Virus genome (UHGV): UHGV-0180141 | DNA length: 20,019 nucleotides | Direction: 5' to 3' (one strand) | From: a virus | In this document: piece by piece, positions 1-20,019 of the stretch | Position numbering within the stretch: position 1 is the stretch's first letter | How the letters are laid out: each line of letters begins with the position of its first letter | Made by a program: the position numbers and the translations under genes | The notes under the pieces: generated by a model | Seen by the model: the letters and a program-made list of their open reading frames with translations, nothing else | Database searches by the model: none | What the model was told of the DNA's origin: nothing

Positions 1-157
1 TCCTGCCTTATGGCAAAAAAGATTCTTTGTGGTGGCGGACTGATGGAAAGACATCGGTTATTGCAGAGGCCATTCAATGAGTGGTCTCGACAATGGCTTA
101 TACCCTACACGGGATAACTTAACTGATATCCCTTTTAACGGATAAACGGAGCCAACA

Positions 158-400
158 ATGGCAGAGATTATTCCCATGACTGAAGAACAGAAATTCCAGT
201 TAGAGATTTACAAACTGGTCATGAACCAGAACGCAGCCGCAGAAGAAGCATTTCAATTCATTGGCACTGACGAACTGAAGCTTGAGCTATTCAAAATTCA
301 CTTCCAGTCAGGTGGCGCTAATTCGGATATCACGATCCGCACATTTGAAGCGGTGCGTAAATCGAAGGAAGCGTTAGACCTGTTCACCACCGGAGCATGA
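158..400 (+). CDS. hypothetical small protein (80 aa) upstream of terminase genes
   Basis: Intact ATG ORF from the track; GGAG-containing RBS about 9 nt upstream; same strand and tight packing with the late operon. No recognisable motif. Confidence 0.55.
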   Translation: MAEIIPMTEEQKFQLEIYKLVMNQNAAAEEAFQFIGTDELKLELFKIHFQSGGANSDITIRTFEAVRKSKEALDLFTTGA

Positions 401-401
401 T

Positions 402-581
402 GTGAGCCGCGTAATCAATTTGGGTAAGGAGAAGAAATTTCCAATTACTCAAGAGCTATACGAGCGGCTGGAAAGCGTCATCCATGATTACGATGGTGAA
501 ATCAGTTTATGCGAGGCGATTGGCACACTCGAATTGCTGAAGCAGTCACTGATTGAAGGCGCGAAAGAGTCCTCAACCTGA
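402..581 (+). CDS. hypothetical small protein (59 aa), GTG start, possibly translationally coupled to the upstream ORF
   Basis: Hand translation from GTG at 402 (VSRVINLGKEKKFPITQELYERLESVIHDYDGEISLCEAIGTLELLKQSLIEGAKESST) runs to TGA at 579-581; GGAG at 392-395 gives an RBS 6 nt upstream; it fills an otherwise empty 200-bp gap. Not in the ORF track. Confidence 0.3.
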   Translation: MSRVINLGKEKKFPITQELYERLESVIHDYDGEISLCEAIGTLELLKQSLIEGAKESST

Positions 582-604
582 AATAACGATTAAGTGAGAT
601 GAAT

Positions 605-1093
605 ATGGCAGCACCAAAGGGCAACCGATTTTGGGAGGCCCGCAGTAGTCATGGGCGAAACCCTAAATTCGAATCGCCTGAGGCGCTGTGGGCTGCTTGT
701 TGTGAATACTTCGAGTGGGCTGATGATAACCCACTATGGGAGGGTAAGGTATTTTCATATCAGGGAGAAATAATTAAGGCTAATCTTCCTAAGATGCGAG
801 CCATGACTATTTCAGGATTGTGTACCTTCCTTGATATCACCAGGCAAACATGGGGAACCTTCCGGTCAATGGAAGGTTTTTCTGACGTCACATCACGAGC
901 GGAAGACATCATCTACGACCAGAAATTCTCTGGCGCAGCCGCTGACCTTCTCAACGCTAACATCATCGCCCGTGATTTGGGCCTCAAAGAGCAGTCGCAA
1001 GTTGAAGACGTGACACCTGATAAGGGAGATCGCGATAAGCGGCGCTCTCGTATCAAGGAGCTATTCAACCGTGGAACTGGACGCGATTCTTGA
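605..1093 (+). CDS. terS: terminase small subunit (P22 gp3-like)
   Basis: Protein [38 protein letters not shown]... matches my recollection of P22 gp3; 162 aa from ATG 605 (alternative in-frame ATG at 599); sits directly upstream of and overlaps the large terminase, as in P22. Confidence 0.85.
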
Positions 1094-2570
1094 TAACCTG
1101 AGCGACGAAGAGCAAATCGAATTGCTCGAGCTACTCGAAGAAGAAGAGAACTACCGGAACACACACCTGCTATATGAATTTACGCCATACAGCAAACAGC
1201 TTGAGTTCATCGACGCCGGGCATGACTATCCAGAGCGATGTTTTATGGCTGGTAACCAGATTGGTAAGTCATTTACTGGTGCTGCTGAAGTCGCGTTTCA
1301 CCTTACCGGGCGTTATCCGGGCACAAAAGGCTATCCTGCTGATGGTAAATATGGCGGTGAGTGGAAAGGTAAGCGTTTCTATGAGCCTGTTGTCTTCTGG
1401 ATTGGCGGCGAGACAAACGAGACGGTAACCAAAACGACTCAACGCATCCTGTGCGGTCGTATTGAAGAGAATGATGAACCGGGCTACGGTTCCATACCGA
1501 AAGAAGACATCATTAGCTGGAAGAAGTCTCCTTTCTTTCCGAACCTTGTTGATCATCTTCTGGTTAAGCATCACACGGCTGATGGCGTTGAAGATGGCAT
1601 TTCAATCTGCTACTTCAAGCCATACTCGCAAGGCCGTGCTCGCTGGCAGGGTGACACAATCCACGGCGTGTGGTTTGACGAAGAGCCACCATACAGCATT
1701 TATGGCGAAGGTCTTACCCGTACCAACAAATACGGTCAATTCTCAATTCTGACGTTTACCCCGCTGATGGGGATGTCTGACGTTGTTACCAAGTTCCTGA
1801 AGAATCCCAGCAAGTCGCAGAAAGTGGTCAACATGACCATCTATGACGCTGAGCACTACACAGACGAACAGAAAGAGCAAATCATCGCATCCTATCCAGA
1901 GCATGAGAGAGAGGCGCGTGCTCGCGGTATTCCTACGATGGGTAGCGGTCGAATCTTCCAGATACCGGAAGAGACGATTAAGTGTCAGCCGTTCGAGTGT
2001 CCTGATCACTTCTACGTAATTGGCGGGATGGATTTCGGATGGGATCACCCACAGGCGCAAGTTCAGCTTTGGTGGGATAAGGACGCAGACACAATCTACG
2101 TTTCACGCGTGTGGAAGGCGAAAGAAAAAACAGCCGTTCAGGCATGGGGAGCCGTTAAATCATGGGCGCATAAAGTGCCAACCGCATGGCCTCATGACGG
2201 AAACCAGCATGAGAAGGGCGGCGGTGAGCAGCTCAAAGGGCAGTATGCCGACGCTGGTTTTATGATGTTGCAGGAGCATGCGACATGGCCTGATGGCGGT
2301 AACGCTGTGGAGCCTGGCATCACTGAATTGCGCGACATGATGCTCGATGGTCGCTTCAAAGTATTCAACACCTGTGAGCCATTCTTTGAGGAGTTCCGCC
2401 TCTATCACCGTGATGAAAACGGGAAAATCGTCAAGCTTAACGACGACGTTCTCTCAGCCGTTCGCTATGCATACATGATGCGCCGCTTCGCAAAAATGAT
2501 GCGCGACATCAAAAAACCAAAAGAGAAAAAGATACCAGCCCCAATCAGGCCCATCGCACGGAGAACTTAA
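1071..2570 (+). CDS. terL: terminase large subunit (P22 gp2-like), GTG start
   Basis: 499 aa, the P22 gp2 length; Walker-A-like GNQIGKS near the N-terminus; AAGGAG upstream; start codon is GTG at 1071, overlapping the terS 3' end. Confidence 0.93.
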
Positions 2571-4736
2571 ATGGCCGACGAAAACAGACTCAATTCCATT
2601 CTGTGTAAGTTTGACGCAGACTGGATGGCGAGCGATGAAGCCAGAACCGAGGCGACAAATGACCTGTATTTTAGCCGAGTGTCGCAATGGGATGACTGGC
2701 TATCAAACTACACTACCCTGCAATATCGCGGACAATTCGATGTTGTTCGCCCGGTGGTCAGGAAACTGGTCGCAGAGATGCGCAGGAACCCTATCGACGT
2801 TCTCTTCCGACCCAAAGACGGCGCTAATCCTGATGCTGCCGATGTGCTGATGGGGATGTATCGTACTGATATGCGCCATAACACGGCAAAAATTGCCGTT
2901 AACGTTGGCGTTCGTGAGCAGATAGAGTCCGGCGTTGGTGCATGGCGTCTGGTCACGCAGTACGAAGACAACGATCCAACAAGCAACAATCAGGTAATTC
3001 GACGCCTGCCAATTCATGAAGCCTGCTCACACGTCATATGGGACGCCAACAGCAAGCAGATGGATAAGAGCGACGCTAAGCACTGCACGGTGATTAACGC
3101 TTTGTCACGCAATGGCTGGAAAGAGTTCGCAGAGGATTACGGTATTGATCCGGATACCTTGCCATCTTTCCAGAATCCGAACGATACATGGCTGTTTCCG
3201 TGGGTATCGAATGATGTCGTCTACGTCGCTGAGTATTACGAGGTCGAAGAGAAGAAAGAGAAAGTCTTCATCTACCGCGACCCACTGACAGGTGAGCCAG
3301 TCAGCTATTACCAGCAGGATATCAAAGACGTCATCGACGACCTGGCTAATCGTGGATTCATTAAGGTAGCAGAGCGTAAGGTGAAGCGTCGGCGTGTGTA
3401 TAAGTCGATTATCACCTGCACGCAGATACTGAAAGACCGCGAGAAGATAGCCGGAGAGCATATTCCAATCGTTCCAGTGTATGGCGAATGGTCATTCGCT
3501 GGTGACAAGGAGTGCTACGAAGGAGTGGTAAGGCTGACGAAAGACGGTCAACGCCTTCGTAACATGATCATGTCGTTCAACGCCGATATTGTTGCTCGTT
3601 CACCGAAGAAGAAACCGACCTTCTTCCCTGAGCAAATCGAAGGCTACGAATACATGTACGGTGGAAATGATGACTATCCGTACTATCTGCAGAACAGGAC
3701 CGATGAAAACGGTAACGACCTGCCGATTGGTCCAATCTCCTACATGGAAAACCCTGAAGTGCCGCAAGCCAACGCTTACATGCTTGAGGCTGCCACCAAC
3801 GCAGTGAAAGAGGTGGCTAGTCTTGGTGTGGATGCGCAGGCAGCAAACTCTCAGGTCGCTTTCGATACCGTCAATCAACTGAACATGCGGGCAGACCTTG
3901 AGACATACGTGTTTCAGGATAACCTGGCTACCGCAATGCGACGTGATGGCGAGATTTATGCCTCAATGGTCAATGATATTTATGACGTTCCTCGTCATGT
4001 AACGCTGACACTTGAAGATGGAAGCGAGAAAGACGTTCAACTCTATGCGCAAGTTGTCGATTACCAGTCCGGCAATGTGGTCACACTCAACGACATTCGC
4101 GGTCGCTATGAGTGCTATACAGACGTAGGACCATCCTTCCAGAGTATGAAGGAACAGAACCGCGCAGAGATTCAGGAGTTGCTCACCAAGGTTCCGCAAG
4201 GTACTCCAGAGTTCCAGATGCTGATGCTGCAATACTTCACGCTGCTTGACGGTAAAGGCGTCGAGATGATGCGAGAGTACGCGAACAAGCAACTGGTGAT
4301 GATGGGGCTGAAGAAGCCAGAAACACCTGAAGAGATGGAGATGGTACAGCAGGCTCAACAGCAGCCGCAGCAGCCATCAGCAGAGCAAATTCAGGCGCAG
4401 GGTATCCTTCTGCAAGGTCAGGCTGAATTGCTCAAGGCAGAGAACCAACAGGCGCAGATTCAGGTTGAAGCCGCCAAGGTTGAAGCCCAAAACCAACTCA
4501 ACGCCGCGAAGATTGCAGAAATCTTCAACAATATGGACCTCGACAAGCAGGCAGAACTGCGTGAGTACCTCAAGCTCGTAGGTCAATTCCAGCAACAGCG
4601 CAGCAAGGACGCTCGTGCTAACGCTGAGCTGCTTCTTAAAGATGCAGACCAGACTCATTCACAACGCATGGATTTCGCGAATCTTATGCGTCAAGTTCAA
4701 ATCCCCTCCGGCGGAGTAGCCGAGACACCTCAATAA
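2571..4736 (+). CDS. portal protein (P22 gp1-like)
   Basis: 721 aa (P22 portal is about 725); ATG abuts the terL stop (TAAATG); long Q/A/E-rich helical C-terminus consistent with the P22 portal barrel; position after terL. Confidence 0.93.
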
Positions 4737-4749
4737 GAGAGAGTTAATC

Positions 4750-5661
4750 ATGGACCAAACCACCGACATTCAGGCTTCTGAAGAATTAACCCTGCCCGGC
4801 AATCATGCAGCGGCATCTGCTGATGGCTTAGTTGTCGATAATGCCAACGACAACGCAGGTCAGGAAGAAGGCTTCGAGATTGTCCTGAAAGACGATGAGA
4901 AACCAAAACAAGACCCGGCAACTAATGCTGAATTTGCCCGTCGCCGCATCGAACGCAAACGCCAGCGTGAGCTTGAGCAGCAGATGGAAGCGGTTAAGCG
5001 TGGAGAATTGCCGGAGCACCTGCGGGTGAACCCTGAGTTACCGAAACAACCAGACCCTAACGATTATCTTTCCGAAGATGCACTGGCTAAGTACGACTAT
5101 GACCAGAGCCGCGCACTGGCTGCCTTCCAGCAGGCAAATAGTGAATGGCAGATCAAGGCTATGGACGCACGAAGCCAGGCTGTCGCCGAGCAGGGTCGCA
5201 AAACTCAGGAGTTCACCCAGCAATCAGCGCAATACGTCGAGGCAGCCCGTAAGCACTACGACGCAGCGGAAAAGCTCAATATCCCTGACTATCAGGAGAA
5301 AGAGGATGCATTCATGCAACTGGTGCCGCCAGCAGTCGGTGCCGACATCATGCGCCTCTTCCCGGAGAAATCCGCCGCTCTCATGTATCACCTTGGTGCT
5401 AATCCTGAGAAAACACGCCAGTTGCTGGCGATGGACGGGCAATCCGCGCTGATTGAACTCACTCGACTGTCAGAACGTTTAACTCTCAAGCCTCGAGCCA
5501 AGCATGTTTCAGAAGCCCCGTTACCTGATGAGCCAATTCAGGGACACGCTGTTGCTGCAAATATCTCTGCGATTGAAAAGCAGATGGAAGCGGCAGCAAA
5601 CAAAGGGGATGTAGAGACATACCGCAAGCTCAAGGCGCAACTGAATAAAGGAATTCGATAA
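4750..5661 (+). CDS. scaffolding protein (P22 gp8-like)
   Basis: 303 aa, the P22 gp8 length; highly charged, helical, Ala/Glu/Lys/Gln-rich; sits between portal and coat. Confidence 0.88.
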
Positions 5662-6183
5662 TTATTTCGATATCGTGATGTTGTTTTCCTCGTCAAACTT
5701 TCTGATTACTTCTTTCGCCTCTTCGAATGAAGAACATACTTTTTGCACTCTTGCATTAAGCAGTCGCTTATGAGCGATCCATCTTTTCCGCGTGTTGCAA
5801 AAGTAAACTCCAGATATTCCGCTGGAGTTATTTTTAGATAGTTTGATTCTATTCCTTTGGTTTGCTGATTTTTTCACAAGACGAAGATTTTCAATTCTGT
5901 TGTCGTGGCGAATCCCATTTATATGGTCAATTTCCATGCCTTCTGGAATATCTCCGTTAAACATTACCCATACGATGCGGTGTGCTAGCCACTTAATGCC
6001 GTTAATTCTTATGCGGATATATCCATTGCTTTCTAAAAGACCAGCAACTTTCCCAGCGTGTTTTGCATTCCAAACGTTGTGATAGTTGCGATTCTTTTTG
6101 TTGTTGAAAAATTCAGAGCTTCTGGCTTTCCAAACCAAAGAACCATCGCGGTATTCGAAGTATTCATTCAGTTCCATGCTCAT
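5662..6183 (-). CDS. HNH homing endonuclease (HNH_3 domain plus C-terminal AP2-like DNA-binding domain)
   Basis: Protein contains NGYIRIRINGIKWLAHRIVW...IDHINGIRHDNRIENLRLV (HNH_3-type motif with His/Asn catalytic residues) followed by SGISGVYFCNTRKRWIAHK (AP2-like). Antisense to the late operon, AT-rich relative to its flanks, and its stop abuts the scaffold stop. Confidence 0.85.
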   Translation of the reverse strand: MSMELNEYFEYRDGSLVWKARSSEFFNNKKNRNYHNVWNAKHAGKVAGLLESNGYIRIRINGIKWLAHRIVWVMFNGDIPEGMEIDHINGIRHDNRIENLRLVKKSANQRNRIKLSKNNSSGISGVYFCNTRKRWIAHKRLLNARVQKVCSSFEEAKEVIRKFDEENNITISK

Positions 6184-6250
6184 AACCCTAATGCGCTATA
6201 TGTTGATATAACAATAGTATAGCACATAAAGAAAGTAAGGTATTCAATAT

Positions 6251-7546
6251 ATGACTCTCAAAGAAGGGCAGTTAGTTACTTACGCTATCGATGAAATCAT
6301 CGAAACCGTCCAGAACTTGACGCCAATGGCGTCCAAAGTGACAAAATACACCCCCCCGGCAGAATCCATGCAACGTTCAAGCAACACCGTGTGGATGCCT
6401 GTTGAGCAGGAAGCGCCAACTCAGACTGGCTGGGATTTAACTGGCAACGCTACCGGGATTCTGGAACTCTCCGTGAAATGCAACATGGGTGATCCGGATA
6501 ACGATTTCTTCGAGCTTCGTGCAGATGACCTGCGTGATGAGCGTTCTTACCGTCGCCGCATCCAGGCATCAGCCAAAAAACTGGCGAATAACATTGAGTC
6601 AGCGATTGCCAAACAGGCAACTGAAATGGGCTCGCTTGTTGTTCACGATACCCGCGCAATTGGTCCATCTACTGGCCTGTCTGGCTGGGATTTTGTGTCT
6701 GATGCAGAGCGCCTGATGTTCTCCCGTGAGCTAAACCGCGATATGGGCATCAGTTACTTCCTGAACCCTGACGATTACCGCAAAGCAGGCCGCAACCTGG
6801 TAGATGGTGACATCTTTGGGCGCGTTCCTGAAGAAGCGTATCGCAACGGTACTATTCAGCGTCAGATTGCTGGCTTTGATGAAATTCTTCGCTCACCGAA
6901 ACTTCCGGCAGTTACCAAGTCAACCGCTACTGGTGTAACTGTTTCTGGTGCGCAGAAGTTTAAGCCGCAGGCATACACCCTTGATACCGATGGTAACAAA
7001 GAGAACGTCGACAACCGTGTTGCAACGGTGACCGTATCCTCCACCACCGGATTTAAGCGCGGCGACAAAATCAGCTTCACTGGCGTGAAATTCCTGTCTC
7101 AGATGGCGAAGAACGTGCTGACTGATGACGCGACTTTCTCAATCACCCGTGTGATCGATGGTACTCACATCGAAATCACGCCGAAGCCTATTGCGCTGGA
7201 TGACGCGTCACTGACAAAAGAAGAGAAGGCTTACGCTAACGTAAACACCTCTCTTGCTGATACCACTCCGGTAAACGTTCTGAACGTGGCAACAACCACC
7301 GCTAACGTGTTCTGGGCTGATGACTCAATCCGTCTGCTGTCTCAGCCGATCCCGGTAACCCATGAGCTGTTTGCTGGCATGAAAACGTCTTCCTTCAGCA
7401 TTCCTGGTATTGGTGTTAACGGCATCTTCGCAACGCAGGGTGATATCAACACTCTGTCTGGTAAGTGCCGTATTGCTGTGTGGTATTCAGCATGTGCTGT
7501 ACGACCAGAGGCAATTGGTGTTGGTCTGCCTAACCAGACCGCGTGA
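6251..7546 (+). CDS. major capsid (coat) protein (P22 gp5-like)
   Basis: 431 aa (P22 coat is 430); conserved blocks recognisable from P22 coat ([52 protein letters not shown]). Confidence 0.95.
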
Positions 7547-7550
7547 TAAC

Positions 7551-7575
7551 CAGAGGGAGCTTAGGCTCCCTTTTT
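7551..7575 (+). terminator. putative rho-independent terminator/attenuator after the coat gene
   Basis: Hairpin GGGAGC-ttag-GCTCCC at 7553-7568 followed by TTTTTT, directly after the coat stop. Confidence 0.5.
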
Positions 7576-7590
7576 TATCTGGAGACAAGC

Positions 7591-7827
7591 ATGACACACA
7601 TGATCTTTCGCCATGGCAACATGAAGAAGTGGAAAGGCGTTGGATACGACTTTGAAATCGTGAAAGCCGAAGAGCTTCAGGAATATCTGGATGCTGGCTG
7701 GTTTGCACATCCTGATGATCTTCTGAAGGATGTTGCAGAGCCAGAGCCAGAGCAAGAAGAAAAGCAGCGTAAAAAGCCTGATCGAAAACCTAAGGCGGCA
7801 TCAGATGAACCTGACAACGAAGGGTGA
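7591..7827 (+). CDS. hypothetical small acidic protein (78 aa) between coat and gp4-like gene
   Basis: ATG at 7591 preceded by GGAGACAAGC; the track ORF 7543..7827 begins inside the terminator, so the internal ATG was chosen. Overlaps the gp4 start by about 23 nt. Sf6-type genomes carry a small gene at this position (from memory, not verified). Confidence 0.45.
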
Positions 7828-8305
7828 TTTAGTCCTTGCGGCATTACGTAAGCTCGGTGTGGCATCAAATGCCACGTTAACTGATGTCGAACCGCAGTCT
7901 ATGGAAGACGGCGTCAACGACCTTGAAATGATGATGGCTGAATGGCTTGGCGGTGATGCGTCACCTGGGATCAACGTTGGCTACATTTTTGCTGATGCAG
8001 ATGTCGCTCCGGATCCGGGCGATGAGCACGGTTTATCAAATAACGCTATCAATGCCGTCATTTTCAACCTTGCCTGCCGCATTGCTCCGGATTATGCGCT
8101 GGAAGCGTCAGCAAAACTTATAACCACTGCCAGATACGGGAAAGAGCGACTCGTCAAACTGTCTGCAATGGACAGAGCAAAAGCCGCTAAATGTAAGTCC
8201 GGTTATCCAAACCGTATGCCTGTTGGCAGTGGAAACCAGTTGGCGAAGTGGAACGGTTGGAATTACTTCCACCGAAAGGAGCCTTGCGATAATGGGAGCG
8301 AATAA
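7805..8305 (+). CDS. head-completion / tail accessory protein (P22 gp4-like)
   Basis: 166 aa from ATG 7805; [41 protein letters not shown]... and ...[14 protein letters not shown]... resemble P22 gp4 as I recall it; the track ORF begins upstream at 7730 but homology begins at 7805. Confidence 0.85.
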
Positions 8306-9723
8306 TGCCGATTCAGCAACTTCCGCTTATGAAAGGTGTCGGCAAAGACTTTAGAAACGCTGACTATATCGACTATCTACCAGTGAATATGTTGGCTACA
8401 CCCAAAGAAATCCTCAACAGCAGCGGATATCTTCGCTCATTCCCGGGCATTGCCAAACGTTCTGATGTGAACGGTATATCGCGCGGCGTCGAGTACAACA
8501 TGGCGCAGAGTGCTGTATATCGCGTGTGTGGGGGCAAGCTGTATAAGGGCGAAAGTGAGGTCGGTGATGTTGCCGGAAGTGGTCGCGTATCAATGGCGCA
8601 TGGTCGAACATCACAGGCGGTAGGCGTTAACGGGCAACTGGTCGAGTATCGCTATGATGGCACGGTTAAAACCGTCTCAAACTGGCCTGCGGACAGCGGA
8701 TTCACGCAGTATGAGTTAGGCTCAGTCCGCGACATTACGCGCTTACGTGGGCGTTATGCGTGGTCAAAAGACGGCACTGATTCATGGTTCATCACTGACC
8801 TTGAAGACGAATCGCATCCTGACCGATACAGCGCACAATATCGCGCAGAGTCGCAGCCTGACGGCATCATCGGCATAGGTACATGGCGAGACTTCATAGT
8901 CTGCTTTGGTTCGTCGACGATTGAATATTTCTCCCTGACAGGTGCAACCACCGTTGGTGCCGCTTTGTATGTCGCACAGCCATCACTGATGGTGCAGAAA
9001 GGTATTGCCGGAACTTACTGCAAAACGCCGTTTGCTGATTCCTATGCGTTTATCAGCAATCCGGCAACAGGTGCGCCGTCTGTGTATGTCATCGGTTCCG
9101 GTCAGGTGTCACCAATCGCCAGCGCGAGCATTGAGAAAATCCTCCGCTCCTACACTGCTGATGAACTGGCTGATGGCGTGATGGAATCGTTGCGGTTTGA
9201 TGCGCATGATTTGCTGATTATCCATCTTCCGCGCCATGTTCTCGTGTACGACGCATCTTCAAGTGCCAATGGTCCGCAATGGTGCGTGTTGAAAACTGGC
9301 TTATATGATGATGTGTACCGCGCTATCGACTTCATTTACGAAGGCAATCAGATAACGTGCGGCGATAAGCTGGAGTCCGTGACCGGGAAATTGCAATTCG
9401 ATATCAGTAGCCAGTACGACAAGCAACAGGAACACCTGCTGTTTACTCCACTGTTCAAAGCGGATAACGCCAGAGTTTTCGACCTTGAGGTTGAATCGTC
9501 AACTGGCGTTGCGCAGTACGCCGACCGCCTGTTCCTCTCAGCAACCACTGACGGCATCAATTACGGGCGTGAGCAGATGATTGAGCAGAATGAACCGTTC
9601 GTTTACGACAAACGCGTTTTGTGGAAGCGAGTTGGGCGCATCAGGAAAAATGTCGGCTTCAAATTGCGCGTTATTACGAAGTCACCAGTCACTCTGTCTG
9701 GCTGCCAGATAAGGATTGAGTAA
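8305..9723 (+). CDS. tail accessory / head-completion protein (P22 gp10-like)
   Basis: 472 aa, the P22 gp10 length; start overlaps the gp4 stop (TAATG); conserved gene order. Confidence 0.88.
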
Positions 9724-10571
9724 TGGCGGATTCGAATCTCAATGTGCCGGTAATCATCCAAGCTACGCGGCTCGATACATCAGTTCTTCCACGCAATATC
9801 TTCTCGCAGTCGTATCTGCTTTACGTTATCGCACAGGGTACAGATGTTGGTAACGTGGCTAACAAGGCCAACGAGGCCGGACAGGGCGCTTATGATGCAC
9901 AGGTCAGGAACGATGAGCAGGATGTGATTCTTGTCGATCACGAAATTCGACTGGCATCAGCTGAAGCTAAGATTCAGGACCACGAAACAAGGATCACTAA
10001 CGCAGAAGCGGCGATAGTCGGCCTTGACTCACGATTAACGACAGCAGAAAACGATATTGATTACCTGACGGATGAAGTTGTCGCCATTCAAAACACGCTT
10101 TCAGACCATGAAACGCGCATTGATGCTCTGGAGTATGCCACTACTCGCAAAAAGTCAGAGGTTGTTTACTCTGGCGTATCTGTAACCATCCCGACAGCGC
10201 CGACCAACCTTGTTAGCCTGCTGAAAACGCTCACGCCGTCATCCGGGACGTTGGCACCATTCTTCGACACTGTTAACAACAAGATGGTTGTGTTCAACGA
10301 GAACAAAACCTTGTTCTTCAAGCTGTCGATCGTCGGGACGTGGCCCAGCGGAACCGCCAACAGGTCAATGCAGCTAACCTTTTCCGGCTCTGTTCCTGAC
10401 ACACTGGTAAGCAGTCGCAACTCGGCGACAACGACCGATAACATCCTGTTAGCTACGTTTTTCAGCGTGGATAAAGACGGCTTTCTTGCCGCAAATGGCA
10501 GTACGTTAACCATCCAGTCAAATGGTGCGGCGTTTACTGCCACAACCATCAAGATAATCGCGGAGCAGTAA
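9723..10571 (+). CDS. tail needle / cell-puncturing protein (P22 gp26-like N-terminus with an Sf6/HK620-type C-terminal knob)
   Basis: N-terminus [43 protein letters not shown]...[18 protein letters not shown] matches P22 gp26 as recalled; heptad-like HETRI.../AENDI... repeats; 282 aa rather than P22's 233, with a beta-rich C-terminal roughly 120 aa. Confidence 0.88.
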
Positions 10572-11026
10572 TGATTCAGTTCAAACCAACGCGAAACATC
10601 GACCTGATCGAAGCAGTCGGAAATCACCCTGACATTATTGCCGGGAGCAACAACGGTGATGGATACGACTACAAACCTGATTGCCGTTACTTTGAGGTGA
10701 ACGTGCACGGGCAGTTCGGCGGCATTGTTTACTATCAGGAGATTCAGCCGCTTACATTCGATTGCCACGCCATGTACCTGCCAGAGATTCGCGGATTCAG
10801 CAAGGAAATCGGGCTGGCGTTCTGGCGATACATTCTGACTAACACCACCGTTCAGTGCGTCACATCGTTCGCTGCACGCAAATTCCGCCACGGTCAGATG
10901 TATTGCGCGATGATTGGCCTTAAGCGTGTAGGAACCATCAAGAAATACTTCAAAGGCGTGGATGACGTGACGTTTTACAGCGCCACACGCGAAGAACTAA
11001 TCGACTTCCTGAATCACGGGAGATAG
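10571..11026 (+). CDS. virion assembly protein (P22 gp14-like)
   Basis: 151 aa; positional equivalent of P22 gene 14 between needle and ejection-protein genes; start overlaps the needle stop. Confidence 0.7.
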   Translation: MIQFKPTRNIDLIEAVGNHPDIIAGSNNGDGYDYKPDCRYFEVNVHGQFGGIVYYQEIQPLTFDCHAMYLPEIRGFSKEIGLAFWRYILTNTTVQCVTSFAARKFRHGQMYCAMIGLKRVGTIKKYFKGVDDVTFYSATREELIDFLNHGR

Positions 11027-11028
11027 CC

Positions 11029-11724
11029 ATGTTATATGCATTTAAGCTGGGCAGAAAACTGCGCAGCGAGGAACCTTATTGTCCTGAAAAAGGCGGGAAA
11101 GGTGGCAGCTCTGATAAAAGCGCAAAGTATGCAGCAGAAGCTCAGAAGTATGCCGCAGACCTGCAAAATCAGCAGTGGCAGACGATCATGAAAAACCTTG
11201 CTCCGTTCACGCCGCTTGCGGAGCAGTATGTTAACCAGCTTCAGAATCTTTCCAGTTTAGAAGGTCAGGGGCAGGCACTTAATCAGTATTACAACTCTCA
11301 GCAGTATAAAGACCTTGCAGGTCAGGCGCGTTACCAGAGTCTTGCTGCTGCGGAGGCGACGGGTGGATTGGGTTCCACTGCAACCGGTAATCAGTTAGCA
11401 ACAATCGCACCAACGCTTGGTCAGCAGTGGCTGTCTGGTCAGATGAACAACTACCAGAATCTGGCAAATATTGGTCTTGGCGCACTGCAAGGTCAGGCAA
11501 ACGCCGGGCAGACATATGCCAACAACATGAGTCAGATTTCGCAGCAAAGTGCGGCTCTTGCAGCGGCAAATGCCAACAGACCATCAGCAATGCAATCTGC
11601 TATTGGCGGAGGTGCGTCTGGTGCTTTTGCTGGGGCTGGACTTGCGAAATTAATTGGTTCATCAACTCCGTGGGGTGCTGGTATCGGTGCTGGTATCGGT
11701 CTGCTTGGTTCACTGCTTTATTAA
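11029..11724 (+). CDS. ejection (injection) protein (P22 gp7-like)
   Basis: 231 aa (P22 gp7 about 229); Q/N/A-rich with a Gly-rich hydrophobic C-terminal tail (GGGASGAFAGAGLAKLIGSSTPWGAGIGAGIGLLGSLLY); synteny. Confidence 0.8.
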   Translation: MLYAFKLGRKLRSEEPYCPEKGGKGGSSDKSAKYAAEAQKYAADLQNQQWQTIMKNLAPFTPLAEQYVNQLQNLSSLEGQGQALNQYYNSQQYKDLAGQARYQSLAAAEATGGLGSTATGNQLATIAPTLGQQWLSGQMNNYQNLANIGLGALQGQANAGQTYANNMSQISQQSAALAAANANRPSAMQSAIGGGASGAFAGAGLAKLIGSSTPWGAGIGAGIGLLGSLLY

Positions 11725-11734
11725 GGGGTAATCA

Positions 11735-13051
11735 ATGGCTACGTGGCAACAGGGTATTAATTCTGGTGGTTTTCTGGCTGGCATCGGTACGCAAAATGAG
11801 AATGCGCCAAAGGCAAGCGACATTAACGCAACGCTTGGTCTGATCCGCGAAAACAATGAACTGGCTCGCTCAGGTGCAAATAACGTTGGGCTGACTGCTT
11901 TGCAAGGCCTTTCAGGCATTGCGGAGTCTCAGCGGCAGAAAGAATTTCAGCAGGCGTACGCTAATGCTTATGCGTCTGGTGATCGCAGTGCTTTGCGTCA
12001 GTTGGCTACTCAATATCCAGAACAGATTGAATCCGTTCGTAAAGGCATGGGATTCATTGATGAAGATCAGCGTAATTCTATCGGCACCTTAGCGGCTGGC
12101 GCACGCCTTGCGTCATCGTCTCCTGATGCGATGGCTAACTGGCTGCAATCTAACGCCGGTGAGTTAGCTCGTGTTGGCGTTAATCCTCATGACGTCGCTC
12201 AGATGTACCAACAGAACCCGCAGCAGTTCGGCGAATTTGTCGATCACCTGGGGATGGCCAGTCTCGGACCCGAAAAATACTTTGACCTACAGGATAAAAT
12301 GCAGGGTCGCCAGGTTACCATGCGCGGTCAGGATCTGGATTCGCAAACCGCCGCCCGGAATCAGGCAATCACAATGCGCGGACAAGATATCCAGGCGAAT
12401 TTAGGTCAACAGCGCATTAATCTGGACGCAGAAACAAACCGCATTAACTACGAAAATAAGCGCCTTGACCGGATGCTATCAGCAGAAACTAACGACCTGA
12501 AGCGCCAGGAAATACAGAGCCGCATAGCAGCCAACAACCAGCAGTTGCAGCAGAAGCAGCAAGCGCTAAATGATGGCTACAAAGACGGCATCAACACTCT
12601 CACAACCAGCATGTTCACTCTGAACGATATCGTTAGTTCTCCTTCACTTAAGAGCATTACAGGCTTACGTGGAGTAATCCCCAACGTTCCAGGCTCACAG
12701 GCTGCAGACACTCAGGCACGACTTGATACCTTTAAATCCCAAGCATACCTGACAGCGGTTCAGGCCATGCGAGGCATGGGCGCACTTTCTGATGCCGAGG
12801 GCAAAAAGCTCGACCAGGCTGTTGGTTCGCTGCAGAACTCGCAGAGCGAGGAGTCCTTTCGTCGCAACGCTGGCGTCATCCTGAACACACTCAACCAGAA
12901 GCGTAATGAGGCGGTTGGTAAGTACGTTCAGCAAAACGGTATCAAGCGAGTGGAAGCGCCTCAGGCTTCTATAGATTACCTGAAGCAGCACCCCGAGCTG
13001 TCAATCGACTTCATTAATCGCTACGGATATCTTCCATCTTTGGGGCAGTAA
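11735..13051 (+). CDS. ejection (injection) protein (P22 gp20-like)
   Basis: 438 aa; position between gp7-like and gp16-like genes; low-complexity Q/A/N-rich composition typical of ejection proteins. Confidence 0.78.
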   Translation: MATWQQGINSGGFLAGIGTQNENAPKASDINATLGLIRENNELARSGANNVGLTALQGLSGIAESQRQKEFQQAYANAYASGDRSALRQLATQYPEQIESVRKGMGFIDEDQRNSIGTLAAGARLASSSPDAMANWLQSNAGELARVGVNPHDVAQMYQQNPQQFGEFVDHLGMASLGPEKYFDLQDKMQGRQVTMRGQDLDSQTAARNQAITMRGQDIQANLGQQRINLDAETNRINYENKRLDRMLSAETNDLKRQEIQSRIAANNQQLQQKQQALNDGYKDGINTLTTSMFTLNDIVSSPSLKSITGLRGVIPNVPGSQAADTQARLDTFKSQAYLTAVQAMRGMGALSDAEGKKLDQAVGSLQNSQSEESFRRNAGVILNTLNQKRNEAVGKYVQQNGIKRVEAPQASIDYLKQHPELSIDFINRYGYLPSLGQ

Positions 13052-15787
13052 ATGGCTAATTACCGTGATTTGTTAGAGCAGGCTGGCGCACGTTACGGTG
13101 TGCCAGAAGGGTTGATGACTGCACTGGGTGCCAAGGAGTCTTCTTACAACCCTGCCGCAGTAAGCTCCGCCGGGGCTGTAGGATTGACTCAGGTCATGCC
13201 TGGGACATGGCGTGATATGGGTTATACCGATGAGCAAATGCAAAACCCCGAATATCAGGCTGACGCTGGCGCGCGCTATCTGGCAAAGATGTACCAGCAG
13301 TTTGGTAACTGGCGTGACGCTCTTCAGGCTTATCACGACGGCCCCGGCAACGTTATGAAGGCAAAGCGTGGTGAATATACGCCAGGACCTGAAGGCCGCG
13401 GTTACGTTGATGATCGCTTTGCTCAATGGGCGGGTGACCCGGTGACAGACTCAACAGTCGAACAGCGCGCCACCTCTGCAAAGGTACATCCTCAGCAAGA
13501 CCCTAACAACCCGTTTGCACAACTGGAAGCACAGTCATCCGAACAAGTATCGGCATCAGGCGTGCAGTCAGACCCAAATAATCCATTTGCTCAGATTGAG
13601 CAGCAGGCAGCCAGTCAGCAGCCACCTCAACCCGTAAGTTCTGTCGCACCGAAACCTGTTCAGCAACAAACAGTTAATCAGGCCAATAATGCACCAACAC
13701 GGGAAGAACCATCATTGATGCAACAAGCTGGTGATTGGCTCACAGGTGGTCAAAGTGCAGGGCAAATTGCAGAGCAGGCTGGTCGTGGTCTGGTAAACAT
13801 ACCATTTGACGTATTGCAGGGTGGCGCAAGTCTGATTAATGCAATCAGCCAGGGGCTTGGTGGCCCCAAGGTTTTGGACGATGTCTATCGTCCAGTAGAT
13901 CGACCGACAGACCCTTATGCGCAAGCTGGAGAGTCAATAGGCGGTTATCTTGTTCCTGGAGCAGGAGTAGCTGGAAACATGGTCATTGGTTCTCTCGCTG
14001 ACGCGGCGAATCAACGGGGTGATTTTGCCGAAAATGCCGCTATTAATGCCGGACTTAACATTGCTACGCATGGCCTGATAAATGGCGTTACCCGTGGTGT
14101 TCGTGGCGCATCAAATATAATTAGTGGCAATAAAACATCTGCACAGAGAGCGACCACTGCGCCAACAGAAACATCACCATTCTCCGGTGATGCCGCTGCA
14201 GCAACAAATCCTGCGGTTCATGCCGCAGAGGCAAGAGCAGCACAAGGTGTACCAATGACGCCTGCGGCGAGGGACCCAGAGGAGGTCGTTCGCACAGTAG
14301 CAGCACAAAAAAGGCCAAATCTCGCTTCATCGCTTGATGAACTAGATATCAATCCTCAGGCTGAAGTTCTGGAGTCTGCTGAAAGGCTTAATGTTGATTC
14401 ATTACTCCCTTCACACTTTTCCGGGAACGAGCAATACAAGGCAGTTGAGCAAGCAATCAAGTCCCGTGCGGGTTCTGCTCTACGGGTGCAGGAAAATGAA
14501 GCAATCAGGCAACTAGCACAGGGCGCGGGGGAGATAATTGATCGCGTTTCCGGTGCAAAAGATGCTCTTGGTATGAGCGACAAGTTTATTGATACGATCA
14601 ATGGAAGAATGTCTGCGCTGATGAAACGAAGCGACCAGCTTTATCGCAATGTTGAAAAGGCGATGCCTGCAGGTGCAAAAATTGATGCGCCATCAACAAG
14701 GTCAATGCTCAAACAGGTGGCAGAAGATCTTGGCGGGATGAAAAACCTTGACCCTATTGAAAAGAGAGTCTTTCGGGCAGTTAATCCAGGCAAGAACGGC
14801 GCATTAACTTATGCAAATCTCAATAAGCAACGACGACTTGTTGGTGATGCACTTCATAAGAAGTCTGGACCATATAAAGATGCTGATCGCGCTGCTTTAT
14901 CGAGGCTTTACGGTTCGCTCGCCGATGATCAAAAGGCGGCGCTGTCAGAGACAAATGCATTACGTGATTTTGAAGTTGCTCAGAGGCTTGTTCAGATGCG
15001 AAAAAGCATGGAAGAGCAAATGATTAATCTAACTGGCAGAACACTGAACGGTGATGTTTCTCGCAAAGCAACTACAGCACTACAGGCAATGTCGAAAGGC
15101 GATGCCAAAGGATTTCGTGAATTGATGCAAAACACGCCGTCCAGGAAGCTAAGAACCGAGCTACTGGGAACAGGTCTTCGGGATATGCTTTCGAACGGAA
15201 AACGTGGCGCTGATTTTAATCCTGCAGGGTTTGCTGACTGGTATCAAAACATGTTAGCAAACGGGCAGATGCGCAATCTTGCCCGACATTTACCAAAAGA
15301 GACTATGTCAGGTCTGAACGATGTATATAAGGTCGCAAAGGCTATCAAAGACGCAAAATCTTACGAGATAACTACAGGAAGACTAAACGAGTTCGTCAAA
15401 CGGTTTAATCGCGTCACTGCGGCAAATGAATTTGTTGCTAACCATGCCCAACGCATTGGCACTGCGGTTGGTTCAACTGTGTCAGGACCGTTCAGTGCAG
15501 TAGGTGCTGTTGCTGGGTCAGAAATTGGGGCAAAAGTCGCCAGCAAAATCAGGGCGATGGGCGGCGCTGAATCAATTGAATCTGCAGAAAAGCTAATTAG
15601 CTCACCAGAATTCCAGAAAGCAGCAAGGCTGGCAGTAAAACAAGCACCAGAAAGCATCGTTGATACAACTGTAAGACGCTCTTCTGCTTGGCGCTCGTTT
15701 TACAACTCACTTCCAGAATCAGATAAGAAAACCATATCAAGGCTAGGCATCATGTACTGGATGAACAGTGATGATAACCAGAAGTAA
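13052..15787 (+). CDS. ejection protein (P22 gp16-like) with N-terminal lytic transglycosylase (SLT) domain
   Basis: 911 aa. N-terminal ~110 aa carries SLT-like motifs ([10 protein letters not shown] with candidate catalytic Glu, [19 protein letters not shown]); then a Q/P-rich linker with a tandem DPNNPFAQ(L/I)E repeat, then a long helical/Ala-Gly-rich body. Last gene of the plus-strand string, start abutting the gp20-like stop. Confidence 0.85.
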
Positions 15788-15804
15788 CGGAAAGCCACGG
15801 ATGG

Positions 15805-15888
15805 TTAGTTGCTGTCTTTTTTATATAAATCTCTGAGCGTATCAAAGACAATTTTCTTTACCATATCGGATTGTTGGTCTGCAATACG
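15805..15888 (-). pseudogene. remnant of the 3' end of a P22-type mnt gene (C-terminal ~27 codons only)
   Basis: Minus-strand translation gives ...RIADQQSDMVKKIVFDTLRDLYKKDSN*, closely matching the P22 Mnt C-terminus (...RLADEQSELVKKMVFDTLKDLYKKTT, from memory). No Mnt-like N-terminal region upstream in any frame. The frame is continuous with the lipoprotein ORF stop at 15976-15978. Confidence 0.5.
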
Positions 15889-15975
15889 CGATGCTATTGG
15901 TAGCGATGAATTCAATCGCTTGTCGAGAGCTGGTATTGTCGCCTCGTTAAGCGGTATGAATGAATATGAATAGCT

Positions 15976-16461
15976 TTATCTAATGTTGCTGCTACTGTTG
16001 CATGTGACGGTATTTCCAAATCCTGAATTGCAGTTTGTATATGTGTCAACGCGCGTTGGGTAAGGTTGAGTTATAACAGGCTGGCGCGCTTTTTGCTCGA
16101 TCGCTTGCATTGTGTTTACAGCCTGATAATTCAATAAAGCCTGCTGGAATGCTTGGCTTTGTGCTATTTGTTGGGCTTGTTCTTGGCTTTGTAATTGAAC
16201 ATAAAGATTCTGAAGCTCAAGTCTTGCCTGCGCGTCACTTATCTTGCCATCATCGACACCTTGCCCGAGCATCTTCGCAGCAAGGACATATAACTTAGGT
16301 GTTGGTGCTGATGCCATGCGTGAGTCGTTCTTCACACTGGCATCAAGGCAATTAGCCATATCGCTAAGCTTTGGATAGCGTTGCTCGCAACTTGCCTGAT
16401 AGTCGCTTACTTTTGCGCACCCAGCCAGCAGAAGCGGGATAATTAACAGTGATTTTTTCAT
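15976..16461 (-). CDS. predicted lipoprotein (161 aa) of unknown function; possible superinfection-exclusion moron
   Basis: Start chosen at internal ATG (rc of 16459-16461) giving MKKSLLIIPLLLAGC..., a signal peptide with lipobox LAGC; strong RBS TAAGGAGAG 8 nt upstream. Mature part is Q-rich/helical with a Cys-containing C-terminus. The track ORF extends 17 codons upstream to 16512 without an RBS. Confidence 0.72.
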   Translation of the reverse strand: MKKSLLIIPLLLAGCAKVSDYQASCEQRYPKLSDMANCLDASVKNDSRMASAPTPKLYVLAAKMLGQGVDDGKISDAQARLELQNLYVQLQSQEQAQQIAQSQAFQQALLNYQAVNTMQAIEQKARQPVITQPYPTRVDTYTNCNSGFGNTVTCNSSSNIR

Positions 16462-16495
16462 ATAATTAACTCTCCTTAGTTTTGCGCAGGATACC

Positions 16496-16861
16496 ATGAA
16501 AAAAGTTAACATTGGAAACGTACCAAAGATGCTCGTTCCGCTCTTTGAGAGCGGTACAATTGTGTTTTGTAGAGACTTTCCAGAATGGCAACGCCTGCAT
16601 CAAAAACTTGGCGTTGACGTGCATGACTCGGACGCCAACGGAGCGTCTCATACAATGAGCAGCGAGAATGGTGTTTTGCATGTGATAGGCGTGTTCAATG
16701 GCAAACTATCTACTATTGCCCATGAGTGCGCTCACATGGCATTCGATATCTGCTCAAGGGTCGGCGTTGATGTTGAACCAGGAAGAGCCAACGAGACTTA
16801 CTGCTACTTAATGAGCAGGCTTGTTGAGTTCTGCGAGCGACATATCAAAAAGCCGGAGTGA
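16496..16861 (+). CDS. small HExxH-motif protein (121 aa), putative ImmA/IrrE-like zinc metallopeptidase
   Basis: Contains ...VLHVIGVFNGKLSTIAHECAHMAFD..., fitting the (F/T)(I/L)AHE..H pattern of M78/ImmA-type peptidases, with candidate third ligands (Glu/Asp) downstream. AGGA 5 nt upstream of ATG; divergent from the lipoprotein gene with only 34 bp between start codons. Confidence 0.6.
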   Translation: MKKVNIGNVPKMLVPLFESGTIVFCRDFPEWQRLHQKLGVDVHDSDANGASHTMSSENGVLHVIGVFNGKLSTIAHECAHMAFDICSRVGVDVEPGRANETYCYLMSRLVEFCERHIKKPE

Positions 16862-16872
16862 CCCGGCTTGAT
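16851..16872. terminator. putative bidirectional terminator between convergent genes
   Basis: Hairpin AGCCGG-agtgac-CCGGCT (16851-16868) with T-rich sequence on both strands; overlaps the stop codon of the HExxH gene. Confidence 0.45.
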
Positions 16873-16874
16873 TA

Positions 16875-17054
16875 TTACTTTTTGCTGTCTGGAGTTCGCT
16901 TATCCAATACCCAGCCATGACCTGGCTTTGTTGTTGGTGGAAGCCTTTCATTGTCCTTGACGGTGGCAAAATTGTCTTTCTTACCGCCGCGTGGGCCAAC
17001 TTCTTGGTATATTCCGCCGTTTTTTCCCGTGTTTTCACCTGGTTTTTTCGCCAT
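16875..17054 (-). CDS. hypothetical small Gly/Lys-rich protein (59 aa)
   Basis: Start at internal ATG (rc of 17052-17054) giving MAKKPGENTGKNGGIYQEVGPRGGKKDNFATVKDNERLPPTTKPGHGWVLDKRTPDSKK, with RBS GAGGT 6 nt upstream; terminator hairpin downstream; candidate sigma70 -35 TTGACT (rc of 17114-17119) upstream. Confidence 0.45.
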   Translation of the reverse strand: MAKKPGENTGKNGGIYQEVGPRGGKKDNFATVKDNERLPPTTKPGHGWVLDKRTPDSKK

Positions 17055-17144
17055 GATATACCTCAACATGCACCCGTTATTGGGCGATTAAATATTGATC
17101 TCATTTTATAAGTAGTCAATATGGCCCAGGTAAATGCAAAAATT

Positions 17145-17168
17145 AACCCACCGTCAGGTGGGTTTTTT
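17145..17168. terminator. putative bidirectional rho-independent terminator at the 3' end of the mnt-like gene
   Basis: Hairpin AACCCACC-gtca-GGTGGGTT (17145-17164) followed by TTTTTT on the plus strand and by TTAATTTTTGCATTT on the minus strand; the mnt-like stop codon lies in the loop. Confidence 0.55.
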
Positions 17169-17474
17169 GTTTAGCAGTTCTCTCAACTTTTCGTTCTGCT
17201 CTCTGAACTTTTCCTGTATTTCTTTTTGCATGGCGATAACCTGGGCTTGAAGTTGAACTAGCGCATCAACATTTAGCGGAACCGAGACGCTGTTGATTTT
17301 GTCTGCTATTTCCCCAAGAGTATTTTCTGCATTCAAGGCATCTTCCAGTATCTGCACAATCTCTGAGTTCATAGAGCGCCCGTTTCGTTTGGCTCTCTCC
17401 GCAATCGCGTCCCTCATCCCGTCAGGGAAACGCACAACAAACTTTTCGTAATCTTTAACCTGCTTTTCAGCCAT
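17154..17474 (-). CDS. mnt: Mnt-like ribbon-helix-helix repressor (106 aa)
   Basis: N-terminus KFVVRFPDGMRDAIAERAKRNGRSMNSEIVQILEDAL matches the Arc/Mnt RHH fold signature (NGRS(M/V)NSE); helical C-terminal extension; GAGGTG RBS 5 nt upstream; divergent from the arc-like gene as in P22 immI. Confidence 0.8.
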   Translation of the reverse strand: MAEKQVKDYEKFVVRFPDGMRDAIAERAKRNGRSMNSEIVQILEDALNAENTLGEIADKINSVSVPLNVDALVQLQAQVIAMQKEIQEKFREQNEKLRELLNKKPT

Positions 17475-17493
17475 AACATCACCTCAAAAAAAA

Positions 17494-17556
17494 CAATGAT
17501 GGCATATTGCTATTTATATTCAATGATGGCATATTGCTTTCAAGGCATAATGCCAT
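17494..17556. promoter_or_regulatory. candidate immI operator/promoter region (Pant/Pmnt with Arc/Mnt operator repeats)
   Basis: Perfect 18-bp direct repeat CAATGATGGCATATTGCT at 17494-17511 and 17521-17538 (27-bp period), plus inverted element GGCAT-a-ATGCC at 17544-17554 sharing the ATGGCAT core; candidate -10 CATAAT (17546-17551) for the rightward arc-ant promoter and TTGAAA/AATATA-like elements on the minus strand for mnt. Confidence 0.5.
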
Positions 17557-17576
17557 TACGTAAAAAGGAGTGATCA

Positions 17577-17738
17577 ATGGAAAAGAATGAAGTGAAGACA
17601 ACTCTTCGGTATCCGTACCGTTTTAAGGAGGAGGTGAAACGCATCGCTAAGGAAGAGGGGATGTCAGAAAACTCAGTGTTGGTTCAGGGACTTGCTTGGT
17701 GGTTGAAGTACCGGGAGAAAATGCGGAATGCTCTCTAA
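17577..17738 (+). CDS. arc: Arc-like ribbon-helix-helix repressor (53 aa)
   Basis: Hand translation MEKNEVKTTLRYPYRFKEEVKRIAKEEGMSENSVLVQGLAWWLKYREKMRNAL; 53 aa as in P22 Arc, with an RHH-like beta-strand/helix pattern; AAAGGAG RBS 6 nt upstream; directly upstream of ant. Below the ORF-track size cutoff. Confidence 0.72.
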   Translation: MEKNEVKTTLRYPYRFKEEVKRIAKEEGMSENSVLVQGLAWWLKYREKMRNAL

Positions 17739-17809
17739 AAATAACGAAGCCCCGACAGCGGGAACTGGCGAGGCTTCTACATCAACAAATCTGATCGGGA
17801 AATATTGAC

Positions 17810-18688
17810 ATGAAAAGTATAGCAAAGGCACAAAACGATTTCACCATCTTCAAATTCGGCGACAGTGAAATCCGCGTCATCAACAAGTGCGGTGAGCCGT
17901 GGTTTGTAGCAAAAGATGTTTGTGATGCTTTAACTCTGACTAACTCACGCAAGGCGCTTACTGCACTTGATGACGATGAGAAGGGAGTAACTTTAAGTTA
18001 CACCCTTGGTGGTGAGCAGAATTTAAGCATTGTGAGCGAATCAGGTATGTATACATTGGTTCTGCGCTGCCGCGATGCAGTCAATAAAGGTTCAGTCCCG
18101 CACAAATTCCGCAAGTGGGTAACAGCAGAAGTTCTGCCTTCAATTCGCAAACATGGCGAGTATGTAAAAGGAAAGAAAACCACTGTTGAGGAAAGAACAC
18201 CGCTACGAGATGCAGTAAACATGCTGGTAGGAAAGAAAGGACTTCGCTATGACGATGCATACAATATGGTTCATCAGCGTTTTGGTATTGACAGCATTGA
18301 TGAACTTTCAATTGAACAAATCCCGCTGGCCGTAGAGTACATCCACAGGGTAGTGCTTGAAGGTGAGTTCATTGGCAAACAAGAGAAGAAAACCAACGAG
18401 CTTTCTGCAAAAGAAGCAAACAGCCTTGTATGGCTATGGGATTATGCCAACCGCTCACAGGCATTATTCCGCGAATTGTATTCGGCGCTAAAACAAATTC
18501 AATCGAACTATTCCGGCAGATGCTACGACTACGGTCATGAATTCTCGTATGTTATCGGAATGGCGAGAGACGTTTTAATCAATCACACACGAGATGTTGA
18601 TATTAATGAGCCAGACGGACCAACGAATCTTTCCGCATGGATGAGACTTAAGAATAAAGAATTACCTCCTTCAGTACATAACTACTGA
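17810..18688 (+). CDS. ant: antirepressor Ant (BRO-N/KilA-N-type N-terminal domain)
   Basis: 292 aa (P22 Ant about 300); N-terminal [18 protein letters not shown]...[10 protein letters not shown]...[17 protein letters not shown] is the Bro-N/antirepressor signature; follows arc. Confidence 0.85.
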
Positions 18689-18706
18689 CAGATAACCAAC
18701 GCAACG

Positions 18707-18729
18707 ACCCAGCTTCGGCTGGGTTTTTA
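18707..18729 (+). terminator. rho-independent terminator after ant
   Basis: Hairpin CCCAGC-ttcg-GCTGGG (18708-18723) followed by TTTTT. Confidence 0.6.
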
Positions 18730-18786
18730 TGTCCAAAATTCACCGTAGCCATGCTTTGGCGATTCCTTGTATCTGGAGTAAATTAA

Positions 18787-20019
18787 ATGACAGACATTAC
18801 AGCTAATGTGATTGTATCGATGCCTTCGCAACTCTTCACTATGGCGCGTTCTTTTAAAGCCGTAGCCAATGGCAAAATTTATATCGGTAAAATTGATACT
18901 GACCCGGTAAATCCTGAAAACCAGATTCCGGTTTATGTAGAGAACGAAGACGGTTCTCACGTTCCTGTTTCTCAACCAATCATTATTAACGCTGCTGGTT
19001 ACCCGGTATATAACGGACAGATTGCCAAGTTCGTTACTGTACAGGGCCATTCTATGGCTGTTTACGATGCGTATGGGGCACAGCAGTTTTATTTTCCAAA
19101 TGTGCTGAAGTATGATCCGGATCAGCTAAGACATGAGCTAGCGTCGGAAGCGGGAACAACTTTAATAGGGAAGGGTGATCGAACTCTTGAAGAGTACTTA
19201 GAATCAAGCAAGGAAGATTTTGATAACTCATGGAAGAGATATGTAGGTAAATCTACAACGACACAAAAAGATAGCGCATACTCTGGAGCAGCTCACTACC
19301 AACCAGTTAGCGATGATGGGAGCACAATTGGTAATTATACATTTGAATCACCGGTGATTGTTGACTTCTCATCTACATCAGATTGTGTTATGCCAGATTC
19401 TGGTGTCGTTTTCAAAATGGGAGCTAATGGACTTACAAGTGGTAATTATTTTTCTCAAGATAATTACCACTTAAAAAATGTAACGGCAATTGGCGGTACC
19501 CCTGAAATTGTTACATTTGAACCATACACAGGATTGACAGCACTAGTAGATGGTGTTCGTATTATAAATAATGGCTCTCCAGACAAGACCGCTATTAATT
19601 TTAAAGGACAGAACTGGTGGCCTACAGTATCTAATAATATATTTAAAGATTATACAGATAAAAGAGGAAATTTTTGCAAGGCAATAGATGACGGAGGAGA
19701 TTCATCTATAAGAAGGAGTGGGAATAGTAGATTGCTTTTCACTGGAAATAAAGTCTACTTTGGTGGGGATGCTCTTGGTGGTACGATGTTGAAAGCCAGC
19801 GCTGTCTTTAATATTATAAAAGATAATGCCTGTGAACACGGAGAGAACGCGATTGTGTTTGAGTACCCATCATCATTCTCAGTTATCGACGGACTTTACA
19901 CAGAATGTTCTTTTGGTGGTGGTAATCAGATAGTAATTGGTGACAAAGAACCTGATCCTAATATTGCAACAATGAATATGATTGGAATAACTATTAAGAA
20001 TGTTTATTTCAATAATCAT
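18787..20019 (+). CDS. tailspike protein (P22 gp9-like head-binding domain plus divergent receptor-binding domain), 3'-truncated by window end
   Basis: N-terminus [50 protein letters not shown]...VLKYDPDQ closely matches the P22 tailspike N-terminal domain as recalled; after about residue 110 the sequence is unrelated and AT-rich; GGAG RBS upstream; no stop before the window end. Confidence 0.9.

Follow-up and report, generated by a model that had tools for sequence, protein, structure and literature searches.

Homing endonucleases with an HNH_3 catalytic domain are typified by I-HmuI of the Bacillus phage SPO1, a strand-specific nickase whose gene resides in a group I intron and whose C-terminus is a helix-turn-helix domain. 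Freestanding endonucleases combining HNH with AP2 have been described in the Xanthomonas phages Xp10, OP1, and Xop411 (PMC2248197) as well as in T4-related phages (PMC2993671); and intronless homing of the T4 type is carried out by the freestanding Seg and Mob proteins, of which SegB is an example (PMC2330249; reviewed in PMC2988022). Within the P22-like group, homing-endonuclease genes have been found elsewhere, namely in the terminase/portal interval of SEN22 (PMC5261728) and in epsilon34, whose gene 31 is an eaE-HNH fusion (PMC2629481). A study on ICP1, moreover, reportedly places nuclease genes at the boundaries of genetic exchange between phages, there between lytic Vibrio phages (PMC10448857). 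Homing endonucleases have been well studied in the lytic T4-type phages and far less so in the temperate lambdoid and P22-like phages, among which prophages and infecting phages meet constantly.

The window that we analyzed—20,019 nucleotides, UHGV virus genome UHGV-0180141—represents the late region of an E. coli phage, or prophage, of P22-like (Lederbergvirus) type; and in it, with a probability that we put at roughly 0.8, a freestanding homing-endonuclease cassette is lodged exactly between the stop of the scaffold gene and the start of the coat gene. The element adds a member to a known kind instead of founding a new one; what makes it valuable is a clear footprint together with a falsifiable prediction of both target and immunity. 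Our literature search found no published description of an element at the scaffold/coat junction; the element goes unmentioned in the announcements of the phages Dewey and Louie and in the BASEL paper, and the public records name the endonuclease only "HNH endonuclease," by automatic annotation.

The enzyme groups with the HNH_3 endonucleases of the I-HmuI type but, unlike I-HmuI, is freestanding and has an AP2-like beta-sheet C-terminus. With the HNH-AP2 endonucleases of phages it shares the order of the domains, HNH_3 followed by AP2, and an intergenic location that is polymorphic for presence and absence; it differs from those enzymes in an AP2 region that stays below the Pfam cut-off and is devoid of the usual LGxF strand motif, in its temperate P22-like podovirus host, and in its site between the scaffold and coat genes of the late operon. 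As in the intronless homing of T4, the cassette lies between conserved genes, is flanked by co-conversion, and occurs in carriers that have diverged at the expected target; but the features that in T4 were demonstrated experimentally are deduced here from comparative genomics. In addition, the Seg proteins are GIY-YIG enzymes, whereas the present one is an HNH enzyme of a temperate phage, so that encounters between prophage and phage are possible. The SEN22 and epsilon34 elements belong to the same phage group and general class as the cassette, but occupy other genomic sites. The ICP1 case is similar in that an endonuclease gene marks the exact boundary of recombination between phages that are otherwise alike, and different in involving other nuclease families and lytic Vibrio phages.

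Layout of the scaffold/coat junction

The genes of the window follow the order small and large terminase, portal, scaffold, coat, head-completion and ejection proteins, and an immI-like region containing an Arc/Mnt-like gene and ant. The features that define the junction are the following:

2571-4736: portal gene.
4750..5661, plus strand: scaffolding-protein gene (gp8 homolog), the left flank; Pfam Phage-scaffold, E 7.5e-180; TAA stop at 5659-5661.
5662..6250, no strand assigned: inserted cassette of 589 bp, comprising the endonuclease ORF and a 67-bp control region; delimited by alignment with insert-positive Dewey and insert-negative APC_JM3.2, Bas106, IME10, and L.
5662..6183, minus strand: HNH-AP2-like endonuclease ORF of 173 amino acids; from the ORF list, PHROG 99, and PADLOC.
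6251..7546, plus strand: coat (major capsid) protein gene, the right flank; Pfam P22_CoatProtein, E 1.5e-164; ATG at 6251.

A first-pass annotation of this DNA had stated that in the P22 layout the scaffold gene runs almost directly into the coat gene, and that here some 590 bp are interposed that encode a 173-residue protein on the opposite strand. Both statements are borne out, since the two genes overlap as TAATG in P22, L, IME10, APC_JM3.2, Bas106, and HZ41, while the coordinates, length, strand, and quoted motifs of the ORF agree with our own reading. The net gain in the carriers is 590 bp, made up of the 589-bp block plus the one base that both genes have in common in TAATG. The same annotation held that the endonuclease stop abuts that of the scaffold, as can be read directly at 5659-5664, where the complement of the former (5662-5664) touches the latter; and that the insert is AT-rich against its flanks, with which claim both the sliding and the per-gene GC values concur: the GC content across 5600-6300 is 0.36-0.41, versus 0.50-0.57 in the flanks, thus forming the deepest trough of the structural module, and amounts to 0.389 in the endonuclease gene and 0.38-0.39 in the 589-bp block, as opposed to 0.529 in the scaffold gene and 0.512 in the coat gene.

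The endonuclease gene is freestanding, being placed between two complete ORFs of the opposite strand and not inside an intron or intein. A search of positions 5300-6600 against the Rfam families at E<=1 gave neither an intron nor any other RNA around that gene, and an intron-encoded endonuclease was accordingly discarded on the grounds of position, orientation, dispensability, and the lack of an RNA family.

Since the gene is located in the head-morphogenesis cluster, 3 kb from the terminase, we also considered a packaging-associated HNH protein that would aid the terminase, as does HK97 gp74 and its like in some cos phages. P22-like phages, however, package by the headful (pac) mechanism and need no HNH packaging factor. 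The gene is missing from the viable close relatives P22, L, IME10, and Bas106; is antisense to the morphogenesis operon; and sits between scaffold and coat instead of next to the terminase, while the combination of HNH_3 with an AP2-like domain resembles I-HmuI and not the small HNH partners of terminases. Position, orientation, and dispensability led us to rule out this role, whose probability we regard as negligible.

The endonuclease and its control region

The domains of the protein and the elements of the spacer that separates its gene from the coat gene are listed here:

5854..5988, minus strand: HNH_3 catalytic domain, amino acids 66-110, with conserved H68, D86, H87, N99, and N108; Pfam PF13392.
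5686..5823, minus strand: C-terminal AP2-like DNA-binding domain, amino acids ~121-166, of three beta-strands and a helix; degenerate in sequence.
6216..6224, minus strand: candidate extended -10 element TGCTATACT, with the endonuclease ATG ~33 nt downstream; putative promoter of that gene, selected on motif and conservation.
6235..6240, plus strand: Shine-Dalgarno-like GTAAGG carried by the cassette, 10 nt ahead of the coat ATG; identified by inspection of the sequence.

Although the ORF comprises 173 codons, the spacing from its Shine-Dalgarno sequence suggests a start at the second in-frame ATG (6177), which would give 171 amino acids. As modeled, the protein would consist of an N-terminal beta-rich DNA-binding region, the HNH_3 nuclease, and a degenerate AP2-like domain. 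The HNH_3 motif proposed in the first-pass annotation was confirmed by the profile search, where PF13392 matched over profile positions 2-46 of 46 with E 3.9e-22 and 78 bits, the cut-off being 24.8. In an alignment of 46 sequences, H68, D86, H87, N89, N99, and N108 correspond to invariant columns and are all present in the window protein, those columns covering the beta-beta-alpha-metal motif with its D-H general base, its structural Asn, and its metal-binding Asn. The protein also matched PHROG 99 "HNH endonuclease" (1.3e-50) and two "homing endonuclease" models of PADLOC (1.2e-11). The sole solved relative found by sequence was I-HmuI (PDB 1U3E), and in a test of fold similarity the AlphaFold model of the endonuclease (pLDDT 86.8) resembled a solved HNH homing endonuclease.

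The AP2-like motif claimed in that annotation fared differently at the two levels of comparison. The window sequence alone scored 15.7 bits with Pfam AP2 (PF00847) against a cut-off of 33.3 (E 0.019), over profile positions 1-19 of 54 only; the isolated C-terminus reached 18.2 bits, and an NCBIfam search of the window protein for AP2 returned no match. At the level of the family, in contrast, 19 of the 46 aligned homologs pass Pfam AP2 at E<=1e-3, the best of them at 1.4e-11, and the window C-terminus matches their AP2 domains column for column; furthermore, the family profile matches not only I-HmuI (4e-8) but also the AP2/ERF proteins WRI1 (3.4e-5) and TEM1 (4.8e-3), these last two falling at profile positions ~89-153, and the modeled C-terminus forms a three-stranded antiparallel sheet packed on one helix, which is the AP2 topology. 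Because of these passing homologs, the columnwise alignment, the profile matches, and the modeled topology, the C-terminal domain is best called degenerate AP2-like, a label that holds for the family and the fold but not at the single-sequence threshold.

Conservation of the 67-bp spacer extends across the four carrier lineages compared, that is, the window and the contigs L006, L011, and L012. A -10 box occurs at the same position in all four, with the TGn extension in three; TGNTATAMT occurs just twice in the 20-kb window, one of the occurrences being TGCTATACT, and this rarity is not significant by itself, inasmuch as 13 of 100 shuffles gave at least two matches. A standard -35/-10 scan of the spacer on either strand produced nothing relevant and did not call TGCTATACT; a promoter function for this element would be suggested by the extended -10 motif and its conservation.

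On the coat side, an AAGG or GGTAGGA equivalent of the GTAAGG motif is found upstream of the coat gene in L006, L011, and L012, so that the motif appears to provide an independent ribosome-binding site for the coat, in replacement of the translational overlap at TAATG in the empty alleles. The promoter scan revealed no promoter-like site on the plus strand between the endonuclease gene and the coat gene. Since, in addition, the downstream genes are all on the plus strand, it may reasonably be inferred that late transcription reads through the antisense endonuclease gene in order to reach the coat gene and those beyond it, as the first-pass annotation had asserted in firmer terms. The single antiterminated late transcript of P22 agrees with such a read-through. 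A terminator-like hairpin on the plus strand within the endonuclease gene (5806-5829), considered as a possible block to late transcription, was rejected: it is absent from L006, L011, and L012 and is probably incidental.

Presence, absence, and the footprint in the coat gene

The phages Dewey and Louie hold the block of the window at 99.7-100% identity, whereas APC_JM3.2, Bas106, HZ41, and IME10, with flanks 97-98% identical to the window, have an empty junction, as does the more distant phage L (TAATG). Among 5,426 complete E. coli genomes the block is present in 20, at 99.1-99.9% identity, and a further ~190 match the flanks only; hence the carriers constitute 20 of ~213 flank-matching genomes (~9%), and the cassette is a minority allele and not a fixed feature. 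The exact block on the one hand and TAATG on the other make this an insertion with precise boundaries, which comparison supplied both the endonuclease-free allele and the limits of the insert whose definition the first reading had recommended. What was found is therefore neither a protein devoid of HNH and AP2 domains nor a gene universally present with host-like composition, either of which, according to that reading, would have spoken against a selfish insert.

The insert is accompanied by an altered stretch at the beginning of the coat gene:

6254..6289, plus strand: co-conversion patch at the coat 5' end; 14 substitutions and three amino-acid changes (A2T, N4K, L13I) between carrier and empty alleles.
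6263..6271, plus strand: GAAGGGCAG, spanning coat codons 5-7 and predicted to be the immune form of the candidate target core, which in the empty alleles reads GAAGGTCAA; its role is conjectural.

The 14 differences in 36 bp contrast with a divergence of ~1.8% elsewhere; no comparable cluster of substitutions was observed on the left (scaffold) side of the insert, and the patch is nearly invariant among carriers. The clearest view of this footprint is afforded by a near-isogenic pair, the carrier IMG/VR contig L020 and the empty phage Bas106, which over 4,844 aligned bases differ by the 589-bp block (the sole indel), the 14 patch substitutions, and five scattered SNPs, so that the patch holds 14 of the 19 substitutions. 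This pattern looks like a break-initiated gene conversion with a short co-conversion tract. The pair alone cannot distinguish gain from loss, the polarity resting on the argument from diversity presented below.

A third allele, found in eight E. coli genomes (for example, ECONIH6), combines an empty junction with 10 of the patch's 14 substitutions, GGG CAG among them; only the first four patch positions (6254-6259) are of the empty type. Such an allele could be a product of cassette loss, a repair product with the patch but not the gene, or the background from which the patch first emerged. Because alleles of this type are empty and nevertheless patched, the patch is not strictly tied to the cassette and could in part be older variation.

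We propose that homing would proceed as follows. On the encounter of a cassette-bearing phage or prophage with a related genome having an empty TAATG junction, the enzyme would nick or cut the empty genome at the coat 5' end or close by, where GAAGGTCAA is the candidate core; repair by recombination with the cassette genome would then copy in the cassette along with the adjacent ~36 bp of coat; and the resulting carriers would be protected through the separation of the site from the scaffold end and its mostly synonymous recoding, GGT CAA becoming GGG CAG.

The choice of GAAGGTCAA as part of the recognition or cleavage site, and of GGG CAG together with the disruption of the junction as the means of protection, is proposed from the distribution of the codons concerned. 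In an IMG/VR scan whose pattern admitted any synonymous codon at coat positions 6-7—the ECONIH6-type allele falling outside that pattern—GGT CAA was found in 120 of 120 empty junctions among the matches listed; these represent 18 haplotypes from several sublineages, in which the neighboring synonymous sites vary. GGG CAG, conversely, is found in all four carrier lineages, where the 9-mer GAAGGGCAG is invariant despite synonymous saturation elsewhere. The core lies 13-21 bp from the point of insertion. The four carrier lineages, for their part, may share the patch by descent, in which circumstance their agreement in GGG CAG would not amount to four independent observations; and the pattern could instead reflect constraints on the mRNA or on initiation, the coat start being coupled in one type of allele and uncoupled in the other.

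With regard to the right end of the cassette (the 24 nt before the coat ATG), we compared it with the 3' end of the scaffold gene as a possible diverged duplicate, a relationship that would point to duplication of the target site. Shuffling gave a p value of 0.01 in the window; when each of the other three lineages was compared with its own scaffold end, the values were 0.28-0.73, and comparison with the empty-allele sequence gave 0.01-0.4. The similarity may reflect only a common Shine-Dalgarno sequence plus an AT-rich spacer.

The footprint also has a practical side. In phylogenies based on the P22-like scaffold and coat genes, or in the engineering of these capsids, the first 13 coat codons need to be regarded as exchanged along with the element, and the carriers as having swapped the translational coupling of coat to scaffold for an independent ribosome-binding site.

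Diversity, site fidelity, and selection

In a sample of 14 carriers—the window, Dewey, and 12 IMG/VR contigs—the cassette has a nucleotide diversity (pi) of 0.0035 and the patch one of 0.0037, compared with 0.0177 for the portal gene, 0.0116 for the scaffold gene, and 0.0201 for the remainder of the coat gene; the cassette is thus 3-6 times less diverse than its flanks. The segregating sites numbered 9 of 589 in the cassette versus 231 of 3,656 in the flanks (Fisher p 1.4e-7), and at third codon positions 5 of 173 versus 198 of 1,216 (p 1.2e-7). In the flanks, moreover, the nearest neighbors mix carriers with non-carriers, Dewey and L020 pairing with the empty Bas106 and L026 with the empty APC_JM3.2. 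Because of this lower diversity and of the interleaving of carriers with non-carriers, we conclude that the cassette is younger than the genomes that house it, which favors a recent spread into several backgrounds over an ancestral presence followed by repeated loss.

The converse—that the insert is ancestral and was lost precisely, time and again, to give the empty alleles—would find some backing in the deep lineages, whose endonuclease genes (72-78% nucleotide identity) co-diverge with the scaffold and coat genes (69-80%), indicating an old association; and in the partly patched empty alleles of the ECONIH6 type, which look like possible loss products. Under that assumption, though, the cassette should equal its flanks in diversity, and it does not; furthermore, the empty alleles restore exactly the TAATG and GGT CAA of P22- and L-type phages that are only ~81% identical, and because of that exact restoration a precise loss would require recombination with an empty relative anyway. 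We therefore consider an ancestral insert very improbable.

The age of the association is nonetheless considerable. A search of 5.8 billion proteins gave only four clusters at least 59% identical to the endonuclease. Three of them are diverged (82%, 74%, and 59% identity) and come from metagenomic contigs; in each, the gene runs antisense in the interval from scaffold to P22-type coat gene, within lineages whose flanks are only 64-80% identical to the window. None of the IMG/VR relatives at <=51% identity, by contrast, lies beside P22-type head genes. Since the diverged homologs all occupy this junction and the more distant relatives never do, the present clade of endonucleases is specific to the scaffold/coat junction, and the association is old. 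The endonuclease and its flanks have diverged in step in the deep lineages, which behavior fits a long vertical residence as well as it does repeated homing. A search for isolate relatives of the diverged carrier lineages, from which additional pairs with and without the insert might be formed, produced no relative of L006, and for L012 the coat matches reached only ~70%. Polymorphism, co-conversion, low diversity, and site fidelity thus lend support to the original suggestion that a selfish homing endonuclease has invaded the junction of two conserved genes.

The ORF is under purifying selection: between the endonuclease and its L011 homolog, pN is 0.098 and pS 0.69, with a dN/dS of 0.055, similar to the 0.066 of the coat gene; in the other pairs of lineages, where synonymous sites are saturated, the pN of the endonuclease remains at 0.17-0.26. 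These figures bear on the possibility that the insert is a passive gene of the "moron" type, with an inactive or irrelevant endonuclease, that moves by the ordinary homologous recombination of mosaic P22-like genomes. A promoter-like element of its own, a foreign AT-rich composition, and a place between two late genes would all suit a moron, and the head regions are indeed mosaic, the coat of ECONIH6 diverging sharply after ~6670 and the region downstream of the coat gene being variable. In an irrelevant protein, however, we would not expect intact and invariant catalytic residues along with strong purifying selection over saturating synonymous divergence. The reduced diversity of the cassette and the interleaving of its carriers imply that it spreads faster than its neighbors, while a tract as short as that running from the scaffold stop to 36 bp into the coat gene fits a break-initiated conversion better than it does random crossovers. 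A passive insert accordingly seems to us improbable, if slightly less so than an ancestral one.

To the same low degree of likelihood belongs the view that the endonuclease would serve mainly the phage, by cutting competing or superinfecting relatives and thus excluding them, possibly with expression from the prophage, homing then being secondary. A long persistence at one site in four lineages at a dN/dS of ~0.05 suggests a sustained selection for activity; the sigma-70-type extended -10 element is conserved and would be independent of the late promoter; and PADLOC lists related "HEase" models among its candidate defense proteins. The rarity of the element in matching prophages is, on the other hand, unlike that of a strongly beneficial gene, and such a role is in any event compatible with homing, which makes use of the same cleavage step.

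A more specific version, which we offer as speculation and hold to be unlikely, though less so than the alternatives above, is that the extended -10 element would keep the endonuclease on in the silent prophage and early in infection until head-on late transcription shuts it off. The lysogens would then cut incoming P22-like phages at the 9-bp GAAGGTCAA, excluding them and converting the survivors, in which event GGG CAG would confer immunity and the alleles of the ECONIH6 type would be escape variants. If this were true, a homing endonuclease would be driving the competition between prophage and phage as well as a fixed mosaic boundary in the P22-like head module.

Returning to a freestanding homing cassette as the preferred explanation, the locus constitutes an unusually clean natural system, with an exact insertion, a 36-bp co-converted tract, and a specific immunity prediction involving two nucleotides. 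The partners are moreover culturable and available from a public collection: the insert is present in Dewey and Louie and absent from Bas106, and the same E. coli K-12 strain plates all three, while in the 2.4 kb to the left of the junction Dewey and Bas106 differ by just 0.2%.

Putative terminators within the scaffold gene and at its stop

Past the stop codon of the endonuclease gene, at a downstream distance of approximately 230 nt and within the scaffold gene, we observed a terminator-like hairpin, which element could end the antisense endonuclease transcript:

5416-5430, minus strand: terminator-like hairpin CGCCAGCAACTGGCG, then a T-rich run; inside the scaffold gene

In L012, a metagenomic contig (SRR26282656) representing the most diverged among the carrier lineages, the scaffold stop and the endonuclease gene are not contiguous, an 11-nt gap (L012 positions 3340-3350) lying between them. 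A GC hairpin, GGGGCGGTAAGCCCC, spans the scaffold stop in that contig, and no hairpin of that type was present at the scaffold stop in the other carrier lineages. Possibly, GGGGCGGTAAGCCCC would act as a bidirectional terminator between the convergent scaffold and endonuclease genes.

Variation within and downstream of the coat gene

The coat gene of the E. coli ECONIH6 prophage (NZ_CP026199), which gene is 3 bp longer than that of the window, was nearly identical to the latter until approximately position 6670 (window numbering) and strongly diverged past the equivalent of that point; a sharp mosaic boundary is located inside the coat gene itself.

The segment between the coat gene and the homolog of gp4 (Ad3), at 7543-8305, is likewise variable among the close relatives: identity to the window drops there to 88-96% in Dewey—a phage with the cassette—and in APC_JM3.2, Bas106, and IME10—three relatives with an empty junction—and the annotation of the segment differs in each one of the four. 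In the window, that segment contains a 94-aa ORF assigned to phrog_1175, a family of unknown function, whose GTG start overlaps the coat stop; the gp4 homolog, for its part, was called at 191 aa, with an N-terminus some 25 residues longer than the PHROG profile.

The last ejection-protein gene and the immI region

The gene at the gp16 position encodes a protein that is presumably larger than the gp16 of P22 and whose N-terminal region is lytic transglycosylase-like, with matches to the transglycosylase and "lytic tail" PHROG families:

13052-15787, plus strand: last ejection-protein gene (gp16 position), 911 aa

The motif scan of the window for the extended -10 sequence TGNTATAMT gave, in addition to the match at the endonuclease gene, only a second one, TGCTATACT, at 17816-17824 on the minus strand, barely within the 5' end of the anti-repressor gene ant (start, 17810). 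That position matches the place of the promoter of the small antisense sar RNA in P22, and TGCTATACT suggests a sar-like antisense regulator in the immI region of the window.

Follow-up and report, generated by a model that had tools for sequence, protein, structure and literature searches.

We find that a gene on the plus strand of a 20,019-nucleotide stretch of viral DNA (the window, which here always means this whole stretch) very probably encodes a trimeric tail needle of the Sf6 "knob" type, belonging to a P22-like (Lederbergvirus-type) temperate podovirus or prophage of Escherichia coli; we place the probability of this identification at roughly 0.94. It is based on the open reading frame and its domain layout, near-identity to solved structures, the ligand residues, gene order and occurrence in E. 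coli prophages, and we see nothing in the sequence that contradicts it. The protein would be trimeric, plug the tail channel, be released and have a kinetic role as described in published work on Sf6, HS1 and P22. It is an ordinary, previously named protein, and even its exact sequence is already known: the identical 282-aa sequence appears in NCBI, UniRef and elsewhere under the name "tail needle knob protein [Escherichia coli]" (BDW54171.1 and others), the label that the gene bears in hundreds of E. coli chromosomes. The gene, its parts and its junctions, all on the plus strand, are as follows.

9711 to 9725, plus strand: Shine-Dalgarno-like AAGGA (9711-9715) and TAATG junction, from sequence inspection
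9723 to 10571, plus strand: tail needle gene, orthologue of Sf6 gene 9 and P22 gene 26; ATG start, 282 codons plus TAA
9723 to 9902, plus strand: N-terminal plug domain, residues 1-60, from identity to Sf6 gp9 and P22 gp26 and the match to 8EAP_B
9903 to 10142, plus strand: coiled-coil shaft, residues 61-140, about 11 heptads, from heptad layout and alignment to the helical core of P22 gp26
9933 to 10100, plus strand: diverged shaft cassette, residues 71-126, of the same length and heptad phase as in Sf6
10143 to 10568, plus strand: C-terminal knob, TNF-like jelly-roll, residues 141-282, from PF16532 and identity to Sf6 (140/142 residues)
10562 to 10573, plus strand: GGAG (10562-10565) and TAATG junction, from sequence inspection

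Domain layout and family identity of the needle

The needle reading frame is intact, running from its ATG through 282 amino acids with neither frameshift nor premature stop, and it contains the C-terminal peptide that had been quoted in the earlier note on this DNA. It is tightly joined to its neighbors on both sides. The stop codon of the upstream gp10 homologue (9721-9723) shares one base with the needle ATG (9723-9725), with the AAGGA lying eight bases upstream of that ATG, and the needle stop (10569-10571) shares one base with the ATG (10571-10573) of the downstream gp14-like gene. Single-base overlaps also occur in Sf6, where the end of gene 8 and the start of gene 9 both fall at 8254 and the end of gene 9 and the start of gene 10 both fall at 9102.

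Family searches assigned the protein to the Sf6-type needles. Pfam returned PF16532 Phage_tail_NK ("Sf6-type phage tail needle knob") with an E-value of 5.7e-109 and a score of 361.9 bits, the cut-off being 27, and in PHROGs the "tail needle knob" family phrog_1030 covered residues 1-282 (E 2.3e-133), with the "tail needle protein" family phrog_1219 matching residues 1-146 only (E 1.6e-54). A search of NCBIfam with the needle yielded no specific model, only coiled-coil noise (PspA, SMC; 15-18 bits) far below threshold. Five further Pfam families (DUF4349, XhlA, ATG16, CCDC22_CC and PUMA_CC) scored below their gathering cut-offs on the coiled-coil shaft and were rejected as compositional matches. 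Using phmmer against all PDB chains, we found that residues 131-282 match the Sf6 gene 9 knob 3RWN (E 6e-90, with 150/152 residues identical) and also the HS1 knob 4K6B (E 1.8e-89), both crystal structures at about 99% identity, that residues 1-144 match the P22 gp26 structures 2POH, 3C9I, 4ZKP and 5BU5 (E from about 5e-45 to 1e-48), and that a shorter stretch, residues 3-64, aligns with gp26 in a P22 tail complex (8EAP_B, E 1.8e-27). Matches of the strength seen with 3RWN and PF16532 lie well outside what chance would produce.

The N-terminal part of the protein is shared with both reference phages. Residues 1-70 are 100% identical to Sf6 gp9, and an ungapped comparison with P22 gp26 gives an identity of 81.7% for residues 1-60, 42.5% for residues 61-140 and 59.3% for residues 1-140 as a whole. 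P22 gp26 (2POH, 3C9I) has a homologous plug and an 11-heptad shaft in the same register, its gene likewise lying between genes 10 and 14, and the earlier proposal that the N-terminal ~140 residues correspond to the plug and coiled coil of gp26 is borne out by the match of residues 1-144 to these two structures. Past residue ~143-146, homology to the P22 gp26 tip was not found in the PDB matches, in a MAFFT alignment or with PHROG 1219, and the alignment there is gapped and essentially unrelated. In P22, residues 141-233 make up a non-knob tip whose sequence is unrelated to residues 141-282 here; rather than aligning with this helical tip, or continuing as coiled coil throughout, the C-terminus of the present needle is predicted to be almost all beta.

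Similarity to Shigella phage Sf6 gp9 (3RWN) extends over the entire protein, which in Sf6 is also 282 aa long, occupies the equal gene position and has the same three-part layout. The alignment of the two, which the earlier note had proposed as a check and which bore out its identification, is gap-free, with 86% identity overall, 98.7% over residues 127-282 and 98.6% over residues 141-282. Apart from shaft residues 71-126, described below, Sf6 gp9 differs at two knob positions, T257A and S270A, where the present knob has A257 and A270 in place of the Sf6 threonine and serine. All of the residues that contact L-glutamate are kept (in Sf6 numbering, E146, K200, S248, D250, L255 and K277), as is the Ser-Arg-Asn triad of the distal tip, S231-R232-N233 by alignment with Sf6. 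Both the list of L-glutamate contacts and the phosphate-binding role of this triad are taken from the structural paper on the HS1 and Sf6 knobs (PMC3741392). The knob of the E. coli prophage HS1 (4K6B) is essentially identical and has Ala at the 270-equivalent position, as here; the HS1 needle differs in being 317 aa long, in having 16 shaft heptads as against 11, and in carrying Ser where both the present needle and Sf6 have Asp134.

We modeled residues 127-282 with AF2 from the single sequence, obtaining eight strands and one short helix, almost all beta, in a model of moderate quality (pLDDT 64, pTM 0.63, four segments below 50) that is suited to fold matching and not to residue-level conclusions. 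Comparing this model to the PDB with Foldseek placed 3RWN and 4K6B on top (TM 0.75, E ~1e-19), followed by TNF-family proteins (Eiger, EDA-A1, 4-1BBL), C1q/C1QL and PRD1 P5, with Eiger TNF, EDA-A1, C1QL and PRD1 P5 reaching probabilities of 0.99-1.0 and TM values of about 0.41-0.47. The jelly-roll/TNF-like fold that had been anticipated for the C-terminal region was thus recovered in the prediction, and the predicted beta fold and the match to 3RWN and 4K6B together uphold the view of a 282-aa protein with a beta-rich C-terminus replacing the P22 tip. Crystals of the homologous Sf6 and HS1 knobs contain homotrimeric TNF-like, seven-stranded jelly-rolls (PMC3741392). With PRD1 P5, the adenovirus fibre knob and TNF/C1q domains the knob has a jelly-roll trimer fold class in common, at a sequence identity of 7-16%.

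A P22-like late operon around the needle gene

The plus strand of the window carries a P22-like late operon with intact reading frames throughout and with the gene order of Sf6 and P22. The genes around the needle gene are as follows.

599 to 1093, plus strand: small terminase
1071 to 2570, plus strand: large terminase
2571 to 4736, plus strand: portal
4750 to 5661, plus strand: scaffold
6251 to 7546, plus strand: coat
7730 to 8305, plus strand: gp4-like protein
8305 to 9723, plus strand: tail hub / packaged-DNA stabilisation protein of 472 aa, homologue of P22 gp10 and Sf6 gp8 (PF11134 Phage_stabilise, E 6.5e-300; synteny)
10571 to 11026, plus strand: DUF2824 protein of 151 aa, homologue of P22 gp14 and Sf6 gp10 (PF11039, E 3.1e-53; synteny)
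11029 to 11724, plus strand: gp7-like ejection protein (Pfam)
11735 to 13051, plus strand: gp20-like ejection protein (Pfam)
13052 to 15787, plus strand: ejection protein of 911 aa in the gp16 position (Pfam and position)

The needle gene lies between the hub gene and the gp14-type gene, in synteny with Sf6, P22 and an E. coli prophage. Pfam matches for the three ejection genes were to P22_gp7 (gp7-like gene, E 9.5e-132), Inj_translocase (gp20-like gene, E 3e-69) and an SLT domain (gp16-position gene, E 3.3e-25). Beyond these genes are an immI-like region and then the start of the tailspike gene, inside which the window ends. An Escherichia host is supported by the matches of the window to E. 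coli prophages and phages, as well as by the E. coli label of the exact protein: identity to E. coli chromosomal prophages is 95-96% over up to 79% of the window, and to Escherichia phage APC_JM3.2 it is 96% over 70%. No record covering at least 80% of the window was found in the E. coli chromosomes or in the phage collection, a level of coverage that is the usual mosaicism of the P22-like phage group.

A close relative of the needle itself is that of the prophage in E. coli ET151 (WP_326390058.1), which is 98.9% identical over its full length, shaft cassette included, with three substitutions relative to it (V68A, S234A, A257T) and with flanking genes that are alike. The two differ further away, the head genes of ET151 being of Sf6 type whereas the terminase, portal, scaffold and coat genes in the window have P22 lengths.

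Given how common prophage remnants with needle genes are, the gene might belong to a decayed one that no longer builds virions. P22-like remnants of several genes, an Sf6-type needle gene among them, are known from more than 100 E. coli genomes (PMC3741392), and among the 913 of 5,426 complete E. coli genomes in which we matched any part of the needle gene, many matches were partial. The intact late operon within the window counts against such a remnant, since it runs uninterrupted from the terminase subunits through portal, scaffold, coat, gp4, gp10, needle, gp14 and the three ejection proteins to the immI-like region and the tailspike start; the needle frame is undamaged, and the sequenced phage APC_JM3.2 is close to the window over the share given above. 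We therefore hold a remnant to be very improbable. The knob-coding region is also overlapped by a long open frame of 241 aa on the opposite strand (10166 to 10891, minus strand), which could be taken for the real gene or for a second one. We treat this antisense frame as spurious, because it has no family match (none in PHROGs, and in NCBIfam only 17 bits against a cut-off of 376) and carries no annotation in the RefSeq records of Sf6, P22 or E. coli; moreover, it spans two strongly supported plus-strand genes, and that it should be a gene is barely conceivable. The Sf6-type needle remains the reading that we adopt.

A diverged cassette in the needle shaft

Over residues 58-147 of the needle, I, L or V occupies one fixed position in 10 of the ~11 heptads, and both the phase and the length of the heptad shaft are identical to those of Sf6 and P22, whose shafts have eleven heptads each (PMC3741392). 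Within this conserved frame, residues 71-126 have diverged, sharing 33.9% of their amino acids with Sf6, 39.3% with P22 and 100% with the ET151 prophage. Nucleotide identity to Sf6 falls from ~98% to ~50% between nucleotides ~210 and ~376 of the gene and then returns to ~96%, without any indel, and conserved DHExRI-type motifs flank the diverged segment. Because phase and length are as in Sf6 and P22, we interpret segment 71-126 as an in-register replacement of part of the shaft.

The cassette is present in 60 of the 5,426 complete E. coli genomes (~1%), always in a gene annotated as tail needle knob protein, so this shaft allele is not new and already resides in E. coli prophages. In the phage collection, searched at blastn sensitivity, the cassette matched one unannotated 2.3-kb E. 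coli O26 phage fragment only, and a distinct donor lineage was not found at that sensitivity. Mosaicism of the shaft has been documented before, in that the HS1 shaft is 67% identical to that of Sf6 and has 16 heptads (PMC3741392). Conceivably, though we think it unlikely, the cassette is a functionally distinct shaft allele that would change, for instance, how stiff the needle is, how ions bind in the core of the coiled coil or how fast the needle is released, and T257A, two residues from the glutamate-contact residue L255, might similarly tune the pocket.

Host range, needle release and the role of the knob

The weakest part of the original finding is the suggestion that the knob module may shape host range, because knob swaps infect normally, host-range mutations lie in the tailspike and the knob is nearly invariant; published experiments do not support it. 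It would have the knob act as a secondary-receptor-binding module that helps to set host range, which would fit a needle tip that is placed for early contact with the outer membrane (PMC3741392; for P22, cryo-ET to the extent that it is summarised in PMC9400499), a fold like that of the knobs with which adenovirus and PRD1 P5 bind receptors, a likeness noted in PMC3741392, and the distribution of Sf6-type knobs, which among P22-like phages occur in Escherichia and Shigella phages only and in 0 of 48 surveyed from Salmonella (PMC3741392). However, P22 chimeras with the Sf6 or HS1 knob have normal titre and infectivity on Salmonella, P22 with a foldon as its needle tip is viable, though less infective, and the authors of these experiments judged a host-specificity role of the tip to be unlikely (PMC3741392). 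When host-range mutations of Sf6 were selected by experimental evolution, all of them fell in the tailspike gene, including the region of its distal tip that binds OmpC (PMC9400499). Furthermore, knob sequences vary by no more than 4.9% across 69 P22-like phages with differing hosts and O-antigen types (PMC3741392), unlike what a diversifying receptor-binding protein would display. Taken together, we find a receptor-binding, host-selecting knob quite improbable; contact of the needle with the envelope is plausible, and the confinement of this knob type to phages of Escherichia and Shigella, with its absence from Salmonella P22-like phages, hints at some host-linked constraint. PRD1 P5 and adenovirus-type knobs are demonstrated receptor binders; for the Sf6-type knob we know of no receptor.

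Experiments on the needle tip bear on a different step of infection. Mutations in the glutamate pocket had no measurable phenotype, and changes of the needle tip slow K+ efflux. The authors concluded that the tip influences how fast DNA is delivered, perhaps by mechanical means, and explicitly allowed for a function that the knob might have only in its native host, Shigella or E. coli (PMC3741392).

Transferring these observations to the present needle, we propose that residues 1-60 would act as a plug that closes the channel of the hub (the gp10 homologue, encoded directly upstream) and retains the packaged DNA in the head. In the needle trimer, the hexameric hub channel is shut by a quasi-six-helix bundle built from helical hairpins at the N-termini (PMC9728967), and the base of the needle is the plug by which DNA is retained (PMC3741392). 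Residues 61-140 would form a trimeric coiled-coil shaft of 11 heptads that reaches past the tailspikes, and residues 141-282 a TNF-like jelly-roll knob, likewise trimeric, whose subunit interfaces would each have an L-glutamate pocket. At the start of infection the tailspikes would bind and cut the O-antigen, upon which the needle would contact the outer membrane and come free. Its release would unblock the channel, through which the DNA and the ejection proteins, whose genes lie a little way downstream, could then pass. As summarised in PMC9400499, binding and hydrolysis of O-antigen by the tailspikes go with a reorientation of the particle; the needle touches the surface and leaves the virion, and the DNA then has a conduit made of the ejection proteins. 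Exit of the ejection proteins from the virion after needle release is described there and in PMC3741392. Within this sequence, the knob would most likely act on the kinetics or mechanics of the needle release step, rather than on the choice of host.

The tail needle is among the best characterised of phage tail components, with crystals of the Sf6 and HS1 knobs, cryo-EM of the Sf6 tail and swap genetics in P22, and the finding matters little beyond correct annotation. For that annotation, the knob should not be labeled or read as a determinant of host range, as experiments link host range to the tailspike and DNA-delivery kinetics to the needle tip. For the P22-like phages, the needle described here is a further case of intragenic mosaicism, in which the plug is conserved, the shaft exchangeable and the knob nearly invariant.

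Late operon composition

The head-gene products encoded in 599..7546, namely the large terminase (499 aa), portal (721 aa), scaffold (303 aa) and coat protein (431 aa), are similar in length to those given by the P22 gene spans (approximately 499, 725, 303 and 430 aa, respectively). The corresponding Sf6 lengths are less like those of the window, and yet the tail needle of the window is of the Sf6 type. The presence of P22-like head-gene lengths and an Sf6-type needle in one operon makes the late operon itself a mosaic, in which the head genes are of the P22 type and the needle is of the Sf6 type.

The exact needle protein (9723..10568) was found by protein look-up in a one-member cluster of a 90%-identity collection, despite the existence of a 98.9%-identical protein in E. 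coli ET151 (WP_326390058.1); this single membership probably stems from the clustering procedure and not from biology.

Additional domains in the head and ejection genes

Two genes carry recognizable enzymatic domains:

5662..6183, minus strand, 172-aa ORF carrying an HNH_3 endonuclease domain (PF13392, E 3.9e-22)
13052..15787, plus strand, 911-aa protein in the P22 gp16 / Sf6 gp13 position, with an SLT lytic transglycosylase domain at its N-terminus (PF01464, E 3.3e-25)

The HNH_3 ORF lies between the scaffold (4750..5661) and coat (6251..7546) genes, on the strand opposite to both, whereas these genes abut in P22 and are separated by only 11 bases in Sf6; it looks like a homing-endonuclease-type insertion into the head-gene cluster. 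The 911-aa protein is longer than its counterparts in P22 (gp16, 609 aa) and Sf6 (gp13, 665 aa), and its E. coli prophage relatives are annotated as 'transglycosylase SLT domain-containing protein'. The product would be an ejection protein bearing a predicted peptidoglycan-cutting domain.

The immI-like region and the tailspike

An immI-like region (15976..18688) lies 3' of the ejection genes, followed by a frame that remains open at the window end:

15976..16512, minus strand, ORF roughly in the position of P22 sieA
16496..16861, plus strand, ORF also roughly in the sieA position
17154..17474, minus strand, Arc/Mnt-like ribbon-helix-helix ORF
17810..18688, plus strand, antirepressor-like ORF (domains Bro-N and P22_AR_C)
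18727..19050, minus strand, listed antisense ORF near the tailspike 5' end
~19003..20019, plus strand, tailspike start, continuing past the window end

Neither ORF in the sieA position had a Pfam match. The final open frame includes a P22-type tailspike head-binding-domain motif and then continues into different sequence, identifying it as the predicted start of a tailspike truncated by the window end; the antisense ORF probably overlaps its 5' part. The tailspike is likely the true host-range determinant.

Follow-up and report, generated by a model that had tools for sequence, protein, structure and literature searches.

The window analysed here, a stretch of 20,019 nucleotides from the virus genome UHGV-0180141, belongs to a P22-like phage of E. 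coli/Shigella, and the gp16 homologue of this phage begins with a domain that we predict to be a functional, muralytic family-1 lytic transglycosylase (SLT). The gene bears on how short-tailed P22-like phages bring a channel with a lumen of 34 angstrom through the peptidoglycan mesh. Taken as a whole, the observations on the fusion protein, herein termed SLT::gp16, are best explained by an SLT head that opens the peptidoglycan during DNA delivery, and we regard this as probable. The features are compiled in Table 1.

Table 1. Features of the SLT::gp16 gene and of neighbouring virion genes (positions in the window)
Feature	Position	Strand	Details and basis
gp4 tail-accessory homologue	7730..8305	+	PF11650 E=1.6e-58
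Gene 7 homologue, outer-membrane / extracellular channel protein	11029..11724	+	PF25688 E=9.5e-132
Gene 20 homologue, periplasmic channel protein	11735..13051	+	PF16928 E=3e-69
SLT::gp16 ejection protein gene	13052..15787	+	911 aa, 97.5 kDa; stop codon in range; ORF list
Predicted family-1 lytic transglycosylase catalytic domain (SLT / goose-lysozyme-like), aa 1-128	13052..13435	+	Pfam, AF2, Foldseek, dN/dS
Codon GAG, Glu29, predicted catalytic acid (E-S motif)	13136..13138	+	alignment to Slt70, T7 gp16
Motif II GLTQVMP, aa 44-50	13181..13201	+	G44, Q47, P50 invariant
Motif III AYHDGPGNV, aa 93-101	13328..13354	+	Y94, G97 invariant
Acidic Q/P/A/S-rich linker, aa 129-217, predicted disordered	13436..13702	+	composition, pLDDT
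Linker repeat copy 1, DPNNPFAQ[LI]E motif, aa 150-159	13499..13528	+	
Linker repeat copy 2, DPNNPFAQ[LI]E motif, aa 174-183	13571..13600	+	
Conserved gp16 N-region, aa 218-353, Gly/Ala-rich	13703..14110	+	block common to P22 and HK620 gp16
Sf101-type gp16 body, aa 354-911	14111..15784	+	AF2; phrog_770, phrog_6704 matches

The gene is a single ORF with an ATG start. It forms part of the late virion operon, with gene 20 on one side and the immunity region on the other, and the TAA of the gene 20 homologue abuts this ATG (zero gap in the junction sequence). The order gp7-gp20-SLT::gp16 is kept in the window phage and in five other genera, and the order gp7-gp20-gp16 is also found in P22. A gp16-like identity had been stated in the preliminary description, and it agrees with the position after the gp7 and gp20 homologues, with the match to phrog_770 'DNA transfer protein' (E=4.6e-161 over aa 108-864), and with 81% identity to aa 53-189 of P22 gp16 in the N-region. 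Close relatives of the protein carry the PF26808 (Phage_P22_gp16) annotation. Judged by gene position and homology, the product corresponds to the largest ejection protein of the P22-type set of three, and it is presumably packaged into the virion and ejected. The needle of the window phage has an Sf6-type knob (PF16532). A minus-strand lipoprotein encoded downstream (15976-16461), considered as a candidate for inhibition or exclusion, had no match in Pfam, PADLOC or the PDB. An antisense ORF of 117 aa with a TTG start (13073-13426) lies wholly within the SLT coding region and is likely spurious.

The identity of the head is clear from profile, motifs and predicted fold. The Pfam profile SLT (PF01464) matches aa 7-110 with E=3.3e-25 and 88.4 bits (gathering cut-off 21.3; profile positions 2-110 of 117 aligned), and therefore the SLT-type motifs that had been quoted from the N-terminus are not chance matches. 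All three are present in the translation (AKESSYNP at aa 27-34, followed by motifs II and III). Glu29 matches Glu478 of Slt70 in an ungapped alignment as well as Glu37 of T7 gp16, and the expectation of a conserved catalytic Glu thus holds. Together with Ser30, it is unchanged across an alignment of 39 diverse SLT sequences, in which G44, Q47, P50, Y76, Y94 and G97 are the other invariant positions. The pattern GL[TGAV]QV[ML]P was found in 88 of the 89 SLT-bearing matches and AY..G.G in 88/89 SLT heads, and the motifs are retained even in heads that are merely 44-56% identical. AF2 predicts an all-helical, goose-lysozyme-like fold with a pLDDT of ~95 over aa 1-128, and with this predicted structure as query, Foldseek returned Slt, Slt70, LtgA, MltC, MltE, MltF and MltD, all with a probability of 1.00, and in addition T7 gp16 (7eyb_I, 9jyy_I, 7k5c_B). 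The lytic transglycosylase equivalogs of the host in NCBIfam were matched solely far below their cut-offs, and the head is therefore not an orthologue of a host enzyme. Neither a signal peptide nor a lipobox is present in SLT::gp16, and without a signal peptide, the periplasm can be reached by ejection alone.

It could be argued that the domain binds peptidoglycan without cutting it and serves as an anchor at the wall for gp16 or for the gp20 channel. SLT folds do have a glycan-binding groove, and the long tether behind the domain would suit anchoring, but binding alone would not need the invariant Glu-Ser pair and the invariant motifs II and III, and the closest precedent, T7 gp16, has been reported to be enzymatically active (PMC5380687 Table 2). 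An anchor of this kind is very unlikely, and a cutting enzyme is what we predict from the conserved catalytic residues and the modelled fold.

The head is joined to the gp16 part by a linker that is rich in Q (18%), A (13%), P (13%) and S (11%) and has a pI of 4.5 (computed over aa 126-217). Its pLDDT is mostly <65 in the AF2 model, with a short helix at aa 178-186, and both copies of the DPNNPFAQ[LI]E motif are retained in 61 of 65 window-type heads, diverged heads included. The interval 13052-13700 (aa 1-216), to which the transglycosylase extension had initially been assigned, comprises the SLT domain (aa 1-128) and almost the whole linker (aa 129-217). In the following N-region, aa 221-353 of the window protein align with the above-mentioned P22 segment, and the block of aa 250-300 is about 100% identical to P22/HK620. 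In the body, an Ala/Thr-rich low-confidence stretch precedes an all-helical domain (aa 431-785, pLDDT 80-95); a hydrophobic Gly/Ala segment (aa 802-823) leads on to the C-terminus, which is helical as well. Weakly hydrophobic Gly/Ala-rich stretches are found at aa 247-265, 295-319 and 802-823, and like P22 gp16, SLT::gp16 has no strongly predicted transmembrane helix. The AF2 monomer has no confident structure for aa 132-430, and head and body are not positioned confidently towards each other. From aa ~354 on, BLASTP detected no similarity of the Sf101-type body to the P22 gp16 body, and the pairwise likeness to P22 is thus restricted to the N-region, the body being related at profile level only. 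There are 999 clusters (50% identity) related to this body, and in a PDB sequence search the 780 residues that follow the SLT domain had no match.

How much of the protein length is due to the head? The comparison of 911 aa with about 609 aa for P22 gp16 is correct (NC_002371 11484..13313, 609 aa), and an N-terminal SLT domain is indeed present, but this extension is not the whole 302-aa excess, since aa 53-189 of P22 gp16 align with aa 221-353 of the window protein and a sibling that has this body but no SLT (P0004) still counts 759 aa. This sibling has a P22-type head of ~34 aa in place of the 203 aa found here, which results in a net gain of ~170 aa. By this sequence comparison, the SLT head explains ~170 (about half) of the extra residues, and the other ~130 aa belong to a C-terminal body that is longer than that of P22 and different from it.

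SLT heads are not confined to the window. Uninterrupted SLT::gp16 ORFs exist in several phages that were isolated independently (Sf101, APC_JM3.2, Dewey, Huey, IME10 and phiKp_30) and in 67 complete E. coli genomes, out of about 416 E. coli genomes in which a gp16 gene is detectable. Further copies are found in Shigella, Klebsiella, Serratia, Cronobacter, Pluralibacter and Shimwellia, and prophages of Klebsiella, Serratia, Cronobacter and Shimwellia contain diverged heads at the same position and in the same architecture. An artefactual origin of the long ORF, i.e. two genes fused by a sequencing or assembly error, had nothing more than the unusual length in its favour; it is already refuted by the copies in independent isolates and complete genomes, and the diverged versions in other genera share the architecture. 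We consider it practically excluded. Some of the E. coli copies are located in degraded prophage remnants.

The gene is a mosaic, as the preliminary description had noted for this region relative to P22: head, gp16 N-region and body each have different nearest relatives. The head is joined to at least three types of gp16 bodies, and its protein sequence is 100% identical on three different bodies, which points to a recent horizontal exchange. In siblings (P0002-P0015, 93-97% identical), the same body has a short head of P22 type or HK620 type instead, and the SLT head is therefore dispensable for the basic function and probably not an absolute requirement. A donor search with aa 1-125 alone revealed no recent donor; outside gp16 fusions, the nearest sequences were small stand-alone SLT proteins of 40-54% identity.

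Such mobility may suggest that the head is a near-neutral passenger, a module that is spread by the intense local recombination and tolerated at the variable gp16 N-terminus with no measurable contribution. The identical head on three bodies, the exchange against short heads on one and the same body, and the limited share of E. coli genomes that carry it would all be compatible with this. A neutral module would decay, however, and the catalytic residues are invariant in the 44-56% identical heads, which occur at the same gene position in at least six genera. The SLT domain is under strong purifying selection, also between heads that are saturated at synonymous sites, and is thus kept by selection: pN is 0.024 versus a pS of 0.62 in comparison with the Cronobacter copy, dN/dS is ~0.05 between Klebsiella and Serratia, the overall range is ~0.02-0.05, and the protein sequence of the linker evolves 2-6x faster than the domain. 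This estimate rests on diverged copies in place of near-identical ones, as the latter (Sf101, Dewey, IME10, phiKp_30 and E. coli 730V1) differ at 3-4 sites, all synonymous, which are too few to weigh. A passenger role is therefore unlikely.

Mechanistically, we propose that the short variable N-terminal head of gp16 has been exchanged for a family-1 lytic transglycosylase on a disordered tether of ~90 residues. P22 virions contain about 6-12 copies of gp16. SLT::gp16 would be packaged in the virion like gp16 and would leave it through the portal and the tail channel ahead of the DNA. The SLT head would refold on reaching the periplasm and, with Glu29 as general acid, cut MurNAc-GlcNAc bonds locally. 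The mesh opened in this way would allow the wide gp20 barrel to pass through the wall, and at the cytoplasmic membrane the gp16 N-region would dock to the plinth of gp20. This scheme is consistent with an in-situ study of P22, according to which the dodecameric gp20 barrel crosses the peptidoglycan, aa 1-205 of gp16 are predicted to touch the gp20 plinth at its periplasmic face, and gp16 diffuses as periplasmic monomer that probably enters before gp20; this preprint names no wall-cutting enzyme (10.64898/2026.09.03.749273). In case of T7 gp16, the transglycosylase is required only with highly cross-linked peptidoglycan (PMC8954989), and by analogy the SLT head is probably accessory and may permit a faster or safer DNA entry when the wall is dense, as in stationary phase or at low temperature. 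The literature searched contained no biochemistry or virion proteomics on SLT::gp16 or close relatives.

P22 gp16 not only diffuses but also complements in trans outside the cytoplasm (10.64898/2026.09.03.749273), and an attached enzyme could thus act away from its own virion. This raises the question whether the enzyme serves another stage or target, be it lysis at the end of infection, an action in trans for co-infecting phages, or the lysogen. The lack of a signal peptide and the position of the gene in the late virion operon argue against this, a separate holin, lysin and Rz cassette has been described for related phages (PMC10345575), and a late cytoplasmic protein that is packaged in proheads cannot get to the wall before lysis. 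We judge a role of this kind to be quite unlikely, and an opening of the wall during DNA entry remains the preferred explanation.

A more far-reaching, as yet tentative extension of this explanation, which we consider possible, is that the N-terminus of P22-type gp16 is a general, hot-swappable slot for enzyme cargo bound for the periplasm. The SLT would then be set free as a diffusing monomer ahead of gp20 channel assembly and would make the opening for the 12-mer barrel. If this applies, the SLT head would be a conditional determinant of host range or physiological range that is able to act in trans for co-infecting phages, and the natural siblings with and without the head would be a direct handle on peptidoglycan crossing by P22-like phages. 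More generally, as the same gp16 body occurs with and without the head, the share of a virion-borne transglycosylase in DNA entry becomes measurable in near-isogenic backgrounds.

As a sequence, SLT::gp16 is not new, and phage T7 offers a precedent for the principle. ORF13 of Shigella phage Sf101 (AII27837, KJ832078), with the GenBank product name 'transglycosylase', is 99.3% identical at the nucleotide and 98.9% at the amino acid level over all 911 residues and has the same neighbours. Sf101 differs from the window in a shorter ORF at the needle position and in the region downstream of gene 16. The same gene is also present in Escherichia phage APC_JM3.2, which is the best overall match to the window (70% of the window at 96%). 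The Sf101 paper gives ORF13 as a divergent injection protein only and does not mention the SLT domain (PMC4159516), and the gene goes by inconsistent or misleading names in databases ('lytic tail fiber protein', 'hypothetical protein'; one paper places it under DNA modification). We found no description of the fusion in the literature searched, and a mention in comparative work on P22-like virion genes is conceivable. A 2022 review states that a gp16 transglycosylase is absent from P22-like phages (PMC8954989), whereas according to the sequences such a domain is present in a considerable minority of the P22-like phages and prophages.

In comparison with known systems, SLT::gp16 combines features of several protein families. 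It shares the position after genes 7 and 20 and the membership in PHROG 770 with P22 gp16 and HK620 gp16 (722 aa), which instead have short non-enzymatic heads of about 50 (P22) or 55 (HK620) residues before the conserved block. With the catalytic domain of E. coli Slt70 and with MltC/MltE/MltF (GH23), the head has the fold and the three motifs in common, but unlike Slt70 it is a bare catalytic domain that lacks the superhelical U and L domains. Peptidoglycan-degrading activity in a P22-type virion is known from gp4, the only virion-associated lysin reported for P22 (PMC5380687 Table 2). In contrast to the SLT head, gp4 is sited in the neck and not ejected, and the two proteins are unrelated; as the window also encodes a gp4 homologue, the SLT head comes on top of gp4. 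Polyvalent proteins of phages and conjugative elements, which combine lysozyme-like, zeta-toxin-like or ADP-ribosyltransferase domains with structural modules (PMC5512222, Iyer et al. 2017), are likewise injected or virion proteins, and the gp16-body relatives P0372 and P0276 carry such domains. SLT::gp16 has one enzymatic domain only, and neither P22 nor gp16 occurs in that survey.

The closest parallel is T7 gp16 (internal virion protein D), which the preliminary description had already named. It also carries a family-1 lytic transglycosylase domain at its extreme N-terminus, is encoded by the largest of three consecutive ejection-protein genes, and has a presumed role in opening the peptidoglycan during DNA entry. 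The two catalytic Glu residues correspond to each other (E37 versus E29; 28% identity, E=2e-10), and the folds match. As an analogy of design the parallel is apt, but it does not extend to the bodies, which have no detectable homology: BLASTP against T7 gp16 showed no similarity past the SLT domain, tblastn matches to T7-like phages were restricted to aa 2-119, and phrog_342 matches aa 3-238 only. T7 gp16 is a protein of 1318 aa in the internal core stack, in which a gp15-binding 'molecular tape' comes after the transglycosylase domain (PMC8954989), whereas in SLT::gp16 the disordered Q/P-rich linker with its DPNNPFAQ[LI]E pair follows. On sequence grounds, SLT::gp16 thus resembles T7 gp16 at its head and stands outside the T7 gp16 family.

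The 911-aa protein is encoded by a single ORF in the ORF listing of the window, and at the junction its ATG abuts the TAA of the upstream gene. The window comes from a P22-like phage or prophage and covers its late (virion) genes, in the order small terminase, large terminase, portal, scaffold, coat, gp4, gp10, gp26 needle, gp14, gp7, gp20 and the 911-aa gene. The preliminary description had proposed a gp16-like ejection protein with an N-terminal lytic transglycosylase (SLT) domain, and both observation and interpretation are sound, considering the Pfam match, the alignment of the catalytic Glu, the position after gp7 and gp20, and the match of the body to phrog_770 'DNA transfer protein' (E=5e-161, PHROG profile search). 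The body family comprises about 1000 clusters at 50% identity. Many independent copies rule out that the long ORF arose as an assembly artefact. Sf101 ORF13 of Shigella phage Sf101 is 99.3% identical at the DNA and 98.9% at the protein level, and the copy of Escherichia phage APC_JM3.2, the best match to the whole window (70% covered at 96%), is 98.8% identical at the DNA level.

Features of the 911-aa gene and its surroundings in the window
Feature	Window position (strand)	Residues	Remarks
HNH_3 endonuclease	5662-6183 (-)	173 aa	PF13392, E=4e-22; phrog_99
Tail needle, gp26 homologue	9723-10571	282 aa	Sf6-type knob domain, PF16532, E=6e-109
gp7 homologue	upstream of gp20		PF25688, E=1e-131
gp20 homologue	directly upstream of 911-aa gene		PF16928, E=3e-69
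911-aa gene	13052-15787 (+)	1-911	ATG start
SLT catalytic domain		1-128	PF01464 on aa 7-110
Linker		129-217	acidic, Q/P/A/S-rich, predicted disordered, pLDDT mostly <65
Decapeptide, copy 1	13499-13528	150-159	DPNNPFAQ[LI]E
Decapeptide, copy 2	13571-13600	174-183	DPNNPFAQ[LI]E
gp16 N-region		218-353	Gly/Ala-rich; 81% identity to P22 gp16 aa 53-189; nearly identical to HK620 gp16
Body		354-911	helical core aa 431-785 confidently predicted
Antisense ORF	13073-13426 (-)	117 aa	TTG start; wholly within SLT coding region
Lipoprotein	15976-16461 (-)	161 aa	directly after gene 16; lipobox LLLAGC; phrog_6067 (no assigned function)
Arc/Ant immunity region	downstream of 911-aa gene

The comparison of 911 aa with the 609 aa of P22 gp16 was correct as to both lengths, but the excess is not simply an N-terminal extension. 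The head swap places 203 aa where SLT-less relatives have a short non-enzymatic head (~34 aa in the sibling P0004), a net gain of ~170 aa, and the other ~130 aa are due to a longer body, for which BLASTP gave no alignment with the P22 gp16 body. A sibling that shares the longer body but lacks SLT has 759 aa.

The SLT domain matches PF01464 with E=3.3e-25 and 88 bits versus a cut-off of 21, and the resemblance of the three motifs recognized earlier, AKESSYNP (aa 27-34), GLTQVMP (aa 44-50) and AYHDGPGNV (aa 93-101), all of which are present, is therefore not due to chance. Five lines of evidence say that the enzyme is intact. Glu29 aligns ungapped with Glu478 of E. coli Slt70 and with Glu37 of T7 gp16; alignment with 38 diverse SLT proteins shows no variation at E29, S30, G44, Q47, P50, Y76, Y94 or G97; and among 89 SLT-bearing gp16 relatives, with head identities down to 44%, motif II and motif III are each kept in 88, and the E-S motif is preserved too, its few seeming exceptions being regex matches that fall in N-terminal extensions. 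The AF2 model of the head (pLDDT ~95) finds Slt, Slt70, LtgA, MltC, MltE, MltF, MltD and T7 gp16 (7eyb_I, 9jyy_I, 7k5c_B) in Foldseek. Finally, the head is under purifying selection, with pN=0.024, pS=0.62 and dN/dS ~0.02 against the Cronobacter copy and dN/dS ~0.05 between Klebsiella and Serratia heads; in other pairs synonymous sites are saturated and pN is 0.13-0.15. This selection contradicts the idea that the head is a neutral passenger module, and the invariant catalytic residues contradict a role as non-catalytic anchor. The 117-aa antisense ORF is likely spurious, because the coding evidence for the plus strand is strong.

The linker changes 2-6x faster than the head at the protein level. 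Within these otherwise fast-evolving surroundings, 61 of 65 heads of the window type retain both copies of the decapeptide, among them those of K. aerogenes and Shimwellia with only ~59% linker identity. The decapeptide, possibly a short docking motif, was found neither in stand-alone SLT proteins nor in any other virion protein of the window.

Head and linker (aa 1-207) occur with 100% protein identity on at least three different bodies, namely those of Sf101/window (911 aa), Dewey/Huey (875 aa) and IME10/phiKp_30 (797 aa). Conversely, the Sf101-type body is found at 93-97% identity with P22-type (P0002, P0004) or HK620-type short heads (P0007, P0012). In prophages of Klebsiella variicola, K. 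aerogenes, Serratia marcescens, Shimwellia and Cronobacter, the gene immediately following gp7 and gp20 likewise begins with an SLT head, in diverged form, and proteins of 800-1000 aa built to the same overall plan are numerous among the uncultured-phage entries of BFVD. The head is present in 67 of 5426 complete E. coli genomes, an approximate prevalence that includes truncated copies in decayed prophages; a match covering at least the first 45 nt of the conserved region of gp16 occurs in 416 of the genomes. One such remnant, beside dsdX in E. coli O19:H7 730V1 (locus L008, 5001-6710), retains only gene 20, a truncated 569-aa SLT-gp16, arc, tailspike and acyltransferase. Records of this 569-aa protein exist for 66 contigs, and this remnant therefore makes up part of the prevalence of the head in E. 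coli. Of the 43 body relatives whose N-terminal extensions are longest, 18 carry SLT and 24 have no recognizable N-terminal domain. The latter include the metagenomic P0276 (1255 aa), which combines a Zeta-toxin domain (aa 570-663) with a gp16-type body, and metagenomic P0372 (1212 aa) combines SLT (aa 19-115), an ADP-ribosyltransferase toxin domain (aa 714-829) and such a body.

Further differences from P22 surround the gene. The needle knob is of Sf6 type, unlike that of P22, which adds to the mosaicism, and the ORF at the needle position of Sf101 is shorter. The HNH_3 gene, antisense between scaffold and coat genes within a 590-bp gap not present in P22, resembles a free-standing homing endonuclease gene that has entered the late operon. 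The slot after gene 16 holds sieA in P22, but in the window the lipoprotein, which has no match in Pfam, PADLOC or PDB; in the Klebsiella variicola prophage (locus L009, 8707-9075) the slot is taken by an immunity protein of the Rap1a family (PF18602, E=6e-18). Genes for periplasmic exclusion or immunity may accumulate at this position.

The head is unlikely to serve lysis or the lysogen, as its gene belongs to the late virion operon, a signal peptide is lacking, and relatives are described with separate lysis cassettes (PMC10345575). Without a signal peptide, ejection would be the sole route of the head to the periplasm. According to a 2026 in-situ cryo-EM preprint on P22 (10.64898/2026.09.03.749273), gp20 forms a dodecameric barrel with a 34-angstrom lumen that spans the peptidoglycan, and gp16 is located in the cytoplasmic membrane; gp16 behaves as a monomer able to diffuse, its entry probably precedes that of gp20, and a contact of its N-terminal region (aa 1-205) with the gp20 plinth is predicted on the periplasmic side. 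From this work and the domain anatomy we infer that the SLT domain, joined to the gp16 N-region by a flexible tether of ~90 residues, would be suitably timed and positioned in the periplasm to open the wall locally. As head-less siblings exist, the role may well be conditional and accessory, like that of the T7 gp16 transglycosylase domain, which is required only with highly cross-linked peptidoglycan (PMC8954989).

The database names are inconsistent. Across KJ832078, NC_027398, MG197996, PQ850600 and NC_019501 they comprise 'transglycosylase' (as in Sf101), 'lytic tail fiber protein' (also the name of phrog_21143), 'hypothetical protein' (as in APC_JM3.2) and 'DNA transfer protein'; the 797-aa ORF of IME10 carries no annotation, and P22 gp16 is labelled 'head morphogenesis' in RefSeq. 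One paper places a homologue under DNA replication and modification, and the Sf101 paper (PMC4159516) does not mention the SLT domain.

Internal ejection proteins that carry a peptidoglycan hydrolase are a textbook design, realized in T7/T3 gp16, SP6 gp36 and phiKMV gp36 (PMC5380687); movable muralytic domains among podovirus internal proteins were noted earlier (PMC4819975), and injected 'polyvalent proteins' with several enzymes are well documented (PMC5512222). The principle is known and the gene is already in databases and annotated, but the fusion itself is undescribed in the literature found, in a search that did not include the key comparative paper (Casjens and Thuman-Commike 2011). 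For P22-like phages, gp4 is the only virion lysin reported (PMC5380687), and the SLT::gp16 fusion corrects the generalization, published in a 2022 review, that the gp16 transglycosylase is absent from these phages (PMC8954989). Natural head-plus/head-minus pairs are available for experiments. The head would work like that of T7 gp16, but the 911-aa protein lies outside the T7 gp16 family and belongs to the SLT family and the P22 gp16 family.

What the first reader, a model, noticed from the sequence alone, without database searches (positions are those of the whole stretch)
15788..17153. Accessory (moron) cassette of three uncharacterised genes between gene 16 and the immI repressor
Between the last ejection-protein gene and mnt lie three genes in alternating orientation, each with its own RBS: a lipoprotein (-), an HExxH putative metallopeptidase (+) and a small Gly/Lys-rich protein (-). 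Two hairpin terminators bracket them. In P22 this locus holds superinfection-exclusion functions, so it is a hotspot for defence or lysogenic-conversion cargo. None of the three resembles a protein I can name, making this the best candidate in the window for an undescribed system.
Basis: partly seen in the sequence, partly recalled or inferred. Interest (0 to 1): 0.8.

Follow-up and report, generated by a model that had tools for sequence, protein, structure and literature searches.

The report
P22 sieA-slot lipoprotein plus hkcC/orf59a
The three genes are real but are not one new system: one is a swappable prophage lipoprotein gene sitting where phage P22 keeps its exclusion gene sieA, and the other two are a conserved gene pair of unknown function already present in P22.

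Summary
The three ORFs exist as described. They are a 161-aa lipoprotein (15976-16461, -), a 121-aa HExxH protein (16496-16861, +) and a 59-aa Gly/Lys-rich protein (16875-17054, -). They are not one cassette.

ORF B and ORF C lie on a 700-bp block (16468-17170) that is about 98% identical to phage P22 and HK620. They are the known but uncharacterised hkcC and orf59a/hkcD, and the block occurs in about 600 of 5426 complete E. coli genomes.
- HkcC is a Pfam-less mini-zincin (invariant HExxH plus Glu) that always lies on the late-operon strand.
- Orf59a is a YjzC-family moron with its own promoter-like site and terminator.
- The two stay convergently paired in P22-like and siphovirus prophages.

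ORF A fills the position held by sieA in P22, a one-gene slot downstream of the same RBS and promoter region. In 80 related loci that slot holds at least 12 unrelated families, one at a time, and 11 of them are envelope proteins. The lipoprotein is the commonest (18 of 80).

A 99.4%-identical ortholog in the LF82 prophage Gally is transcribed in lysogens while gene 16 stays silent. The most likely role is a prophage-expressed outer-membrane exclusion or conversion factor, which is inferred and untested.

The two strong hairpins flank orf59a, not the trio. Interest is moderate.

The parts
13052..15787 (+). Context: gene 16-type ejection (DNA transfer) protein, 911 aa, with an N-terminal SLT lytic transglycosylase domain.
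   Evidence: ORF list. Pfam SLT, E 3.3e-25. Synteny with P22-like phages.
15788..15975 (+). Recombination scar. Positions 15869-15973 are a relic of the last ~31 codons and stop of an HK620-type gene 16 (SAIRDAIGSDEFNRLSRAGIVASLSGMNEYE*).
   Evidence: Translations of the window and of HK620 gp16. In E. coli 2020CK-00188 an intact gene 16 ends 2 bp from the lipoprotein gene. No significant hairpin is present.
15976..16461 (-). ORF A: a 161-aa predicted outer-membrane lipoprotein. It has the lipobox LLLAGC, Ala at position +2 and conserved Cys pairs. The predicted structure is a helical bundle, a long Gln-rich helix and a C-terminal Cys beta-hairpin. It occupies the sieA/hkcB slot.
16468..17170 (.). 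Conserved ~700-bp block shared at about 98% identity with P22, HK620 and about 600 E. coli genomes. Its left edge is exactly at the RBS of the leftward slot gene. Its right edge is in the mnt terminator.
   Evidence: Megablast. Three-way DNA alignment.
16495..16525 (-). Equivalent of the annotated P22 sieA promoter. It overlaps the 5' end of hkcC and would drive the leftward slot gene, here the lipoprotein gene.
   Evidence: Annotated as 'P sieA' in P22-pbi and in BK000583/NC_002371 at the homologous position. The sequence is conserved. My consensus scan did not call a sigma-70 site here, so the assignment rests on the P22 annotation.
16496..16861 (+). ORF B = hkcC: a 121-aa cytoplasmic mini-zincin (HExxH plus Glu100) on the late-operon strand.
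16850..16869 (.). Bidirectional GC hairpin between the convergent stops of hkcC and orf59a. It is a good terminator for the leftward orf59a transcript and has a weaker T-tract for rightward transcription.
   Evidence: Annotated tORF59A in HK620 and t-mnt in P22. A hairpin is present at this position in all six diverged lineages of the pair.
16875..17054 (-). ORF C = orf59a / hkcD: a 59-aa basic Gly/Lys/Pro-rich protein of the YjzC-like family, antisense to the late operon.
   Evidence: 98-100% identical to P22 Orf59a. phrog_3202. Pfam YjzC 19.4 bits, below the cutoff of 25. 16 of 27 homologs hit YjzC, with a best E of 4e-10. 108 homolog clusters.
17091..17119 (-). Sigma-70 promoter-like site (TTGACT-17-AATATT) upstream of orf59a. 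It was the only such site called in 15600-17700.
   Evidence: This is a consensus match only and function is not shown.
17145..17164 (.). Strong bidirectional terminator hairpin at the 3' end of the mnt-like gene (tMNT in the HK620 annotation). It marks the right edge of the conserved block.
   Evidence: z -4.7 and -3.7.
17154..17474 (-). Context: a 106-aa Arc/Mnt-family repressor gene, a different allele from the P22 mnt. It is followed by arc-like (17577-17738, +) and ant-like (17810-18688, +) genes.
   Evidence: Pfam Arc, E 1.6e-19. ORF list. Similarity to P22 stops at about 17170.

Best explanation
The segment is a mosaic of two independent units at the gene16-immI junction of a P22-like (Lederbergvirus) E. 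coli prophage.

Unit 1 is a single-gene exchange slot immediately downstream (leftward) of a conserved RBS/promoter region. P22 keeps sieA there. This phage carries a 161-aa lipoprotein gene instead.
- Shown: the slot is filled by one of at least 12 unrelated genes, almost all encoding envelope proteins.
- Shown: the lipoprotein family is confined to P22-like prophages of Enterobacterales, always convergent with gene 16.
- Shown: a 99.4%-identical ortholog is transcribed in a lysogen while the flanking late genes are silent.
- Inferred: the protein is lipidated and sorted to the inner face of the outer membrane (no Asp at +2, probable disulfides). From there it acts as a prophage-expressed superinfection-exclusion factor, most plausibly by interfering with the trans-periplasmic DNA-delivery conduit or its envelope co-factors. 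This would make it a functional alternative to the inner-membrane protein SieA. I put about 40% on exclusion and about 30% on a host-fitness conversion role.

Unit 2 is the conserved hkcC -> <- orf59a pair, which is present in P22 itself.
- hkcC encodes a mini-zincin that is co-oriented with late structural genes in every context and has no room for a conserved promoter. It is probably made late in lytic growth.
- orf59a is a classical moron (promoter-like site, RBS, ORF, terminator, antisense to the late operon). It encodes a small basic YjzC-family protein and is probably made in the lysogen.
- Their biochemical functions remain unknown.
For: Architecture
- ORFs, RBSs and motifs.
- The 700-bp block is about 98% identical to P22 and HK620, and its left breakpoint is exactly at the slot gene's RBS.

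Slot behaviour
- 80 IMG/VR loci with at least 98%-identical hkcC carry 12 unrelated leftward genes. The lipoprotein accounts for 18, a 129-aa secreted protein for 12 and SieA for 11.
- 11 of the 12 families have an N-terminal signal peptide or TM segment.
- The distance from the gene 16 stop to the anchor fits exactly one gene in nearly every locus.

Lipoprotein autonomy
- It sits alone between gene 16 and the tailspike gene in Morganella and Yersinia ruckeri prophages.
- It is present in 186 of 5426 complete E. coli genomes, including LF82, O104:H4 and ST131.

Expression
- LF82_138 / GALLYPH_13 (99.4% identical) has log2(fpkm+5) of 6.0-6.3 in LB, 7.9-8.2 in DMEM, 10.3 in macrophages at 1 h and 8.5-8.7 at 6 h. 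The adjacent gene 16 stays at 3.6-4.2 (PMC9928086 S1 Table; text).

Precedent at this locus
- SieA is an inner-membrane blocker of P22-like DNA injection, with escape mutations in gp16/gp20 (PMC10883804).
- In BTP1, a lysogen transcript at the gene16/gene9 junction confers exclusion, with escape SNPs in the gene 16 3' end (PMC7067206).

The hkcC/orf59a pair
- The convergent pair with an intervening hairpin is conserved in six lineages at 40-64% (HkcC) and 51-86% (Orf59a) identity. These lie in P22-like and siphovirus prophages beside the tape-measure gene.
- HkcC relatives always lie on the late strand.
- Zincin evidence.
- orf59a promoter and terminator.
Against: - No phenotype exists for any of the three genes.
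- The lipoprotein has no detectable similarity to SieA, Cor, Llp, Bor or any PADLOC, Pfam or NCBIfam model. Its structure model is only moderate (pLDDT 65) and uninformative.
- Guilt by position is indirect.
- In LF82 the ortholog is driven by a different upstream region, because Gally lacks the hkcC block. Expression from the P22-type promoter region in this window is therefore inferred, and my consensus scan did not call a sigma-70 site there.
- Strong induction in DMEM and macrophages points at least as much to a host-adaptation role as to phage exclusion.
- The authors of the LF82 study scored Gally as having no moron, because this gene was 4.5-fold over background against their 5-fold cutoff.
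- The 80-locus survey is the best-80 by identity and is not corrected for phylogeny.
- For hkcC, late expression is inferred from orientation only.
Confidence: 0.55

Rival explanations
1. The lipoprotein is a host-fitness lysogenic-conversion factor, comparable to lambda Bor or to envelope-stress and virulence lipoproteins, and not a phage-exclusion protein.
For: - The Gally ortholog is among five prophage genes induced 6-40-fold inside macrophages and also in DMEM.
- The gene is found in pathogenic lineages, including LF82, O104:H4 and ST131.
- It has no similarity to any known exclusion protein.
Against: - The gene is strictly tied to the sieA position next to the ejection-protein genes in P22-like prophages of at least eight genera.
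- It is mutually exclusive with SieA and other small envelope proteins at a one-gene slot.
- No virulence phenotype has been reported. Misson et al. found none for Gally as a whole.
Confidence: 0.3
2. HkcC and Orf59a form a functional two-component module. Orf59a would be made in the lysogen, and the HkcC protease, made when late transcription starts, would cleave or antagonise it, with convergent late transcription also silencing orf59a.
For: - The convergent adjacency and shared hairpin are conserved in six diverged lineages and in two different virion types.
- Every HkcC of this subfamily that was examined has an Orf59a partner.
- The two genes lie on opposite strands, one being the late strand.
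- Orf59a is more conserved than HkcC.
Against: - More distant HkcC relatives lack any Orf59a homolog. These include Orf-129 of L/ST64T/epsilon34 and proteins of the mEp phages and phCDa.
- Orf59a homologs occur without HkcC in an S. bongori prophage and in compost contigs.
- HK620 keeps hkcC with a nonsense codon at orf59a codon 18 (and my reading of the alignment).
- There is no interaction or cleavage evidence, and linkage could simply reflect a small block that recombines as a unit.
Confidence: 0.15
3. The three genes are one undescribed defence or exclusion system acting together.
For: - The genes are physically adjacent.
- The locus is known for exclusion functions.
- None has a curated family assignment.
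Against: - The distributions are independent. The lipoprotein occurs without the pair. The pair occurs with 11 other slot genes and in siphoviruses.
- A mosaic breakpoint lies exactly between ORF A and ORF B.
- There are no PADLOC hits.
Confidence: 0.03
4. HkcC is a stand-alone lytic-cycle accessory protease, for example for host takeover or anti-defence, or an SprT-like protein. Orf59a is an unrelated moron that merely shares a terminator with it.
For: - HkcC-like ~120-aa proteins occur in virulent and temperate phages of many hosts.
- They always lie in late-operon positions.
- The family has 514 representatives.
- Some BFVD matches are labelled SprT-like or metalloprotease.
Against: - This reading does not explain why the pair stays together at 40-64% identity across phage types.
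- No substrate or curated family is known.
Confidence: 0.35

Closest known systems
P22 SieA (superinfection exclusion A)
   Same: - Same genomic position: leftward, convergent with gene 16, immediately downstream of the same conserved RBS/promoter region.
- Mutually exclusive alternatives at a one-gene slot.
- Both are envelope proteins of prophages.
   Different: - SieA is a multi-pass inner-membrane protein with the motif FxRYPxEAxxFNK (PMC10883804).
- ORF A is a lipoprotein with no TM helices beyond its signal peptide, no such motif and no sequence similarity.
- Its function is untested.
Phage outer-membrane exclusion lipoproteins (T5 Llp, phi80/T1 Cor) and the lambda Bor lipoprotein
   Same: They are small phage-encoded lipoproteins, expressed independently of the structural genes, that alter the cell envelope. 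This comparison rests on established knowledge; Llp, Cor and Bor are mentioned in PMC11990801 and PMC9928086.
   Different: - There is no detectable sequence or profile similarity.
- ORF A is larger and has a long Gln-rich helix and a Cys hairpin.
- Llp and Cor block FhuA, which P22-like phages do not use.
HK620 HkcC / P22 unannotated ORF / ST64T Orf-129 (phrog_1365)
   Same: - ORF B is 99.2% identical to HkcC and to the P22 ORF.
- It is 38% identical to Orf-129.
   Different: There is essentially no difference from HkcC, whose function has never been determined. Orf-129 sits between the lysis and terminase genes and has no Orf59a partner.
Minimal zincin / gluzincin metallopeptidases (for example 3e11 'predicted zincin-like metalloprotease', SprT-like, ImmA/IrrE M78, CapP)
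   Same: - It has HExxH on a helix after a beta-sheet, and a Glu on the next helix 20 residues after the second His.
- The motif is invariant across the family.
   Different: - There is no Pfam or NCBIfam hit, including Peptidase_M78 and SprT-like.
- It has no partner HTH repressor gene of the kind ImmA has.
- Catalysis is untested.
P22 Orf59a / YjzC-like family (PF14168)
   Same: - ORF C is 98% identical to P22 Orf59a.
- The homolog series grades into proteins that pass the Pfam YjzC threshold.
   Different: - The window protein itself scores 19.4 bits, below the gathering threshold of 25.
- No member of the family has a known function.
HK97 gp15 moron (Cumby et al. 2012, cited in PMC10883804)
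   Same: It is a moron inserted among tail genes next to the tape-measure gene. In siphovirus prophages the hkcC/orf59a pair sits at the equivalent place. orf59a has the promoter-ORF-terminator anatomy of a moron.
   Different: - gp15 is an inner-membrane exclusion protein, whereas Orf59a has no hydrophobic segment.
- The comparison with gp15 rests on my knowledge of that paper and was not tested here.

Membership tests
Bacterial lipoprotein (SPase II substrate) | N-terminal basic n-region, a hydrophobic h-region, and a lipobox [LVI][ASTVI][GAS]C. | tested here: met
   The N-terminus is MKKSLLIIPLLLAG|C. Cys15 and Gly14 are invariant or nearly invariant in 28 homologs at 46-88% identity.
Bacterial lipoprotein (SPase II substrate) | Actual lipidation and outer-membrane sorting (no Asp at +2 under the Lol rule). 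| not testable with these tools
   Position +2 is Ala (CAKVSD). The outer-membrane prediction follows from the established E. coli +2 rule. The conserved Cys25/Cys38 and C-terminal Cys pair fit a periplasmic, oxidising location.
SieA family | Multi-pass inner-membrane protein with the cytoplasmic motif FxRYPxEAxxFNK. | tested here: not met
   ORF A has no TM helix after its signal peptide and lacks the motif. The SieA features are taken from PMC10883804.
SieA family | Located between genes 16 and 9 of a P22-like prophage, transcribed leftward. | tested here: met
Superinfection-exclusion function (any family) | Prophage expression plus a block of infection by incoming phage. | tested here: inconclusive
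   Expression of a 99.4%-identical ortholog in a lysogen is published. No exclusion assay exists.
Zincin / gluzincin metallopeptidase | An HExxH motif on the active-site helix plus a downstream Glu as the third zinc ligand. | tested here: met
   H76, E77 and E100 are invariant and H80 is nearly invariant in 40 sequences at 26-44% identity. The helices are at 71-88 and 100-116 in an AF2 model with pLDDT 89.
Zincin / gluzincin metallopeptidase | Zincin fold recognised by structure comparison. | tested here: inconclusive
Zincin / gluzincin metallopeptidase | Zinc binding and peptidase activity. | not testable with these tools
   This needs biochemistry.
ImmA/IrrE (Peptidase_M78, PF06114) or SprT-like (PF10263) | A match to the family profile. 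| tested here: not met
   No Pfam hit at E<=1 for the window protein and none at E<=0.01 for 40 family members. Only some BFVD structural neighbours carry the names 'SprT-like' or 'IrrE'.
YjzC-like (PF14168) | A score at or above the Pfam gathering threshold (25 bits). | tested here: inconclusive
   The window protein scores 19.4 bits, E 1.3e-3. 16 of 27 aligned homologs match, with a best E of 4e-10, and UniRef names close homologs 'YjzC family protein'. It is probably a divergent subfamily.
Moron (autonomous transcription unit within a late operon) | Own promoter, ORF and terminator, oriented or regulated independently of the flanking late genes, and present in only some relatives. | tested here: met
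   - orf59a has a promoter-like site at 17119-17091, an RBS and a terminator at 16850-16869, and is antisense to the late operon.
- For the lipoprotein, presence is variable and the ortholog is transcribed in lysogens.
- Promoter activity in this window is not shown.
Known anti-phage defence systems (PADLOC-DB) | A match to any defence-protein model. | tested here: not met
   Zero hits at E<=1 for all three proteins.

The most novel reading that the evidence does not exclude
The hkcC -> <- orf59a pair is an undescribed lysogeny/lysis switch module. A YjzC-family protein would be made by the prophage, and a mini-zincin, made only when late transcription fires, would remove it, with convergent transcription reinforcing the switch. 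This would give the first function to the YjzC family and to a 500-cluster family of phage mini-proteases. In parallel, the sieA slot would be a library of at least 12 mechanistically different envelope blockers of podovirus DNA delivery, with this outer-membrane lipoprotein as the commonest.
Probability: 0.12. Interest if true: 0.65.

Novelty: new member of a known kind. Interest (0 to 1): 0.38.

Why it matters
Two of the three genes sit in phage P22, one of the best-studied phages, and still have no function. hkcC is not even annotated as a CDS in the P22 reference records. Showing that they travel as a conserved convergent pair across podovirus and siphovirus prophages, always beside the DNA-delivery genes, gives a concrete hypothesis to test.

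The lipoprotein is the commonest occupant of the position where P22 encodes SieA. It is carried by about 3% of complete E. coli genomes, including LF82, O104:H4 and ST131 strains, and published data show it is transcribed in lysogens and induced in macrophages. If it blocks P22-like DNA entry from the outer-membrane side, it would complement the inner-membrane SieA mechanism. It would also provide a new handle on how the gp7/gp20/gp16 conduit crosses the periplasm. If it is instead a host-adaptation factor, it matters for AIEC and ExPEC biology.

Either way, the slot is a ready-made panel of about a dozen small envelope proteins for exclusion screens.

Tried and rejected
- **Curated family searches.** Pfam, NCBIfam and PADLOC gave nothing usable for all three proteins. 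The weak GspK (18 bits against a cutoff of 130) and lantibiotic hits are noise.
- **PDB profile searches.** The narrow HkcC profile and the Orf59a profile found nothing. The lipoprotein profile gave only noise (E 1.7 and above). The broader HkcC profile gave only myroilysin at E 0.03.
- **AFDB50 Foldseek** was not available.
- **The search for related loci with the distant HkcC alignment** failed for lack of a conserved stretch. The closer alignment returned only near-identical copies, which I reused for the slot survey.
- **Literature.** Searches for 'hkcC' and 'YjzC' returned only unrelated matches. The BASEL paper says nothing about this locus.
- **BTP1 STnc6030.** I considered that it might hide a small slot ORF. 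The 155-bp gene16-gene9 gap and the antisense ORFs (56 aa or shorter in the gene16-gene9 junction region, none visibly hydrophobic) give no support, so I left it as published.
- **A terminator directly after gene 16.** The fold is not better than shuffles, z -0.22.
- **A sigma-70 consensus for the P22 'P sieA' equivalent.** My scan did not call one, so the assignment rests on the GenBank annotation.
Full report
**What is there.** The window is the late-gene end of a P22-like (Lederbergvirus) E. coli phage or prophage. Three ORFs lie in -,+,- order between an ejection-protein gene 16 (13052-15787, +) and an Arc/Mnt-family gene (17154-17474, -). Gene 16 encodes 911 aa with an N-terminal SLT domain.
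- ORF A (15976-16461, -) encodes 161 aa beginning MKKSLLIIPLLLAGC, with AAGGAG upstream.
- ORF B (16496-16861, +) encodes 121 aa with HECAH.
- ORF C (16875-17054, -) encodes a 59-aa Gly/Lys/Pro-rich basic protein with GAGGT upstream.

Each has many diverged homologs with conserved columns, so all three are real genes.

The hairpin claim is only half right.
- The two strong hairpins are at 16850-16869 and 17145-17164. They flank ORF C, not the trio.
- Nothing better than shuffled sequence follows gene 16.
- The 188-bp 'spacer' after gene 16 contains a relic of the last ~31 codons of an HK620-type gene 16.
- In E. coli 2020CK-00188 an intact gene 16 of that type ends 2 bp from the lipoprotein gene. 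The window phage therefore acquired a different gene 16 allele by recombination and kept the scar.

**Two of the three genes are old acquaintances.**
- Window 16468-17170 is about 98% identical to P22, HK620 and dozens of Salmonella P22-like phages. It matches 602 of 5426 complete E. coli genomes.
- ORF B is HK620 hkcC (99.2% aa identity). The same intact ORF is in P22 but is not annotated as a CDS in AF527608, BK000583 or NC_002371.
- ORF C is P22 orf59a / HK620 'hkcD'.
- All three proteins fall in existing PHROGs of unknown function. None hits Pfam above threshold, NCBIfam or PADLOC.

**The mosaic boundary.** A three-way DNA alignment shows that similarity to P22 and HK620 starts exactly at the RBS of the leftward gene and ends in the mnt terminator.
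- To the left, P22 has sieA, HK620 has hkcB, and the window has the lipoprotein gene.
- The P22 records annotate the sieA promoter inside the conserved block, overlapping the 5' end of hkcC.
- The lipoprotein gene has therefore replaced sieA downstream of the same control region.

**The slot.** I fetched 80 IMG/VR loci with at least 98%-identical hkcC and extracted the leftward gene beside the conserved anchor.
- These genes fall into 12 unrelated families: the 161-aa lipoprotein (18), a 129-aa secreted protein (12), SieA (11), HkcB-like TM/coiled-coil proteins (8), a 75-aa multi-TM protein (8), and seven rarer ones.
- Eleven of the twelve families start with a signal peptide or TM segment.
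- The distance from the gene 16 stop to the anchor fits exactly one gene in almost every locus. The families therefore behave as mutually exclusive alternatives.
- The sample is not corrected for relatedness.

**The lipoprotein is autonomous.**
- Its homologs (94 clusters) are all from Enterobacterales.
- In Morganella and Yersinia ruckeri P22-like prophages the gene sits alone between gene 16 and the tailspike gene, with no hkcC, orf59a or immI.
- In a Morganella prophage it occurs with the pair.
- In phage Gally of E. coli LF82 it occurs with a different neighbour, a second lipoprotein gene.
- It is present in 186 of 5426 complete E. coli genomes.
- Conserved features are the lipobox Cys15, Cys25/Cys38 and a C-terminal Cys pair.
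- Ala at +2 predicts outer-membrane sorting under the established Lol rule.

**Published expression data.** Misson et al. (PMC9928086) re-analysed LF82 RNA-seq. Their S1 Table lists log2(fpkm+5) for LF82_138 / GALLYPH_13, which is 99.4% identical to ORF A.

| Condition | LF82_138 | Adjacent gene 16 (LF82_137) |
|---|---|---|
| LB | 6.3 / 6.0 | 3.6-4.2 across all conditions |
| DMEM | 7.9-8.2 | |
| Macrophages, 1 h | 10.3 | |
| Macrophages, 6 h | 8.5-8.7 | |

- In LB it is the second most expressed Gally gene after the repressor. It narrowly missed the authors' 5-fold moron cutoff (70.2 against 78.1), which is why they stated that Gally has no moron.
- Their text notes that the five rightmost genes are induced 6-40-fold in macrophages.
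- The ortholog is therefore transcribed from the prophage independently of the late operon. The upstream region in Gally differs from that in the window, so expression here is inferred.

**Precedent for function at this locus.**
- In BTP1, a lysogen-expressed leftward transcript at the gene16/gene9 junction confers exclusion, with escape SNPs in the 3' end of gene 16 (PMC7067206).
- Taken with the slot data, I consider a prophage-expressed envelope factor the best reading for ORF A. Superinfection exclusion is the most likely role (about 40%), and a Bor-like host-fitness role is the main rival (about 30%).

**HkcC.**
- The AF2 model is confident (pLDDT 89). It shows a beta-sheet followed by helices at 71-88 (HExxH) and 100-116.
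- A profile search of 1.8 billion representatives finds 514 relatives of about 120 aa.
- In 40 of these at 26-44% identity, G49, H76, E77 and E100 are invariant and H80 is nearly so. This is a gluzincin-type signature.
- BFVD holds many uncharacterised phage proteins with this fold, some labelled SprT-like or metalloprotease.
- No family member hits Pfam.
- In every context examined the gene is co-oriented with late structural or lysis genes. These contexts are beside gene 16 in P22-likes, between tail genes and the tape-measure gene in siphovirus prophages, and between the lysis and terminase genes for the paralog Orf-129 and the mEp phages.
- Only 28 conserved bases precede its ATG, and the slot gene upstream is variable. 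A conserved private promoter is therefore unlikely, and late read-through expression is the simplest inference.

**Orf59a.**
- It is a divergent YjzC-like protein. The window copy scores 19.4 bits against a cutoff of 25, but 16 of 27 aligned homologs hit PF14168.
- It has the anatomy of a moron: the only sigma-70-like site called in the region (17119-17091), an RBS, and a good leftward terminator. It is antisense to the late operon.
- No structure or function is known for the family.

**The pair.** HkcC and Orf59a remain convergent neighbours with a GC hairpin between their stops in six diverged lineages. Identity is 40-64% for HkcC and 51-86% for Orf59a. The lineages are the E. coli/Salmonella block, Morganella P22-likes, Klebsiella oxytoca, Rosenbergiella and metagenomic siphovirus prophages, and a contig next to a PF18894 metallopeptidase gene.

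The linkage is not universal.
- Distant HkcC relatives have no Orf59a.
- Orf59a homologs occur alone.
- HK620 carries a nonsense codon at orf59a codon 18 (alignment).

A functional coupling, with a lysogeny protein removed by a late protease, is possible but unproven (about 15%).

**Verdict.** The 'three-gene undescribed system' is not.
- The segment is a one-gene exchange slot, here holding a lipoprotein that is a candidate new exclusion or conversion factor.
- Next to it is a conserved pair of long-known, function-unknown P22 genes.
- Nothing here lies outside known kinds of prophage cargo. The value is in concrete, cheap experiments.

Noticed in passing
window 13052-15787: The gene 16-type ejection protein is 911 aa and carries an N-terminal SLT lytic transglycosylase domain (Pfam E 3.3e-25), unlike the 609-aa gp16 of P22. 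This would be a peptidoglycan-cutting domain on an ejected protein, reminiscent of T7 gp16; that comparison is from my own knowledge and was not tested.
   Followed up: no
window 15869-15973: There is a relic of the 3' end of a different (HK620-type) gene 16 allele directly after the functional gene 16. It is a recombination scar, showing that the lipoprotein gene arrived attached to another gene 16.
   Followed up: yes
L001 (P22-pbi 13861-14223); BK000583/NC_002371: P22 itself contains an intact hkcC ORF (99.2% aa identity), but the reference records annotate only 'sieA promoter' and 'mnt terminator' there and no CDS.
   Followed up: partly
L002 (HK620 34052-34231): The HK620 copy of orf59a has TAA in place of the invariant Glu18 codon, so it is probably a pseudogene, while the neighbouring hkcC is intact.
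   Followed up: partly
L108 2947-3366 (phage Gally GALLYPH_14 / LF82_139): A second, unrelated 139-aa lipoprotein gene (MKRIIGVVAGAILLSGC...) sits where hkcC/orf59a would be. It is even more strongly expressed in DMEM and macrophages (log2 9.4-11.0) than the ORF A ortholog.
   Followed up: partly
L105 (BTP1 13700-14700): BTP1 has only 155 bp between gene 16 and the tailspike gene, so it has no slot gene. The published exclusion transcript STnc6030 has escape SNPs that are non-synonymous in the gp16 C-terminus, the same region where SieA escape mutations map. I found no convincing small membrane ORF on the antisense strand.
   Followed up: partly
L010-L011 (Logan contigs), about 1330-1968: The most diverged hkcC/orf59a pair (43% HkcC identity to the window by BLASTP) lies next to a 212-aa PF18894 'PhageMetallopep' gene, so two different metallopeptidase-like genes sit side by side.
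   Followed up: no
L018-L020 (Salmonella bongori prophage): A stand-alone Orf59a homolog (68% identity) lies near the lysis genes and a GmrSD/HEPN defence pair, with no HkcC.
   Followed up: no
L007 10241-12369 (Klebsiella oxytoca siphovirus prophage): An Arc/Mnt-like gene pair and a SNIPE/T5orf172 nuclease gene lie just downstream of the tape-measure gene. This is an immI-like module in a siphovirus that also carries the hkcC/orf59a pair.
   Followed up: no
window 17154-17738: The mnt-like gene (106 aa) and arc-like gene differ from the P22 alleles. Similarity to P22 ends inside the terminator at about 17170, so the immI region is a separate mosaic module.
   Followed up: no

Follow-up and report, generated by a model that had tools for sequence, protein, structure and literature searches.

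Back-to-back mnt and gene 16 remnants at a probable illegitimate recombination joint in a P22-like genome

The stretch of DNA analysed here (20,019 nt in full, hereafter the window) comes from a P22-like (Lederbergvirus) prophage or phage, of which it covers the late-operon and immI part. Between its intact gene 16 and a lipoprotein gene, positions 15805–15973 contain no gene, only two pseudogene fragments that share 9 bp where they meet: one, on the minus strand, is the 3′ end of an mnt gene, and the other, on the plus strand, that of a foreign gene 16 allele. We are confident that this interval is a non-functional joint produced by illegitimate, microhomology-guided recombination between two P22-like genomes; that one exchange between genomes made it, and that the stumps have no function, are the parts of this explanation that we infer. 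The gene 16-to-tailspike region of P22-like phages was named the 'ant moron' by Villafane et al. (2008; PMC2629481), and it is highly variable across these phages, with degraded ant or arc in some of them (PMC2629481). The features of the window that are needed below are as follows.

11735–13051, gene 20-like
13052–15787 (plus strand), intact gene 16 (DNA-ejection protein), transglycosylase type, 911 aa, from the ORF and Pfam SLT
15788–15804, 17-nt spacer separating the stop of gene 16 from the convergent stop of the mnt stump, from alignments
15805–15889 (minus strand), remnant of an Sf101-type mnt: the stop and the last 27 codons (RIADQQSDMVKKIVFDTLRDLYKKDSN)
15881–15889, probable recombination joint, 9-nt microhomology GCAATACGC
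15881–15973 (plus strand), 3′-terminal remnant of a foreign gene 16 allele, made up of its final 30 codons (AIRDAIGSDEFNRLSRAGIVASLSGMNEYE) and the stop
15976–16461 (minus strand), lipoprotein gene, 161 aa, MKKSLLIIPLLLAGC..., phrog_6067
16496–16861 (plus strand), 121-aa ORF
16875–17069 (minus strand), orf59a homologue, 64 aa
17154–17474 (minus strand), mnt-like RHH repressor, intact, with an Arc domain and another C-terminus
17577–17738 (plus strand), arc
17810–18688 (plus strand), ant
from 18787, tailspike gene, running past the end of the window

The gene at 13052–15787, in which the SLT transglycosylase domain is N-terminal (Pfam, E 3e-25), is the one functional gene 16 in the window, of the Sf101 gp13 type and from the left parental lineage. 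The resident immI module at 17154–18688 (mnt-like repressor, arc and ant) is intact. For the lipoprotein and the 121-aa and 64-aa ORFs, searches with NCBIfam and PADLOC brought no useful result. In the divergent intergenic region between the mnt-like gene and arc, a perfect 18-nt direct repeat, CAATGATGGCATATTGCT, is present at 17494–17511 and 17521–17538 with a spacing of 27 nt, and the two copies probably serve as operators in this immI variant. Hairpins rich in GC and accompanied by T tracts lie at 16850–16869, at 17145–17164 and, after ant, at 18707–18728; of these, the first two are scored as terminators on either strand. The hairpin at 17145–17164 takes in the last codons (KKPT) and the stop of the mnt-like gene; homology to P22 ends at the same place (17170), and the hairpin so marks a module boundary.

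Two gene remnants between gene 16 and the lipoprotein gene

On the minus strand, 15805–15975 translates to SYSYSFIPLNEATIPALDKRLNSSLPIASRIADQQSDMVKKIVFDTLRDLYKKDSN followed by a stop codon (15805–15807). The original prediction had likened the end of this ORF to the C-terminus of P22 Mnt, and the resemblance is real and far beyond chance. In a pairwise BLASTP comparison with authentic P22 Mnt (NC_002371.2; NP_059641.1), the similarity was significant: 19 of 26 residues were identical (73%) and 25 of 26 positive over Mnt residues 56–81, with a pairwise E of 2e-13. Moreover, the stump matched the Pfam family Repressor_Mnt (PF11423) at profile positions 4–28 of 28 with 48.1 bits, against a cut-off of 20.9 bits (E 9.4e-13), and the structure of the Mnt tetramerisation domain, PDB 1QEY, at positions 4–30 of 31 (E 3e-8). 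The stump codes for almost the entire autonomous Mnt tetramerisation unit. Pfam found no Arc/RHH domain (PF03869) among the 56 codons upstream of the stop, so that the absence of an Mnt DNA-binding domain upstream of the remnant, as originally described, is borne out. The stump also has no start codon, no promoter and no operator of the Pmnt/Pant region, and arc–ant does not adjoin it. The 5′ half of mnt was found nowhere in the window, and nothing in the window corresponds to the 5′ part of the Sf101 mnt with its promoter region either. The intact mnt-like gene at 17154–17474 does have a different C-terminus, as had been noted; it contains the Arc RHH domain only and aligns with P22 Mnt over residues 2–44 alone. 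Set beside P22 Mnt (1MNT, 1QEY), the stump thus aligns to the C-terminal domain and by itself is without the RHH, whereas at the nucleotide level it is nearer to the Sf101-type allele than to P22 mnt.

The remnant was originally placed at 15805–15978, and of this interval only 15805–15889 is derived from mnt. The DNA beyond 15889, on the side where the rest of mnt would lie, is the gene 16 remnant (15881–15973) and then the lipoprotein gene. Automatic annotation has picked up the first of the two stumps: in three RefSeq genomes (DBA32_RS06855, C6669_RS29810 and KZO72_RS25075) PGAP calls the equivalent of window 15805–15894 an 'Arc family DNA-binding protein, incomplete, missing N-terminus', and in a fourth it labels the stump as a 19-aa hypothetical protein. 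The pseudogene calls concern the same stretch, but the adjoining gene 16 remnant, the parents and the joint go unrecognised in them.

The second stump, the plus-strand 3′ end of a different gene 16 allele, had been overlooked in the original prediction. From 15881 the window matches the 3′ end of gene 16 of phages CurroJimenez, Huey, Dewey and Louie at 94.7%, and HK620, CUS-3 and epsilon34 match the stump at about 80%. Its translation, which ends at a TAG stop (15971–15973), is the C-terminus of the gene 16 proteins of those phages. A full-length gene is not present here; gp16 family proteins have ~600–900 aa and are encoded after gene 20, and the stump holds the last 30 codons only. In the alignments it shows zero mismatches to the end of the intact gene 16 of E. 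coli 2020CK-00188 (L007), and the allele is of the CurroJimenez/2020CK-00188 type. The two gene 16 alleles are homologous to each other, with 33% amino acid identity (E 3e-70). A 6-bp TGAATA 'duplication' relative to CurroJimenez (15959–15970) was considered as a change specific to the window and rejected, because it occurs in intact donors; this indel is allelic variation of the gene 16 C-terminus and not a product of the joint. The C-terminus reads GMNEYE in the window and in most intact donors, and GMNE in CurroJimenez, CFSAN064035 and the IMG/VR contig L012.

The two parental arrangements and the formation of the joint

That the remnant comes from a truncated mnt homologue stands, but its source is an mnt of the Sf101 type (97 aa) and not that of P22. 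Among isolated phages the closest DNA is that of Shigella phage Sf101, with 95% identity over window 15700–15889, a match that takes in the end of gene 16, the 17-nt spacer and the 3′ end of mnt. The protein Sf101 gp14 (YP_009153088.1; 97 aa) has both an Arc RHH domain (E 5.7e-14) and Repressor_Mnt; it is a complete homologue of Mnt under the wrong label of 'partition protein ATPase', and its alleles in E. coli prophages are annotated 'Arc family DNA-binding protein'. Gp14 and these alleles have the same sequence up to the joint and the same position, convergent with and 17 nt from a transglycosylase-type gene 16, and the spacer is identical in the phages with intact mnt that were aligned (Sf101 and the contigs L046 and L027); the genes are complete in these relatives, while the window has only their last 27 codons. 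With a coverage threshold of at least 80%, intact Sf101-type mnt was present in 254 of 5426 complete E. coli genomes, a count of mnt alone irrespective of its neighbours; intact mnt beside an SLT-type gene 16 was seen in Sf101, L046 and L027. Over 15740–15889, L046 (IMGVR_UViG_2671180357_000001), whose mnt is intact and whose Mnt protein ends in ...DDAERIADQQSDMVKKIVFDTLRDLYKKDCN, differs from the window by 1 nt. Among the 120 intact mnt alleles surveyed in IMG/VR, the bases G..A that the window has at 15877/15883 were the rarer form, carried by two, of which L046 is one. Judged by its sequence, L046 is effectively the left parent.

The right parent is equally recognisable as an intact arrangement, which consists of a complete gene 16, 2 nt, a convergent lipoprotein gene, and then the 121-aa ORF and orf59a. 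It is intact in at least 14 complete genomes, E. coli 2020CK-00188 included, and in about 17 IMG/VR contigs (L007 and L010 are examples overall). In L007 the stops of gene 16 and the lipoprotein gene are at 3593 and 3596, and in the window the stop of the lipoprotein gene is likewise 2 nt from that of the stump; L007 3501–4789 corresponds to window 15881–17170 at 98.3% identity. The 121-aa ORF and orf59a (16496–17069) arrived with the lipoprotein gene from the donor lineage. Window 16472–17170 is also 97.9% identical to P22 (NC_002371.2, 13837–14535; L008, 2838–3536); homology to P22 restarts at 16472, and the lipoprotein gene occupies the slot that holds sieA in P22.

Some further features of this cassette were observed. 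The lipoprotein gene is directly downstream of a region homologous to the P22 sieA promoter. The 121-aa ORF has an HExxH-like motif, HECAH; it is open in P22 (L008, 2862–3227), although the record does not annotate it, and PMC2629481 mentions an 'hkcC' that may be this ORF. In phage CurroJimenez_Bas106 (L003, 3088–3115) and in IMG/VR L148, about 26 nt of the 3′ end of the lipoprotein gene (TTATCTAATGTTGCTGCT...) follow the gene 16 stop before the sequences diverge, and this remnant is a deletion scar of the lipoprotein cassette.

The two lineages meet abruptly and away from any gene boundary. Window 12701–15889 is 99.0% identical to Sf101, after which the homology stops, exactly at 15889; homology to the donors begins exactly at 15881, and the overlap is GCAATACGC. 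This 9-mer is complete (9 of 9 positions) in the mnt of L046 and L027 and in every donor gene 16, and matches at 8 of 9 positions in Sf101; it is read as the codons R-I-A on the mnt strand and A-I-R on the gene 16 strand. Comparison across P22-like prophages hence places the breakpoint within 15881–15889, and since both intact parental arrangements were found, the original proposal that recombination left a scar, one of whose junctions falls within an ancestral mnt, is directly supported and narrowed to 9 nt. BLASTP continues the alignment with Sf101 Mnt beyond the joint (LNEATIPALDKRL versus LNSEIIAAIEESL), and we judged this run-on to be chance because the DNA concerned is without mismatch to an intact gene 16 3′ end on the other strand. 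Special targeting of GCAATACGC was rejected. The parents share nine 9-mers (about seven sites), compared with 2.8 expected in shuffles, and two 10-mers, neither of which was used for the crossover. Insertion of a mobile element was rejected as well: there are no direct or inverted repeats flanking the segment and no other marks of a mobile element, and since the far end of the segment has no 5′ half of mnt, the event was a replacement and not an insertion.

In the simplest model, one illegitimate, microhomology-guided crossover and one homologous crossover would account for the present arrangement. The left parent would have carried a gene 16 of the transglycosylase type with a convergent mnt of the Sf101 type behind it, and the right parent the other gene 16 allele and, 2 nt further, the convergent lipoprotein gene, the 121-aa ORF and orf59a. 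Strand exchange would have occurred inside GCAATACGC, 9 nt that the two parents had in common by chance. The product would keep the whole gene 16 of the left parent and the whole lipoprotein cassette of the right parent, and what would be left between them is a pair of back-to-back stumps, 85 nt from the 3′ end of mnt and 93 nt from the 3′ end of gene 16. Relative to an Sf101-like genome, window 15890–18771 takes the place of the 5′ part of mnt and its promoter. Sf101 homology returns 15 nt before the start codon of the tailspike gene (18787) and extends across the conserved head-binding domain. The second crossover was therefore presumably a normal homologous one, near the tailspike start. 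The original prediction went on to take the joint as marking the lipoprotein cassette as newly acquired DNA. This does not follow, because it is equally possible that gene 16 with the mnt stump entered a phage that already bore the lipoprotein gene.

Distribution and later history of the joint

The exact joint was found in 7 of 5426 complete E. coli genomes (ETEC1703, ETEC1717, ETEC1718, ETEC1730, WCHEC050613, PK8217 and CFSAN064035) and in 5 IMG/VR contigs; the pattern was absent from GTDB species-representative genomes, and no isolated phage of the phage collection contained the whole joint. The cargo past the joint consists of XhlA, Rap1a/Tai and immI in WCHEC050613, of a short immI in ETEC1730 and PK8217, of another gene 16 fragment (900 nt) followed by the tailspike gene in CFSAN064035, and of a wholly different gene set in the contig L015. 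Because the cargo differs in this way among joint-bearing genomes, the joint is older than much of the local reshuffling.

Two of these relatives have further features near the joint. In CFSAN064035 (L005, 4415–5314) and in IMG/VR L012, the 900-nt fragment to the right of the lipoprotein gene is the 3′ part of yet another gene 16 allele; PGAP labels it in CFSAN064035 as 'lytic transglycosylase domain-containing protein, missing N-terminus', and the breakpoint (window about 16435) is inside the signal-peptide codons of the lipoprotein gene. L015 (IMGVR_UViG_2636416136_000013) has on its minus strand, at 7060–7257, a 65-aa ORF that starts with ATG and has the Mnt C-terminal domain at its end; its overlap with the stop of an upstream 148-aa gene is 8 nt, as is typical of translationally coupled genes.

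Across copies of the joint the mnt stump is polymorphic and shares its variants with intact alleles, and the gene 16 stump is nearly invariant. Two haplotypes are found right at the joint, G..A and T..C at 15877/15883, within 6–12 nt. This pair speaks against one simple origin, and needs either exchange with intact alleles up to the border of heterology or a second origin of the joint; a single origin is the more parsimonious of the two, because many alternative microhomologies were available. The view of a dead scar has also to accommodate the persistence of the stumps in at least 12 sequences with varied cargo and no further deletion, which could hint at use, and the almost unchanged gene 16 stump among the copies.

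A second, independent joint argues against a purely random position of the first. In the prophage of E. coli 203740 (L009, NZ_CP025913.1, about 6439–6800), which has two tandem immI modules, a truncated ant (Bro-N, ...LVLRC) is fused to the same gene 16 stump, and this ant/gene 16 joint uses another 9-nt microhomology, CGCGATGCT (window 15887–15895), only 6 nt from the mnt joint. The proximity may be a coincidence or may reflect a local hot spot. With two different joints only 6 nt apart, illegitimate recombination might conceivably recur at a hot spot in GCAATACGCGATGCT, from the end of this gene 16 allele.

Expression, alternative explanations and meaning

Within 15788–15976 we found no consensus match for a terminator- or promoter-like site, RNA folding of both strands was no better than that of shuffles (z −1.5 and −0.8), and no Rfam family was found in the whole window. 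The mnt stump frame has no ATG ahead of the Mnt domain and no Shine-Dalgarno (SD) sequence; as candidate starts the window offers only a TTG at 15915 and an internal ATG, both lacking an SD. Passive transcription of the stump is probable, because no terminator lies downstream of the lipoprotein gene. Late-operon transcription of P22 passes through this region into the tailspike gene (PMC2629481), and by the same read-through the other strand is probably transcribed passively as well. The original prediction had also drawn attention to the frame of the remnant, which is that of the lipoprotein ORF with its stop at 15976–15978. This is true in the window, but it is incidental and the frame is not conserved open. 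Sharing of the frame is a one-in-three coincidence, and in WCHEC050613 (L004) two substitutions at the equivalent of window 15943–15945, GCCTCG to GCTTAG, create a stop both in the plus frame of the gene 16 stump and in the minus-frame continuation of the lipoprotein gene.

The same scar could have arisen in another way, by an intragenomic deletion between two copies of GCAATACGC after an additive exchange had joined both modules. This route would pass through an intermediate ordered gene 16, mnt, intervening DNA, second gene 16 and lipoprotein gene, the product of unequal or additive exchange. Duplicated pieces are known in this region, as in the tandem immI modules of E. coli 203740 and the second gene 16 fragment of CFSAN064035, and CurroJimenez shows that lipoprotein-gene deletions occur. 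Nevertheless, intact Sf101-type mnt together with a complete second gene 16 was present in none of the loci examined. P22-like headful packaging limits the surplus DNA per genome, which restricts the extra DNA that such an intermediate could carry. We hence consider the deletion route rather unlikely, and a direct exchange between two genomes the better explanation of how the joint formed. A different question is whether the stumps have been retained because they are useful. They might act as homology patches, or linkers, for the swapping of downstream cargo, serving phages with either type of gene 16 or with an Sf101-type mnt. The variable cargo of joint-bearing prophages would fit this, as would the mnt stump haplotypes that recur in intact alleles and the match of L015, which ends inside the gene 16 stump at 15958 and is followed by the end of another gene 16 allele and other cargo. 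However, later use of the stumps needs no selection for their retention, 85–93 nt is short when complete flanking genes give far more homology, and the present data fit neutral persistence equally; retention for this purpose seems improbable.

Still more doubtful is that the stump is made as a small protein of the Mnt tetramerisation domain that poisons Sf101/P22-type Mnt tetramers, in an anti-Mnt function or in interference between phages. The stump does span positions 4–30 of the 31-residue 1QEY peptide, which reportedly tetramerises on its own. As no terminator lies between the lipoprotein gene and the stump, the two are probably co-transcribed, assuming that the lipoprotein gene is transcribed, and the same frame in L015 has the 65-aa ORF with its own ATG and its overlap with the upstream gene. 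A decoy that started at TTG 15915 in the window and was the coupled 65-aa ORF in L015 is, in our estimate, just as improbable. If true, the small protein would mix with incoming or co-resident Sf101/P22-type Mnt and derepress their antirepressor, which would make it a repressor-poisoning decoy born of a recombination scar. Against this, the window offers neither an ATG nor an SD for the stump, the amino acid differences among copies are allelic variants of intact genes and not the mark of a new constraint, WCHEC050613 has the in-frame stop upstream, and the resident Mnt-like repressor is without this domain, so that an obvious cognate partner is not found in the same phage. Least credible of all is a readthrough of the lipoprotein stop into a lipoprotein–Mnt C-terminal fusion, to which we give next to no weight. 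The frame is shared and has no stop between 15975 and 15808 in the window. But the lipoprotein stop is TAA, another TAA interrupts this frame in WCHEC050613, and the 29 codons in between are antisense to the gene 16 remnant and would be open by chance about one time in four, on top of the prior of one in three for a shared frame. Moreover, a periplasmic lipoprotein would have no use for the oligomerisation helix of a cytoplasmic repressor.

A non-functional joint between two P22-like genomes thus remains our preferred explanation. Degraded ant and arc genes are described in the 'ant moron' of HK620 and Scho1 (PMC2629481), which is the same region and the same kind of immI remnant from mosaic exchange; unlike in those phages, the remnant in the window is mnt, the gene 16 stump lies back to back with it, and the parents and the 9-nt joint can be named. 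The interval is ordinary though unusually well documented phage mosaicism in a known hypervariable region, and it would be new biology only if the stump proves to be expressed. For annotation, the in-frame continuity of the ORF with that of the lipoprotein should not be called a fusion. The lipoprotein gene, the 121-aa ORF and orf59a move as a block with the end of a particular gene 16 allele. Such joints are normally inferred, and both stumps are seldom visible together. Here we have a clean, fully resolved case of how P22-like mosaics form, by a crossover at 9 nt of chance identity within two genes, in which both intact parents still circulate and the scar was inherited and then reshuffled with different cargo.

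Follow-up and report, generated by a model that had tools for sequence, protein, structure and literature searches.

The exclusion gene sieA is present in only 22 of the 66 sequenced P22-like phages (Leavitt et al. 2024, PMC10883804), and searching that paper gave no mention of what occupies its slot in the sieA-less phages. The locus described here raises the question of which gene can stand in the place of sieA, and what it may do for the prophage that carries it. We analysed a stretch of 20,019 nucleotides (virus genome UHGV-0180141; the window), in which an earlier note had assigned positions 15976-16495 to a phage-encoded lipoprotein gene, divergent from a gene with an HExxH motif and possibly involved in superinfection exclusion. 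The phage origin is borne out: the window covers the late genes of a P22-like (Lederbergvirus) phage, from the terminase to the immI region, in the order terminase, portal, scaffold, coat, ejection proteins, lipoprotein (- strand), hkcC (+), Arc/Mnt-like (-) and Ant (+). The features of the locus are collected in Table 1.

Table 1. Features around the lipoprotein gene, in window coordinates
Feature	Position	Strand	Details	Basis
gp20-like ejection protein	11735-13051			
gp16-type ejection (DNA transfer) protein	13052-15787	+	911 aa; N-terminal SLT lytic transglycosylase domain	Pfam SLT 3.3e-25; phrog_21143, phrog_770
Spacer of recombination scars	15788-15975	.	188 bp	blastn, terminator scan
Lipoprotein CDS	15976-16461	-	161 aa; ATG at 16461, stop 15976-15978	translation, phrog_6067, homologues
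Lipidated Cys15 codon (predicted)	16417-16419	-		
Signal peptide	16420-16461	-	aa 1-14	
Leader	16462-16495	-	34 bp; carries AAGGAG	three-way alignment, megablast
P22 PsieA homologue (putative leftward promoter)	16496-16526	-	100% identical to P22	P22-pbi annotation 'P sieA' (L001, 2528-2558)
hkcC homologue	16496-16861	+ (late-operon strand)	121 aa; HECAH	97.9% nt identity to HK620 hkcC; phrog_1365
Bidirectional intrinsic terminator after hkcC	16850-16869	.	annotated tORF59A in HK620, t mnt in P22	scan matches on both strands

The lipoprotein gene is real and conserved

The mechanical open reading frame of the lipoprotein gene extends up to 16512. We favour the MKK start, which gives the N-terminus MKKSLLIIPLLLAGC, because AAGGAG lies 10 nt upstream of its ATG (CTCCTT on the + strand, 16472-16477), because it is the common start of the homologues, the position being the same in every one of them, and because it places the lipobox cysteine at residue 15. 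Of the span originally assigned to the gene, the part up to 16461 is thus coding and the remainder is intergenic leader. The 34 bp counted between the two start codons are exact, the divergent ATG lying at 16496.

The reading frame is a real gene, far beyond chance, conserved and under purifying selection. Its product matches phrog_6067, annotated as 'unknown function', from end to end (residues 1-161 against profile positions 1-161 of 161, E 3.4e-110). Comparison with E. coli alleles gave dN/dS values of 0.016-0.053 at a dS of ~0.15; against other genera the synonymous sites were saturated, with a pN of 0.12-0.31. Among 5.8 billion proteins searched we found 94 relatives, Enterobacterales throughout (E. 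coli, Citrobacter, Serratia, Klebsiella aerogenes, Cronobacter, Yersinia, Pectobacterium, Morganella, Providencia and Tatumella), in which no Pfam domain was found barring one weak, partial match. Among complete E. coli genomes, 186 of 5426 (~3%) have the gene, LF82 and O104:H4 included, and it is chromosomal every time.

Predicted export, disulfides and fold

To define a lipoprotein we used a PROSITE PS51257-type rule (basic n-region, six non-charged residues, [LIVMFWSTAG]2-[LIVMFYSTAGCQ]-[AGS]-C, Cys at 15-35) alongside a hydrophobic h-region with the lipobox [LVI][ASTVI][GAS]C. The PS51257-type pattern was found in the window protein (Cys15), in 85 of 85 full-length close homologues and in 101 of 138 remote homologues, in agreement with the canonical lipobox that had been claimed for the N-terminus. 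The outer-membrane-type Ala at +2 is likewise present, with Lys at +3 in the window protein; the 85 full-length close homologues have Ala (79), Val (4) or Thr (2) at +2 and in no case the Lol-avoidance Asp. The signal peptide is the sole hydrophobic segment of the protein. Cys15, Cys25, Cys38 and Cys154 are invariant in 29 diverse members, and a fifth cysteine (144 in the window protein) is conserved within a C-terminal TxC...G....C motif; the pairs of the mature protein, C25/C38 and C144/C154, suggest two disulfides, as would fit an exported protein.

AlphaFold2 (AF2) modelling from an alignment of 29 sequences reached a pLDDT of 62, and from one of 122 sequences that included remote relatives a pLDDT of 86.6. 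The model has a compact head of helices 18-28, 32-45, 47-51 and 53-70, which holds C25 and C38, followed by one unbroken helix of ~75 Å (residues 76-125), a flexible linker and a C-terminal beta-hairpin (139-159, lower confidence) closed by C144/C154. Gln makes up 13.6% of the mature protein.

Scans against Pfam, NCBIfam and PADLOC gave no significant match; an NCBIfam hit to the T2SS protein GspK was dropped at 18 bits against a cut-off of 130. A sequence profile search of the PDB returned no match, and Foldseek with the pLDDT 86.6 model found none in the PDB at E < 1. No sequence or fold similarity was detected to SieA, Cor, Llp, Ltp, Bor or the PADLOC defence models, and profile and fold comparisons did not place the protein in the Cor, Llp, Bor or TraT families. 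An HMM search of 1.84 billion representatives yielded 256 remote relatives, all without a Pfam family and mostly of 125-140 aa, which have the head and the C-terminal Cys hairpin in common; some carry an ordinary signal peptide in place of the lipobox. The contexts that we inspected were chromosomal (in Pectobacterium, with dsbB on one side and minCDE on the other; on a metagenome contig, close to uvrC) or belonged to another mobile element (Sulfuritalea) and held no recurring partner gene, and no match to the remote subfamily turned up when viral and metagenome contigs were scanned. With neither a fold match nor a recurrent partner, the fold and the wider family give no functional clue.

The gene occupies the sieA slot behind the sieA leader

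The gp16-type gene and the lipoprotein gene are convergent, and the same position and orientation are taken by sieA in P22 and by hkcB in HK620. The lipoprotein gene is oriented against the late operon, as is sieA. Megablast identity to P22, HK620 and ~60 relatives begins at window position 16468, just upstream of the lipoprotein ATG. When the window, P22 and HK620 are aligned, the three sequences are identical from CTCCTTAG (the Shine-Dalgarno sequence as read on the + strand) rightwards except for two isolated positions, and unrelated leftwards. The leader is thus common to P22 sieA and HK620 hkcB from ~16468-16472 rightwards, and the cargo junction falls between Shine-Dalgarno sequence and ATG; the same Shine-Dalgarno block precedes the lipoprotein gene in other upstream contexts too. 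From this break in the alignment, sieA, hkcB and the lipoprotein gene are, as judged by sequence, three unrelated reading frames that replace one another as cargo downstream of a single leader, ribosome-binding site and promoter region. In P22, sieA together with the 85 bp upstream of it is sufficient for exclusion, and escape mutations from SieA map to gp16 and gp20 (PMC10883804).

The earlier note had also argued that, with so short a gap, both promoters must lie inside the neighbouring coding sequences. For the leftward gene this is supported by the PsieA homologue, which falls within the first 31 nt of the hkcC reading frame. We treat it as a putative promoter because it is an annotated one that our consensus promoter scan did not pick up; PsieA was reportedly mapped by Hofer and co-workers in 1995. 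As regards the promoter and terminator of its own that a moron is expected to have, the lipoprotein gene thus has an identical PsieA homologue but no detected consensus promoter, and the terminator scan found no minus-strand terminator between its stop codon and gene 16.

For the rightward gene the argument did not hold, as the consensus scan found no promoter for hkcC inside the lipoprotein gene. None would be needed, because hkcC lies on the late-operon strand and the scan revealed no terminator between gene 16 and hkcC. P22 late transcription reads through to gene 9, and by analogy hkcC would be read from the late operon. The hkcC homologue shows the same 97.9% nucleotide identity to an unannotated hkcC equivalent in P22, and it had no match in Pfam, NCBIfam or PADLOC.

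Dispensable, swappable cargo at the gp16-gp9 junction

We assembled 92 loci with the lipoprotein gene from IMG/VR, GTDB genomes, Logan/NCBI contigs and phage records, with hosts that include E. coli, Serratia, Morganella, Providencia and Tatumella. In all 84 loci that extend far enough, the next gene downstream is a convergent gp16 homologue, and the head-binding domain of the tailspike (gp9) lies upstream in nearly all loci reaching that far. The downstream gp16 is of at least four types (Gally-type 39, P22-type 24, HK620/Dewey-like 18, the SLT type of the window 2), and for this reason a linkage of the lipoprotein gene to one gp16 type, such as that with the SLT domain, was dropped. Neither a type-A (P22-like) sieA, sought by tblastn with P22 SieA, nor hkcB was found beside the lipoprotein gene (0 of 92 loci).

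The upstream neighbour is variable: in 35 of the 92 loci it is a Mnt-like gene that reads in the same direction, an arrangement that sieA also has in P22; it is a divergent hkcC in 18, a different divergent gene of 139 aa (Gally14) in 17 and the tailspike itself in 5, with other arrangements in the remainder. In O104:H4 the order, all leftward, is mnt, a 104-aa reading frame and the lipoprotein gene, which mirrors mnt-orf59a-sieA of P22; in Morganella the lipoprotein gene stands alone between gp16 and the tailspike. One IMG/VR contig has the arrangement of the window, with an identical 188-bp spacer, an hkcC protein of 100% identity and a lipoprotein and gp16 of 98% identity. Coordinated regulation with the HExxH gene, as formerly proposed, finds no support in this distribution: with hkcC as neighbour in only 18 of 92 loci the pairing is not conserved, and it is therefore one mosaic among several rather than a functional unit, any co-regulation being incidental.

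In the phages Dewey, Louie and APC_JM3.2 the flanking late genes are ~96% identical to those of the window and the lipoprotein gene is absent. We checked the slot in Dewey and APC_JM3.2 and found it empty; the gene is therefore dispensable for lytic growth. It is a dispensable, swappable piece of cargo, an accessory ('moron'-type) gene of a P22-like prophage.

The left boundary of this cargo is the stop codon of the lipoprotein gene. Beyond it, positions 15881-15966 of the spacer are the 3' end of a Dewey/HK620-type gp16 allele (100% identical to Dewey by blastn), the translated remnant AIRDAIGSDEFNRLSRAGIVASLSGMNE being the C-terminus of Dewey gp16, and ~15805-15889 are a 3' remnant of a Mnt-like gene. 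Over 95 nt the spacer is also 100% identical to 12 loci with a Dewey/HK620-type gp16. Readthrough past the lipoprotein stop codon, considered on account of a stop-free stretch, was dropped, as the stretch is a scar of these other genes.

The spacer bears on the idea that the leftward RNA, rather than the protein, is the active product. At this very gp16/gp9 junction phage BTP1 encodes another exclusion factor, the antisense RNA STnc6030 (PMC7067206), and with no minus-strand terminator detected before gene 16, a lipoprotein transcript might likewise extend as antisense RNA across the 3' end of gene 16 and silence related phages that enter the cell, the reading frame being secondary. The strong purifying selection on the protein (dN/dS 0.016-0.053) speaks against this, as does its conservation across genera beside at least four unrelated gp16 alleles; in the window, moreover, the 188-bp scar separates the reading frame from gene 16. 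We consider such an RNA very improbable as the main product, and at most an additional effect.

Expression from the prophage

The strong ribosome-binding site had been taken as a sign of real expression, and published RNA-seq data for an orthologue confirm this. The Gally prophage of E. coli LF82 carries a lipoprotein (GALLYPH_13, LF82_138) that is 99.4% identical to that of the window; the upstream region there is of the Gally14 type, not hkcC/PsieA. Expression of LF82_138, as log2(fpkm+5) in two replicates, was 6.29 and 5.96 in overnight LB, 7.87 and 8.15 after 1 h and 8.02 and 8.22 after 6 h in culture medium, and 10.29 and 10.30 after 1 h and 8.70 and 8.54 after 6 h in macrophages (PMC9928086, S1 Table). 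In LB it was the second-highest Gally gene, behind the c2 repressor, and gp16 and the other Gally structural genes stayed at log2 ~3-4 in all conditions (PMC9928086). As LF82_138 is on while the structural genes are silent, the transcription of this orthologue from the prophage does not depend on the lytic programme. The authors of that study concluded that 'Gally is devoid of morons'. The normalised counts of LF82_138 in LB, 78 and 62, give a mean of 70, or 4.5x the prophage median of 15.6 (PMC9928086), and the gene went unscored because this value fell just short of the 5x cut-off of 78.1. Its expression corrects the published picture of a moron-free Gally prophage. A CRISPRi preprint on LF82 makes no mention of LF82_138.

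These data bear on two further explanations. One is a role in the lytic cycle, whether in protecting progeny from adsorption to debris, as T5 Llp does, as a spanin-like lysis accessory or as an assembly factor. The gene adjoins virion genes, and a predicted outer-membrane lipoprotein with a long helix is loosely like the periplasm-spanning lysis proteins. Yet it opposes the late operon, is on in the lysogen while the late genes are at background, is missing from the close relatives Dewey, Louie and APC_JM3.2, and lies outside the lysis cassette, and its product matched no Rz1/spanin model. A lytic role therefore appears quite improbable to us.

The other explanation is that the lipoprotein is a lysogenic-conversion factor of the envelope that serves the host (in stress, serum or host-cell interaction, like lambda Bor/Iss) and is switched on in host-like conditions. 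The rise of LF82_138 from log2 ~6.1 in LB through ~8 in medium at 1-6 h to 10.3 in macrophages at 1 h would agree with this, and neighbouring genes at the right end of Gally are co-induced. The gene is also carried by pathotypes such as LF82 and O104:H4, and the wider family contains chromosomal lipoproteins without phage context. However, deletion of the whole Gally prophage left the survival of LF82 in macrophages unchanged, the protein does not resemble Bor or any other known virulence lipoprotein, and the strict confinement of the gene to the gp16-gp9 slot, where sieA and STnc6030 are also encoded, fits a conflict between phages better. We regard a host factor as conceivable though unlikely.

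Superinfection exclusion as the proposed function

Judging from position and architecture, we propose superinfection exclusion as the most likely function of the lipoprotein, a candidate role to which we give a probability of about 0.4. Exclusion is favoured because the gene is equivalent to sieA in position and regulation, because STnc6030 lies at the same junction and because phage lipoproteins such as Cor, Llp and Ltp provide precedents. By analogy, the idea is much strengthened by the exact sieA slot, leader and ribosome-binding site, together with the BTP1 factor at this junction. Expression in the lysogen, as an exclusion system requires, is seen for the LF82 orthologue. Against exclusion we count the lack of detected likeness to SieA, Cor, Llp, Ltp, Bor or the PADLOC defence models, the putative status of PsieA, the different upstream region of the expressed LF82 locus and its place below the moron cut-off in the LF82 study. 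We also count the induction of LF82_138, strongest in cell-culture medium and macrophages, which could indicate a host-related role, and the occurrence of remote homologues in ordinary chromosomal contexts. Since hkcB, the third occupant of the slot, has no known function, the slot is not proven to be reserved for exclusion.

Once exported and lipidated, the lipoprotein would be held by the inner leaflet of the outer membrane and present into the periplasm a disulfide-stapled helical head, a Gln-rich helix of ~75 Å and a disulfide-closed hairpin, with a stalk whose length would let the C-terminal hairpin reach the vicinity of the peptidoglycan. In the periplasm or at the outer membrane it may hinder the delivery of incoming phage DNA. 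It could act from the outer-membrane side to keep the gp7/gp20/gp16 trans-envelope conduit from assembling, or it could mask a secondary receptor in the outer membrane. It is tempting to speculate further that the family is an unrecognised class of outer-membrane-anchored, periplasm-reaching exclusion proteins, whose hairpin at the peptidoglycan intercepts the gp7/gp20/gp16 conduit or the SLT-bearing gp16, and that the gp16-gp9 junction is a site of swappable exclusion cassettes (SieA, the lipoprotein, HkcB or an antisense RNA); we hold this wider scheme to be possible but doubtful.

The conserved lipoprotein gene thus takes the exact place of sieA and is preceded by the expression signals of sieA, which closes a gap in the work on SieA. 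Should the lipoprotein exclude phages, SieA would have its first counterpart on the outer-membrane side, and the passage of podovirus ejection proteins across the periplasm could be approached through it, with a bearing on the host range of phage therapy in E. coli, Serratia, Morganella and Providencia.

Comparison with known systems

Phages phi80, N15 and HK022 (Cor) and T5 (Llp) encode small outer-membrane lipoproteins that shield the cell against the entry of phages. Lambda Bor/Iss is an outer-membrane lipoprotein expressed as a moron from the prophage and confers serum resistance. Cor is cited in the study of SieA (PMC10883804, refs 6-7), and a Bor is noted in the LF82 prophage Perceval. 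The lipoprotein described here, predicted to be a small phage outer-membrane lipoprotein, falls into the same proposed class of mechanism as Cor and Llp. It differs from them in that Cor and Llp block the FhuA receptor of siphoviruses, are shorter, have no helical stalk and occupy other genomic positions. Bor/Iss belongs to a different family (no Pfam match of the lipoprotein at E <= 0.1), lies at a different locus and acts in serum resistance. The likeness to Cor, Llp and Bor is therefore only that of a predicted small phage outer-membrane lipoprotein. Ltp of the Streptococcus thermophilus phage TP-J34 is a further precedent for an exclusion lipoprotein, but has a Gram-positive host, a helix-turn-helix repeat fold and the tape measure as its target, and there is no match in sequence or structure.

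Closer parallels are found at the junction itself. HkcB of HK620 is encoded in the very same slot, preceded by the identical leader and divergent from hkcC, but it has 109 aa, no lipobox and an unrelated sequence, with weak matches of coiled-coil type only, all below the curated cut-offs of the families. STnc6030 of BTP1 is expressed from the prophage, leftward, at the gp16/gp9 junction of a P22-like prophage, but is an RNA that is specific to its own phage by base pairing (PMC7067206).

The nearest counterpart is SieA of P22. Both genes are leftward, lie convergent with gene 16 and upstream of the immI region and gene 9, have the same leader, Shine-Dalgarno sequence and annotated PsieA region, are dispensable and prophage-expressed cargo, and encode proteins of similar size (161 aa for the lipoprotein, 162-164 aa for SieA). 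[quoted passage not shown] The lipoprotein is thus in the place of SieA but is not a member of its family, having no homology to it, another topology and, as predicted, another membrane, and it may do in the outer membrane and periplasm what SieA does in the inner membrane of cells carrying P22.

The lipoprotein gene and its family

We compared the lipoprotein gene (15976-16461) with other E. coli alleles (loci L003, L023 and L040). About 14-15% of synonymous sites differ, but the encoded proteins show only 1-3 amino acid differences, which indicates that the E. coli alleles are old lineages under strong constraint. Some distant relatives, including the remote homologues P0132, P0147 and P0170, carry an ordinary AxA-type signal peptide instead of the lipobox, and the wider family would thus comprise both lipid-anchored members and members that are soluble in the periplasm. 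In Pectobacterium, a family copy lies on the chromosome between dsbB/holE and minCDE.

Expression data are available for LF82_138, the lipoprotein orthologue in prophage Gally of E. coli LF82. Gally was stated to be without morons (PMC9928086); this is a threshold effect, because LF82_138 in LB reaches 4.5x background (PMC9928086 S1 Table) and the published moron cut-off is 5x (PMC9928086). In macrophages, LF82_138 and LF82_139 both belong to the most strongly expressed genes of Gally (PMC9928086 S1 Table).

Sequences flanking the lipoprotein gene

The same lipoprotein gene adjoins at least four unrelated gp16 types. P22 gp16 (609 aa by annotated coordinates) lacks the SLT-bearing N-terminal extension of the gp16 encoded in the window. 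The spacer that separates the lipoprotein gene from gene 16 (15788-15975) is a mosaic of scars, and its construction from gene remnants accounts for both a 54-aa plus-strand ORF and the stop-free stretch past the lipoprotein stop. Past that stop (15788-15976, minus strand) the terminator scan detected no intrinsic terminator, and therefore the lipoprotein mRNA may reach far enough to overlap the 3' end of gene 16 in antisense orientation. At the same junction, phage BTP1 encodes a leftward asRNA, STnc6030, which excludes BTP1 (PMC7067206).

The window also contains an immI-like region with an Arc/Mnt-like gene and an Ant antirepressor gene. The consensus sigma-70 site is directed leftward, to an orf59a-like ORF and a bidirectional terminator (16850-16869).

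Features of the window around the lipoprotein gene
Feature	Position	Strand	Remarks
gp16-type ejection protein, 911 aa	13052-15787	+	SLT lytic transglycosylase domain at the N-terminus (Pfam, 3.3e-25)
Mnt-like gene, C-terminal remnant	about 15805-15889		
Dewey/HK620-type gp16 allele, 3' end	15881-15966		100% nt identity
hkcC homologue	16496-16861	+	HECAH motif; phrog_1365, function unknown
Sigma-70 site TTGACT-17-AATATT	17091-17119	-	Consensus; sole one within 15700-17200
Arc/Mnt-like protein, 106 aa	17154-17474	-	phrog_1287
Ant antirepressor	17810-18688	+	Bro-N and P22_AR_C domains

The divergent hkcC homologue

P22 itself carries an intact, unannotated hkcC ORF (P22-pbi, AF527608, 2528-2890), whose product is 99% identical in amino acid sequence to the window protein and whose first 31 nt are the annotated PsieA promoter. 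Scans of the window protein against Pfam, NCBIfam and PADLOC returned no matching family. In phmmer searches against the PDB, thermolysin and neutral protease gave sub-threshold matches (E 0.09-0.66) covering exactly the stretch from HECAH to an N-E pair located 20 residues past the second His. The hkcC homologue may be a 'mini-gluzincin', with a HECAH...N-E spacing equal to that of H142ExxH146...N165-E166 in thermolysin.

What the first reader, a model, noticed from the sequence alone, without database searches (positions are those of the whole stretch)
16496..16861. Small HExxH protein resembling ImmA/IrrE-type metallopeptidases, beside the Arc/Mnt/Ant switch and lacking the usual HTH partner
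The 121-aa protein carries TIAHECAHMAF after a hydrophobic beta-like segment (VLHVIGVF), the pattern of M78/ImmA peptidases that cleave repressors to trigger induction. Those normally sit next to an XRE-type HTH repressor; here the neighbours are a lipoprotein and ribbon-helix-helix repressors. It could be a protease acting on Mnt/Arc or a host target, or a defence/anti-defence effector. A Cys in the second motif position (HECAH) is atypical.
Basis: inference. Interest (0 to 1): 0.7.

Follow-up and report, generated by a model that had tools for sequence, protein, structure and literature searches.

The report
HkcC: orphan phage mini zinc-protease
The ORF is the long-known but uncharacterised hkcC gene of P22/HK620-type phages. 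It most likely encodes a tiny zinc protease of a large phage-only family that is not an ImmA/IrrE enzyme and is not tied to the Arc/Mnt/Ant switch, and it travels with a small convergent partner gene, orf59a.

Summary
The 121-aa ORF at 16496-16861 (+) is real and is 99% identical to hkcC of HK620 and P22, which the literature lists as "unknown function". It belongs to PHROG 1365. The wider family has 546 clusters at 50% identity, mostly stand-alone proteins of 110-140 aa.

In 139 relatives down to about 24% identity, only H76, E77 and H80 are invariant. E100, usually 20 residues after H80 and usually preceded by Asn, and Y104 are at least 90% conserved. A confident AF2 model (pLDDT 89) has a zincin-like layout. 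It is therefore probably a minimal gluzincin-type metallopeptidase.

A role on Mnt/Arc is unlikely. hkcC persists in HK620 and in at least 13 of 80 loci that lack mnt, arc and ant, in siphovirus prophages, and as relatives in virulent phages.

A new point is that hkcC and orf59a form a conserved convergent cassette. orf59a has its own conserved promoter; hkcC has none and is probably read by late-operon transcription. The substrate is unknown.

The parts
16496..16861 (+). hkcC coding sequence (121 aa plus stop), a predicted stand-alone mini-gluzincin
   Evidence: ORF list. 99% identical to HK620 hkcC and the P22 homologue. PHROG 1365, E=1.7e-39. AF2 pLDDT 89. Purifying selection.
16721..16735 (+). 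Codons for H76-E77-C78-A79-H80. These are the proposed two zinc ligands and the catalytic base, on helix 71-88.
   Evidence: Read from the sequence. H76, E77 and H80 are the only invariant columns in 139 sequences. Helix assignment.
16790..16807 (+). Codons for N99-E100-T101-Y102-C103-Y104. E100 is the proposed third zinc ligand at the start of helix 100-116. Y104 is a conserved aromatic residue.
   Evidence: E100 and Y104 are at least 90% conserved. The spacing from the second His to Glu is 20 in 93 of the 139 motif occurrences where a downstream [N/S/G]-E-[T/A/P] was found. Helix assignment.
16468..16495 (.). Conserved 28-nt junction upstream of hkcC. It carries the hkcC Shine-Dalgarno (AGGA, 16488-16491) and, on the other strand, the Shine-Dalgarno (AAGGAG) of the divergent leftward gene. 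Similarity to P22/HK620 starts here.
   Evidence: Megablast match boundaries 16468-17170. Upstream sequences compared.
16850..16869 (.). Bidirectional terminator hairpin between hkcC and orf59a, overlapping the hkcC stop codon. It corresponds to the region annotated t mnt in P22 and tORF59A in HK620 (annotated coordinates overlap but are not identical).
   Evidence: Terminator scan on both strands. Annotations in P22 and HK620. An equivalent hairpin is present in L010 and visible in L093, L008 and L096.
16875..17054 (-). orf59a (59 aa, basic, weakly YjzC-like), the conserved convergent partner of hkcC
   Evidence: Translation. PF14168, E=0.0017, below threshold. PHROG 3202. Adjacent to hkcC in 69 of 80 near-identical loci and in 5 of 6 divergent contexts (L093/L094 counted once). 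Omega 0.03-0.16 where computable.
17091..17119 (-). Sigma-70-like promoter of orf59a (TTGACT, 17 nt, AATATT), conserved with the gene
   Evidence: Promoter scans of the window, L008 and L010 find the same site at the same offset. The alignment of seven upstream regions keeps the -10 AATATT in all seven and a TTGA-type -35 in six of them (GTGAGG in L096).
15976..16464 (-). Variable leftward neighbour, here a lipoprotein gene (PHROG 6067). It occupies the slot held by sieA in P22 and hkcB in HK620. It is context, not part of the cassette.
   Evidence: Lipobox LLAGC. No Pfam hit. PHROG 6067. Slot variability.

Best explanation
HkcC is the named but uncharacterised founder of a large phage-borne family (PHROG 1365) of stand-alone minimal gluzincin-type zinc metallopeptidases.

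Proposed chemistry (inferred): Zn2+ is held by H76 and H80 on the active-site helix and by E100 at the start of the next helix. E77 activates the water. The strand pair 49-66 just before the helix would dock the substrate backbone, as in other zincins.

In this prophage hkcC is half of a mobile two-gene cassette. hkcC points the same way as the late operon and has no promoter of its own, so it is most likely made only when antiterminated late transcription runs from gene 16 towards the tailspike gene. orf59a points the other way, has its own conserved promoter, and stops at a shared hairpin.

The enzyme most likely cuts a specific cytoplasmic host protein, or a protein of a competing element, during lytic growth. 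That would make it an accessory host-takeover or counter-defence function. It is not an ImmA-like partner of the Arc/Mnt/Ant switch.

Shown: gene identity, family size, motif conservation, fold class, context and regulatory signals. Inferred: zinc binding, proteolysis, expression timing and target class.
For: - Identity and literature status.
- Family: 546 clusters at E<=1e-3, mostly 110-140 aa single-domain proteins.
- Motifs: only H76, E77 and H80 are invariant; E100, Y104, G49 and G90 are at least 90% conserved. HExxH-x19-E is the commonest spacing. From my knowledge this is the same spacing as in thermolysin, and most members also share its Asn-Glu pair.
- Model: pLDDT 89, pTM 0.83, with order strand-strand-helix-strand-strand-helix(HExxH)-helix(E100).
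- Viral fold library: 26 matches at E<=1e-3, all phage proteins, of which two carry a metallopeptidase-type name (SprT-like); a protein named 'Metalloprotease' follows at E=1.3e-3.
- Pfam: 34 of 139 members weakly hit SprT-like.
- Independence from immI: HK620 has only remnants of mnt and ant. At least 13 of 80 loci have hkcC without mnt, arc or ant. Homologues lie between the tail-chaperone and tape-measure genes in Klebsiella, Rosenbergiella and metagenomic siphovirus prophages. A paralogue lies after Rz in ST64T and mEp044, and RSJ2 carries a relative in the same position.
- Late read-through: there is no plus-strand terminator between the end of gene 16 (15787) and hkcC. There is no conserved upstream sequence beyond 28 nt. 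Strong terminators sit about 25 nt upstream of hkcC in L008 and L096.
- General precedent: patchy SprT-like and ArdC-like zincins in jumbo phages were interpreted as host-directed (PMC7824862).
Against:
- There is no biochemical or genetic evidence of any kind, and the literature is silent on function.
- The substrate and the expression timing are inferred only from gene order and consensus scans.
- The gene is dispensable in many P22-like phages.
Confidence: 0.6

Rival explanations
1. ImmA/IrrE-type anti-repressor protease: HkcC cleaves Mnt, Arc or the C2 repressor to flip the immI switch or trigger induction.
Against: PF06114 is not among the 25 most-matched families that the 139 members hit at E<=1. 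hhalign gives 9-15% probability over the HExxH helix only. No HTH partner is present. hkcC is retained in HK620 and in at least 13 of 80 loci without mnt, arc or ant. Homologues occur in siphovirus tail modules and relatives occur in virulent phages. The Mnt-type gene beside it differs between loci while hkcC stays about 99% identical.
Confidence: 0.05
2. Prophage-encoded defence or exclusion effector: a Lit-like protease that cuts an essential host factor or an incoming phage protein when a competitor infects.
For: It sits in a hot spot for exclusion-type genes. The slot immediately upstream holds sieA, hkcB, a lipoprotein, a Rap1a-like gene or a ClpP-like gene in different phages. From my knowledge, Lit of the e14 prophage is an HExxH protease.
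Against: No PADLOC hit. hkcC has no promoter of its own and in L008 and L096 is preceded by a terminator, which fits lytic rather than lysogenic expression. Relatives occur in virulent N4-like and T7-like phages.
Confidence: 0.15
3. SprT/Spartan-like DNA-dependent protease that removes proteins bound or cross-linked to DNA, either the phage's own or the host's.
For: The only recurrent Pfam similarity is to SprT-like, in 34 of 139 members with best E=1e-4. hhalign to E. coli SprT spans 79-81 columns including the strands before the helix. Phage proteins named SprT-like appear in the viral fold search at E=5.6e-5 and 4.4e-4. About 6 of 170 relatives carry Lys-rich C-terminal tails.
Against: All SprT hits are below the gathering score of 25.6, and the one whose alignment was inspected (P0170) covers about 30 residues around HExxH. 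hhalign probability is 4-15%. The conserved third ligand is Glu, not the His used by SprT/SPRTN (my knowledge of that family). HkcC itself has no zinc ribbon and no basic tail.
Confidence: 0.12
4. Not an enzyme that matters on its own: a zinc-binding scaffold or a non-peptidase hydrolase. In this reading the main role of the hkcC DNA in P22-like phages is to carry the leftward PsieA promoter and the shared terminator.
For: The P22 record places PsieA inside the first 30 nt of hkcC. No activity has ever been reported.
Against: The catalytic-type residues are invariant across 139 sequences and hundreds of clusters, including contexts with no leftward gene. There is strong purifying selection on the protein.
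Confidence: 0.06

Closest known systems
HkcC of coliphage HK620 and the hkcC ORF of Salmonella phage P22 (PHROG 1365)
   Same: 99% identical protein in the same position between gene 16 and the tailspike gene, with the same orf59a neighbour and the same terminator.
   Different: Nothing differs in the protein. Here the leftward neighbour is a lipoprotein gene instead of sieA or hkcB, and the Mnt-type repressor is a different 106-aa Arc-family protein. The function is listed as unknown in the literature.
ImmA/IrrE metallopeptidases (Peptidase_M78, PF06114; for example B. subtilis ImmA, D. radiodurans IrrE, CBASS CapP, Sfi21 orf122)
   Different: No HMM or profile similarity beyond the HExxH helix. 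The Glu motif differs: HkcC has Asn-Glu 20 residues after the second His, whereas from my knowledge M78 has E-x-x-A-N later. There is no adjacent XRE-HTH substrate or partner. Its distribution is not linked to lysogeny switches.
SprT-like / Spartan / Wss1 zincins (PF10263)
   Same: This is the closest recurrent sequence signal and fold-library label. Patchy copies in phages have been proposed to target host proteins (PMC7824862).
   Different: The similarity is sub-threshold. The third ligand is Glu rather than His. HkcC has no zinc ribbon or DNA-binding module.
Minimal gluzincins and thermolysin-type HExxH...E enzymes (the 3e11 'zincin-like' 114-aa protein; minigluzincins such as proabylysin, from my knowledge)
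   Same: About 110-120 aa. Beta-sheet plus backing helix, then the HExxH helix, then a glutamate helix. HExxH-x19-(N)E spacing as in thermolysin.
Listeria phage-derived metzincin and TIMP-like inhibitor pair (PMC8235301)
   Same: A precedent for a phage-origin metalloprotease kept together with a small partner protein.
   Different: That pair is secreted, is a metzincin, and is regulated by XRE proteins. The HkcC/Orf59a relationship is only a conserved gene arrangement, and no interaction has been shown.

Membership tests
Peptidase_M78 (ImmA/IrrE) | Match to the family HMM (PF06114) at or above its gathering score | tested here: not met
   No hit for HkcC at E<=10. PF06114 is not among the 25 most-matched of 49 families hit at E<=1 by the 139 family members; the other 24, each with at most one member, were not shown. 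The positive control Sfi21 orf122 scores 52.3 bits.
Peptidase_M78 (ImmA/IrrE) | Profile-level homology to a verified member beyond the HExxH helix | tested here: not met
   hhalign of A3 against Sfi21 orf122, alone or with 120 relatives, gives probability 9-15% over 14-16 columns. The template profiles had low diversity.
Peptidase_M78 (ImmA/IrrE) | Adjacent HTH (XRE-type) repressor that is its substrate or partner | tested here: not met
   The neighbours are a lipoprotein gene, orf59a and Arc-family ribbon-helix-helix genes. Other loci have no HTH gene and often no repressor gene at all.
Peptidase_M78 (ImmA/IrrE) | Fold similarity to IrrE or CapP structures | tested here: inconclusive
SprT-like (PF10263) | Match to the family HMM at or above its gathering score (25.6 bits) | tested here: not met
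   HkcC has no hit. 34 of 139 relatives have weak hits with best E=1e-4. The hit examined covers about 30 residues at 12 bits.
SprT-like (PF10263) | Third zinc ligand is a His shortly after HExxH, often with a C-terminal zinc ribbon | tested here: not met
   There is no conserved His after H80; the conserved residue is E100. There is no zinc ribbon, whereas E. coli SprT has PF17283. The definition of this feature comes from my knowledge of SprT/SPRTN.
Zincin / gluzincin metallopeptidase superfamily | HExxH on an alpha-helix, preceded by a beta-sheet with an edge strand | tested here: met
   AF2 model: strands 49-56 and 59-66, then helix 71-88 carrying H76-E77-x-x-H80. The motif is invariant.
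Zincin / gluzincin metallopeptidase superfamily | Conserved Glu on the following helix as third ligand | tested here: met
   E100 is at least 90% conserved, at the start of helix 100-116, and 20 residues after H80 in most members. The geometry was not checked because no coordinates were available.
Zincin / gluzincin metallopeptidase superfamily | Significant structural match to solved zincins | tested here: inconclusive
Zincin / gluzincin metallopeptidase superfamily | Zinc binding and peptide-bond hydrolysis | not testable with these tools
   Requires purified protein.
PHROG 1365 / HkcC family | Full-length HMM match | tested here: met
   E=1.7e-39, residues 1-121 on profile positions 3-120 of 127. 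The PHROG has no assigned function.

The most novel reading that the evidence does not exclude
hkcC and orf59a may be a reciprocally expressed two-gene module. The small basic protein Orf59a would be made from its own conserved promoter in the lysogen. The HkcC protease would be made only by late lytic transcription, which runs antisense through orf59a.

The protease might remove Orf59a or whatever Orf59a sets up, releasing the phage's own late development from a prophage-expressed block. Alternatively, Orf59a might restrain a potentially toxic protease until lysis. Either would be a new kind of phage protease/partner switch, carried as a mobile cassette between podovirus and siphovirus late operons.
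Probability: 0.15. Interest if true: 0.7.

Novelty: new variant of a known kind. Interest (0 to 1): 0.45.

Why it matters
P22 is a textbook phage, yet hkcC has stood as "unknown" in its genome since the HK620 record (AF335538, 2001). Recognising it as the type member of a large phage-specific family of minimal zinc proteases gives a concrete, cheap experiment: catalytic mutants and substrate trapping in an extremely tractable system.

Phage-encoded proteases that cut host or rival proteins are still few. A family with hundreds of clusters across temperate and virulent phages could hide a common host-takeover or counter-defence activity.

The analysis also removes a tempting but wrong annotation (ImmA/IrrE-like, acting on Arc/Mnt). 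It flags the conserved hkcC-orf59a pairing as the feature most worth testing.

Tried and rejected
- Pfam, NCBIfam and PADLOC scans of HkcC gave nothing usable; the 'lantibiotic' hits at E=0.03-0.14 are noise from the HEC...C stretch.
- The PDB sequence-profile search gave 0 hits at E<=10. Foldseek against PDB gave nothing at E<=0.001. The AFDB50 library was unavailable.
- I used two protein searches to build M78 and SprT profiles. Only close relatives were returned (at least 75-82% identity), so the template profiles were shallow and hhalign stayed at about 15% for both. This cannot rank the two families.
The A2 and A4 runs returned mostly near-identical loci, useful for flanks only.
- Literature searches for hkcC, orf59a, YjzC, phage SprT-like, and phage metalloprotease with anti-defence found no functional study.
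- I looked for a second hkcC paralogue in the window, as exists after Rz in ST64T and epsilon34; there is none.
- I considered peptide-deformylase-like chemistry (HExxH plus Cys) because of the conserved cysteines. I rejected it because the cysteines are not conserved across the wider family.

Full report
**1.

Window 16496-16861 (+) is an ATG-initiated ORF of 121 aa with the quoted sequence: VLHVIGVF, then NGKLS, then TIAHECAHMAF. An AGGA Shine-Dalgarno lies 4 nt upstream of the start.
- A lipoprotein gene lies on the minus strand. Its real start is MKKSLLIIPLLLAGC at 16464.
- An Arc-family protein of 106 aa lies at 17154-17474 (-), and one of 53 aa at 17577-17738 (+).
- A Bro-N/P22_AR_C antirepressor lies at 17810-18688.
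- The rest of the window is a P22-like late operon. It ends in a 911-aa gene-16-type protein (13052-15787) and the start of a tailspike gene (from 18787).

**2. What the gene is**

Megablast and tblastn show the protein is 99% identical to hkcC of coliphage HK620 and to the equivalent ORF of Salmonella phage P22 and dozens of P22-like phages.
- Two genome papers list hkcC and gene 59a as genes of unknown function in the "ant moron" (PMC2629481 and PMC4837284). Further literature searches found no functional work.
- It matches PHROG 1365 (unknown function) at E=1.7e-39. It matches nothing in Pfam, NCBIfam or PADLOC.
- In 5,426 complete E. coli genomes, 298 carry part of the lipoprotein-hkcC-orf59a block and 19 carry all of it. 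In the eight best-matching records shown, the genes of this block are annotated "hypothetical protein".

**3. The motif is functional, not chance**

- Eighteen full-length homologues down to 43% identity keep HECAH, G96, N99-E100-T101 and several cysteines.
- An exhaustive profile search found 546 clusters at 50% identity with E<=1e-3, nearly all 110-140 aa.
- In a 139-sequence alignment reaching about 24% identity, the only invariant columns are H76, E77 and H80. E100, Y104, G49 and G90 are at least 90% conserved.
- 170 of 177 collected proteins have HExxH. Six of the seven exceptions are fragments, frameshifted or fusion products; P0134 (110 aa) was not examined.
- Glu follows the second His by 20 residues in most of them. 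From my knowledge this is the spacing in thermolysin, and most members also share its Asn-Glu pair.
- The Cys inside HECAH is present in only 70 of 170 proteins, so it is not a catalytic feature.
- Against homologues of 56-78% identity, dS is saturated and dN is 0.15-0.5. The gene is real and under purifying selection.

**4. Fold**

AlphaFold2 with the 18-sequence alignment gives pLDDT 89 and pTM 0.83. The order is strand 11-13, strand 21-25, helix 28-37, strands 49-56 and 59-66, helix 71-88 (carrying HExxH) and helix 100-116 (starting at E100). This is the layout of a minimal zincin: a sheet, a backing helix, an active-site helix and a glutamate helix.
- Foldseek against PDB finds nothing.
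- Foldseek against the viral model library finds 26 matches at E<=1e-3. All are phage proteins, mostly unnamed, from N4-like, T7-like, jumbo, crAss-like and other phages. Two of them are named "SprT-like"; one named "Metalloprotease" follows at E=1.3e-3. Proteins named IrrE appear only at E of about 0.03.

**5. Family membership**

- The M78 reading fails every test I could run. PF06114 is not among the 25 most-matched of the 49 families that the 139 members hit at E<=1; the remaining families, each matched by at most one member, were not listed.
- A verified M78 protein of the same size, Sfi21 orf122 (PF06114 at 52 bits), aligns to the family profile over only 14-16 columns at 9-15% probability.
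- No HTH partner gene is present.
- SprT-like is the only recurrent Pfam signal, in 34 of 139 members with best E=1e-4. All hits are below the gathering score, and the one whose alignment I examined is confined to about 30 residues around HExxH. hhalign to E. coli SprT is 4-15%. The conserved third ligand is Glu, not His.
- The M78 and SprT profiles I could build were shallow, so these comparisons cannot rank the two families.
- My conclusion is that HkcC represents its own family inside the zincin/gluzincin superfamily.

**6. Context argues against a role in the Arc/Mnt/Ant switch**

- The window is similar to P22 and HK620 only over 16468-17170, which is exactly hkcC plus orf59a.
- HK620 keeps both genes but has only remnants of mnt and ant.
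- Among 80 IMG/VR loci with near-identical hkcC, the gene always lies between gene 16 and the tailspike gene. The upstream gene varies (lipoprotein, sieA, hkcB, or none detected). At least 13 loci have no mnt, arc or ant.
- Homologues of 56-63% identity lie in siphovirus-type prophages of Klebsiella oxytoca, Rosenbergiella and metagenomes, between the tail-tube/chaperone genes and the tape-measure gene.
- A 38-40% paralogue (ST64T orf-129, phage L Orf129, epsilon34 gene 70) lies between Rz and the small terminase gene, together with a DUF2560 gene and the Dec-like gene. Lambdoid mEp044 and the T7-like Ralstonia phage RSJ2 have relatives after their lysis genes.
- The N4-like phage phCDa has a relative at the head of a cluster of small genes.
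- An enzyme this widely spread cannot be dedicated to Mnt or Arc.

**7. The hkcC-orf59a cassette**

orf59a (16875-17054, minus strand; 59 aa, basic, weakly YjzC-like) converges on hkcC. The two share a hairpin at 16850-16869 that scores as a terminator on both strands.
- The same convergent 59-aa gene, 4-14 nt from hkcC, is present in 69 of 80 near-identical loci. It is also present in 5 of 6 divergent contexts, counting the near-duplicate L093/L094 once, in both podovirus and siphovirus backbones. Synonymous sites between these copies are saturated and omega is 0.03-0.16 where computable.
- orf59a has its own sigma-70-like promoter (TTGACT, 17 nt, AATATT; window 17119 to 17091 on the minus strand). 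The scan finds it at the same offset in L008 and L010. An alignment of seven upstream regions keeps the -10 AATATT in all seven and a TTGA-type -35 in six (GTGAGG in L096).
- hkcC has no conserved upstream sequence beyond a 28-nt junction carrying the Shine-Dalgarno sequences of both divergent genes. In L008 and L096 a strong plus-strand terminator sits about 25 nt before its start.
- In the window there is no plus-strand terminator between gene 16 and hkcC.
- From established knowledge of P22, late transcription antiterminated by gp23 crosses the immI region to reach gene 9. I therefore infer that HkcC is made late in lytic growth, while orf59a behaves as an autonomous, probably lysogen-expressed, moron transcribed against the late operon.
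- The link is not universal. YjzC-family genes occur in Gram-positive phages without hkcC, and the orf129 paralogue group has no orf59a.

**8. Mechanism and alternatives**

The best-supported reading is a cytoplasmic zinc endopeptidase with ligands H76, H80 and E100 and base E77. It would act on a specific host protein or a protein of a competing element during lytic growth. This agrees with the interpretation of patchy SprT-like and ArdC-like zincins in jumbo phages as host-directed (PMC7824862).

The alternatives, with my probabilities:

| Alternative | Probability |
|---|---|
| Prophage defence or exclusion effector of the Lit type | about 0.15 |
| SprT/Spartan-like protease acting on DNA-bound proteins | about 0.12 |
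| Non-catalytic or non-peptidase role | about 0.06 |
| ImmA-like anti-repressor protease | about 0.05 |

The most novel reading still open is that HkcC and Orf59a form a reciprocally expressed protease/partner switch (about 0.15).

**9. Verdict**

The "ImmA/IrrE" and "acts on Mnt/Arc" parts are not. The gene is already known by name but not by function. It is best described as a new family-level variant of a known kind, the zincin proteases of mobile elements. Interest is moderate: there is no demonstrated activity or target, but this is a large unexplored family with its type member in one of the most tractable phages, plus a conserved partner gene that gives a specific hypothesis to test.

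Noticed in passing
window 16875-17119 (-); also L008 6384-6629, L010 6377-6619, L093 5347-5526, L095 1010-1189, L096 5378-5557: orf59a (59 aa, PHROG 3202, weakly YjzC-like) is more conserved than hkcC: 75-85% identity against 56-63%. It carries its own conserved promoter. The -35 and -10 regions lie within a 7-bp inverted repeat (ATATTGA, 17 nt, TCAATAT), followed by a conserved GCC(C/T)AA-TA motif. This could be an operator or a leader element.
   Followed up: partly
window 15976-16464 (-): A lipoprotein gene (lipobox LLAGC, PHROG 6067, no Pfam hit) occupies the slot that holds sieA in P22, hkcB in HK620, a Rap1a-like gene in L095 and a ClpP-like gene in L097. It appears to be a hot spot for prophage-expressed exclusion or defence genes. 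According to the P22 annotation, these genes are driven by a leftward promoter (PsieA) lying inside the first 30 nt of hkcC.
   Followed up: partly
window 15817-15894 (-): A 26-codon remnant, 73% identical to part of P22 Mnt, lies just downstream of gene 16. It is a scar of past recombination in this mosaic region.
   Followed up: no
window 13052-15787 (+): The protein at the gene-16 (ejection protein) position is 911 aa and starts with an SLT lytic transglycosylase domain (PF01464, E=3e-25). P22 gp16 is 609 aa. This suggests an ejection protein with a built-in peptidoglycan-cutting domain.
   Followed up: no
window 17154-17474 (-) and 17145-17164: The Mnt-position gene here encodes a 106-aa Arc-family protein (PHROG 1287) only about 48% identical to P22 Mnt over 42 residues. 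It has its own bidirectional terminator hairpin. The immI repressor set is therefore a different allele from that of P22, although hkcC and orf59a are about 98% identical at the DNA level.
   Followed up: no
window 18727-19050 (-): The 107-aa minus-strand ORF is almost certainly spurious. It overlaps the tailspike head-binding domain encoded on the plus strand from 18787 (75% identical to the P22 gp9 N-terminus).
   Followed up: partly
L003 3141-4294 (ST64T) and 80 IMG/VR loci L098-L177: The hkcC paralogue (orf-129 type) sits between Rz and the small terminase gene, with a DUF2560 gene and the Dec-like decoration gene. The order of these three small genes is shuffled between phages. Some phages (ST160, SE1, UAB_Phi20, Phi75) carry two places matching HkcC, consistent with carrying both hkcC and this paralogue.
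   Followed up: partly
family members P0063, P0067, P0116, P0133, P0150: A minority of HkcC-family proteins carry C-terminal Lys/Ala/Pro-rich or Lys/Glu-rich tails, for example KPKKASKPKAKP. These resemble nucleic-acid-binding tails. HkcC itself lacks one.
   Followed up: no

Follow-up and report, generated by a model that had tools for sequence, protein, structure and literature searches.

Phage P22 immI, a textbook system for ribbon-helix-helix (RHH) recognition, has two repressors with separate adjacent operators. The stretch that we analyzed (the window, 20,019 nucleotides of UHGV virus genome UHGV-0180141) carries a divergent pair of genes resembling mnt and arc, and the gap between them raises the question of which sequences would act as operators there and which of the two repressors would read them. 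A first-pass annotation had described an 18-bp perfect direct repeat and an inverted half-site in this gap, both overlapping candidate hexamers of the divergent promoters, and had taken them for likely Arc and/or Mnt operators of a specificity unlike that of P22. From the comparisons given below, we consider it fairly probable that this gap, with three AmrZ-type operators, controls a secondary immunity module of the immI type, made up of mnt-like and arc-like genes, ant and a sar-like RNA.

The module and its setting

The gap and the elements around it are listed by position.

17145..17164, no strand assigned: bidirectional terminator-like hairpin, directly downstream of the mnt-like gene
17154..17474, minus strand: Mnt-like repressor gene, 106 aa (Pfam Arc PF03869, 1.6e-19; PHROG 1287/7906)
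17475..17576, no strand assigned: divergent control region, the entire 102-bp intergenic gap, aligned with P22 and relatives
17577..17738, plus strand: Arc-like repressor gene, 53 aa (Pfam Arc, 0.0038; PHROG 582, 1.6e-10)
17742..17808, minus strand: predicted sar-like antisense RNA, facing the arc-ant junction and the start codon of ant
17810..18688, plus strand: antirepressor gene ant, 292 aa (Pfam Bro-N, 5e-20, and P22AR_C, 1e-28; PHROG 245, 1e-111)

The identity given earlier to the two flanking genes agreed with the Pfam, PDB and PHROG profile matches. The Mnt-like protein scored 69.9 bits against PF03869 (cut-off 20.4), and its PDB matches were AmrZ (3QOQ, 6e-9), which is the closest solved relative, and Mnt (1MNT, 3e-6). 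Its N-terminal RHH domain contains the recognition strand K11-F-V13-V-R15, and its C-terminal domain has no sequence relation to the C-terminal domain of P22 Mnt. The Arc-like protein alone reached 17.5 bits against Pfam Arc, a score under the curated cut-off, and a profile built on its family matched Arc structures at 1e-8 to 6e-5. The register of the Arc-like recognition strand is K7-T-T9-L-R11.

By its sequence, the window represents an E. coli prophage of P22-like type. The virion genes are ~96% identical to those of phages APC_JM3.2 and IME10 and 84% identical to those of P22, and seven E. coli chromosomes carry the entire module at 98-100% identity. The module is flanked by a 911-aa injection/transglycosylase (gene-16-like) gene, which ends at 15787, and by the tailspike gene, whose start is at 18787, and so occupies the 'ant moron' slot of the P22-like late operon. 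In P22-like phages (epsilon34, CUS-3, ST64T and others), the ant moron is a highly variable, independently expressed late-operon insert in which homologues of mnt, arc and ant are frequent, and only the P22 version has so far been the subject of functional study (Villafane et al. 2008, PMC2629481). Three genes of unassigned function take up what is left of the moron in the window (15976-17069): at the P22 sieA position, a lipoprotein-like gene that has an LLAGC lipobox (PHROG 6067), then a plus-strand ORF of 121 aa (PHROG 1365) and an ORF of 64 aa (PHROG 3202, with a weak YjzC-like match).

The putative sar-like RNA was recognized by a permissive local search, in which it matched the full Rfam model RF00262 (sar, positions 1-68) with 28.5 bits, under the gathering score of 43, and E = 0.0011; a search of the whole window at the gathering threshold of Rfam gave no matches. 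The region aligns with the P22 arc-ant spacer. It has a promoter-like site at 17844..17816(-) and a terminator at 17766..17748(-), and its fold energy is -26.5 kcal/mol (z = -4.8).

Three sites in the gap and the candidate promoters around them

Three operator-like sites were located in the gap.

17494..17511, plus strand: repeat copy 1, whose operator core is site 1, GGC-ATATT-GCT, 17501-17511
17521..17538, plus strand: repeat copy 2, whose operator core is site 2, GGC-ATATT-GCT, 17528-17538
17544..17554, no strand assigned: site 3, a candidate palindromic operator, GGC-ATAAT-GCC; extended form AAGGCATAATGCCAT, 17542-17556

The 18-mer CAATGATGGCATATTGCT is present in two exact copies with a start-to-start spacing of 27, just as the first-pass annotation had reported. 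No further match to it with up to 3 mismatches was found in the 20-kb window, and in the shuffle control the mean number of matches was 0.02, with two matches in 0 of 100 shuffles. Each 18-mer is made up of a 7-bp left flank and a complete but imperfect candidate operator. The third, inverted element was confirmed as such; comparison with a solved RHH-DNA complex indicates that it is a complete GGC-N5-GCC operator and not the half-site for which it had been taken. Site 3, GGCATAATGCC, is a perfect 11-bp palindrome, the only one among the three sites, and on the reverse strand it reads ATGGCATTATGC, a match to the repeat core ATGGCATATTGC. The general pattern GGCWWWWWGCY had 7 strand-matches at 5 loci of the window, and 3 of these 5 loci are in the gap; the mean for shuffled sequences was 1.13, and 7 matches were reached in 0 of 100 shuffles.

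The window holds a fourth GGC-N5-GCC palindrome, CAAGGCAATTAGCCAT, at 16344-16359, with the same flanks as site 3. A role of this palindrome as a distal operator was considered and discarded: it sits inside the lipoprotein-like gene (15976-16461, minus strand), and it is kept, in VSe13 with a synonymous change in the linker, in phages Gally, 720R6 and VSe13, all three of which have a P22-type Mnt. It is therefore probably a coding coincidence.

The solved complex is that of AmrZ. The recognition strands of the Mnt-like protein and AmrZ (DKFVVRLPEGMRE and EKFVVRFPDGMRD, respectively) have K-F-V-V-R in common, and K11, V13 and R15 of the window align with K18, V20 and R22 of AmrZ. In the AmrZ-DNA structure these three residues of each dimer read a 5'-GGC half-site (PDB 3QOQ; PMC3325190). 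AmrZ was found on amrZ1, GGC-AAAAC-GCC, as a dimer of dimers over inverted half-sites, with the 5-bp A/T-rich linker uncontacted, and either a GGC-to-GTC change or a G/C-rich linker lowered the affinity by ~7- to 10-fold (PMC3325190). The AmrZ motif from ChIP-seq is GCC with A/T flanks (PMC3946381). This architecture of half-sites and linker suggests that each repeat contains a full operator rather than a half-site. Site 3 is probably the strongest of the three operators, and the 3QOQ structure, taken together with Arc and Mnt, points to dimer-of-dimers binding at each operator. We dropped an 8-bp tandem (MetJ-like) reading of the sites, because the AmrZ reading has a solved precedent with the same recognition strand.

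Three promoter assignments were considered in the gap.

17507..17535, plus strand: Pant-like promoter, predicted; -35 TTGCTA (17507-17512), 17-nt spacer, -10 CATATT (17530-17535)
17496..17523, minus strand: leftward mnt promoter, best candidate; -35 TTGAAT (17523-17518), 16-nt spacer, -10 CATCAT (17501-17496) with TGn
17543-17516, minus strand: leftward mnt promoter, P22-like alternative; TTGAAA (17543-17538), 16 nt, GAATAT (17521-17516)

In the predicted rightward promoter, the -35 TTGCTA is supplied by site 1 and the -10 by site 2, where a TGG precedes CATATT and makes it an extended -10, TGGCATATT. The 27-bp period of the repeat could thus be explained by the promoter taking the -35-like TTGCT of copy 1 and the -10-like CATATT of copy 2. 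The start was predicted near 17542, so that site 3 would span about +3 to +13 of the predicted transcript. A consensus promoter scanner run over the gap found no promoter above threshold, since the Pant-like hexamers match only 8 of the 12 consensus positions; they were placed by a looser custom scan and by positional homology to P22. The corresponding hexamers in relatives are TTGCCA/CATTAT and TTGACT/TAAATT. Of the overlap with both divergent promoters that had been claimed, the part concerning the rightward Pant-like promoter is well supported by this positional homology. The leftward part did not hold up to the same extent: conservation of the two mnt promoter candidates across types was only partial and convincing for neither, and the assignment is uncertain, with an mnt start that would fall at 17489 or 17509. 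We also noted that the operator copies all read as extended -10 mimics, at 17500-17508 and 17527-17535 on the plus strand (TGGCATATT) and at 17555-17547 on the minus strand (TGGCATTAT), which suggests that competition between RNA polymerase and the repressors could take place at each of the three sites, beyond the promoter in use.

The region aligned with P22 immI element for element, and the P22 operator sequences were absent from it. The control region of P22 reads TTGACA, 17 nt, TATATT, 6 nt and AGGTCCACGGTGGACCT (Omnt), with Oarc inside the -35/-10 spacer, and that of the window reads TTGCTA, 17 nt, CATATT, 7 nt and AAGGCATAATGCCAT. The centre of site 3 is 14 nt past the -10, and the centre of P22 Omnt is 15 nt past it. 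Neither Omnt nor Oarc (ATGATAGAAGCACTCTACTAT) had a match at up to 3 mismatches, and this absence would place the module outside the P22 immunity specificity. The divergent specificity proposed in the first-pass annotation is thus supported, and the DNA-facing residues of the repressors differ as well.

Co-variation of the sites with the two repressors

We compared 16 distinct intergenic sequences, taken from IMG/VR contigs and other genera, whose Mnt strand is KFV[VL]RF (the V-type set). Site 1 was invariant in 16 of 16. The linker of site 2 was ATATT, ATTAT or ATTCT, and one sequence had a G-to-A change in a half-site; at site 3 only the linker varied (ATAAT, AAAAT, AAAGT). The promoter spacer and the outer flanks were variable across the set. 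When other Mnt strands were included, the sites were as follows.

KFVVRF: GGC..GCT/GCC
KFTVRF: GGCAACTTGAC, GGTAAATTGAC, GGCAATTTGCC
KFNLRF / KFNVRF: GCCATATTGCC, GGCATTATGGC
KFMxRF: GTCACNGTGAC; ATCACATTGAC, GTCACAGTGAC, GTCACCGTGAC
RFNIRL: ACCAANTTGGT; ACCAACTTGAC, ACCAAGTTGGT
P22-like: P22-like CCCCACGGTGGGG

The conserved blocks, the alignment with P22 immI and the co-variation with the Mnt-like strand all favour the earlier view that these elements are Arc and/or Mnt operators. The co-variation itself rests on ~6 independent types and is partly confounded by linkage, as sites 1 and 2 adjoin the 5' end of mnt.

The same comparisons bear on how the sites would be shared out. If labour were divided as in P22, site 3 would serve the Mnt-like protein only and the direct repeats the Arc-like protein. 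The positions are suggestive, since Omnt of P22 lies past the -10 and Oarc between the -35 and the -10, and so is the form of the sites, with a palindrome at site 3 and another right half, common to both, at sites 1 and 2. In comparisons at constant Mnt type, however, sites 1 and 2 were unchanged between Arc types A and B (L075 group and GF-2 vs Stx phages), and the element that changed with the Arc type in the Stx phages was site 3 (GGCATTATGGC to GTCACTTTGGC). The latter change is a point for such a division, and it makes an Arc contribution at site 3 possible. Conversely, where one and the same Arc type occurs with three Mnt types (window, L001 and GF-2), all three sites follow the Mnt strand, site 3 as much as the direct repeats, and the loci with Arc type A have only GGC-type sites in common. 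We regard a P22-like division of labour as unlikely on these grounds, though it is the foremost alternative to our reading.

It is quite improbable that the repeats are mainly promoter elements, namely duplicated hexamers or tandem or competing promoters conserved for RNA polymerase. Each copy does contain the extended -10-like TGGCATATT and the -35-like TTGCT, and the reverse strand of site 3 reads TGGCATTAT. Yet the invariant GGC and GC(Y) triplets include bases outside the hexamers in use (in site 1 the GGC, in site 2 the GCT, for example), the linker within the -10 of site 2 varies, and in the other types the sites shift with the repressor strand while the hexamers stay near consensus. In some other phages it is LexA, not Mnt or Arc, that controls the antirepressor gene, but we give very little credence to the sites belonging to another regulator (the primary repressor, LexA or a host factor) or being a functionless recent duplication, since inspection of the region by eye revealed no LexA-box-like CTGT-N8-ACAG, the repeat is conserved across genera, and the trio of sites travels with mnt-arc into lambdoid Stx phages, myovirus-like prophages and GF-2.

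If the three sites are AmrZ-type operators that follow the Mnt-like strand, the question is then where the Arc-like protein would act. A separate Arc operator was sought by comparing loci that have the same Arc type and different Mnt proteins, and only GGC-type sites were shared; for Arc types B and C likewise, no Arc-specific motif was shared across the loci compared. A single site family in three copies was detectable in the gap, whereas a P22-type region is expected to have two different operators. In the Arc-like protein the residues are K-T-R, nearly isosteric with K-V-R in the Mnt-like one; Mnt proteins of the KFTVRF type have exactly this K-T-R, and the third site of that type reads GGC-AATTT-GCC. 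In L080, L118, L121 (KFMLRL) and L144 (QYIVRF), both divergent RHH proteins have the same strand. Given the matched residues and the lack of an Arc-specific motif, it is simplest to assume one set of operators for both repressors, and during infection the Arc-like protein probably acts on these operators and not on a distinct Oarc. In the same four loci and in L140, the strands are the same or nearly so and the gap has two or three copies of one palindrome family.

The Mnt proteins are mosaic. Those of the window, L001, L002 and L045 have an identical C-terminal part and different N-terminal arms and strands. At the DNA level, the segment of about 17380-17650 (the 5' ends of mnt and arc with the operators between them) was 50-80% identical to L001, L002 and L045, and its boundaries were sharp: the 3' two-thirds of mnt (17170-17350) and the arc-ant junction (17740 onward) are ~100% identical to modules of other specificity types. 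The divergent segment looks like an exchangeable specificity cassette. We therefore offer, tentatively, a wider interpretation in which a single operator family is common to both repressors, which would compete for it with matched or near-matched strands, and in which new immunity types would arise by a swap of the cassette; the cassette would then take in the opening 15-30 codons or so of mnt, all three operators and the 5' end of arc. If this possibility is true, the immI type of a module could be told directly from its half-site triplets and its K-x-[V/T/N/M]-x-R strand.

The same module family was found in unrelated backbones. It is located among the tail genes of lambdoid Stx phages (L004, phage 2851), adjoins baseplate and spike genes in the E. 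coli myovirus-like prophages L001/L002, and is carried by Edwardsiella phage GF-2 (L003). In several Stx phage records the mnt gene is without annotation. In GF-2 (L003 1617-1716) and the L075 group, 17 bp of the second operator, GGTGGCATTATGGCCTT, recur exactly as the third, with a 19-bp period, which points to recombination followed by a tandem duplication that regenerated the third site. L117 and L123, from an assembly labelled Chryseobacterium sp. 18061, have enterobacterial-type mnt-arc modules, and the operators of L117 are identical to the window type; these two may represent contamination or a mislabelled assembly.

A proposed switch and its comparison with known systems

In the switch that we propose, each operator would consist of two 3-bp half-sites (GGC/GCC or the weaker GGC/GCT) around a 5-bp A/T linker. 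By analogy with AmrZ, an RHH dimer of dimers would occupy each operator, with the beta-ribbon K-x-V-x-R of each dimer on one GGC half-site and the linker uncontacted. The spacing between sites 2 and 3 is 16, 17, 19 or 20 bp depending on the type, so no fixed cooperative geometry can be claimed. In P22, Pant is repressed by Mnt in the lysogen, and during infection Arc turns off both Pant and Pmnt. In a lysogen of the window type, the Mnt-like protein would fill site 3 and then sites 2 and 1, keeping the Pant-like promoter, and hence ant, off. Autoregulation of mnt is probable, as its promoter would be interleaved with sites 1 and 2. Upon infection, arc and ant would be transcribed until the Arc-like protein closed the same sites, and the sar-like RNA would further limit ant translation. 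The regulated output of the switch would be ant.

The switch appears to be of a known kind with a new operator specificity and layout. In the literature that we searched, we did not find a description of the operator sequence, the AmrZ-type logic or the layout of three like sites. The general understanding of such switches is unchanged in principle. What the locus offers is a candidate operator set for a second immI specificity, with a rationale in the AmrZ pairing of K-V-R with GGC, and a layout that differs from P22 in having three like operators in place of two unlike ones. The pairs of strands and half-sites across the relatives form a natural data set for learning the rules of RHH recognition. 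Since the module family occurs in Shiga-toxin phages, the antirepressor could influence prophage induction there.

The resemblance to P22 extends from the slot between the injection gene and the tailspike gene to the gene order and orientation, with two small RHH repressors, the Pant -35 and -10 at the same positions with a 17-nt spacer, site 3 at the position of Omnt, and a predicted sar-like antisense RNA at the arc-ant junction. In contrast to P22, which has one Omnt and one Oarc, the window has three putative operators of one family, and its promoter spacer is free of operators. Towards the DNA, the Mnt-like protein presents K-V-R where P22 Mnt has H-N-R, and the Arc-like protein K-T-R where P22 Arc has Q-N-R; the Pant-like hexamers of the window are weaker.

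Site 3 (GGC-ATAAT-GCC) resembles amrZ1 in having inverted GGC half-sites and a 5-bp linker, and in window-type relatives the half-sites are fixed while the linker is free to vary. Sites 1 and 2 (GGC-ATATT-GCT) differ in that each has one consensus half-site, GCT being off-consensus. AmrZ is a chromosomal global regulator at AlgT-dependent promoters and not a phage immunity repressor. The similarity between the two proteins is confined to the RHH domain (residues 9-53), whereas the C-terminal domain differs, as does the N-terminal arm, an element that has an effect on the specificity of Arc and Mnt. On this comparison, the Mnt-like protein would be AmrZ-like at the DNA and is not an AmrZ orthologue.

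The Stx phages (2851, YYZ-2008 and 1717) and GF-2 have mnt DNA that is 88% identical to that of the window, with the C-terminal two-thirds of the protein identical, and they have the three-site layout with the 27-bp spacing of sites 1 and 2. They differ in the strand (KFNLRF or KFNVRF) and in the sites (GCCATATTGCC, GGCATTATGGC, GTCACTTTGGC), and their cassette is located among tail genes instead of before the tailspike gene; the Stx phages also have another Arc type. Compared with the other ant morons, the region in the window is the same kind of variable late-operon insert with mnt, arc and ant homologues.

Follow-up and report, generated by a model that had tools for sequence, protein, structure and literature searches.

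The last open reading frame of the window, by which we mean the whole 20,019-nucleotide stretch of virus genome UHGV-0180141 analysed here, very probably (probability of about 0.88) represents the 5' 60% of the tailspike gene, equivalent to gene 9, of a P22-like (Lederbergvirus-type) Escherichia coli phage or prophage, in which an exchangeable receptor cassette follows the motif YDPDQ. The reading frame runs without a stop to the final base of the window (Table 1), so that, as an earlier note on this DNA had remarked, the gene is cut by the window end. Its anchor domain, gene position, and predicted beta-helix define the product as a P22-like tailspike, although not one of the P22 endorhamnosidase type. 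By homology, its receptor part belongs to the module family of the Det7 tailspike TSP4, yet the protein is not an Ackermannviridae TSP4.

Table 1. Features in and around the tailspike gene and elsewhere in the window.
Feature	Positions	Strand	Remarks
DUF2560 ORF	158-400	+	80 aa, E=3e-42; 5' of the small terminase gene
Scaffold gene	4750-5661
HNH_3 endonuclease ORF	5662-6183	-	173 aa, E=4e-22
Coat gene	6251-7546
Last ejection-protein gene	13052-15787	+	911 aa
Variable ant moron	15976-18688		between ejection genes and tailspike
ORF without Pfam match	within 15976-18688	-	178 aa
ORF without Pfam match	within 15976-18688	+	121 aa
Hairpin terminators in ant moron	16850-16869 and 17145-17164
Arc-like repressor	17154-17474	-
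Bro-N/P22_AR_C antirepressor	17810-18688	+
Terminator-like hairpin and T-run	18706-18733	+	hairpin at 18706-18725; 8-bp stem with 5 GC pairs; between antirepressor and tailspike genes
Ribosome-binding site GGAG	18775-18778	+	8 nt 5' of the ATG; read from the sequence
Tailspike ORF	18787-20019	+	411 codons from the ATG at 18787, no stop
P22-type head-binding (particle-attachment) domain	18787-19125	+	aa 1-113, ending ...NVLKYDPDQ; Pfam, PDB matches, identity, megablast
Mosaic junction DPDQ/LRHELAS	19112-19142	+	interval where DNA homology to other P22-like tailspike genes stops
Predicted linker/neck	19126-19290	+	aa 114-168, with predicted alpha-helix aa 134-150; AlphaFold model of near-identical homologue
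Predicted right-handed parallel beta-helix	19291-20019	+	aa 169-411, N-terminal ~two thirds, cut by window end; AlphaFold model

Gene position and head-binding domain

The window is syntenic with P22, IME10, and APC_JM3.2, and the tailspike gene occupies the position typical of P22-like phages: it concludes the late operon and lies 3' of the immI/ant moron, with the Arc and Bro-N/P22_AR_C genes on its 5' side. The terminator-like hairpin preceding it corresponds in position to tANT of P22 and HK620, the HK620 equivalent being annotated under that name. A minus-strand ORF of 107 aa (18727-19050) overlaps the conserved head-binding coding region and was taken as spurious.

The first 113 residues match PF09008 over the complete profile (positions 1-113 of 113; E=1.1e-66), and PDB chains of the Sf6 and P22 tailspikes match a near-identical copy of the protein over aa 1-121 only. 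Up to YDPDQ, identity amounts to 77% with P22 gp9, 91% with Sf6, 96% with HK620, and 98% with CUS-3 and HZ41, which bears out the P22-type N-terminal domain that the earlier note had recognised. The window protein resembles P22 gp9, Sf6 gp14, HK620 gp9, the CUS-3 endosialidase, and epsilon34 gp19 in this domain (77-98% identity); in all of them, moreover, the gene closes the late operon behind the ant moron, the break comes directly after YDPDQ, and the receptor domain is a beta-helix. The architecture of a conserved segment (aa 1-~115) followed by unrelated C-termini has been described for P22-like tailspikes (PMC2629481; PMC3303846). We also noted that residues 48-169 of PDB 6tgf chain F, a 736-aa "exopolysaccharide biosynthesis protein", match tailspike aa 8-129 (E=1.4e-10), which points to a tailspike-like N-terminal domain in a bacterial EPS-related protein.

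A mosaic junction directly after YDPDQ

A megablast search of the ORF against 50,697 phage records matched 23 P22-like phages; all matches stop at gene nucleotides 339-356 (window 19125-19142), and past the junction no DNA match to P22-like phages was found in these records. When window positions 15700-20019 were compared with 5,426 complete E. coli genomes, about 1,660 of them gave matches stopping within the interval of Table 1. For the downstream part of the protein, the best BLASTP HSP against P22 gp9 scores 27.7 bits (30% identity over 136 aa with gaps), which is no meaningful homology. Sequence homology therefore does not place the protein in the endorhamnosidase type of P22, ST64T, and Det7 TSP3 (gp9 aa 114-667; catalytic E359, D392, and D395), and none of the P22-like tailspikes named above shows significant sequence similarity to its receptor-binding part. 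Together, the break points in both collections and the low gp9 score establish that the domain-swap junction proposed in the earlier note is real and lies where it had been placed; no meaningful alignment to the P22 endorhamnosidase domain appeared, and the interpretation as a mosaic of conserved anchor and unrelated receptor cassette is supported.

The tailspikes of CUS-3 and HZ41 continue with DPDQLRQ, a few codons past the junction, and then diverge. In Det7 gp206 the module begins with ...ALRSDLATGGKASLVG, where ALRSDLA is the equivalent of LRHELAS in the window. We therefore take the motif LRxxLA..G..(I/V)G as the sequence mark of the start of the exchangeable cassette.

Kinship of the receptor module with Det7 TSP4

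In tblastn searches against phage genomes, aa 116-411 of the window protein are 68.5% identical to gp206 of Salmonella phage Det7 and to the corresponding proteins of vB_SenM-2, Phi_10, and RA148, all of them Kuttervirus (Ackermannviridae) myoviruses; hypothetical proteins of Vibrio phages are ~30% identical to the receptor part. The homology extends over the whole module: in a full-length copy from E. coli AHB4 (described below), aa 114-682 align end to end with Det7 gp206 aa 484-1048 at 75% identity (569 aa), and the two genes share 80.7% nucleotide identity over 1,443 nt. Since gp206, a 1,048-aa spike, adjoins gp207 (TSP3, O4-specific) and gp208 (TSP2, O3,10-specific), it corresponds to TSP4 (AJQ21020.1); the proteins of SenM-2, Phi_10, and RA148 are identical to it and show the same LRxxLA...G start. 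This C-terminal module of TSP4 is the only named phage member of a small module family.

The two proteins differ upstream of the module. In Det7 TSP4, which belongs to a virulent Salmonella myovirus, the module is preceded by 483 aa that serve the branched spike complex of Ackermannviridae and carry PF18668 directly next to the module, whereas the window protein has the 113-aa P22 head-binding domain in this place. As a whole protein it hence lacks the long anchor and assembly domains of an Ackermannviridae TSP4, and PF09008 is present instead.

For TSP3, a receptor module common to P22 and Det7 was already recognised in 2008 (as cited in PMC8432352). The present case is a second example of the same evolutionary phenomenon, in which a P22-like podovirus and the myovirus Det7 have a module in common, but it involves the other Det7 spike (TSP4), another module family, and P22-like phages of E. 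coli rather than Salmonella. Tailspike domain swaps of this kind are already well known, and the understanding of how tailspikes evolve and work is unchanged; mildly new are Det7 TSP4 as the partner, a module that is rare and strongly AT-biased, and a testable receptor hypothesis.

A rare cassette exchanged between anchor domains

The full-length copy, of 682 aa and 97% identical over the 411 residues, is a chromosomal gene of E. coli AHB4, an isolate from the bloodstream, where it forms the last gene of a P22-like prophage that adjoins intS, tRNA-Arg, and yfdC. Among the 5,426 complete E. coli genomes, the module occurs in this one lineage only (AHB4, as two assemblies). A second host (assembly GCA_042737205.1) has a 92% variant, and further carriers of the module or such variants include the IMG isolate genome 2579778982 and the Logan runs ERR3003412 and SRR30905180. 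A word-indexed search of 5.8 billion protein clusters retrieved only 19-22 relatives, with just 3 proteins gained from a second round that used the profile. When 1.84 billion representatives were searched exhaustively with a HMMER profile, 40 clusters emerged, 20 of them below 1e-30. Five loci in IMG/VR carry relatives of the module, and none was found in a collection of one genome per species covering 185,579 species. The P22 head-binding domain is fused to the module in E. coli, Citrobacter, Dickeya, and Xenorhabdus; other relatives carry the T7 tail-fibre N-terminal domain (PF03906), Tail_spike_N (PF18668), or, in several cases, an N-terminus without a Pfam match.

Compared with a prophage copy from a gut metagenome, the window gene shows 53 differences in its first 339 nt and 5 in the next 894 nt; the corresponding numbers for AHB4 are 29 and 17. 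The module is thus far better conserved than the anchor among E. coli prophages, and in this pattern we recognise the sequence signature of diverged tailspike genes that have recently exchanged their receptor cassette. Very probably, recombination at the domain boundary has carried the cassette from one anchor domain and phage type to another.

In three full-length prophage copies (L001 7794-8951; L009 12150-13307; L016 6147-7304), an integrase directly follows the tailspike gene on its 3' side, with no O-antigen acetylase or gtr-type modification gene in between. Unlike Sf6, HK620, and the O104 prophage, in which a modification gene is present, these lysogens may be without the usual receptor-modifying protection against superinfection.

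Base composition of the module

Our statements on composition are based on comparison across a fixed boundary and with other genes. The head-binding part has a GC content of 0.428 and a GC3 of 0.398, compared with 0.375 and 0.262 for the receptor part in the window, which is the lowest-GC 894-nt stretch of the window (Fisher test against the rest of the window, p=3e-11). Between the N- and C-terminal parts, the GC3 difference is significant in the window copy (p=0.008) and in the full-length AHB4 copy (p=0.0006); for total GC, p is only 0.09. A free change-point search on GC3 within the ORF points to codons 120-150 and is not significant alone (permutation p=0.10), and the largest compositional step of the window lies elsewhere, near 15570, at the passage from the ejection-protein gene to the ant moron, with a GC of 0.50 before and 0.43 after it. 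The earlier description of the DNA as markedly AT-rich immediately after the junction therefore holds for the AT-richness itself but somewhat overstates its abruptness. The virion-assembly genes have a GC3 of 0.547. Since the receptor domains of P22, Sf6, HK620, and CUS-3 have a GC3 of 0.36-0.42, as opposed to 0.26 here, the module is unusually AT-rich even within its class.

Low GC could also stem from protein or codon constraints, or from the AT bias that phage accessory regions generally show, instead of recent import out of a low-GC source. The imprecise change point would fit such an explanation, as would the rise of GC2 in the receptor part and the composition of the right end from ~15570 onwards, where the ant moron and head-binding domain are already at 0.42-0.45 compared with 0.50-0.53 in the structural genes. 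However, the drop falls mainly on synonymous third positions (from 0.40 to 0.26), where other P22-like receptor domains do not reach such values, and homologous modules range in GC3 from 0.25 to 0.42, so that the protein family does not dictate a low value. We regard constraint or regional bias as the less likely reading compared with import from a low-GC source.

Candidate receptor

Temperate P22-like phages must adsorb to the strain that they lysogenise. In AHB4, wzx and wzy are annotated as O114 family, and its wzy shares at least 99.8% identity with the wzy of a strain named O114:H49; wzy of this type occurs in 9 of the 5,426 complete E. coli genomes. As a precedent, the tailspike of an O104 prophage was shown to be O104-specific (PMC3303846). 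Based on these points we infer an O-antigen as receptor, with that of E. coli O114 as the best candidate, which at present stands on one independent host lineage and has slightly less than even odds.

The main alternative is a capsular (K) polysaccharide or other exopolysaccharide. P22-like tailspikes can target capsules, as the K1 endosialidase of CUS-3 illustrates, AHB4 as the only complete carrier genome is a bloodstream isolate, and phages of Dickeya, Xenorhabdus, and Vibrio carry homologues of the module. Yet the Det7 spikes with assigned receptors, TSP2 and TSP3, target Salmonella O-antigens, and it would be unlikely by chance for the sole complete host genome to have so rare an O genotype if the O type were irrelevant. 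We thus consider a capsular receptor improbable and retain the O114 O-antigen as the leading candidate.

The O114 O-antigen contains D-ribofuranose and an N-acetyl-L-seryl-substituted 3-amino-3,6-dideoxyglucose (PMC7685785; PMC2905691). Tentatively, the module may found a new depolymerase family that is specific for O114 (ribofuranose plus N-acetyl-L-seryl-Qui3N) and common to P22-like podoviruses of temperate lifestyle, phages of the T7-tail type, and the virulent Kuttervirus myoviruses. For Det7, a 2024 review and a 2021 subtype analysis tabulate receptors of TSP2 and TSP3 only, and an O114-specific family would provide the first receptor clue for Det7 TSP4. The gene cluster of Salmonella Pomona O28 is organised similarly to that of O114 (PMC2905691), which makes Pomona-type O28 a possible lead for the receptor of this spike. 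The O114 genotype gives a genome-based specificity clue for a module family without an assigned receptor. Tailspike receptor modules set host range and are employed directly for typing and to target engineered pyocins and phages (PMC3303846, PMC9965104); the natural fusion point after YDPDQ is ready for such engineering.

Predicted fold and mechanism

Beyond aa 113, neither the window protein nor its full-length homologue contains a Pfam domain. Above its gathering score, PF12708 (Pect-lyase_RHGA_epim) is matched only by remote relatives (P0041 and P0043), and searches of the receptor part against PDB sequences, both single-sequence and profile-based, gave nothing beyond a marginal match to a CBM4 laminarinase (E=0.15). 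A domain-only AlphaFold model of a near-identical homologue (P0001), built with 33 aligned sequences, reached a pLDDT of 90.8 and a pTM of 0.87; a first model of the full-length protein with 14 sequences (pLDDT 58.7) was discarded. The model predicts the C-terminal right-handed parallel beta-helix of P22-like tailspikes, spanning aa ~169 to ~529 of the full protein, so that the window stops inside it at residue 411. The linker or neck preceding the helix is the part least conserved relative to Det7. Downstream of the helix follows a predicted carbohydrate-binding-like beta-sandwich, which the P22-like tailspikes named above do not have. To pectate-lyase-like beta-helix depolymerases (PF12708 and related; polygalacturonase, chondroitinase B, GH110, PL6), the similarity is at the level of the fold only. 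Because identity to solved structures is at most 14%, the catalytic machinery of the modelled module cannot be assigned from them.

Across the 33 homologues, which reach down to ~20% identity, nine positions never vary and others hardly do; within the window, residues of these two classes include N276/W277/W278, S314/R315, Y371/E373, D386, and H411. Among them, E373 and D386 are candidate catalytic residues. By analogy with characterised tailspikes, aa 1-113 would anchor a spike, presumably trimeric although modelled as a monomer, to the tail hub, and the beta-helix would most likely bind the host surface polysaccharide along a groove and cleave it, which would bring the virion to the outer membrane. 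The beta-sandwich beyond the window would form the last part of the cassette. A binding-only adhesin that recognises the glycan and leaves penetration to other means is very unlikely, given that characterised P22-like and Kuttervirus tailspikes of the same fold act on their polysaccharide receptor by cleavage or deacetylation (PMC2629481; PMC11721090) and that the retention of E373, D386, H411, Y371, and R315 down to such low identity is typical of an active site.

Other features of the window

Between the scaffold and coat genes, on the opposite strand, lies an ORF with an HNH_3 endonuclease domain, which coincides with a local GC dip (0.42 versus ~0.51) and resembles an insertion of the homing-endonuclease type among the head genes; in the related prophage L009, an HNH gene lies elsewhere. 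A short ORF on the 5' side of the small terminase gene matches DUF2560. The product of the last ejection-protein gene carries an N-terminal SLT lytic transglycosylase domain (E=3e-25), whereas prophages with the same tailspike module encode 703-aa proteins of the P22 gp16 family at this position. GC declines over the length of the gene, with the window's main compositional change point (~15570) in its 3' part.
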